A stretch of DNA of 63,811 nt, filler included, from Octopus bimaculoides (Eukaryota): the NCBI RefSeq assembly GCF_001194135.2. It is 5 parts of 5 records of this genome, joined end to end, with 100 filler letters (N's around TTAATTAATTAA, not from the genome) between each part and the next. Parts side by side here need not be neighbours in the genome. Positions count along the whole stretch, not along the records: positions 38,625 to 58,609 come from NC_068995.1; 4 more parts are not named here. One strand, written 5' to 3'. Each line of letters begins with the position of its first letter. Within the stretch, counting starts at the first letter, position 1. Both the position numbers and the translations under genes were made by a program. Below the pieces are notes generated by a model. It made no database searches. It was not told where the DNA came from and was given only the letters and a program-made list of their open reading frames with translations. Below are positions 1-63,811 of the stretch, piece by piece.

Positions 1-14179: not shown

Positions 14180-14640
14180 AATGGAAAGAAAAATCGTTCC
14201 ATGTCTAATATCTTGCAAATTTCATAAGAAAAGAATTGAGCCTAAGTAACAGTCAACAATGATTCATGCTGCTCAGGACCAATGTCTGACCACAAAACCA
14301 GTATAAGAACAAAATAATGAAAACTGTCATTAACACCAAATGTAGGATACACAATCAGTAGTTATATCCAATGGACAATATGCCAACAACTATAACATAA
14401 ACTCTGACAAGAACTGGTGTAAACATGTGCCAAGCCACAACTATCTGGGATATACTTATTCAAACAGACAAAAAATAATCGATAATCTCCTTGATATGAT
14501 AAACAAGGATAGTGACAGGGGAGAAACACCTGCTTATTGACAGACTGCTGTGATTTCCTACTAAAATGACCCAGAAACCATTGGTTCACAAATATTATCT
14601 TTCATCAGCATAAAATAACCCAGAAAACATTGGTACACAG
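14180..14640 (+). mobile_element. R4/Dong-like (RLE) LINE 3' fragment
   Basis: Decayed AAQDQCL.T, KC, W..CQ.YNI...KNW, IWDILIQTD and KTCLLID motifs of REL-endonuclease LINEs. Confidence 0.7.
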
Positions 14641-16194
14641 ATATTGCTTTAGAGCTGAGTGGGGACACTAAACTCCCTTGTTTGAAAATATAAGGACGCA
14701 AATAGTGCATCGATAGATTGCTGGAGACGACGTTTCCTGGGGATAAATAGTAGTAACATTAATTCTAACCAGAACTGCCACATTATGTTGGCAAATAATC
14801 TTTACTCTGGAGAAACTGTGATATTATTCTGCCATTTTTAAAGAAGGCCCTTGAATATTAAAATTATGCATGCATCCCACCACCTGAAATATAGAAAAGA
14901 AAGTACAAGGCAACGAATTGTTGATTAAAACTCTATTTTAGAAATAATATTTCAGGAATTTGTTTATCTTCGCTGCTTCTGCGTCTAACCCACACCTAAT
15001 TAGCATACTTGCAGAATGAAACTTCTAATAGTTAGAAAAGCTACAGATAAACTGTAAACCTTCTCACAAAAATCGGTGATATATAGCTATTAAGCTATCA
15101 ACGAAGAGGAATACTCGGTTTTATATCTACAATGTTTCCTGCATGCGAATGATGTGTTGATGTAAATAAGTTTCAAATTTAGGAGAAGCATATGCAAATT
15201 CATCAAAGCTTAGAAAATATACTGAGATACGAGCTCAAACATTGCTCAGGGAATATGATTTACAAGAATCCCTTTACTTGTTACAACTCATGCAGTACAT
15301 ATGAATTACACACAAAGTTCACGTTACACATATTGTCCATAATCATCAAAGAAAACATTCGACAAAGATATCGAGGAAAATTACTCTCCGTTTTCATAAA
15401 CATTGTTGCACACTACTCACTGTCACAAAGCTTCAGCAGGTACTGGAGCAAACTCTCGAAGGAAACAAGCAGATTATTGATGATGAAAATTATAAACATT
15501 TTCAACACGAAGATAAGTGAATTATCTAGACTATATTGCAATAAAGTAAAATTATATTTAAGGCGAATATTACGGTAGGGCTAAAAAATTCGTATGAAAA
15601 ATGTAGGTAAACTAATGCGAATATAAACAAAAATGAAGAAACTATAAATAAATCTTTCTACTAAGAAATCAACAAATTATTTTATGTAAAACAGTGGAAA
15701 TGAGAAAAAGGAAAGAAACAATTTTAATAATAAACGCTAAACATGAAAATGAAATGATAAAGTGTTAAGTCAAACTGTTGATAACAAATCCCAGTTCATG
15801 GAAGTAATACTACTAATTAGCGAATATTTAGAACCTCAGACCATACGAAAAAATTCTAATTCTAACAATAATAATTTTTTTTATAAAATATATAGTATGT
15901 CCAACGAAGACACGTAGTAATAGAAATTTAGAATATTTATTTTTGAACCTGAAAGATCAAACTTTATAAATGAGAAGTTTAATGGATGATGGTCCTCTGC
16001 ACAAAACAAGAAGAAAATATCAAAAATAGCTAAACAACTAAAGCAGCAATATTTATAGAAATCGAAATTAGAAAACCTATTTATTTATTGTTGTAGGGAA
16101 TTAGTAATAACGGTACACCCATCCTATCCGACGAATGGAATAACCTAGTCACTATAGGTAAAAGCCATATGTAATAGGCGGTCAGGGATATAGC

Positions 16195-17535
16195 CGTGTC
16201 TTTCTAGAGAGTAGGCGTTAATTTTTCTTGTTTTTGATCCCTGTTATACGTGAGTCACCTTGTTAATTATTTATTGAAGGTTTCCATTCGTGGGTGTACC
16301 TACGATTATTGATTGTTGAAATTGCTGTTGAAATTGCGCTTATTGGTGTTGTTGAATTGTGTTTCTTCATCCCATTTGTGGGAAAGATGGAAAAAGTGCC
16401 AGCGAGACGCCACAGTTATGCGGCAGCAACTGGCAGAGTAGTAGACGTTGAAGCTTTAGAGGTTCGTGAGGTGATGGTTTGAGCCGAGGAAGCTGAAGGA
16501 ATGTGAAAAACTGTTAACAAAGGAGGGCAACACGTTAAAATTAACGCCGCCAAAGGAAATCACAAACAGTGTAACAAAGATAACAGTGATATTTAAAACA
16601 CTGAAGTTGTCAAGCAGGAAAATTGAAATAGCAACAATTGAAGCTATTGAGGAGTGATTAAAGGAGATGAAAAAGCTAATCACGTTTATCACAAGAGGAA
16701 GGAAGTATGGCACAGTGGAGGTGTGTTTCAAGACCGAAGACGAAGCGATAACGCATTCCACTGAGGCCATAAGAACGGAAGTATGGGTACTTTTCTCGAC
16801 GTACTGTGGCAATCGTGTTGCCAGGGTGAGAGTTGGCAAAGTACAGCATCAAGGACACTGTCAATACCAGTGGAGGAGAAAGATTTAGGTGGACAACAGC
16901 ATGAGAATGAAAAAGCGACACTTTCCAAACTGGAGGAGGATAAGGACAGAGAGGTTACCAAGCGTAGAGCAAGGAAAAGAAAACAAACAAGAAAGGCGAA
17001 AAAGCACAGGTGGAATTTTGTAACATGCGCTAAGAACACAGAAACTGAGAGAAAAATAATGAAACTCAAATCCATTGTAAGGGTGAAGTTACCCACAAAT
17101 ATTTATTCAGAAAATGTGAAAGCTATTTTAGTAGATCAGGAGAGATATAACAGGCTACAAGATATGTGTGGAAGAGGCATTGATCCGCCAGGAGTTGTGG
17201 CGGAATTTGATGAATTGCCGCCAGTGGTAGATGTAAAGAAATTAGAATCATTTACGAGATATTAAAAATGTAAGTAAAATTGTTTCTTTAAAAAAGAAGG
17301 AAAAAACGATACTAATGAAAAAAAAAACAAGGGAAAAAATTTAAACCGGGCATTTAAACGTTCATATGGTACTACATGAGAGTGAGGCTCATGCAGCCAT
17401 TTCGTTTCCATTATTATATAACAACCTTTTCATTTTCATTCGTCTTGTGTTTTTGTCCCAACTGTAGTGTTCAGTCTGTCCTTGTGCTGTCCCTTCTATG
17501 TGAATGGCCGCGGTGTCAAAATAAAGAAAGAAGAG
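16195..17535 (+). mobile_element. ORF1-like retroelement copy A (L1/Tx1-like gag/RRM region), no ORF2
   Basis: Broken ORF 16387-17265 (KEGNTLKLTPPKE, TFITRGRKYGTVEVCF, TYCGNRVARVRVGKV), then A-rich tract, T-rich 3' region and AATAAA at 17520-17525. Family call from recall. Confidence 0.55.
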
Positions 17536-18230
17536 ATAGTCTTCTCTTCTTGTCTTCTTGTCAAATCACTTGTGATTTAGTTGCTTGTTTGATATTTTGT
17601 TGAGGGTCTTCTCGCGGGAGACTGCCTATTGTTGCAAGTGCTGTTGAAATTATATGTAGCTTGTTTGGCAGTTTTGTTTGTTGTTTTTTTACCCGTTACG
17701 GGGCGAAAGTTGGTTTCCATCTCAGTATGGAGGTGTACACCACACCAAGCTATGCGGCTGCCGCAGGAGCGAGAAAGATGTTGCTGTCTCGTTAGAGGTG
17801 AAGACGCTACAAATTAAACAGGAGACGCTGGATGCATATCAACAGTTTATGCAGAAAGAGGGGACGGCGTCGAAGGTGGTTCCTCCCAAAGAAAGTTTAG
17901 AACAGAAAAGTAAAAGAACCGTCGTCTACAGGACGCAATCGACCACATCGCAGCGGATAGAAGTGGCGACTGAGAGAGAAATAGAGAGCTTATTGCTGCT
18001 GGTAAAGGAGGAGACAACCTTCATTAACAGAGGAAAGGATATCGGCACGGTGGAGGTGAGGTTCGCCGCCGAAGAAGTGGCAGTCAAGCACTCCACGATG
18101 GTGTTGAGCTCGGCAGACTTCAGACTTATGCTGACCTACATGAGAAAAGGAAACGCGAGAATAACGATTGGAAGGATCCCACCGAAAATAAAAGAAGTGT
18201 GGTTGGTGGCAGTCATTATCTGCCATCCAG
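17536..18230 (+). mobile_element. ORF1-like retroelement copy B (divergent paralog of A, 3' truncated)
   Basis: ORF 17678-18358 has KEGTASKVVPPKE, TFINRGKDIGTVEVRF, TYMRKGNARITIGRIPP. Its 5' UTR resembles that of copy A. Confidence 0.55.
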
Positions 18231-19553
18231 GAAGATGCAAAGTTAATAATTGCTTTCTTTTAATACTTTTAGTAATGGTTACATACCTAATTAATAAGCA
18301 GCTTTCTACATTATATTATAGATACGCATTCAAAATATTTATAACTACATCCATTTAGCCGTTTAAACATATCTGACTATCAATGTAACATATAGACCTG
18401 GCATATACCAAAATCGCATTAGACAACTCTGATAAAATTGCTCAAAATTTACAATATGCTTTCAATACTTTAACATATCATTCTGAAAAAATGTTGATCT
18501 CCATAGTAAGAAATATAGTTCCTATAAAAGTACAACAAAATATAAAACCAATGTAATGTATATGGATGATTTCTTTAATACCTAAATTAAGTGAATACGT
18601 AAATATTTTAGTAAACACGACCTATAATACATTGACATATTGTATTCATTAAAGTGAAGTTGATGAGAAGAAAGTTGAGCATGCAATTTCAATTTAAGAA
18701 TATTCCATCTGTAATGAATTGGTACATTTAACCTGAAAATTATACAGAAATAATATAAAATATACTTCAGATAATGTAGAAATTAATATAAAACTTGAAT
18801 ACATTGTGGAAAATACCTAACACGTTTATATAGCATTACATAACGAAACTGTAGAAAATTAAAGAAAATTCAATGTGATTTAAGTTGTCGTAGTAAAACA
18901 TCAAATCCAGCACAGATAGTATTGATTTGTGACAACATCCAAAAAGGTGACGCAACTGACACGCGGATACGTGGAATATTTGGTTAAATAAGTGTTTATA
19001 TAATGCTCTGTTTTATTCAAGCCAGAATAAATATAAGCGTAAAATCAGGCCAGTATATAACTAAACATTTCAAACTAGAAAATCGATACATTAAGCAAAT
19101 GACGTAAGCTTAATCCTGAGAACTTTACAGAGACAAAGATGGCGTAGCACAGCTATGGAATGAATCAGTACACAAAGAGGTGATGTTTCCTTGCCGCAAT
19201 AATAAACCAAAACAGCCGATGAATGTTTTGATTTTCCTACTTCATGCCAGGCGGAGTAGAACATATCAGGCGAAGAAACAGAAAGGAATGTATACATGCA
19301 AAATTGAAGGAATTGAAGGTTTGAAGCTAATGAATGTTTGGCCTTAAAACTAGCACCAGGGCCTGCTTCAACACCTAATGGTGTAGATTAGAGGTAAACA
19401 TCTAATATGGAAAGCTTTGAGACATCGCAGATACGTATGCCTGACAGGAAAAATATCTAATCCTAAAAAACTAAAATTACCTGCATTATCTTTCATGATT
19501 TAATATAAACAAATAATTTGCAATATGAGCACTCTCGTAGTCATGTTCAAATG

Positions 19554-19603
<50 letters not shown>

Positions 19604-20482
19604 TATATCAATAATGGAGAAAAATACCAAACCAGCTCCAAACACCATGTTGCAATCTATAATCGGAATTTGTGGGGAATAAATAGCAAACTCGATGCAG
19701 AAACACCAACTGTTAAATAAAAAGCAAATCGAATGTAAAATCTAACAAATTTGTTAGTCCATCCATGCATTCATACAACCATCCATGCATACGTGCATGC
19801 ATGCATCCATCCATACATACATATGTACATATATATATATATATACATACATACATTTGTATATATACTCCACATGTGGTAAGAGGATATTTAGATCATT
19901 ATGTTCGAATTGTACCGTCGATGTTTAAAGGGTAAAAAACATACGGTGTAGTATTTAGCTGCAACTCTTTTTTTCCATGCATTCAAGATTTATTCGATTT
20001 TGTTTTATGCCCCTGAGGTCAAATACAATACATGCCAAAGAACAATGGACCTGGATGAATGGATTTTCCCCCAATATAAAATGTCACCGTGTGCTGATAT
20101 CAGATATTATATGTACCCTAGATTGTTCAAGTAACATTTACATTTGGCATTTGACATTACGAACAACCAAAAAGGGTCAAAACAAATTGAATTTTATATA
20201 GAAATACAACAAAGACCTTTATTAATAATGCAAATAATAAAACAAACAATATTCGCGTGTTCGGGAATTATGTTCAAAAACGTATGATAACGAAAGAACA
20301 TTTTGGCTTAGGCGTAATTCCATCAAACAAAATGCACTTTTAAAAGACTTAGAGGAAAGCTTGCCTTCTAAGAATAGTGTTCACAAAATTAGAACGATCA
20401 AATAACCAGTAAACAAGGGAAAATGTTGATATGACAACTTGCCAGTTATATTGAACATTGGTATGTACATACAAGCATGCAT

Positions 20483-20533
<51 letters not shown>

Positions 20534-21293
20534 ATATGTGTGCGTGTATATATGTACACATATATGTGTATATATATGTGTGTATAATATCAGTTATAGA
20601 ATAGAAACGCTGGGTTAACGACTTAACATATCACACACCCTCAATGAACATATATAAGATATACAACAAAATCCGTCAAACATAAGGAATAAGAAGGTAT
20701 AACGTAAGAAAAATACCGTAAGACGAAATAATAAATAAAAGAATAAGAAATATAAAAGAAGTAAGATGCAAGAAATAGAGCATATAGTATAAAATTTTAT
20801 ACACGAATATATTGTTTCAACCAATAACATACAAATGAAAAAAATTGAGTTAAAGGTATAATACAATGCACGTAAATATCATTTGATAGAAGTTTAAATT
20901 AATACGAATAAAAATTAATACGAATAAAAGGAATAAAAATTTCCAATATATAATATAATATAGGTCGATATAGAATAAAGTAAAATAAAATAAAGAAATG
21001 AAGTACCATAATGTAGTGCATCGGTTAAAAATCAAGGACAGAAGTGATTTAACACCATTTAGAGTTAAAGCTCAAAGTTCTTAATCCCCCTCGGGCACAT
21101 TTTACAACTCAAAAACAGTAGACACCAATAGGCAAGTCCGCACCAGTTAGGTATATACAAGAGTGAACAACAGGCAGTCAGCAGGTATCAGCAGGTAAAA
21201 CATGTAAAATTTAATTCCGCTCACCATGTCCGAAAAGTTCACAACACATGGGTAAAAATACCATTACAACACCCAGCATGTTGTGACATTTGT

Positions 21294-21392
21294 ACGTACG
21301 TTTACCCTGACGAGGGGGTCATCACCAGTTTACACTCTATTGTGATTAGAATTCAGTGGTGTACCCCCGAAATGGCCATAGGTGTTGTACGT
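21294..21392 (+). ncRNA. Type I hammerhead ribozyme (Penelope/retrozyme class)
   Basis: CUGACGA 21307-13; stem II GGGGGU/ACCCCC; GAAA 21369-72; palindromic stem/loop III AUGGCCAU; AUA cleavage triplet 21378-80; stem I UACC/GGUG plus ACGUAC/GUACGU with an internal loop. Confidence 0.85.
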
Positions 21393-21449
21393 GGTTTTCA
21401 TGAAATTGATTTTACTGATTGATACCTGCTGGGTGCTGTAATTATATTT

Positions 21450-22830
21450 TGTCATTCCTATGATATGGTGGGAGCCAAATAATCATATAAACGATTGCTA
21501 CTTGTGTCTCGCAAAGACTTCTTGTTATAGCAATAGAACGTGACACGAAATAAGCTACCCAAAGCTGGATTCAGCAATTCATCCAGTGTTTCACTCGGAT
21601 GAAATGGAGTAGATATAAATCATGAACATGGCAGTGAGATATAGACTCTGTAGAAACATCAACCAAAGAACATGAAAACTTCAACCAGGCAGAACCTAAT
21701 AATTTACCTAGAGACTTAGGACTATCAAAAGACTTATCAGAACTGTTAGCATTTAGGCTCAAAGAGAAGAATATGTTGCAGAAAGAAACAAACGTGACTT
21801 TTCTTTTACCAGAACAAAGAAAAAGATCGCTTCGCATTCTTTACAACGGGAAAAGATTTCGTTTACTGTTGTAATGTGATGGGACAGTTAAACATGATGG
21901 ATGTTGAGCAGTATGATCCTAGAGAATGGAGACTCGTCACAGATAGTTCAAAGAAGAGTCTAAAATGTGTATAATGAAACTTGTTTGGTGCGCTTCTTAT
22001 TGATCAATCGGTGCACTTAAATGATAATTATGATCACATAAAGTTGTATTAGATTTACTTATGTATGATGAAAATAAATGGTTCATATGCGTGGATCTAA
22101 AAATGGCCAACTTTGTATTTGGCTAACAAGAAACGAATACAAAATATTTGTTCTTCCTGTGTTTATGGGATAGACGAGTGAAAGACAAACATTGGGAACA
22201 AAAACTCTGACCAGTCAAAAAAAGGTTTGACCGTTAGGGAGAAAATATACACCAACCAGTTATTGCACGAGAGAAAATCATCTTTCCACCCCTTCATATT
22301 AGACTAGGACTAATGAAATAATTTGTCAAAGCTCTTAATGTGGAAGGTAATTTTCAAATTCATATGTAGAAGATTTCCTGGCATAAGCTATGATAAAATA
22401 ACGGCTGATGTTTTTGATGAGCCACAAAGCAGATAGTTAACGAAATGCCAGAATTTCTCGAGCTTGATAGCTGACATAGAAAAAAGAACATGGGATTCAT
22501 TTGTGAGTGTTATGATAGGATTTTGGGGTAAGTGAAAAGGCTGCAAACTTCAAGGATTTTGTAGAGACATTACTTGATAGATTTCATCTTTCAGGCTGTA
22601 ACATGAGCATAAAGCTTCATTTCCTCAATAGCCACCACGATGAATTTCCTGCTAGTCTCGGAGACGTGAGCGATGAACATGGTGATTGTCTTCATCAAAC
22701 AATCAAGATTGTGGAGGAGAGATGTCCTGGCCAATGGAACACGCACATGACAGCAGACCAATGTTGAAATATTCAAAGAAATTGTGTAGACATGAAATTC
22801 ACCACATGCTCTTGTAAGCGAAAATTTGTT
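21450..22830 (+). mobile_element. Degenerate Chapaev-type (CMC, Chapaev3-like) transposase
   Basis: VIPMIWWEPNNHINDCYLC, RDLGLSKDLSELLAFRLKEKN, YDPREWRL..DSSKKSLKC, CFLCLWD, LPPLHIRLGLMK, GCNMSIKLHFLNSH and LGDVSDEHG motifs. Superfamily name from recall. Confidence 0.8.
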
Positions 22831-24587
22831 TCATGAATATGAAAATATATGTATGATAGTTTGTTCTTTATCCATCGTATTAAAAAATTAACAGTATGTA
22901 TTTAGTAAAATGTGATGCTACTTTACATTTCATATGCTATTGACGTTTATAACTTAAGGTTTTAGGCAATAAGACTTAGTAAACTCTCCTGACCAAGAAT
23001 ACAGTGCGAATGTGAGAGATAAGAGAATAAACTGGAAGAAAAATTTACAAAACATCGCATAAGAGGCTTCGAGAAAAGTAAAGATCGAGAACATCTGTTG
23101 GGAGAAAACGGTATTAAAATGCATAATTAATATGTTACATTAAAACAAAATTTAAAACTACAATCGAACCTGATCAAAATTCTGAGGATATTTGAAGTAA
23201 ATATCATAAAAGAAATTCAGCACATTCTAAAAGAACCAACAATTAGAATGTTGATGGATAACAGATGTCAGATCACCACGCGCATAATGCAGTAAGTTTT
23301 AAAAACAACTTAAGTAATTTGGCAGCTGCTTTCAGCGAAATGTTCTATGAAGTTCCATTCCACCATCTTCAACACTACAGGAATTTAGAATGGCCTATAT
23401 TTTTTTCTAAATATCACAATATTATAAGTGAATCTCTAGCAACTGAATTAAAGTTTTTTCTTAAATAGAGCGAATTAAAATCTTGATTGGTTGATAGAGA
23501 GAAAGTAAAGAACTTTTGACCTTAACATCAGAGATTTTAACTGTGCGCTAATTACTTCTTTGAGTCCAGCAAATTTCTCTTTTTTAAATATCATAGTTCA
23601 GATCAGCAGATGTGGCGACAAAAGTGGTACACACTGGTGAAATGCGCAACTTTTAAAGACAACAAATTGAGAAAATATGGTAGAATCATACAACAGATAC
23701 AAAAATATTGATATTGCAGACACTAGTATAAAAACACATGAATACTTAAGTGGCATATACTTAGACATACTATATATCGACACTGTAAAACATCATATCG
23801 CTGTCAGAAAAAAAAAAAAAAAAAAACTAGTTGTCTATTTATAAAAGTGAAATTTTTCAATCAGACACTTCTCTCTAATCGTATTCCATTTACAAATTGG
23901 ATAATAAAATCACGAATACTTATAAACAACGAAATGGAATTTTCTAAAGGTCTGCTTTTTGTGGGTGATCTAAATATATATGTTAGGCGCAGAAATTGTG
24001 AAAAACAAATGCAGTTAGTAGAAGGTAAGAACGTAAATTTTATTTGAAAATTGAATCAATAATTAGTACAGATTCATCCACACTAAAAAATAAGCATTAA
24101 CAAAAATGATGAAATTAAGGACAAATTAAAAGCCACACTTTATGATGATTAATATTTCCACTCATAAAAACAACAAAAAGAACAAGCTTGTTCCTATGGA
24201 ATATAGACCGAAAAGTTGGAAGTTTACTGGAACTCACAGTGCCGTTGGAAAAGAGAATCTCTAATGCTGAGCAACGGAAAGAGAGAAAGTATAAGAAATT
24301 AATCAAAGTGTGCAGGGAACAGGGGTGGACTATCGAGTATTACCACCAGTGGGTCTAGAGGCTTCATTGAAAGGAAAATAATTTAAATATTGAATATCAA
24401 GACACCGTGTAGGTGGATTTGTACCCAATATTCCTGTCTTGTATGTAGACAACGCAGCACAGCTAAGTGAAGACATCCGTTCTTGGTAATTCATACATGT
24501 ACTTTTTACAGAGGTGCTTTCTATAGTATTTTTGAGGTGCAGATTCCAAGTTAAGTGAATAAAATATAATTAAGTAACAAAGATGTA

Positions 24588-24841
24588 CAGGTGTCACTTC
24601 ATTACGGTCTTTTCAAGCGGTTCCATATAATTAATTTATTCTGCCACAGTTATAACAAAAGTGAAGAATGTAAATATCTTGGCTTCCATTATCGATGTAA
24701 ATGTGTTATAAAATGGTTTATTCTTTATGTTTGAAGTCTATGCGTTCATCTGACGAAAATGGTTTCTTTCAAATTGATGAAATGTTTTCACTAATCAATT
24801 AAATGCAGCCGCTTGAAACGGCCTTAATGAATTGGCACCTG
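24588..24841. mobile_element. Tc1/mariner-type MITE
   Basis: ~50-nt TIRs (CAGGTGTCACTTCATTACGG... / ...GGCCTTAATGAATTGGCACCTG) flanked by TA on both sides. Confidence 0.8.
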
Positions 24842-24861
24842 TACAACATTGTTACCACTAT

Positions 24862-24908
<47 letters not shown>

Positions 24909-24910
<2 letters not shown>

Positions 24911-25450
24911 GAAGGGATACCCAAATTAATCGGAAACGTACGTTCTCAGTGGGATAAGCTCGTTGTAATTCGGTCTTCTGCAAAAAGGAGCGGCTTGATG
25001 CCACGTGCTGCGTATTTGTTTGCAGAGCTTCTGTCCCTGTTTATCGATTTTTGCGACGGCTGAAACGAAGAAACAGTGTGTTTCTGTGAAAGTTGCTAGG
25101 GAAAACGGCGGCCCAAACAGTTGTCATGCTTCAAACAACTTAGAATCTCACTGCCATGAGCAAAACACAAGTCTACGAGTGATTTTCATGCTTTAGAAAT
25201 GGTCACGTGCATATACATACGTTCCCACAAGCGTTAATTAGCGTCGAAGAGAACTCACTGATATAAAGACTAAAAAAATCCATTAATGAGGAATGTGGTT
25301 TACTATCTGACATGAGGCTCTCTGACATCATTTAATCCCTTACGTTGCTTCTTGTGTCGCCTTACCCTCACACATGATAGAAATTACGAACCGCTACTCT
25401 AAATGAAATGAACAAAGCTTTCCAGAGAGACGCTGATGTGTTTTCAGATC
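24909..25450 (+). mobile_element. Mariner 5' fragment
   Basis: TA-CGAAGGGATACCC TIR-like start; decayed KQCVSVK and VYE(W)FSCFRNGH N-terminal transposase motifs. Confidence 0.65.
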
Positions 25451-25679
25451 GTTCCTTAAGTTAATTCTTCCGTATGTCATTTCATTATCAACACAATCTA
25501 TATGTTCCTTTGTATTATAAAGTAATTGTTTTGTGGTTCTTCGAAGCCAGTCAGGATGAACATTCTATTCGAAAGCGTTATGGATTTTTGTGTGTATAAC
25601 ATATTATTGACTCAGAGAAACCTAATGGAAACTTAAATACATTGGCACAAATACACATAATGGGAAATTGTGAAGAAAT

Positions 25680-26260
25680 ATCCTGATGAATCCAGAGAAA
25701 TTTATGCAATACATGAATCAATATAAATTATGAGAAATGATGACTGAAAAGCTCCTGATTAAAAGTAGAATTATGGAATCTGATGTTTGCAGTAAAATAA
25801 AACGAGATAGATGCACTAAGTTAGAGTGGACGATAGAGCACTGATAAGCGGTTGAGCAGAGTTATCATTCTGTACAGAAATATTGCATTTTGATTGTCTT
25901 GGATAGTTGTGTTTGAGGAATAAGACATTGAGAATAATTGAGTATGCCTAAACTATTGAAGATATACCAGCACGATTTGGAACGGCAGTAGAAGCAGTTA
26001 GGCTGTCCTGAGCAAAAACGCATCTCAGAGTGAAATGTATTGAAGGAAGATAATCAGAAAAAAATACAGACCAATGGAAACAAGATTACTGACAGTAGCG
26101 ATTATCTGAGTAAAATTCATAAGTGATTGATTTGTGATGAAGCAAAGTGATCCCTGTGTATTTTAGATTGGAATAGATCAATGAATAGAAAATTCAATGG
26201 AAAGATAAGCATCAGTTGCAGGTGCGCTGGAGGTCGTTACTTGAAAAGAATTCAGAAAGA
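25680..26260 (+). mobile_element. Highly decayed LINE (RTE-like) fragment
   Basis: Weak endonuclease/linker-like peptides; recognition by eye only. Confidence 0.3.
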
Positions 26261-26799
26261 TAAATAAAAGGAGAGGGAGATAGAGAGAGAGACTGAGAGA
26301 GAAAGTAAGAGATCGAGTGGAACACTGATTTCAATGGAATTTTGTAAAAACAGAACAATAATAAAATTTTAGCGAAGGATGAGTGATTACAACTTCATAG
26401 AAAATGACGTTGGTGAAGGAAAAAATGTATTGATATTGAGAGAGAGAGAGAGAGAAAGAGAGAGGATAGGAAAGGGAATAAGGGGAGGGTGAGAATTATG
26501 AGTGAGAGATCCTTAGACTTGGACAGAATGCGAATTGTCTACTTTATAACAGTTATCAGATTGGTGAATGAAGAATAGACAAATCATACAAAATAAAGAG
26601 ACAAAAGAAGAATGATTGAATTCGATGAAAAATCCGTGGCATTATGTAGTGTTTATGGTAGTATTGTATATCTGGGGGTTAAGCAAATTAGTAATAAAGA
26701 AAATTGATAAAGGAATAATAATAAACTACTGGGTGTGCAGTCAATATTAATTTATACGACACCTAGGAATTGTTATGAAGTAAAAATTTTGGAGTATGG

Positions 26800-28857
26800 C
26801 ATAAGATATTACAATGCCGCACACCTTCATTTGAGCTGCAAGCAATTGCAACAACAGTCTTCACAATCATGACGTCTGTGTAATATAATTATAATAATGC
26901 TACATAATGCTAGATAGTTAAAGTTTCTCAAGTCATTACATCCCAAGTAGATTTAAGAGTGTCACAGTTATATACTTCCACATAACCATAACTGAAGGGA
27001 ATGACTACAACTTGAAGAACTTCGTGTACCGTTGTACTTCATCGAAGTCGATCTGGAGTGTGATGCTTCAAACGTATGTAAATATGAATTCTTTGTCGTA
27101 ATACAAAAATCACAAATTGAAAGTTTTGAATGTTATATATTTATGTAATAAGCAGCCGGTATAAATATGTTTCAAAGCTTGATATATTTACAATTATATA
27201 AATGCATCATGATAGAAGACTAGTGAAACAAATAGCAGAGTTTTCAGCCAGTCTAATTTGATTGAATGCACCCCGGTATTATCCACAATGATAGCATCAT
27301 TAGGGTAGCCGAGAAAATATTTGTTTTCTTTATGAAATTGGTACAAAAATTCGATGTGTTTATCAGCAAAGTTAAATTTAGGCATTTCGACTCAATACAG
27401 GTAATCAGAAACTAAGCGTTATACATTTCTAGTAGATGCTTGAGCTGTGTCGTATTAAAGACCTCGCTTTATAGGGTATTGCAGTAATTAAAAAAAGCGT
27501 GCTATTCGGCCGCTGGGTTTTATGGGGTGTAATTTATATAAACTAGATTATCGAAGCCATTTTCCCTAGTATCTCCAGAATCATTTGCAAGACATGTGTT
27601 CAGAATTTTTATAGAATTCAATTTATCATTTTCGATTGAATAATTCTAAGCATAAGAGTTGTTCCTCGCGGGATAATTTGTCGATTTCCTAAACATATTA
27701 TGGTTTCTCCAAAAAGCTATTAAGATTCTCCATAATATTAGAGAATGATATCAATATAGAACGAGCTACTTGATGCAATGACCTGTTTGTCATGCACATT
27801 CAGTTTGCAAAAGCTTTCTGTTGTGTCAGCTTGATCCAAACAACTCGGAAAAATGACGTCCGTTGGGTCATTTTTCGACACACGTCATGGTATGCTCAAG
27901 AAAGAATTAATTTCGTTTGCAAATGAACCAGCTGACAGATTTCGTAACGGCAACATTTTTATTTCATATTCGTGTAGGTTTTGCTGCACACATTTTTCGA
28001 TTTTTTCTTTATATTCAAATGTGCAAATTCCAGAGGATTTTAAATTGATCAGCATTTCGTTATATCGCGATCACGCATAATGTATTGAATCGGAGCATAA
28101 GATAGTGGCCTACAATTGGTCATTATCATCGAAGGTCATCCAGAACGTCCCATGTGTTCACATGTCAAGGATCTCATTTTACTACATCTTCTTTTCTAAC
28201 TAATGTTGATCCATGTATTCACTGGAGCTCAGCTAGCCAAAAGCGTGGTTGATGTTGCGATCAATTCGCAATCATCTGAAATTGATATGCTTCCCGTATT
28301 TAATTTGAAAGTCAACCACACACAAAAACAATTAGAAAATATAAAGTCAATAACATAATCGAATTAAGAAAATTTGCGATTTAAGATGATATATTGCATG
28401 AACATAGGGAAATGTTAATTCCAAACTGACAATAAGATTCTAAATTAACTAAAAAAATAAACGTAGCAATTTGTAATCAGTAAAGAGCTTCCATTTGTTT
28501 ACCTTTTCAATCGAAATCTCAACTTAAAGTGAACCTTCTGTTTGATACAGCCAAGGCTGTCAACTTGCAATGCGAATCAACTACAAAGTATTCATACACT
28601 CGAGAATAGGTTTTCACTAATGTTTTATAGTAAGAAGCTTGCTTTCTAAACAAAATGTTGCTCCGGGTTCTGTCCCGCCATATGGTACCTTGGGTAAGTG
28701 TCTTCCACTATAGGCTCGGGTCCTACAAAGCCTTCTCAGTGGATTTGGTAGACATAAATTGAAAGGATCCTGTCGTGTATATATNNNNNNNNNNNNNNNN
28801 NNNNNNNNNNNNNNNNNNNNNNNNNNNNNNNNNNNNNNNNNNNNNNNNNNNNNNNNN

Positions 28858-28919
<62 letters not shown>

Positions 28920-31900
28920 ATATTTATGTGCGTATAAATATATGTACATGTATGTACATGTGTGCGTGCGTGCAGGTATTGTCTTTGTGTCTGCATTTGT
29001 TTCCAACAACCGCAGTTAGTGTGCTTATATTCCCATAAACTAGCGGTTCGGTAAAATAAATCGAGAGAATAAATACCAAGCTTGAAAAAACCTCTGGGAT
29101 CCATTAATTCGAATAAAAATTCACCGTGGCCGCAGTTAAATGACTGAAGAAGCTTGCTTCCAAACCACATGGTTTCCTGTTCAGTTCCACTGTGAAGCGC
29201 GTTGGGCAGTTGTGTCTTCTACTATAGTCTTGGGTCGACCAAACTTTGTGAGTCGATTTGGTAGACGGAAACGGGAAGACGCCCGTCGTATATATACTAT
29301 TTACTCTTTGCTTGTGTCAGTCATTTGACTGCGGCAATGCTGGAGTACCACCTTTAGTGGAGCAAATCGACCCCAGGACTTATTCTTTGTAAGCCTAGTA
29401 CTTATTCTATCAGTCTCTTTTGCCGAACCGCTAGTTTACGGGGACGTAAACACACCACTATCGGTTGTCAAGCGATGTTGGGGAGACAAACACAGACACA
29501 CAAACACACACACACACANNNNNNNNNNNNNNNNNNNNNNNNNNNNNNNNNNNNNNNNNNNNNNNNNNNNNNNNNNNNNNNNNNNNNNNNNNNNNNNNNN
29601 NNNNNNNNNNNNNNNNNNNNNNNNNNNNNNNNNNNNNNNNNNNNNNNNNNNNNNNNNNNNNNNNNNNNNNNNNNNNNNNNNNNNNNNNNNNNNNNNNNNN
29701 NNNNNNNNNNNNNNNNNNNNNNNNNNNNNNNNNNNNNNNNNNNNNNNNNNNNNNNNNNNNNNNNNNNNNNNNNNNNNNNNNNNNNNNNNNNNNNNNNNNN
29801 NNNNNNNNNNNNNNNNNNNNNNNNNNNNNNNNNNNNNNNNNNNNNNNNNNNNNNNNNNNNNNNNNNNNNNNNNNNNNNNNNNNNNNNNNNNNNNNNNNNN
29901 NNNNNNNNNNNNNNNNNNNNNNNNNNNNNNNNNNNNNNNNNNNNNNNNNNNNNNNNNNNNNNNNNNNNNNNNNNNNNNNNNNNNNNNNNNNNNNNNNNNN
30001 NNNNNNNNNNNNNNNNNNNNNNNNNNNNNNNNNNNNNNNNNNNNNNNNNNNNNNNNNNNNNNNNNNNNNNNNNNNNNNNNNNNNNNNNNNNNNNNNNNNN
30101 NNNNNNNNNNNNNNNNNNNNNNNNNNNNNNNNNNNNNNNNNNNNNNNNNNNNNNNNNNNNNNNNNNNNNNNNNNNNNNNNNNNNNNNNNNNNNNNNNNNN
30201 NNNNNNNNNNNNNNNNNNNNNNNNNNNNNNNNNNNNNNNNNNNNNNNNNNNNNNNNNNNNNNNNNNNNNNNNNNNNNNNNNNNNNNNNNNNNNNNNNNNN
30301 NNNNNNNNNNNNNNNNNNNNNNNNNNNNNNNNNNNNNNNNNNNNNNNNNNNNNNNNNNNNNNNNNNNNNNNNNNNNNNNNNNNNNNNNNNNNNNNNNNNN
30401 NNNNNNNNNNNNNNNNNNNNNNNNNNNNNNNNNNNNNNNNNNNNNNNNNNNNNNNNNNNNNNNNNNNNNNNNNTATATATATAGCTAGTCGGGTTAATGA
30501 ATGAAAATATATTTCTTGGTGGCTATATGAAAAATTATGTGAACAACACCCGTGGACAGTTCTGCAGTTCTGCAGTTACTTTTTTCTTGGACACAGTAAA
30601 AATAAAAATAAAATCTTTTTGTGTGTTCAAACTATATACGAGAGAGTGTACCTAACCGGCCAGTAGAATCTTTTTCCACTTTCGATCACCCAGTCACTAT
30701 GAGCTGCACCGTGGTTGGATAACGCGTTAAGCTCAAGTGTGGATTGTTGGTGGTCATGAATTGTCACGAGTATGTAACTGACGGGGATATGCATATTTTT
30801 CACCAACGCACACACATACAAATACACATATGCATATGTAAGATTTGTATGTAAATCAATTCCCATCTTTAGATGTTTGGATCTTTCTTGCAAGGAAGGA
30901 GGTGACTTGTAGCACCGTTACAAATCTCCATCGTTAGACTATAGTTAGCAATACAATGCTGCTCTTACCCTTGCCGATTGTATTTATAATGTACGTGTTA
31001 GCTGTTTAATTTATTTTTCAGATTATCACTAAGGCAATTACTAACAACACCAAACGCACCAAACATTATTTTTGCAAATTTGAATTTCACATCTGTGTAT
31101 AGAGACTGAATGTTTCTGAGAAAGTGTCTATTGTTCTTCTTTGACTCTGTGTTTCGAAGACATTCACATAAGCAAGCCAGGTAACCTGTGTATAAGTAAT
31201 ATTTTCCGTGTCAATCCCACCAAAATATACCTAGTCTAATATGCTTGCACTAGGTAAACGATTTGATGTGCATGTTCTACCAAGATCAAGTGTGCTATTG
31301 TTTACTTATGCATTCAGTAACACCGAATTCTCGATATTTATCCCCAAACATTCTTCTCCAGATGGCTTTGTATATTGGTATAGCAACAACTTCATGTCAC
31401 AATTATAGATGACATTTATGGGTGCCTTGATGACGTTTTGGGGTACTGTTTATACGTAGGTGTAAGTTGTTATGAGTATATTCTAGCAAATATGTTTCGT
31501 ACGGTTGAATCGTTCTGTATACCTCATATCACATTCAAAATTTATGATGATGTTGAGGTTTAGTGTCATGTAATCTAATCGGGGCCAACTACTGAACATA
31601 GAGAGTGAGTGAGAGATAAAGACATTATGTGTGTGTTCGTGCGTATGTGCGTGTGTGTGTATGCGCGCGTATTTAGCAAACATTGCCATTAAGACACATG
31701 GTCGTTGCATCCGAAGCAAAAATAGCTACAAAATATGTCTGACATTTTATTAAAGATTCTAACATTATGAAAATCCTTAATCTGGTCAAAACATATTGAA
31801 TTGGATATTAAATAAATTATTAGACAAATGTTCACATCATCCCTCAAATTATAACGATACAGGTACATGTTGATATTATATAGACAGCAATACAAAACAT

Positions 31901-34900
31901 TCTAGATAGATAGTCTAACGGAAACGTATCAAAGCAGACAATCGTCTATTAAGAAATATCAGACCAACAGTCTTCAAATTAGTGCCTCTCGAATAGAAGA
32001 ATAAAAGAACCCTTTAAATGTGCACCAATACACACTGTCTCTGAAATACTGTTGTAATCATCGTGTGTATATATGATGTCTTATCATCAGAGTGCACTAT
32101 CGTAAGAGATCCATTCTACACATCACCATTTACACAAACAGGCCGGGAAAAACTGATTTAATATAACACTCACGCACACACATGCACACACACGCACACA
32201 CACATTTACACATACACCCACGCATAGAAACGTAAACACACACACATATACATGTCAAAAGTATATTCGCAAAAATCTCATACAGTGTAAATTTCCTCAA
32301 CAAATGAATCGATCCATTGTACTCTTATTGTATGGAAGCTGTGAATAAACTATCAAGTTGCTGAACCAAGAAATAAGATCTATAAGGTAGGTTGACGACA
32401 TCAACGACTAGTGTCCACATATAAGTGAGACAATTCTATGTCATCGCTTTTGATATCACTATGCGTGCACGACCTTAGAAGTCTCAAATTAGTATGTGTA
32501 TTATTATTGAACCGGACTAATCGATATCATGCTAAAGGTGGTTCTATCATTCTTGTCATTTAAATTTTAGGATTGAACAAGATCTGTGAAATCTAATACT
32601 GTATCTACAAAATTATTCGCGTTTTTGCGTCAGTCGACAGAACTCATTTTATCCAGTTTGCAAAGCAACTTGGGAAAACGGGTGTTGTTTAATAAGTGTG
32701 GAAAACGTAACATCATTACAAAGAAAGATTTAATAAAGAACATTTTCAACATAGCGGAAAAGGACGCGAACTAAACGCGAAATGACAAAACGAATCATTT
32801 TGAAATATGGGTAATAACATTTTTCATCTCATGTCAATGTAGTTACACAATAAAAATAGACAATATAAACAACATATATACTACTGCAATATAATCAATC
32901 TGTCAGATACGCATGAATAATATAGTTAGAGACCAGTTGATATTCTTGTGTTGCGGAATGCATGAAATTAAAAATATATTGAGCGTGTTTCTAATTCCCA
33001 TAGATAAGGAGTTTATCAAACGAAAATGAATTATCATCCTTTCGAGGATATTTTTGTTTTGTACAATTATGTATTTGCTTTGTTTGGAAATAATCTCACC
33101 AGTACGTCAATCACTGAGTACAAATTAGTTAAGAATCAGTAAACTGAAATGTGTTCCTGGAATAGATTAGTTTCACATATCAGTGAGTTACTAACATATC
33201 TGAGCATTGAAGTATACTACACTTCAGCTTGGCATTAATCAAATAGTTTCTGCAGGTTACCGCAAGGAACTACTTGAGATTCATGACATGTAGACTCTAC
33301 ATATGTTCGAAGGTATCTTGGATCTGAAGCAGTATTATGCCTGCAAAGAGTGGCAACATTTAATTAAGCATATAAGTTCTCAACCTGACAATTGTTATTC
33401 CACTAAAATTAGAATTAGACAAATCCAGATATGTAAAATAAATTATGCAGGAAGATACAAAATTTTGGGGTCAAGTACACTATCATATAAAACATTTGTC
33501 CAGTTTATCTCATTTTGAGTTAGGTCTCATCCGTGTCTTATATAAGCTATTTATCCATTCTATTCACTTGTCTATCAACATGGTATAATTTCTTTAATTC
33601 TGTGTATCAGACTAAAAGTATGTTCGCGTCTGACTTTGGTAATTGTGACTGATTTGATATCATTGTATGTCACATCAGGCATTCTCCATATTAAACTGGC
33701 TAGTTCGATACCATGTTTAGGGTTTGCTACATGCTTATACAGCAAAACTTAATATCACGCTGAATTTTGTACATGTGGATACACACTGACTTTTCTGGAC
33801 TCTCCATTTAGGTGTATACCTTCAGTCGTTTCAGTGCAATTATTGGAATATTTTGCACACTTGATGTAAGTCTCTTCTTTCTTCGATGTTTTGTGTCATT
33901 GTACTGATCCAGTGCATTTAAAATCAATCATTTTGTGTTTGCTTTAACACGGTTGTCTTTAGCTACTTCCGTTTCCTACTGCCTTGTTTATCGACTTTTC
34001 TCGTAGTTCATTTCTTTCTTCTTCTGTTGGGGAGGATGCATTCTATTTTCAGCAATATGAAATTCCATACGGATGCCATATCTTAAAACTTTGTTCTGTT
34101 AGCTTGCGACTGTCTAAATCTATTATCGTTTGTTAATAATAATTTTTTTCTTCCTTCTACACGTAGAATATTCTTTTACTCAACTCCCCTCACCGCAACA
34201 GTTAGTTACCTTTCCCTTGCATGTTCTTGGTTCCCTTGCAAGTACTTTGTAGAATACTTGATTCAAGTACCATTTTCTCAAAGTGCAAATTAGGTACGTC
34301 CTACGTATACCAATGTCGCATGGAATCTTTCGAATCCTACTTTTATGTCTTTTTTTTTTTGGTTTGCATGACTAAAATCTTCAATTATCTTATATTACAG
34401 TTTATGTGGTCGCGAACTTGGGATATTTAGATTATTTCGTATAGATTATATTTTATGTAGAATAGGTATCAGTGTATTTTCCAAAATTAGTCTGAATCTG
34501 ATTAATTTCTTGTATTCATTTCTAATTTACAAACCTAGTTTTGTGTCTGGTGCCTTATCGATATATCTACTCTGGGTGTGAGTTCAATACTCATCATGGA
34601 TTTCGGTATTAGGATCAAATTCAATAATGATCTAACTTATTGGTCTCAACATACATTAATTTGCATAATGCTCTAAGAGATTTAGCTCATATTTTGCGCA
34701 TAAATTTATTTGCCGATACTAATTAAACTCGTGAAATATATTTTATAAATTTTACGTCTCGGTTCTATTCTCAAATAATAGTTCAATAATAGTTCCACTA
34801 AGGAGGATTTTTGTAGTATATTGCCTGTGCTATTTACAATCTTTGAGACATCATCATCATCATCATCATCATCATCAGTAGCAGGAATAGCAGCAGGAGC

Positions 34901-35900
34901 ATCACACAGAAATATTCTAATCTATAATTTATATATGACAAACATATTGAAATGACAATCAGGAATTAAATGACATAACATTTGTTGCATAACCTATCGT
35001 ATACATTAGATATTTCAATGTGCAGTTTCATATGTTCTGCAGTCAACTGATTATGGCTTTTGATTTAAATAATAATCCTCATTCATCTTTACAAATCCTT
35101 CATTTTATAATTCATTATGCTTTAATCACAAGTCTCCAAACGTCATCTCTACAATAGGATCCGCACTCGTTATGCTTCCAAATTTAATCGTTAGTAAATA
35201 AGAATTAAACACTATAACGAAGAGATAAAGGAAGACTAAACGTAATGCAATATGGGGCATAGTCCTCGTAATTTGATACACTGTGCTTGAACCTATTAAG
35301 AATATTTTAAACTTGATTTTATTTCTTATAGAAAGAAACCAATCAAGTTCCCCGTTTCTATTTTTATATCTATTGTCAATCTATGAAGATTGATGTTTTC
35401 AGACATGAGAAATATGTTCTTTAAAATACAACCTCACAATGTATTCTGAAATAAATTATGCGTAGCTTCTACCCTTAAGTACGTAAATATTCAACAGTTA
35501 AAGTAAGGAAACGTAGCTAAAATACTTATCGTTTTGTCCGTATTCTTGCCAATACACTGTAGTAAAGATTTAGTCGGTTTGTTTATTTAACTTGAGAGTA
35601 ATCTAACATCTGTTCATATTTGATCTATTTCTCTTCCTTATTGATTAGTCTTACCTTTGCAACTGACAGCCAGCTACATTGTACACAATTGTAGATGACA
35701 GGTTCTTGACTACACATCTAATTTCATCGCTTTCTCTCTCGGTACTATTAAATCAACAGTCATTTTCTCACAGCAACCTAAATTTGTATTTTCTTTCTGC
35801 GAATGGGCTTTTTATATCCACGTTTTCTACCCAGAGTTTTTCCATGGTAGAGAAAGGCGTTAATATTATAACAGACTATTGATTATTTTTCTATGATTTG
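26800..35900 (-). pseudogene. Probable decayed multi-fibronectin type III domain gene (receptor-type PTP/RTK/cytokine-receptor-like ectodomain)
   Basis: Scattered FN3-like peptides broken by stops: SPFAERKYKFRLL (~35.8k), LIWRMPDVTYNDIKSVTIT (~33.65k), APINVIYNCDMKLLLYQYTKP (~31.4k), IATSTTLLAS*AP (~28.24k), LHEYEIKMLPLRNLSAG (~27.95k), YPNDAIIVDNTGVHSIKLDW (~27.27k). Several are flanked by ag/gt splice-like sites. Motif recognition only. Confidence 0.45.
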
Positions 35901-36775
35901 CCAGCCCATTTGTGACAAGTACATTACCAGTTTAAATAATCCAATTACAAGTAGATTGTGTAATAAATAAAGTGTAAGAGTGGCTGTTAATTTTTGTTTT
36001 CAATTAAGTTATTATTCAAACGGACATGTGTAACAATAGTAGTAGGGATACAAAAGAACAAATATATTTGAACACGTGAAAGAATGTTTGACACTTTTAA
36101 AATAAAATAATAGGATAAAATCCGAAGATAAACCTCTAAATAGGTTTCTCAGATCTTAGCTTATAATCATTTCTTATTTAAGGCAACGAGCTGGCGCGTC
36201 TCACAACATGTCACTGTCCTTTACGTTCTCAGTACGAATACCACCGAGGTCTACCTTACATTTCATCCCTTCGGAGTCGATAAATTAGGTACCAAAGTTC
36301 AAATTCCGCCGAGGTTGACTTTGTTTTTCCTTTTATCGGGTCGATAAAATTAAAACTAATTCAGCACTGGGATCGATATAATCAACTAGATCATTTCCCC
36401 AAAATTGCAGTCCTTCTGTCTATAGTAGGAAGGAATAATTATTACACAATGAAGTGAATTATTATAAAAGTATAGTGGGAAAAGATTAGACATTGAATTT
36501 AGCAGTATTTAATATAATTATATATGGTGTGAAGTTAAGACGCTCATTTTGCACCCATGTGGTTTTCATTCAATCCCATAGTACGGCAACTTGGTTAAGG
36601 CATACTACTATGACCTGCAATCGATAATTTTTTGAGTGAATTTGGTAGATGGAAACCATGTGAAAAGCCATCATATGTCTCATATGTGTCATTTTGGCTA
36701 TATTCACCCTCCCACCGTTTGATAACCATGTATATATANNNNNNNNNNNNNNNNNNNNNNNNNNNNNNNNNNNNN

Positions 36776-36810
<35 letters not shown>

Positions 36811-36812
<2 letters not shown>

Positions 36813-37206
36813 CACATGCACAAGAGTAAAAGAAAGGTGTAGATAAGATCCCGGCTACATATGTTTCATATCGATCAGAACCACGGAAGTAGTGAATATC
36901 CAACCGAGGTGTATACCGCTGGCTACTTTTCAGTCAAGGATGTTTTGATTACATGCAAGTATACATTGTCACAAGAGGGTACTTGTTAAGACCTGCTTAC
37001 ATTGTGGCCAGTAGGTACATGTATCTTTGATTGAATCTTCCATGTATTAAAATGTACCTCATTGCGACAATGTAAGCCTTCATTTAATCAAGACATCCTT
37101 AGCCCAAAGAGTATACATCTCGCTTGGATACTTACGACTTACGAGGCTCTGCTCTCTATGAAACATATGTAGTCCGGATCATAACTACTCCATTCCTTAA
37201 CTCTTG
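36811..37206. mobile_element. Palindromic (fold-back) MITE of ~400 bp
   Basis: CAAGAGT...ACTCTTG ends. Arms are complementary almost to the centre, e.g. gatcccggctacatatgtttcata / tatgaaacatatgtagtccggatc. TA on the right flank. Confidence 0.75.
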
Positions 37207-37631
37207 TATTCTTATTTGCATGCCTAGCAACCCTGGTTGACTACCGTTAAATATAAAACGAACGCTTTTCAATTTATCGTACTTCAATCAGAAACACATC
37301 CCCAACATACCGTCTCAATAAATCACTATAGTTCCTAGAAGTTGTTTTCATATTTCTTACGGTTTGCTTGAGGTTAACGTCCTTCTTAAACGTCGATCCT
37401 TTTATATATATATATATATAAAAAATCAAAGGATCGAGGTTTAGGAAGAAAATTAGCCTCAAGCAAACCATAATAAATATAACAAATCACAATAATATGT
37501 AGTAGTTTCACGCTTAGAAAAAATGGAAGTCTCCTTGACTATTTGAGCCTACGCTCTTCTACTGCAAAGAATGAGGAAACAAGTCGTATGGAGAGAAAAA
37601 AATCCAGATTAACTGTTACATATATATATAT

Positions 37632-38506
37632 ATGGGGGATACGATGGTTAATTGTCGGCATTGTATATTTTTAATTTCGCGAATGTTCATTGATTGTTTC
37701 TGATGTTATCGCCTACACGTTATAGTAGGATTGGTTGGGCACCGTCTGTGAGAAAAGCAGCTCCATGTCGCAATACACTCTGCTAGAAATTTGGAAACGA
37801 CATGCTGCACTGCTTGGCATTGACGATGGTACCTCCAATATGAACATTCCAGGATGTTTGGGTGTCAATCTGAGGACACTGCAATCTGAGGACATGTACC
37901 GAGACTGATTAAAATAAAACATCCAGTCAACATCATGATGTTTCGAAGTATCACTGGTTATGACGGTGTTATGTTTCCATCCATCTTCCCACACGGCCTC
38001 TAACTCAATACGGAGGCCTACATCAAGTGCCTAGAGGATTTAGTGCTGTCCTGGGTCAAGAAGGTGGATGCTGGATGACCCTATATCTGGCAACATGAAT
38101 CTACACTGTGCCACACATGCAGAAGAACCCAGTCATGGCAGTCAGATGATTTCTGCTACCACATCACCCCTAAAGTCTTGCCAAGTCATTTTCCAGACTG
38201 CAACCCCCTTGATGGTTATACAAGGTGAGGGAGAGAACAACAACCCTCCTTCACTTGAAATACCAAAGATGAACTGAAGAGAAGAATTATGGCAGCATTC
38301 ACAAACTTATAGAAAGAGACCGTCCAGAAGCGTCGCAGGAGATTATGAAGTCCTCTCGAGGCTGTCGATTGTAATGAATGAATTTACTCCTTAGTATTTC
38401 AAAATACTTTTATATAAGTTTGGTAAATATATCTGTTAAAATGAGATGTCAATATTATTTTCATTTTCGTGTAATTTCAGACGACAATACGCTCACCGCA
38501 GGCTGT
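37632..38506 (+). mobile_element. Internally deleted Tc1/mariner (maT-like) transposon
   Basis: KHPVNIMMF, IFPHG..NTEAYIKCLE..LSWVK, PYIWQHES, DCNPLD and KDELKRRIMAAFTNL motifs; ends in ...GGCTG-TA. Confidence 0.85.
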
Positions 38507-38524
38507 ATATATATATATATATAT

Positions 38525-38624
38525 NNNNNNNNNNNNNNNNNNNNNNNNNNNNNNNNNNNNNNNNNNNNTTAATTAATTAANNNNNNNNNNNNNNNNNNNN
38601 NNNNNNNNNNNNNNNNNNNNNNNN
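38525..38624. other. Scaffold join marker: 44 N + TTAATTAATTAA + 44 N (also 10986-11085, 58610-58709, 61773-61872)
   Basis: Identical 100-bp construct occurs four times; the 12-mer puts stop codons in all six frames. Confidence 0.95.
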
Positions 38625-38910
38625 AGCTCCATAATGGAAAAAAGTATTATCTTCAGTTCACTCAGTGCATTTCAAAGAATACTGCAATGTCATGACCTTG
38701 CAAGATGCCCTGAAGTATGATGCATATAGCTAGGAGGTTATCAGAGACTTCAAATCAGAGACATTTTGGTATGTCTCCAAGATGGCTTTACCAAGTTTGC
38801 CTGTTATGTGTGTGTGTGAGTGTGTGTAGTCAAGGAAAGATGAAGTATTACCCATAAAGTTATGCATGGAAGGTTGGGGACTCAAAACTAAAAATGACAA
38901 TTGTGTTTAC

Positions 38911-38985
38911 CTGCAATCATCAGCTTCACACCAGTCATCATCTCTCCATCGATCCTCTTCCCAAGGGTACATCATACCACTTGGA
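38911..38985 (-). CDS. NBAS: NBAS exon (last found): PSGMMYPWEEDRWRDDDWCEADDC(R)
   Basis: Acceptor tttcatgtag, donor gtaaac; 75 nt, phase 2-2. Carries the PW......DWCE motif of NBAS. Confidence 0.92.
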
Positions 38986-39120
38986 CTACATGAAATGAGC
39001 AAAATAATTCTTAAGATAAAAATCTTCCTTTTATCAAATATATGTCAGAATGTTTGATGAATTAATATAAACAGGCAAAAATACAGTAATGAATGTTAAA
39101 ATAAAAATTAAAAAACATAC

Positions 39121-39192
39121 CCAACTTCAGGTAGTAAATTACTATACTCTCGAGGGGAGGTACTTTCTGGGAAATTGGACAAAATTGCCAAC
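39121..39192 (-). CDS. NBAS: NBAS exon: LAILSNFPESTSPREYSNLLPEV(G)
   Basis: Acceptor tttttaaag, donor gtatgt; 72 nt, phase 2-2. Matches LAILSNFPETTSPHEYSVLLPE at the start of the Sec39-like region. Confidence 0.96.
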
Positions 39193-40689
39193 CTTTAAAA
39201 ATAAAATTGATTAAAATATTGTGTAATTATAAATTCAAATTTATTGTATAATTATGAATTTAAATCAAAAATAAAAAAAAATATTCTAATGAAGAATAAA
39301 TAGCTCATATTGAATACAAAATTAATTGGAATTTATTTTTTTGGTTTTGTTTGTTTTGTTTTCACTTGTTGAATCTGGAAGAATGAACAGTACTCGTGTC
39401 CTTTGCAGACCCTCTAAAAATGATTAAGGATAGGGGTAAGAGGATGAAGCAAGAGAAGATAAGGTTGAGTTTGAATTATTGCAGGTTTTAATTGGAGGTA
39501 GGGGGAGGAGAATAAGAAAAAGAGGGAAAACCCCAGAAAGAAAAAGCTCCGAAAAAAATTATTCAAGTAAAAACATGTAAACATAACCTGAGTTAGAAAA
39601 AGAAAACAAAAGTATGAGTAGAGATAAAGGTAAACAACTAGAAGAGCAGACATAATGATTATAAGTCTCTACCGTGACAATAATAGAAATGAATTTAAAT
39701 AGTTAATTTAGTTGATGGACAAAAACAGGAAAAAACTACTAGTCAGATAACATTGTTCTAGATAAAGCCAAGAATTACAAGTAGTATGGAACTGTAAGTA
39801 AATCTAATATAATAAATGTGAAAACTAATTTTTGTGTGTCAGTGTGTCACACTTAGACCCTTCTCTTACTATTCAATGACACTCCTACTTGTAGTAAAGA
39901 GTGTTTGTCAACATAACATGGCAGTCCTGGTTTAGGACTAATGTTGGTGTAATTTAGACCCAAGAGACAATGTCTCCTGGGGCTAAATTTTTACTACAAA
40001 GTACTGTTGCTGAATATCTCATGTTGTGAGATTTAGAAATAGTAATTTTCTGACACTCTTACTATTCCTCATGATGGGGTGAGAGTAATAGTAGGCATAG
40101 AGATGGTGAGGGCGGTGGTGAAGATAGAGAGAGAAAGAAAAAGAGGAGAGAAAAAGAGACATNNNNNNNNNNNNNNNNNNNNNNNNNNNNNNNNNNNNNN
40201 NNNNNNNNNNNNNNNNNNNNNNNNNNNNNNNNNNNNNNNNNNNNNNNNNNNNNNNNNNNNNNNNNNNNNNNNNNNNNNNNNNNNNNNNNNNNNNNNNNNN
40301 NNNNNNNNNNNNNNNNNNNNNNNNNNNNNNNNNNNNNNNNNNNNNNNNNNNNNNNNNNNNNNNNNNNNNNNNNNNNNNNNNNNNNNNNNAATATATCTAA
40401 TACAATAAATGTGAATGTCAGTGCGTCACACTTTTTCAGCTTTAATAAATCCTTTCTACTGGAAGCATATCGACCCAGTACATAACAGGTACTAATTTTA
40501 TTGACCCTTGAAAGGATAAAAGACAAAGTCGACCTTGGCGGAATTCAAACCCAAAACCTAACAGCAGACAAAATACCACTAAGCATTTTGTCCAGCGTGC
40601 TAATGATTCTGCCACCTCACTGCCTTAATATAATATAATAAATGTGAATGTCAATGTGTCACACTTTTTCAACTTTATTCCTAGAGGTC

Positions 40690-41136
40690 GTAGCCCAACA
40701 TATCACAACATTTTGGAATCAGGATGACTCCACAAGTAAATTAAAAACAATCTGGGCCAAATCCAGATCCACAATCCTGAAATTTTGGATTCCCAGGTTT
40801 TCATTACTGCGATTGCTTTCAGCAATTTTTTTACGTGACTTTTTGTGACAAATTTTTTTGTACAATAACAATTTTTATAATCTAAAGGCTAACTCTGTGA
40901 GTAAATTAAAAACATTCCGGACCAAATCCAAACCTGCGATCCTGAAATTTTGGATTCCTATGTTTTCATTATTGCAATTGTTTTTGGCGATTTTTTTTTT
41001 TACATCACATTTTTGCGATGAATATGATCATCATTGGGATATGACTCTGGAGGAAGCAATTACAAAAAGTTCTCCAAAACAAATCAGAGATCTGTTTGCA
41101 AATCTTCCCATTCAGAGTCAGTTGCTTAAAAGCTAG
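40690..41136 (+). mobile_element. Helitron-derived fragment with ~165-bp tandem duplication
   Basis: HWDMTLEEAITKSSPKQIRDLFA resembles a Helitron Rep/Hel motif; ends CTAG|T at 41133-41137. Confidence 0.65.
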
Positions 41137-41179
41137 TACTAAATATTTACATGTTTGTTGAAAGAAAGGAGATACAAAC

Positions 41180-41244
41180 CTGTGAGGTAAAACTGCAGAT
41201 CCATGATAGGTAAATAATGCTTCGACAGCTACAACTTCACTGTC
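41180..41244 (-). CDS. NBAS: NBAS exon: DSEVVAVEALFTYHGSAVLPH(R)
   Basis: Acceptor gttttacag, donor gtttgt; 65 nt, phase 0-2. Carries the LFTYHGS..LPHR motif. Confidence 0.94.
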
Positions 41245-42663
41245 CTGTAAAACAACATTTTAACTTCATTATTTTTTTTTTCTCAATTACAACTGAATAC
41301 AAAAAAAACATTAGGAAGACATTTTAAAGAGCTACATGAGTTTATAAATCCAGATTAACTTCAGATTCAACATTATTCAGTGACTGAAGAAATTTATCCC
41401 TCAAAAGACAGTGGTCTATTACCAAGTAATATTCCTAGGTGATCTGAGGCATGGAAAATAAAAGTTCTAGCCAAGTACCTTTAGTGAATATGAACTAACA
41501 GCCTAGGAGTTGCAAGTTCAAATATCAGATCTTCCTATTTGTTTCACCTCTATATTATTTCCAATATAACTACAATATATTTTAAAGTTTAGTTTTCAAG
41601 TAATAGGGATGAGTTAGCTAAGAATGTAACTCTTCATAAGATAACCAAGCCAAGATATCAGCCCACCAATTTTTGTACTAGAAAGATTTAAAAAGTTGAT
41701 CATTTCAAGAACCTTTTAACAATGATGATTATGCACCAATATGTATGTGTGACTGAAAAAAGACCCCTCTACCATCATTCTAAAGTCAAAACTATCCCTT
41801 ATGGTCACCACCTTCCTGGTTGGTGCAGTTCCCTACTCTGAAGATCTGGAAGTATGAGAGACAATTTTGTTCAATAGGGAGCTGTTCAACAGTTGCTCAA
41901 ACTGCTGAAAATAGCAGCCAAAGTTCTTACAAATCACACCCTACCATCATAACTGCAATTGATGTTGTACAATAGAGTTCCAGATAAGCAAACAACATGA
42001 GTGTCAGAACTGAAACATCTTTCATCGTTGTTTTGTTTGACTATGAATGATCTAGGAATACACAGCAATGACAAAACAGGTCAAGTTTCTGCTACTTGGG
42101 AACTTGACCCTCAAGATTCCCTCAAATCACACTCTGCCATCTTCAGATAAGAAATTACACACTAAAAGGCAGCAACCTGGCAGAATTGGAACCACACCAG
42201 ACAAAATGCTTAGCAGTATTTTTTTTATTTTATGAGTTATAATGTACTCGAACACTGCATACAAGATCATTATTATTATTATTAAAATTATAACCCTATA
42301 AATATAAACAAAGGAATTCAGATAATTTTTACAAATTTTCAAACAACTTGTTTTATTCTACTTGCATCTGATTTTATTCCACATTTTTTGACTTGTATTT
42401 TGTATATTCATTCTACTTATATCTTGCATCTTCTTTAGTGTAGAAGCATTAATAGGCTACATCACAAATTGAATTGCTTTTAAAGTTCATTAATTCATTT
42501 GTCTCCATTGCTTATGATAAACACCTTGTTTATTTGAGAATGCATTAAGTAGTGTATATGGAATATTTACTTCAGCAACTTGTACATATATTTGTTCAAA
42601 GAATATGGAAAACACACAAGAAGAAAAATGTTTTGCTTTAATTGCCAGCAAACAGAATCTAAC

Positions 42664-42768
42664 CTGAGCAAATTTAATAGCCTCCTCTACTATGTTTCCT
42701 GAACGAAAAGTTTCAAAAAACACTTTATCAAAACGTTCTTGTGCAACATGGATGCCACCTAAAATAAG
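42664..42768 (-). CDS. NBAS: NBAS exon: LILGGIHVAQERFDKVFFETFRSGNIVEEAIKFAQ
   Basis: Acceptor cttttccag, donor gttaga; 105 nt, phase 0-0. Matches NBAS EILG...QRYDAEFFKKFRNQNIVLSARTYAQ. Confidence 0.94.
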
Positions 42769-43562
42769 CTGGAAAAGAAAAAGTTACATTAAAACATCCA
42801 GTCAATAAAAGTAAAACAATCACAAAATCAGCAGCAGCATCATCATTTAACCCTTTAGTATTCAGATTACTCTGTCAAGTGAATGTAATGATTGTTTATT
42901 CACAATCTGAATTAGTCATGCATTATCTTGTAACTTTGCAATTTCAATGAAATGACGTTATTTAATCACCCCATTCATTCATATAACCCATCATACTAAC
43001 ATATACTATCGTAACCTGTAACTATTAATTCTTCAAATAATCTTCAAACCATAATTCCCAAAAAATTAGTTCTCCCTTCCTGTTTCATGTTTTCGCCATT
43101 GTTCTCTAAAATTTGTATGCATTCTTGTTTTACTTTATGTCTCACTGTTGCCATATTTCTCTCCCCAACAGTAAACTGGTCATTGCTTGTTCGCGATGCA
43201 CCCACCCAACCTGCCCCCACCAACTATACCAGGAATCTTTTCTCAATACTGGAAACCCCTACAGGGCTATGCCTTGCTTCTGCACCAGAAGACTTTCATA
43301 CCTTTGTCCCTCCTTCCCCACACTACTGCATGCACCAAAAGGTGATACGTTATTGAGGAAATTATTAGTAAATTAACAAACCACCTACCCCTTTCTTCCT
43401 ATATATAATGGACTAACCAATAGCAGGTTGACTGAAGCAAGATAATAGATAAAAGACACACACAAAATGGGCTTCTATACAGTTTCCATTTAGTAAATTT
43501 CACTCAGTTTAGATAATAAAAAAGTAGAAATACTGATGTTGAATGAAAATTAAAATGTCTAC

Positions 43563-43641
43563 CTCATATGTCCTCAATCGGTACAGATACTGCAATAATT
43601 TCAGCCGAGCTCTGCAAAGTTCTTTCTGTTCTAATAACAGT
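43563..43641 (-). CDS. NBAS: NBAS exon: LLLEQKELCRARLKLLQYLYRLRTYE
   Basis: Acceptor tttcttacag, donor gtagac; 79 nt, phase 2-0. Matches NBAS LTLEQKELCRCRRKLLTYLDRLATYE. Confidence 0.95.
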
Positions 43642-44208
43642 CTGTAAGAAAAAGAAAAAAAAAAAAGAAGAATGTAGGCTTAAATTCCACTAAAATAACA
43701 GGATGGTCATGTCTAGAGTGCCTTACACTATTTTTAATACTGTCCCAAGTCCTAAGACTCATACAGCCGGTTAAGCAGTTTCAATGACATATAAATGACC
43801 AACATCACAACGTTCTTCCTAGATGGGATACCAATCTATCACAGGGTTACTCATTTACAGCTGAATAGACTGGAGCAATGTGAAATGAAGTGTTTTACTC
43901 AAGAACATAATGCACTGCCTGTCTGGGAATTGAAACCATGAGATTGCATTCATGAGTGCAAAACCCAAACCACTAAGCCACATGTCTTCACTTATACCCA
44001 TAGGTCTGTAAAATCAAGGCTGATCTAGGACTGAACAACAACTCCTTTTATAAGCACATTCCAACAAAACAAAAAACTACCTTGCAACAATTCAGTCTGA
44101 ACTATTTCATAAGTTTTTCCTATAATCATTCAGAGTGTGATAACATGAAAAGAAAGTTATAGGCATTGTCTGTCCACTTCATTTTTATTTGCTTAATAAC
44201 CTGTCTAC

Positions 44209-44287
44209 TACGTATGTCCTCATTCAGTACATATACTGCAATAGTTTCAGCTGTGCTCTGCAAAGCTCTTTCTCTTCTAATAACAGT
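44209..44287 (-). pseudogene. NBAS: Duplicated NBAS exon with in-frame TGA (LLLEEKELCRAQLKLLQYMY*MRTYV); pseudo-exon or poison exon
   Basis: 68/79 nt identical to 43563-43641. Same acceptor (ttctttttcttacag); GT donor retained at the same position. Confidence 0.85.
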
Positions 44288-44467
44288 CTGTAAGAAAAAG
44301 AACCCTTATGGCTCATCACCATTATTTTAGCGTTCTTTCTAGCTCCACCCATTCTGATGGAAGCAATAAAAGAATAGATACGTATAACTGTTTATGAACA
44401 CACATTTAAGATATAGTGTAGGGGGGAGTACACTGTGGTGGTCTTACGAAGAGAAAAGTTAGGCACA

Positions 44468-44702
44468 AGGCGGCGAGCTGGCAGAAACGTTAGCACACCG
44501 GGCGAAATGCTTAGCGGTATTTCGTCTGCCGCTACGTTCTGAGTTCAAATTCTGCCGAGGTCAACTTTGCCTTTCATCCTTTCGGGGTCTATTAAATAAG
44601 TACCAGTTACGCACTGGGGATCGATATAATCGACTTAATCCGTTTGTCTGTCCTTGTTTGTCCCCTCTGTGCATAGCCCCTTGTGAGCAATAAAGAAATA
44701 AG
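44468..44702 (+). mobile_element. tRNA-derived SINE family 1, young copy
   Basis: ggcggcgagctggcagaaacgttagc...gttcaaattc (B-box-like)...aaagaaataag; CpGs intact. Related copies at ~11340-11690(+), 36180-36440(+), 40450-40625(-), 53835-54060(+), 55085-55290(+), 55865-56080(-). Confidence 0.85.
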
Positions 44703-44960
44703 AAAAGTTAGGCATAAGAGGAATAGATGTGTGCAAGAGAAGACTGTGCATGTGATGTGTATGGATGAGACAGTTGCATTAAGAAGTGTTGATCACTTGA
44801 AGTGGATAGAACTTGTGGAAAAGGGAAATCCAGGAAGACAAGAGACAAAGTATTAAAGGTTGTTCTAAAAACACTGATCCTTATGAAGGAGATGACAAAG
44901 GACTGAGATATTTGGTACATTGCTGTTCTCAAGAAGACCCATCCACCACAGCAGAATTGA
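44703..44960 (+). mobile_element. RTE LINE ORF2 3' end
   Basis: Decayed KLGIRGI..QE.R, CIKKC, GTCGKGKSRKT and MTKD.DIW motifs typical of the RTE C-terminus. Confidence 0.75.
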
Positions 44961-44970
44961 CACCGGTGTT

Positions 44971-45503
44971 GGTGCCGCATAAATAGGACTCGCGACGGTG
45001 CCGCATAAATAGGACTCGCGACGGTGCCGCATAAATAGGACTCGCGACGGTGCCGCATAAATAGGACTCGCGACGGTGCCGCATAAATAGGACNNNNNNN
45101 NNNNNNNNNNNNNNNNNNNNNNNNNNNNNNNNNNNNNNNNNNNNNNNNNNNNNNNNNNNNNNNNNNNNNNNNNNNNNNNNNNNNNNNNNNNNNNNNNNNN
45201 NNNNNNNNNNNNNNNNNNNNNNNNNNNNNNNNNNNNNNNNNNNNNNNNNNNNNNNNNNNNNNNNNNNNNNNNNNNNNNNNNNNNNNNNNNNNNNNNNNNN
45301 NNNNNNNNNNNNNNNNNNNNNNNNNNNNNNNNNNNNNNNNNNNNNNNNNNNNNNNNNNNNNNNNNNNNNNNNNNGTGCCGCATAAATAGGACTCGCGACG
45401 GTGCCGCATAAATAGGACTCGCGACGGTGCCGCATAAATAGGACTCGCGACGGTGCCGCATAAATAGGATTCGTGACGGTTCCACATAAATAGGACCCAT
45501 GAT
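44971..45503 (+). repeat. 26-bp minisatellite (GGTGCCGCATAAATAGGACTCGCGAC)n, gap inside
   Basis: Seven exact units visible, plus a partial unit and two degenerate units, around a ~280-N gap. Confidence 0.97.
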
Positions 45504-45680
45504 GGTGCCAGGTTAAAAGCACCCAGTACACTCTGCAAAGTGGTTGGCATTAGGAAGAGTATCCAGCCATAGAAACCCTGCCAAAAGAGACAATGGAACC
45601 TGGTGCAGCCCCCAGCCTTATTTGCTCCTGTCAAACAGATCAACCCATGCCAGCACGGTAAATGGATGTTATAAGAAGAG
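45480..45680. mobile_element. RTE-tail non-autonomous repeat (also 52700-53170 and 54360-54660)
   Basis: Shared blocks aaagcacccagtacactctg, gtggttggcattaggaag, gctcctgtcaaac..tccaacccatgccagca and a (cat)n tail. Confidence 0.65.
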
Positions 45681-46262
45681 AAATGAAAATGAAGATTATA
45701 ATTTTTAGAGAATGGTAAACTGGGATGTTCAAACATGACTTTCAGAAGTATGAAATGAGTCAGGGAAATCAAAATGTTTTCATACAGGAACCAAAACCAA
45801 TTTTCAGACTTTGAGGTATTCACACCCTTCGCAGACTTACTAATAAAAAAGGGTAAAAAAACCCACTTTAAACGAAAAAAAGACAGCTAGCCAAGGTCCA
45901 CCAGAATCTGTGAGGAGAACATAAAAGGTAATCATGTCCTTAATGGATCAATATATTAAACTGATAAGAGATAGTAAACTGTTGTTAATTGATCAATTCT
46001 AAACATTTGGAAGAACTTCTAGAACTGACTAAACATACTATAGTCAGCAGTAATAACTGTCATATTTCTAAATGTTGCAGGCGACCAAACATTCTGTATA
46101 TGATGAACAAGTGTTCAACTTACACATGATAAATTTTCATAGTAACTAAAACAGTTAATACCTAAACATGATTAACTCCTGTAAGAGATAAAACAACTGC
46201 TAATAATTACAATGACATGTATAATGCTATTACATTTTTTCACAGTAAATAAAATAGGCGAT

Positions 46263-46301
<39 letters not shown>

Positions 46302-46308
46302 CACATAC

Positions 46309-46492
46309 TTTTTTTGTGGATTAAGGCTACCTTTCGTTTCATATCAAGGAACCCCTTAACAATTATCAAGCCTATCACATGGAACATTGATGTTCAATGG
46401 AGATGAAGACCAATGTTCCATGTGATAGGCTTGATAATTGTTAAGGGTTTCCTTAACATGAAATGAATGGTAGCCTTAATCCACAAATAAAG
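46309..46492. repeat. Long inverted repeat (hairpin) in an NBAS intron
   Basis: Perfect 37-bp stem 46353-46389 / 46411-46447 with a 21-nt loop; imperfect extension to about 80 bp. Confidence 0.95.
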
Positions 46493-46659
46493 AATCTTTA
46501 ACATTCATTCTCATTGAAGTAGTTGTATGTTGTCACTTAATGTGACAGTCCCTGAAGGGAATAATACTACTGTTGTTTAGACAGCATACAACTACTTCAT
46601 CGTATCACTACTGCATAAATCTCTCAGAGATTTAGAAATGTATTATTTCTAAATTCATT

Positions 46660-46703
<44 letters not shown>

Positions 46704-47292
46704 GTCATACATATATTCGTTATAGAATTAAGGATAAAATGACTTTAATGATTTTATCAAGTGGTCAGCATGTGATAAAAACCTCATAAGTAATTTCTAT
46801 TTATAATTATATACATAATTATATCAAAGGGGTTGGAAAACCTCTCCATACACTAGACATAGATGCCAGATGACACTAAAAACCACCTTATATCTCCTCT
46901 AGCACAGGTTGTAAATGGGCAAATGAAAAATAGTAAATACAATTTTCCAGTTAATTGTGTATCGGACCAATTTCGAACTAAAAGTAATAAAATACTTACT
47001 GCTCTCTTCAGCACAAATATATATATACATATTCATATGAACACCAAAGCCACATGACCATACACATACATTTGCACGTATATATACTAGTGCAACTCGA
47101 ATTTACATTTTTTATTTCAACCCCATGCTATTTATCAAAATAATATCACAGCAAATGTGATTTTGATCAGGAGCAAAAATATTTTTATTTATATTCTTTA
47201 TAGAATTAAGGATAAAATCACTTTAATGATTTTATCAAGTGGTCAGTGTGTAATAAAAACCTCATATATACATACAGTGTGTATATACTCAC

Positions 47293-47442
47293 GAACGAAA
47301 ATCTATCTGATTGAGCAATTCTTCTCTTCTTTGAAATATTTTATCTTGTCTTCTTTGAATGCAAAGTGCATTGAAAGGATCATAGTCTTCTTCATCTTCA
47401 TCACTGTCATATATTAAATCCTCATCATCACACATCACTAGT
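47293..47442 (-). CDS. NBAS: NBAS exon (acidic linker): LVMCDDEDLIYDSDEDEEDYDPFNALCIQRRQDKIFQRREELLNQIDFR(S)
   Basis: Acceptor atctttcag, donor gtgagt; 150 nt, phase 2-2; keeps frame. Ends like NBAS KRQELLKLVNFS. Confidence 0.9.
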
Positions 47443-47682
47443 CTGAAAGATAATTCAACAAATTAAGTTATAAACATATTTGGAAACAGTTTATCAGTAA
47501 AATGGATGAGATATAGTTGGTCAAATCAATAGTGTGTCAGATTACCAACCAGTCCAAAGTTAAGTGGTAGAGGTTCAAACCATTTAATAGTAAATAGATA
47601 TCATGGGAACCAGGAAATCAGAGAAAGTTCCTGCTACTTAACCCTTTAATATTCAGTTTATTCTATCAAATGTAATGCTTGT

Positions 47683-47760
47683 TTTTGAATTAATTATGCA
47701 TTATCATGTTTTGAATTAATTATGCATTATCATGTTTTGAATTAATTATGCATTATCATG
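47683..47760 (+). repeat. 3 x 26-bp tandem repeat (TTTTGAATTAATTATGCATTATCATG) within a TTAA-CCCTTT (piggyBac-like MITE) fragment
   Basis: Direct reading; the same element family also occurs at 42846-42960. Confidence 0.8.
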
Positions 47761-49079
47761 AAGCTACAAAATTTCAATGATATGACAGTTTATTTTTTAG
47801 AATGATATTGTAGGATCGGTGAGAGAGGCAATATCCGGCTCATTTGAACATAAAACAGATAGAATATTTATGGTTGGTTTAAAAGCTATGGGGTAAGCCA
47901 GTGTTTGTAATTTTAAAATTCAAAGCCAAATAATTGAAATAGGATACATATATAGTGTGTATGACAAACCAGCTTTCCCACAGTCTCTCATAAAAAAAGA
48001 AAGATTTATATAATGCAATGGCAAAGGACATGTTATAACTAATGAGTTTTTGTTAGCTTGACGTGCTGAGTTCAAACACTCTCACTGACCTGCTCTTTGT
48101 GAAAAACATTCAATTTCTCGTCTTGTTTCAACCATTCTTATCGTCTATCTATCAATGTGGATTCAGTGTGAATTAATCAGTAATACTGACTCAATCTAAA
48201 ACATCAATCATCAATAATGGCTTTATATACTTTCCCTCTAATAGGAGTCAAATAGCTTGTTTTGTTATCTATCTTCATTTTCACTGTTACAGTTAGCTCT
48301 GACTGTGAAATTTCGTTCAATTTTTTTCATTAATCAATTAATATACCACTCACCTTTCTTTATAACCTAGTAATACTGACCTAATAAAGAAATTTTTTTT
48401 AAACTTGGATTTCAACATATAGACACTAGTTGCTCAAATTGAAAGTGCATATATGAAAGATCCAATCCAACTAATTTAGTCTGATGTTTGGTAGAATCTT
48501 ATATTTACTCAATTTCCTACCATACACCGTTTCATAACAAGCATCAAGCAACCTGTAGGAAGTGAAATGATAAAACCGGTAGAGCAACAAATAAAAACAT
48601 TCTCAGGTGTTTATACCAGCTTCTTGTGTTACAAGTTTATTTCCTGACAGAGTCAACTTTACTTTTCATTCATCTGGAGTCAATACATAAAGTAGCAGTC
48701 TTGAGCAACAGACTGACAGAATCATTAGTCACAGCCTTGCAATATATTGTTCCTAAAGAGCCTATTGTGAATTTACATTCACATGCTGGACCTATGCAAA
48801 GCCATGTCATCTGGTAGTTTACCTCACCATTAAACCTAACCCTACATAAAAACACCATTACTGTTCTTTGGATTTAATGTGATGGCCTCCATTAGCATCA
48901 TCACCATCAGTGACATCATCAGTTTGTCTAGACTATGTATGGTACTCTTATCTGAGTACTCACATCAGAATACTCATATCTGTGGTACTTCATAGTCTGT
49001 GTAACACTCCAGTTAAAATTATATCAAATGGGAAACATAAACACATGATTCTGCGTCCGCCACTACATTCCTCCATGGT

Positions 49080-49366
49080 ACAAATTTAATTTGTGTATAC
49101 AAATTTAATTTGTGGTCCGTGGGAAGAGCCATTGTAACGATGCTTCCTGCCCTAACCCTTCGAAACGCCTGTGTTAGAATGGGAGCAGCTGATGAAGGAA
49201 AATGTTCTCTATGTGGCCTGTGTGTTTTCTGTACTCTGGTTATTATTATTTTTTTGTCTACGTTTTGTTTGCAACGTCCTGTACCAAGATATGCACCTAT
49301 ATATACAGGTAGATGTAGGTATGCACATACTTGTACGCATATATGCATATACTCATTTATTATTTG

Positions 49367-49370
<4 letters not shown>
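49080..49370. mobile_element. Second copy of the 10620-10820 repeat (Penelope-like terminal repeat), in an NBAS intron
   Basis: Shares gctgatgaag..aatgttctctatgtggc..gatatgcacctata..tacaggt.gatgt.ggtatgcacatac with 10650-10810. Confidence 0.6.
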
Positions 49371-49409
<39 letters not shown>

Positions 49410-49478
49410 TATGAAGACCTAGACTTATTCAACTCATATTTTAACCTAAATACATTTTAATTTCAAATTCCCATTTAC

Positions 49479-49630
49479 CTTCCTCCATCTTCTCTTTTGG
49501 CAATTGCAATCATGGCTTGTAAATCAGTTCCTTTCAGTCCATATTCCATTAGTTCTCGGAGAGCATTTATGGTATCCGGTACTCGTTCAAGGCATTCATG
49601 AAGGACCCAGGAACGTTTGCTTATTTTACG
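49479..49630 (-). CDS. NBAS: NBAS exon: RKISKRSWVLHECLERVPDTINALRELMEYGLKGTDLQAMIAIAKREDGG(R)
   Basis: Acceptor atattttag, donor gtaaat; 152 nt, phase 0-2. Carries the KRSWVLHECLERVP...YGLKGTDL motif of NBAS. Confidence 0.96.
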
Positions 49631-49799
49631 CTAAAATATAAACCATCTTTTATTAGTAGCTATCAAAAACTGACTTGCCAATACACAAACATAATGACAA
49701 TGAATAGTAAATGAGAGAAGGAAATTAAAATATCAAAAAATGTAGTAGACACTAATAGCCATAGTAAATATATTAGTAGCTATAATAAATATTAGTAGA

Positions 49800-49950
49800 C
49801 TTAGTGTGTAATGAACATGGAAAAGTAATTCAAGGCAATCCAAGCCACTACATCAAGAAGATTGCCTTAGTGCAACAAACAGATTACTGGGAAAGGCTAA
49901 AAGAGCTGAGGCTCTATTCCCTGAAAAGAAGAGACAAAAGACATGCAGTG

Positions 49951-49990
<40 letters not shown>

Positions 49991-50330
49991 GATCTTGGAA
50001 GATCTTGCACCCAGCTTTGGGAGTGAGAATTTTACCAATCACTAGAATGGATCCCACTACAAACTACCAAAGTCTCACCTTCTCTGTCCAGAGNNNNNNN
50101 NNNTAAAAAACCCAATACTGTAACAGCTTTGGTTCAAAGGCCCACAAATTTTCGATATTTTGTCAAAAGGTCTCAGAAATCTATGAGGTGTAAATGTGGA
50201 TGTATTCAAAGAACTGTTAAACAACTTTTTATATAATAAACCAGGTGAACCCACATCATGGCAAGAGACACATGGACCAATTCTGGAGACAGGACCAGAA
50301 AGTGAGTCTAAAATAAACATGCATTAACAC
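49800..50330 (+). mobile_element. CR1-type LINE 3' fragment
   Basis: YWERLKELRLYSLKRR...WKIL motif; interrupted by (AT)n. Confidence 0.8.
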
Positions 50331-51054
50331 TAATGGTAGTGCAGCCAGCATGACAAGAACTCCTGGCTAAAACTGACAATAGAAGAATAAAATAATTCAA
50401 CTTGAAAAGAGAAATGAAAAATCAATTGGAAGGAAGTCAATTATAGACAAAGTAGTTATTAATAGAAAGCACATGGCTCGGTGGTTAAAGCGTTGGGCTC
50501 ACAATCATGAGATAGTGAGTTCGATTCCAGACTGAGCTGTGTGTTGTGTTCTTGAGCAAAACACTTTATTTCATGTTGTTCCAGTTCACTCAGCTGTAGA
50601 AATGAGTTGTGACGTCACTGGTGCCAAGCTGTATCAGCCTCTGCTTTTCCTTTGGAAAACATCAGTAGCATGGAGAGGGGAGGCTGGTATGCATGGGCGA
50701 CTGCTGGTCTTCCATAAACAACCTTGACTGGATTTGTGTCTAGGAGGGAAACTATGTGCAATCCCATAGTCATTCATGACTGAAGGGAGTCTTTACACTT
50801 TAACCCTTTAGTTGTTAATAAATATTGATTAGGTCTGATGAGATAGACAATATACTATAAAGGAACTAAAAACTTGTTCTAATAGTTTCCAGCACATTTC
50901 ATCAATACCAGCAGGATCAAATGAATGAAAACAAATACAAAACAACAAAACACTGAATAAAGGCCACAAAATAAATCCTTTACTATAAAAGTATTTTGTT
51001 TTGCTTGTAAATTATATCCTATCCTGCTAACCCAAACAAGATAGAATTTATTAT

Positions 51055-51440
51055 AGGCACAGGAGTGGCTGTGTGGTAAGAAGCTTGCTTCCCAACCACA
51101 TGGTTCCGGGTTCAGTCCCATTGTGTGGCACCTTGGGCAAGTGTCTTTTACCATAACCTCAGGCCAACCAAAGCCTTATAAGTGGATTTTTTAGATGGAA
51201 ACTGAAAGAAGCCCATTGTGTGTGCGTGTGTATACAAATGTATGTATGTATTTATGTGTCTGTGCTTGACAACTGATGTTGGTGGGCTAACATCCCCATA
51301 ACTTAGTGGTTCGGCAAACGAGAACGATAGAATAAGTACTAGGCTTACAAAGAATAAGTCCTGGGGTCGATTTGTTCTACTAAAGACAGTGCTCCAGTAT
51401 AGCCACAGTCAAATGACTGAAACAAGTAAAAGAATAAAAG
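51055..51440 (+). mobile_element. tRNA-derived SINE family 2
   Basis: ggagtggctgtgtggtaag..ggttccgggttcagtccc..ggcaccttgggcaagtgtc. Related copies at 28620-28785 and 29135-29517. Confidence 0.85.
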
Positions 51441-51751
51441 AATATATATATATATAAAGCATAGATTGAATGTGTCATTGAGATATATAACGTGTTAAGT
51501 AAACAGCTACAAGGTCATCCATCACTGAAAGAAATATGCATACTCCTCCCTGTACCTCATTACATTTGCACCTCCAAAACTAACTTCAACAATAATAAAA
51601 CAAACACATTATCCAAGAGTAAATATGTCAAGCACAAGATCTGATGCAGATAACAAATATCACTTGAACATCAATTTAATAAAAATCTTATAGTAAAGTG
51701 AAGAAGGATTAATAAAGAACTGATGTTTTGGAAATTATAGGAGAGACTTAC

Positions 51752-51877
51752 CAAGTAATCTTCAATTGAAGCTATAGATACAGGGGACTTCTGCCACTGG
51801 CGTTGGTACACTAAATCACAATCCAAACCATAAGCTTTTGCAAGTGCAAGAGCTTCTCCATATTCTTCATTATCAAT
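51752..51877 (-). CDS. NBAS: NBAS exon: IDNEEYGEALALAKAYGLDCDLVYQRQWQKSPVSIASIEDYL
   Basis: Acceptor tttcacag, donor gtaagt; 126 nt, phase 0-0. Matches NBAS IESEEYEEALSLAHTYGLDTDLVYQRQWRKS. Confidence 0.96.

Positions 51878-63811: not shown

What the first reader, a model, noticed from the sequence alone, without database searches (positions are those of the whole stretch)
43563..44287. Tandemly duplicated NBAS exon whose upstream copy has a premature stop: candidate poison exon in an NMD factor
Seen: two 79-nt copies, 68/79 identical (4 synonymous changes, CGA->TGA). The acceptor is identical for 15 nt and the GT donor is kept, but homology ends about 7-15 nt into the introns. Confinement to exon plus splice sites is more typical of selection on splicing (mutually exclusive exons) than of a neutral block duplication. 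Known: NBAS/SMGL-1 acts in NMD with DHX34, and NMD factors are often feedback-regulated by NMD. Inference: inclusion of 44209-44287, alone or with the second copy (frameshift), would yield an NMD substrate and could autoregulate NBAS.
Basis: partly seen in the sequence, partly recalled or inferred. Interest (0 to 1): 0.72.

Follow-up and report, generated by a model that had tools for sequence, protein, structure and literature searches.

The report
Decaying intronic copy of NBAS exon
An intron of the Octopus bimaculoides NBAS gene holds a roughly 100-base copy of the neighbouring 79-base exon that carries a stop codon, but the copy is missing from two other octopods and mutates like junk DNA, so it is most likely a dead exon duplicate and not a regulatory "poison exon".

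Summary
On the minus strand, 44287-44209 (copy A) and 43641-43563 (copy B) are 68/79 identical. The 15 nt before the acceptor and 7 nt after the donor are identical, and no homology is detectable beyond that. A carries CGA>TGA at 44226-44224.

The gene is NBAS of Octopus bimaculoides: the spliced window peptide matches XP_014782851.1 at 249/249 residues. B is the constitutive exon in every annotated cephalopod isoform.

The selection argument and the poison-exon reading are not supported.
- The O. sinensis and Argonauta hians NBAS loci each have a single copy, the B orthologue.
- Polarised with these outgroups, A has 10 private changes against 1 in B. Six are non-synonymous, including the stop and hits on residues conserved out to vertebrates. 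This fits neutrality and rejects exon-like constraint.
- A's homologous donor became GTA|gtagac, which scores below all 62 real octopod NBAS donors. A moderate cryptic donor lies 8 nt downstream.
- A sits in a repeat-rich, gap-containing 2.4-kb block that O. sinensis lacks at that position. The 52 nt just upstream of A are orthologous to a site downstream of B in O. sinensis.

The sharp homology edges therefore mark a short copied patch, not selection. Any inclusion of A would give a PTC transcript, but that could not be tested here. Verdict: a lineage-restricted pseudo-exon, of low interest.

The parts
44197..44302 (-). Copied patch containing copy A: 15 nt of polypyrimidine tract plus AG, the 79-nt exon equivalent (44287-44209), and 7-12 nt of donor intron.
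   Evidence: 101-106 nt at 88-89% identity to 43551-43656. Homology stops sharply at both ends.
44224..44226 (-). In-frame TGA in copy A. B, O. sinensis and the inferred ancestor have CGA; Argonauta has AGA. This is a CpG-to-TpG transition.
44199..44209 (-). Donor region of copy A. The homologous donor GTA|gtagac (exon end 44209) scores -2.57 bits. A cryptic donor CAG|gttatt (exon end 44201) scores 5.92 bits and would give an 87-nt exon.
   Evidence: PWM built from 62 real octopod NBAS splice sites. 0/62 real donors score below the homologous donor and 10/62 below the cryptic one.
43563..43641 (-). Copy B, the constitutive 79-nt NBAS exon (LLLEQKELCRARLKLLQYLYRLRTYE). Acceptor 17.8 bits, donor GAG|gtagac 2.4 bits.
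   Evidence: Orthologues are O. sinensis L002 32689-32767 and Argonauta L001 31170-31248.
47293..47442 (-). Upstream NBAS exon E2 (…LVMCDDEDLIYDSDEDEEDYDPFNALCIQRRQDKIFQRREELLNQIDFR-S), donor gtgagt.
42664..42768 (-). Downstream NBAS exon E4 (LILGGIHVAQERFDKVFFETFRSGNIVEEAIKFAQ).
44304..44355 (-). Flank immediately 5' of copy A. It is 92% identical to O. sinensis L002 33232-33283, a site about 465 nt downstream of exon B in that species.
43905..46317 (-). Block of about 2.4 kb with no counterpart at this position in O. sinensis. It holds a (TG)n run, a TE fragment, 26-nt tandem arrays around an N gap, SINE2, copy A and the 5' half of SINE1.
43847..43990 (-). tRNA-derived SINE (SINE1) between A and B. 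It is contiguous across the 43905/43904 synteny breakpoint. O. sinensis keeps only its 3' half.
44467..44700 (-). Second SINE-family copy (SINE2) upstream of copy A. It is multi-copy in both Octopus loci.
51752..51877 (-). NBAS exon E1 (IDNEEYGEAL…IEDYL).
49479..49630 (-). NBAS exon E1b (RKISKRSWVLHECLERVP…EDGG).
41180..41244 (-). NBAS exon E5 (DSEVVAVEALFTYHGSAVLPH).
39121..39192 (-). NBAS exon E6 (LAILSNFPESTSPREYSNLLPEV).
57005..57074 (-). NBAS exon E0 (LVNRTYQLVCLRSTTPEELYAQK).

Best explanation
Copy A is a lineage-restricted pseudo-exon. A short patch of about 101-106 nt was copied from genomic DNA or pre-mRNA into a nearby intronic site of O. bimaculoides NBAS. The patch ran from 15 nt upstream of the acceptor to 7-12 nt past the donor of the constitutive 79-nt exon. 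The copying mechanism is inferred: template switching or short-patch repair inside a repeat-rich, rearranging intron. Since then the copy has drifted neutrally. It picked up a CpG>TpG nonsense mutation, five further amino-acid replacements at conserved residues, and an AG>TA change that wrecked its homologous 5' splice site. It has no demonstrated function. If the spliceosome occasionally uses its still-decent acceptor, most plausibly with the cryptic donor 8 nt downstream, the product carries a premature stop and would be removed by NMD as splicing noise. The sharp confinement of homology to 'exon plus splice sites' reflects the size of the copied patch, not selection.
For: Shown by tools:
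- The gene is O. bimaculoides NBAS, and B is the exon used by all annotated Octopus, Argonauta and cuttlefish isoforms and by the Logan cuttlefish-cluster transcript ORFs inspected (P0159, P0284, P0288). None contains the A peptide.
- O. sinensis (L002) and Argonauta hians (L001) have only one copy, the B orthologue.
- Polarisation shows 7 unambiguous A-derived changes against 1 B-derived. With O. sinensis added, A has 10 private changes against 1 (relative-rate P = 0.012).
- All six amino-acid differences and the stop are on the A branch, at residues conserved in Argonauta, cuttlefish, Haliotis, Mytilus and turtle.
- The A branch has 6 non-synonymous and 4 synonymous changes. This fits neutrality (P = 0.18) and differs from the functional exon's 2:16 pattern (Fisher P = 0.011). 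Under exon-like constraint, P(>=6 of 10) = 2.5e-4.
- A's homologous donor scores -2.57 bits, below all 62 real donors, and 142/269 intronic GTs score at least as well.
- No flank homology exists beyond -15 and +7 to +12, although the A branch is only about 10% diverged, so neutral flanks would still align if they had been copied.
- Relative to O. sinensis, A is a discrete insertion right after ...GAGCCATAAGG.
- A purely intronic 77-nt duplicate with equally sharp edges lies in the same intron.
- The copy includes intron bases, so it is not a retrocopy of spliced mRNA.
Against: - No RNA data could be examined, so inclusion of A at a regulated level in O. bimaculoides is not excluded.
- A's acceptor is still of median quality (10.2 bits; only 5/233 intronic AGs score as well or better, a count that includes exon B's real acceptor and A's own site), and a usable cryptic donor exists (5.9 bits).
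- The 22 splice-flank bases carry no change. That is mildly unexpected under neutrality (P about 0.06).
- A's branch (10 changes in 101 nt) is longer than expected for an origin at the bimaculoides/sinensis split (4.4 expected, P = 0.015; P = 0.08 without the two CpG transitions). The SINE1 continuity also suggests that O. sinensis lost the block by deletion. The copy may therefore be older than the split and have persisted in one lineage.
- Only two other species could be checked.
- The order of A relative to B rests on a gap-containing short-read assembly.
Confidence: 0.75

Rival explanations
1. Copy A is a functional, lineage-specific poison exon. It is included in a regulated fraction of O. 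bimaculoides NBAS transcripts, introduces a PTC, and lets NMD activity feed back on NBAS levels.
For: Any inclusion would give a PTC far upstream of many exon junctions and a very long 3' UTR (sequence). NBAS mRNA is part of an NMD feedback loop in human, zebrafish and C. elegans, and human NBAS has PTC-generating splice forms (PMC3783168). A keeps a median-strength acceptor and has a cryptic donor. The 22 splice-flank bases are unchanged (P about 0.06).
Against: The copy is absent from the O. sinensis and Argonauta NBAS loci, so there is no conservation, which is the hallmark of established poison exons. The substitution pattern is neutral and the last two exonic bases of the donor were lost. 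It lies in a TE- and gap-rich block whose position is not even syntenic. No annotated isoform uses it, although NMD isoforms are rarely annotated as proteins.
Confidence: 0.08
2. A is the relic of a once-functional mutually exclusive exon pair (A/B) that was recently inactivated by the CGA>TGA mutation.
For: The 79-nt length is not a multiple of 3, which would enforce mutual exclusivity through frameshift and NMD. Both copies have AG...GT boundaries and the same phase. Tandem exon duplicates are a known source of mutually exclusive exons (PMC9013439, PMC9741552).
Against: Functional duplicated-exon pairs are ancient and change conservatively (PMC9741552). Here the copy is missing in O. sinensis and Argonauta. 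All non-synonymous changes are on A and hit residues invariant from octopus to vertebrates, such as Q>E in EQKELC, R>Q, and E>V in TYE. A's N:S pattern rejects exon-like constraint (P = 2.5e-4). Synonymous divergence between A and B is low (pS 0.22-0.28) while the flanks are unalignable, which contradicts an old duplication maintained by selection.
Confidence: 0.04
3. The arrangement, and possibly the position of A upstream of B, is an assembly artefact of the gap-containing short-read O. bimaculoides assembly. The real copy may lie downstream of B, in the B-E4 intron, or the block may be a chimeric join at repeats. This rival concerns position only and is compatible with the best explanation.
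For: Both synteny breakpoints fall in repeats: the (TG)n run at 46262-46298 and SINE1 at 43905/43904. The block contains an N gap flanked by 26-nt tandem arrays. The 52 nt next to A are orthologous (92%) to a site downstream of B in the long-read O. sinensis assembly, while the positional counterpart in O. bimaculoides (43428-43065) barely aligns (z about 2).
Against: The sequence of A itself, with 11 differences from B, cannot be produced by mis-joining. SINE1 reads through the breakpoint in register, and O. sinensis has only its 3' half, which equally fits a real deletion in O. sinensis. The order of the two segments shared with O. sinensis is not restored by simply moving the block.
Confidence: 0.2

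Closest known systems
Unannotated intronic duplicates of neighbouring exons (tandem exon duplication relics or pseudo-exons; Letunic et al. 2002 as cited in PMC9013439; Ivanov & Pervouchine 2022)
   Same: It is a copy of an adjacent coding exon lying in the flanking intron, in the same orientation and with AG/GT boundaries. It is not in the annotation, and expression is possible only at low level.
   Different: Only about 100 nt were copied, without surrounding intron. The flank is orthologous to another part of the gene in a sister species, so this is not a simple head-to-tail duplication. The copy carries a stop and a degraded donor.
Mutually exclusive exon pairs derived from tandem exon duplication (for example PMC9741552, PMC5740500)
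   Same: Two homologous exons of equal length and phase lie in the same gene. The length is not divisible by 3, so double inclusion would shift the frame.
   Different: Functional pairs are ancient, conserved across phyla, and differ by conservative substitutions. This copy is confined to one lineage, has a stop codon, and evolves neutrally.
Poison exons and AS-NMD autoregulation (SR-protein ultraconserved poison exons; NMD-factor feedback, PMC3783168)
   Same: Inclusion would introduce a PTC into the mRNA of a factor that itself takes part in NMD.
   Different: Established poison exons are highly conserved, often together with their flanking introns. NMD-factor feedback described so far is attributed to features such as long 3' UTRs and uORFs. 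This element shows no conservation and no evidence of inclusion.
Pathogenic or cryptic pseudo-exons in human NBAS (Rius et al. 2019, cited in PMC8819188)
   Same: It is an intronic NBAS sequence with near-functional splice sites whose inclusion would truncate the protein.
   Different: The human cases arise from point mutations that activate unrelated intronic sequence, not from a duplicated exon.

Membership tests
NBAS gene (neuroblastoma-amplified sequence / NRZ tethering complex subunit) | The spliced product is orthologous to named NBAS proteins. | tested here: met
   The 249-aa spliced peptide gives 744 phmmer hits. Hits are named NBAS in Argonauta, Haliotis, Patella, Mytilus and turtle. 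It matches O. bimaculoides XP_014782851.1 at 249/249. Exon lengths match the Argonauta gene model.
Tandem exon duplication (head-to-tail segmental duplication of exon plus intron) | Two homologous exon copies lie in direct orientation in neighbouring positions of the same gene. | tested here: met
   68/79 identity, same strand, 646 nt apart.
Tandem exon duplication (head-to-tail segmental duplication of exon plus intron) | The duplicated unit includes flanking intron, so the inter-copy sequence is homologous to a flank of the other copy. | tested here: not met
   No flank homology above the shuffle background. A's 5' flank is orthologous to a different site of the O. sinensis gene.
Mutually exclusive exon pair | Both copies keep an open reading frame and evolve under purifying selection. 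| tested here: not met
   A has an in-frame TGA. Its 6 N: 4 S private changes reject exon-like constraint (P = 2.5e-4).
Mutually exclusive exon pair | The pair is conserved in related species. | tested here: not met
   O. sinensis and Argonauta hians each have a single copy.
Mutually exclusive exon pair | Transcripts contain one or the other copy. | not testable with these tools
   No RNA-seq access. All annotated isoforms carry B only.
Poison exon (AS-NMD regulatory cassette) | Inclusion introduces a premature termination codon. | tested here: met
   The TGA at 44226-44224 is in frame after E2. Forms with A alone, A plus B, and the 87-nt variant all contain it.
Poison exon (AS-NMD regulatory cassette) | Both splice sites are functional. 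| tested here: inconclusive
   The acceptor scores 10.2 bits (median). The homologous donor scores -2.6 bits, below all 62 real donors. The cryptic donor scores 5.9 bits (16th percentile).
Poison exon (AS-NMD regulatory cassette) | The exon and its flanks are evolutionarily conserved. | tested here: not met
   Absent in O. sinensis and Argonauta. Substitution pattern is neutral.
Poison exon (AS-NMD regulatory cassette) | Inclusion is observed, and the isoform is stabilised when NMD is blocked. | not testable with these tools
   This needs RNA-seq or RT-PCR with NMD or translation inhibition.

The most novel reading that the evidence does not exclude
A short exon-plus-splice-site patch copied into an intron of O. 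bimaculoides NBAS has been recruited, in this lineage only, as a newborn poison exon. It uses its intact acceptor and the cryptic CAG|gttatt donor, and it couples NBAS output to NMD activity. This would be an example of a regulatory AS-NMD cassette created by exon duplication in an NMD factor. A still more remote variant is that cephalopod A-to-I editing recodes UGA to UGG and restores an open alternative exon.
Probability: 0.07. Interest if true: 0.6.

Novelty: new member of a known kind. Interest (0 to 1): 0.15.

Why it matters
As found, it matters little. It is one more intronic relic of exon duplication, in a repeat-rich octopus intron.

It is a useful cautionary case. Homology confined to "exon plus splice sites" can result from a short copied patch and need not indicate selection on splicing. 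A two-species comparison plus outgroup polarisation was enough to tell the two apart.

If the minority reading were true, it would show how a poison exon can be born from an exon duplicate in a gene of the NMD pathway itself. It would also give a tractable, lineage-specific test of NMD autoregulation in a cephalopod.

Tried and rejected
- **Short-query protein search.** The search for homologous proteins with a 111-aa (E2+B+E4) query returned nothing. A 600-aa O. bimaculoides query returned no cephalopod proteins, not even its parent. Absence of A-type transcript ORFs in that database is therefore uninformative.
- **Solved structures.** The PDB sequence search found no NBAS structure, only chance SRP68 hits at E about 0.5.
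- **Exact look-ups of window ORFs.** The A-containing 42-aa ORF and the E4-containing 77-aa ORF are not on record.
- **Other cephalopod loci.** DNA for the O. vulgaris, O. bimaculoides (other record) and Acanthosepion pharaonis loci was not returned because the genes exceed 100 kb. P0157 is not on record because it is not the longest isoform.
- **Relic copy in O. sinensis.** I tested for an internally deleted relic of the copy at the orthologous flank site (L002 33284-33340). The score is only marginal (P about 0.04-0.06 against A, not significant against B), so I did not count it as evidence.
- **Homology resuming after A.** The sequence after A does not significantly resume homology with O. 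sinensis (P = 0.09).
- **Single-event models.** Simple tandem-duplication, circle-reinsertion and single-translocation models were considered for the order of the shared segments. None fits all adjacencies, so the exact rearrangement is left open.
- **Non-coding RNA.** Rfam and tRNA scans of 42600-47500 found nothing.
- **Retrocopy origin.** Rejected, because the patch includes intron bases on both sides.
- **Haplotype-duplication artefact.** Rejected, because A and B differ at 14% of exon positions and have unrelated flanks.

Full report
**1. The observation**

The gene lies on the minus strand. Read that way, 44287-44209 (copy A) and 43641-43563 (copy B) are each 79 nt and share 68 identical positions.
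- The repeat finder reports 43551-43656 against 44197-44302 as 106 nt at 88%.
- blastn reports 101 nt at 89.1% with E = 3e-31.
- The 15 nt before the acceptor (TTCTTTTTCTTACAG) and the 7 nt after the donor (GTAGACA) are identical in both copies.
- Beyond that, gapped local alignments of every flank combination score no better than shuffled sequence.
- A reads LLLEEKELCRAQLKLLQYMY*MRTYV and B reads LLLEQKELCRARLKLLQYLYRLRTYE. The stop is TGA at 44226-44224, where B has CGA.

The last two exonic bases of A changed from AG to TA, and no flanking intron is duplicated.

**2. Gene and species**

I reconstructed eight exons from the piece:
- E0 57074-57005
- E1 51877-51752
- E1b 49630-49479
- E2 47442-47293
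- B 43641-43563
- E4 42768-42664
- E5 41244-41180
- E6 39192-39121

All have AG/GT boundaries and consistent phases. The 249-aa spliced peptide (E1 to E6) gives 744 phmmer hits. The sources name these hits NBAS or neuroblastoma-amplified sequence in Argonauta hians, Haliotis, Patella, Mytilus and a turtle. The peptide matches Octopus bimaculoides XP_014782851.1 and isoform X2 at 249/249 residues, and O. vulgaris/O. sinensis proteins at 243/249. The window is therefore O. bimaculoides NBAS.

Every annotated cephalopod isoform carries the B-type exon, and none contains the A peptide. This covers O. bimaculoides X1/X2, O. sinensis X1/X2, three O. vulgaris forms, Argonauta, Acanthosepion, and the Logan cuttlefish-cluster transcript ORFs inspected (P0159, P0284, P0288). 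The isoforms differ only at the termini and by one residue elsewhere. Protein annotations rarely list NMD isoforms, so this is weak evidence.

**3. Related species**

The Argonauta hians NBAS locus (L001, 82 kb) was retrieved, and all 56 coding junctions were solved exactly. It has one 79-nt exon (31170-31248) between the E2 and E4 orthologues. tblastn and blastn find no second copy.

The O. sinensis locus (L002, 91 kb) also has one copy (32689-32767), which is the B orthologue. Its flanks are 92-94% identical to B's flanks. Copy A hits only that same exon, at 89%.

The O. vulgaris locus, another O. bimaculoides record and the cuttlefish locus could not be fetched because the genes exceed 100 kb.

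**4. How copy A evolves**

With Argonauta as outgroup, 7 differences are unambiguously A-derived and 1 is B-derived. At three further sites B and Argonauta encode the same residue while A differs. Adding O. sinensis gives an inferred ancestral exon from which A differs at 10 positions, O. bimaculoides B at 1 and O. sinensis B at 1. The relative-rate test gives P = 0.012.

All six amino-acid replacements and the stop are on the A branch. They hit residues conserved from octopus to molluscs and vertebrates.

Nei-Gojobori counting gives 6 non-synonymous and 4 synonymous changes on A.
- This is compatible with neutrality (P = 0.18).
- It differs from the functional exon's 2:16 pattern over the octopus-Argonauta distance (Fisher P = 0.011).
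- It is very unlikely under exon-like constraint (P = 2.5e-4).

Both CpGs of B are TpG or CpA in A, and the stop is one of them. A has therefore never been under coding constraint for any appreciable time. This argues against a former mutually exclusive exon.

**5. Splice signals**

I built position weight matrices from 62 real donors and 62 real acceptors: 56 from Argonauta NBAS and 6 from this window, with B left out.

| Site | Score (bits) | Real sites scoring lower | Intronic GT/AG scoring at least as well |
|---|---|---|---|
| A acceptor | 10.2 (median quality) | 32/62 | 5/233 |
| A homologous donor GTA\|gtagac | -2.6 | 0/62 | 142/269 |
| A cryptic donor CAG\|gttatt, 8 nt downstream | 5.9 | 10/62 | 12/269 |
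| B donor GAG\|gtagac | 2.4 | 2/62 | 44/269 |
| B acceptor | 17.8 | 61/62 | 1/233 |

The 233 intronic AGs include the real acceptor of exon B and A's own site. The cryptic donor would give an 87-nt exon. Splice competence of A is therefore degraded but not abolished, and occasional inclusion is plausible.

**6. Why homology is confined to exon plus splice sites**

The A branch is only about 10% diverged. O. bimaculoides and O. sinensis introns in this region are still 91.8% identical over 2 kb. If flanking intron had been copied with the exon, it would still align, and it does not. The copied unit was therefore itself about 101-106 nt.

Three observations support a mutational rather than a selective explanation.
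- The 52 nt directly 5' of A (44355-44304) are 92% identical to O. sinensis L002 33232-33283. There the sequence continues without any exon copy, so A is a discrete insertion after ...GAGCCATAAGG.
- The same intron holds a purely intronic 77-nt duplicate (46712-46788 / 47190-47266, 93.5%) with equally sharp edges. It is shared with O. sinensis.
- The zero changes in the 22 splice-flank bases are only mildly unexpected (P about 0.06).

The patch includes intron bases on both sides, so it was not copied from spliced mRNA.

**7. An unresolved rearrangement**

Synteny with O. sinensis runs as follows (O. bimaculoides window coordinates, minus strand, against L002):
- 47500-46318 matches 31331-32437
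- 43904-43429 matches 32438-32903
- 43064-42600 matches 33577-34110

The 2.4-kb block 46317-43905 has no counterpart at that place. It contains a (TG)n run, a TE fragment, 26-nt tandem arrays around an N gap, a SINE, copy A and the 5' half of another SINE.

The site orthologous to A's 5' flank lies about 465 nt downstream of B in O. sinensis, not upstream. A second weak match (44786-44701 to 33405-33507) lies in the opposite order. The positional counterpart downstream of B in O. bimaculoides (43428-43065) barely aligns (z about 2).

The tRNA-derived SINE between A and B reads through the 43905/43904 breakpoint, while O. sinensis retains only its 3' half next to a conserved hairpin. This fits either a deletion in O. 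sinensis or a chimeric join in the short-read O. bimaculoides assembly.

A's branch is somewhat longer than expected for an origin at the species split (10 changes against 4.4 expected, P = 0.015; P = 0.08 without CpG sites). The copy may therefore predate the split and have been lost in O. sinensis. A possible internally deleted relic in O. sinensis is not significant (P about 0.05). No single simple event explains all adjacencies, and long reads are needed.

**8. Comparison with what is known**

Longman et al. (PMC3783168) show three things. NBAS acts with DHX34 in NMD. nbas/smgl-1 mRNA rises when NMD factors are depleted in zebrafish and C. elegans. Human NBAS has splice forms with PTCs.

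Intronic, unannotated duplicates of neighbouring exons are common in animals, and some are weakly expressed (PMC9013439). Functional duplicated-exon substitution pairs are ancient and conservative (PMC9741552). No paper in the library links NBAS to a described poison exon.

Copy A fits the first class. It fails the conservation and constraint criteria of the other two.

**9. Verdict**

The element is best explained as a lineage-restricted, neutrally decaying pseudo-exon produced by a short local copy event in a repeat-rich, rearranging intron (confidence about 0.75).

A lineage-specific poison exon remains possible (about 0.07-0.08) because RNA evidence could not be examined.

Novelty: a new member of a known kind. 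Interest: low.

Noticed in passing
window 46712-46788 and 47190-47266: A purely intronic 77-nt local duplicate (93.5% identity, 478 nt apart) lies just downstream of exon E2. Both copies are also present in O. sinensis (L002 31562-31638 and 32087-32157), so it predates the species split.
   Followed up: partly
window 46300-46500: An inverted repeat with 97-nt arms (89% complementary, 7-nt loop) sits in the E2-A intron. It is conserved in O. sinensis (L002 32207-32437) and borders the synteny breakpoint. It may be a palindromic TE or a structured intronic element.
   Followed up: no
window 44920-45548: Arrays of a 26-nt tandem repeat (GGTGCCGCATAAATAGGACTCGCGAC) lie on both sides of the assembly gap 45094-45374. 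The true array length is unknown.
   Followed up: no
window 43847-43990; also 50520-50607 and 52225-52338: A tRNA-derived SINE family has several copies in NBAS introns of both Octopus species. The copy between A and B is full-length in O. bimaculoides and 5'-truncated in O. sinensis.
   Followed up: partly
window 44467-44700; also 40467-40626, 53843-54003 and 55938-56079: A second SINE-like family is abundant in both Octopus NBAS loci and detectable in Argonauta.
   Followed up: no
window 43551-43670: The constitutive exon B pairs one of the weakest donors of the gene (GAG|gtagac, 2.4 bits) with the strongest acceptor tract (17.8 bits). The donor is conserved in O. sinensis, but Argonauta has gtaatg. 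This may be a case of compensating splice-site strengths.
   Followed up: partly
window 43065-43428 vs L002 32903-33577: This stretch of the B-E4 intron is almost unalignable between O. bimaculoides and O. sinensis, although neighbouring intron is about 92% identical. Pieces of the O. sinensis version instead match the block upstream of copy A.
   Followed up: partly
window 47380-47420 (exon E2): The acidic stretch of E2 (DSDEDEEDYD) differs by a codon indel and several replacements among O. bimaculoides, O. sinensis/vulgaris and Argonauta. It is a fast-evolving, low-complexity linker in NBAS.
   Followed up: no
tool behaviour: The word-indexed protein search did not return the Octopus NBAS proteins for 111-aa and 600-aa O. 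bimaculoides queries, but did for a 2334-aa Argonauta query. Negative results from that tool with short eukaryotic queries should not be trusted.
   Followed up: yes
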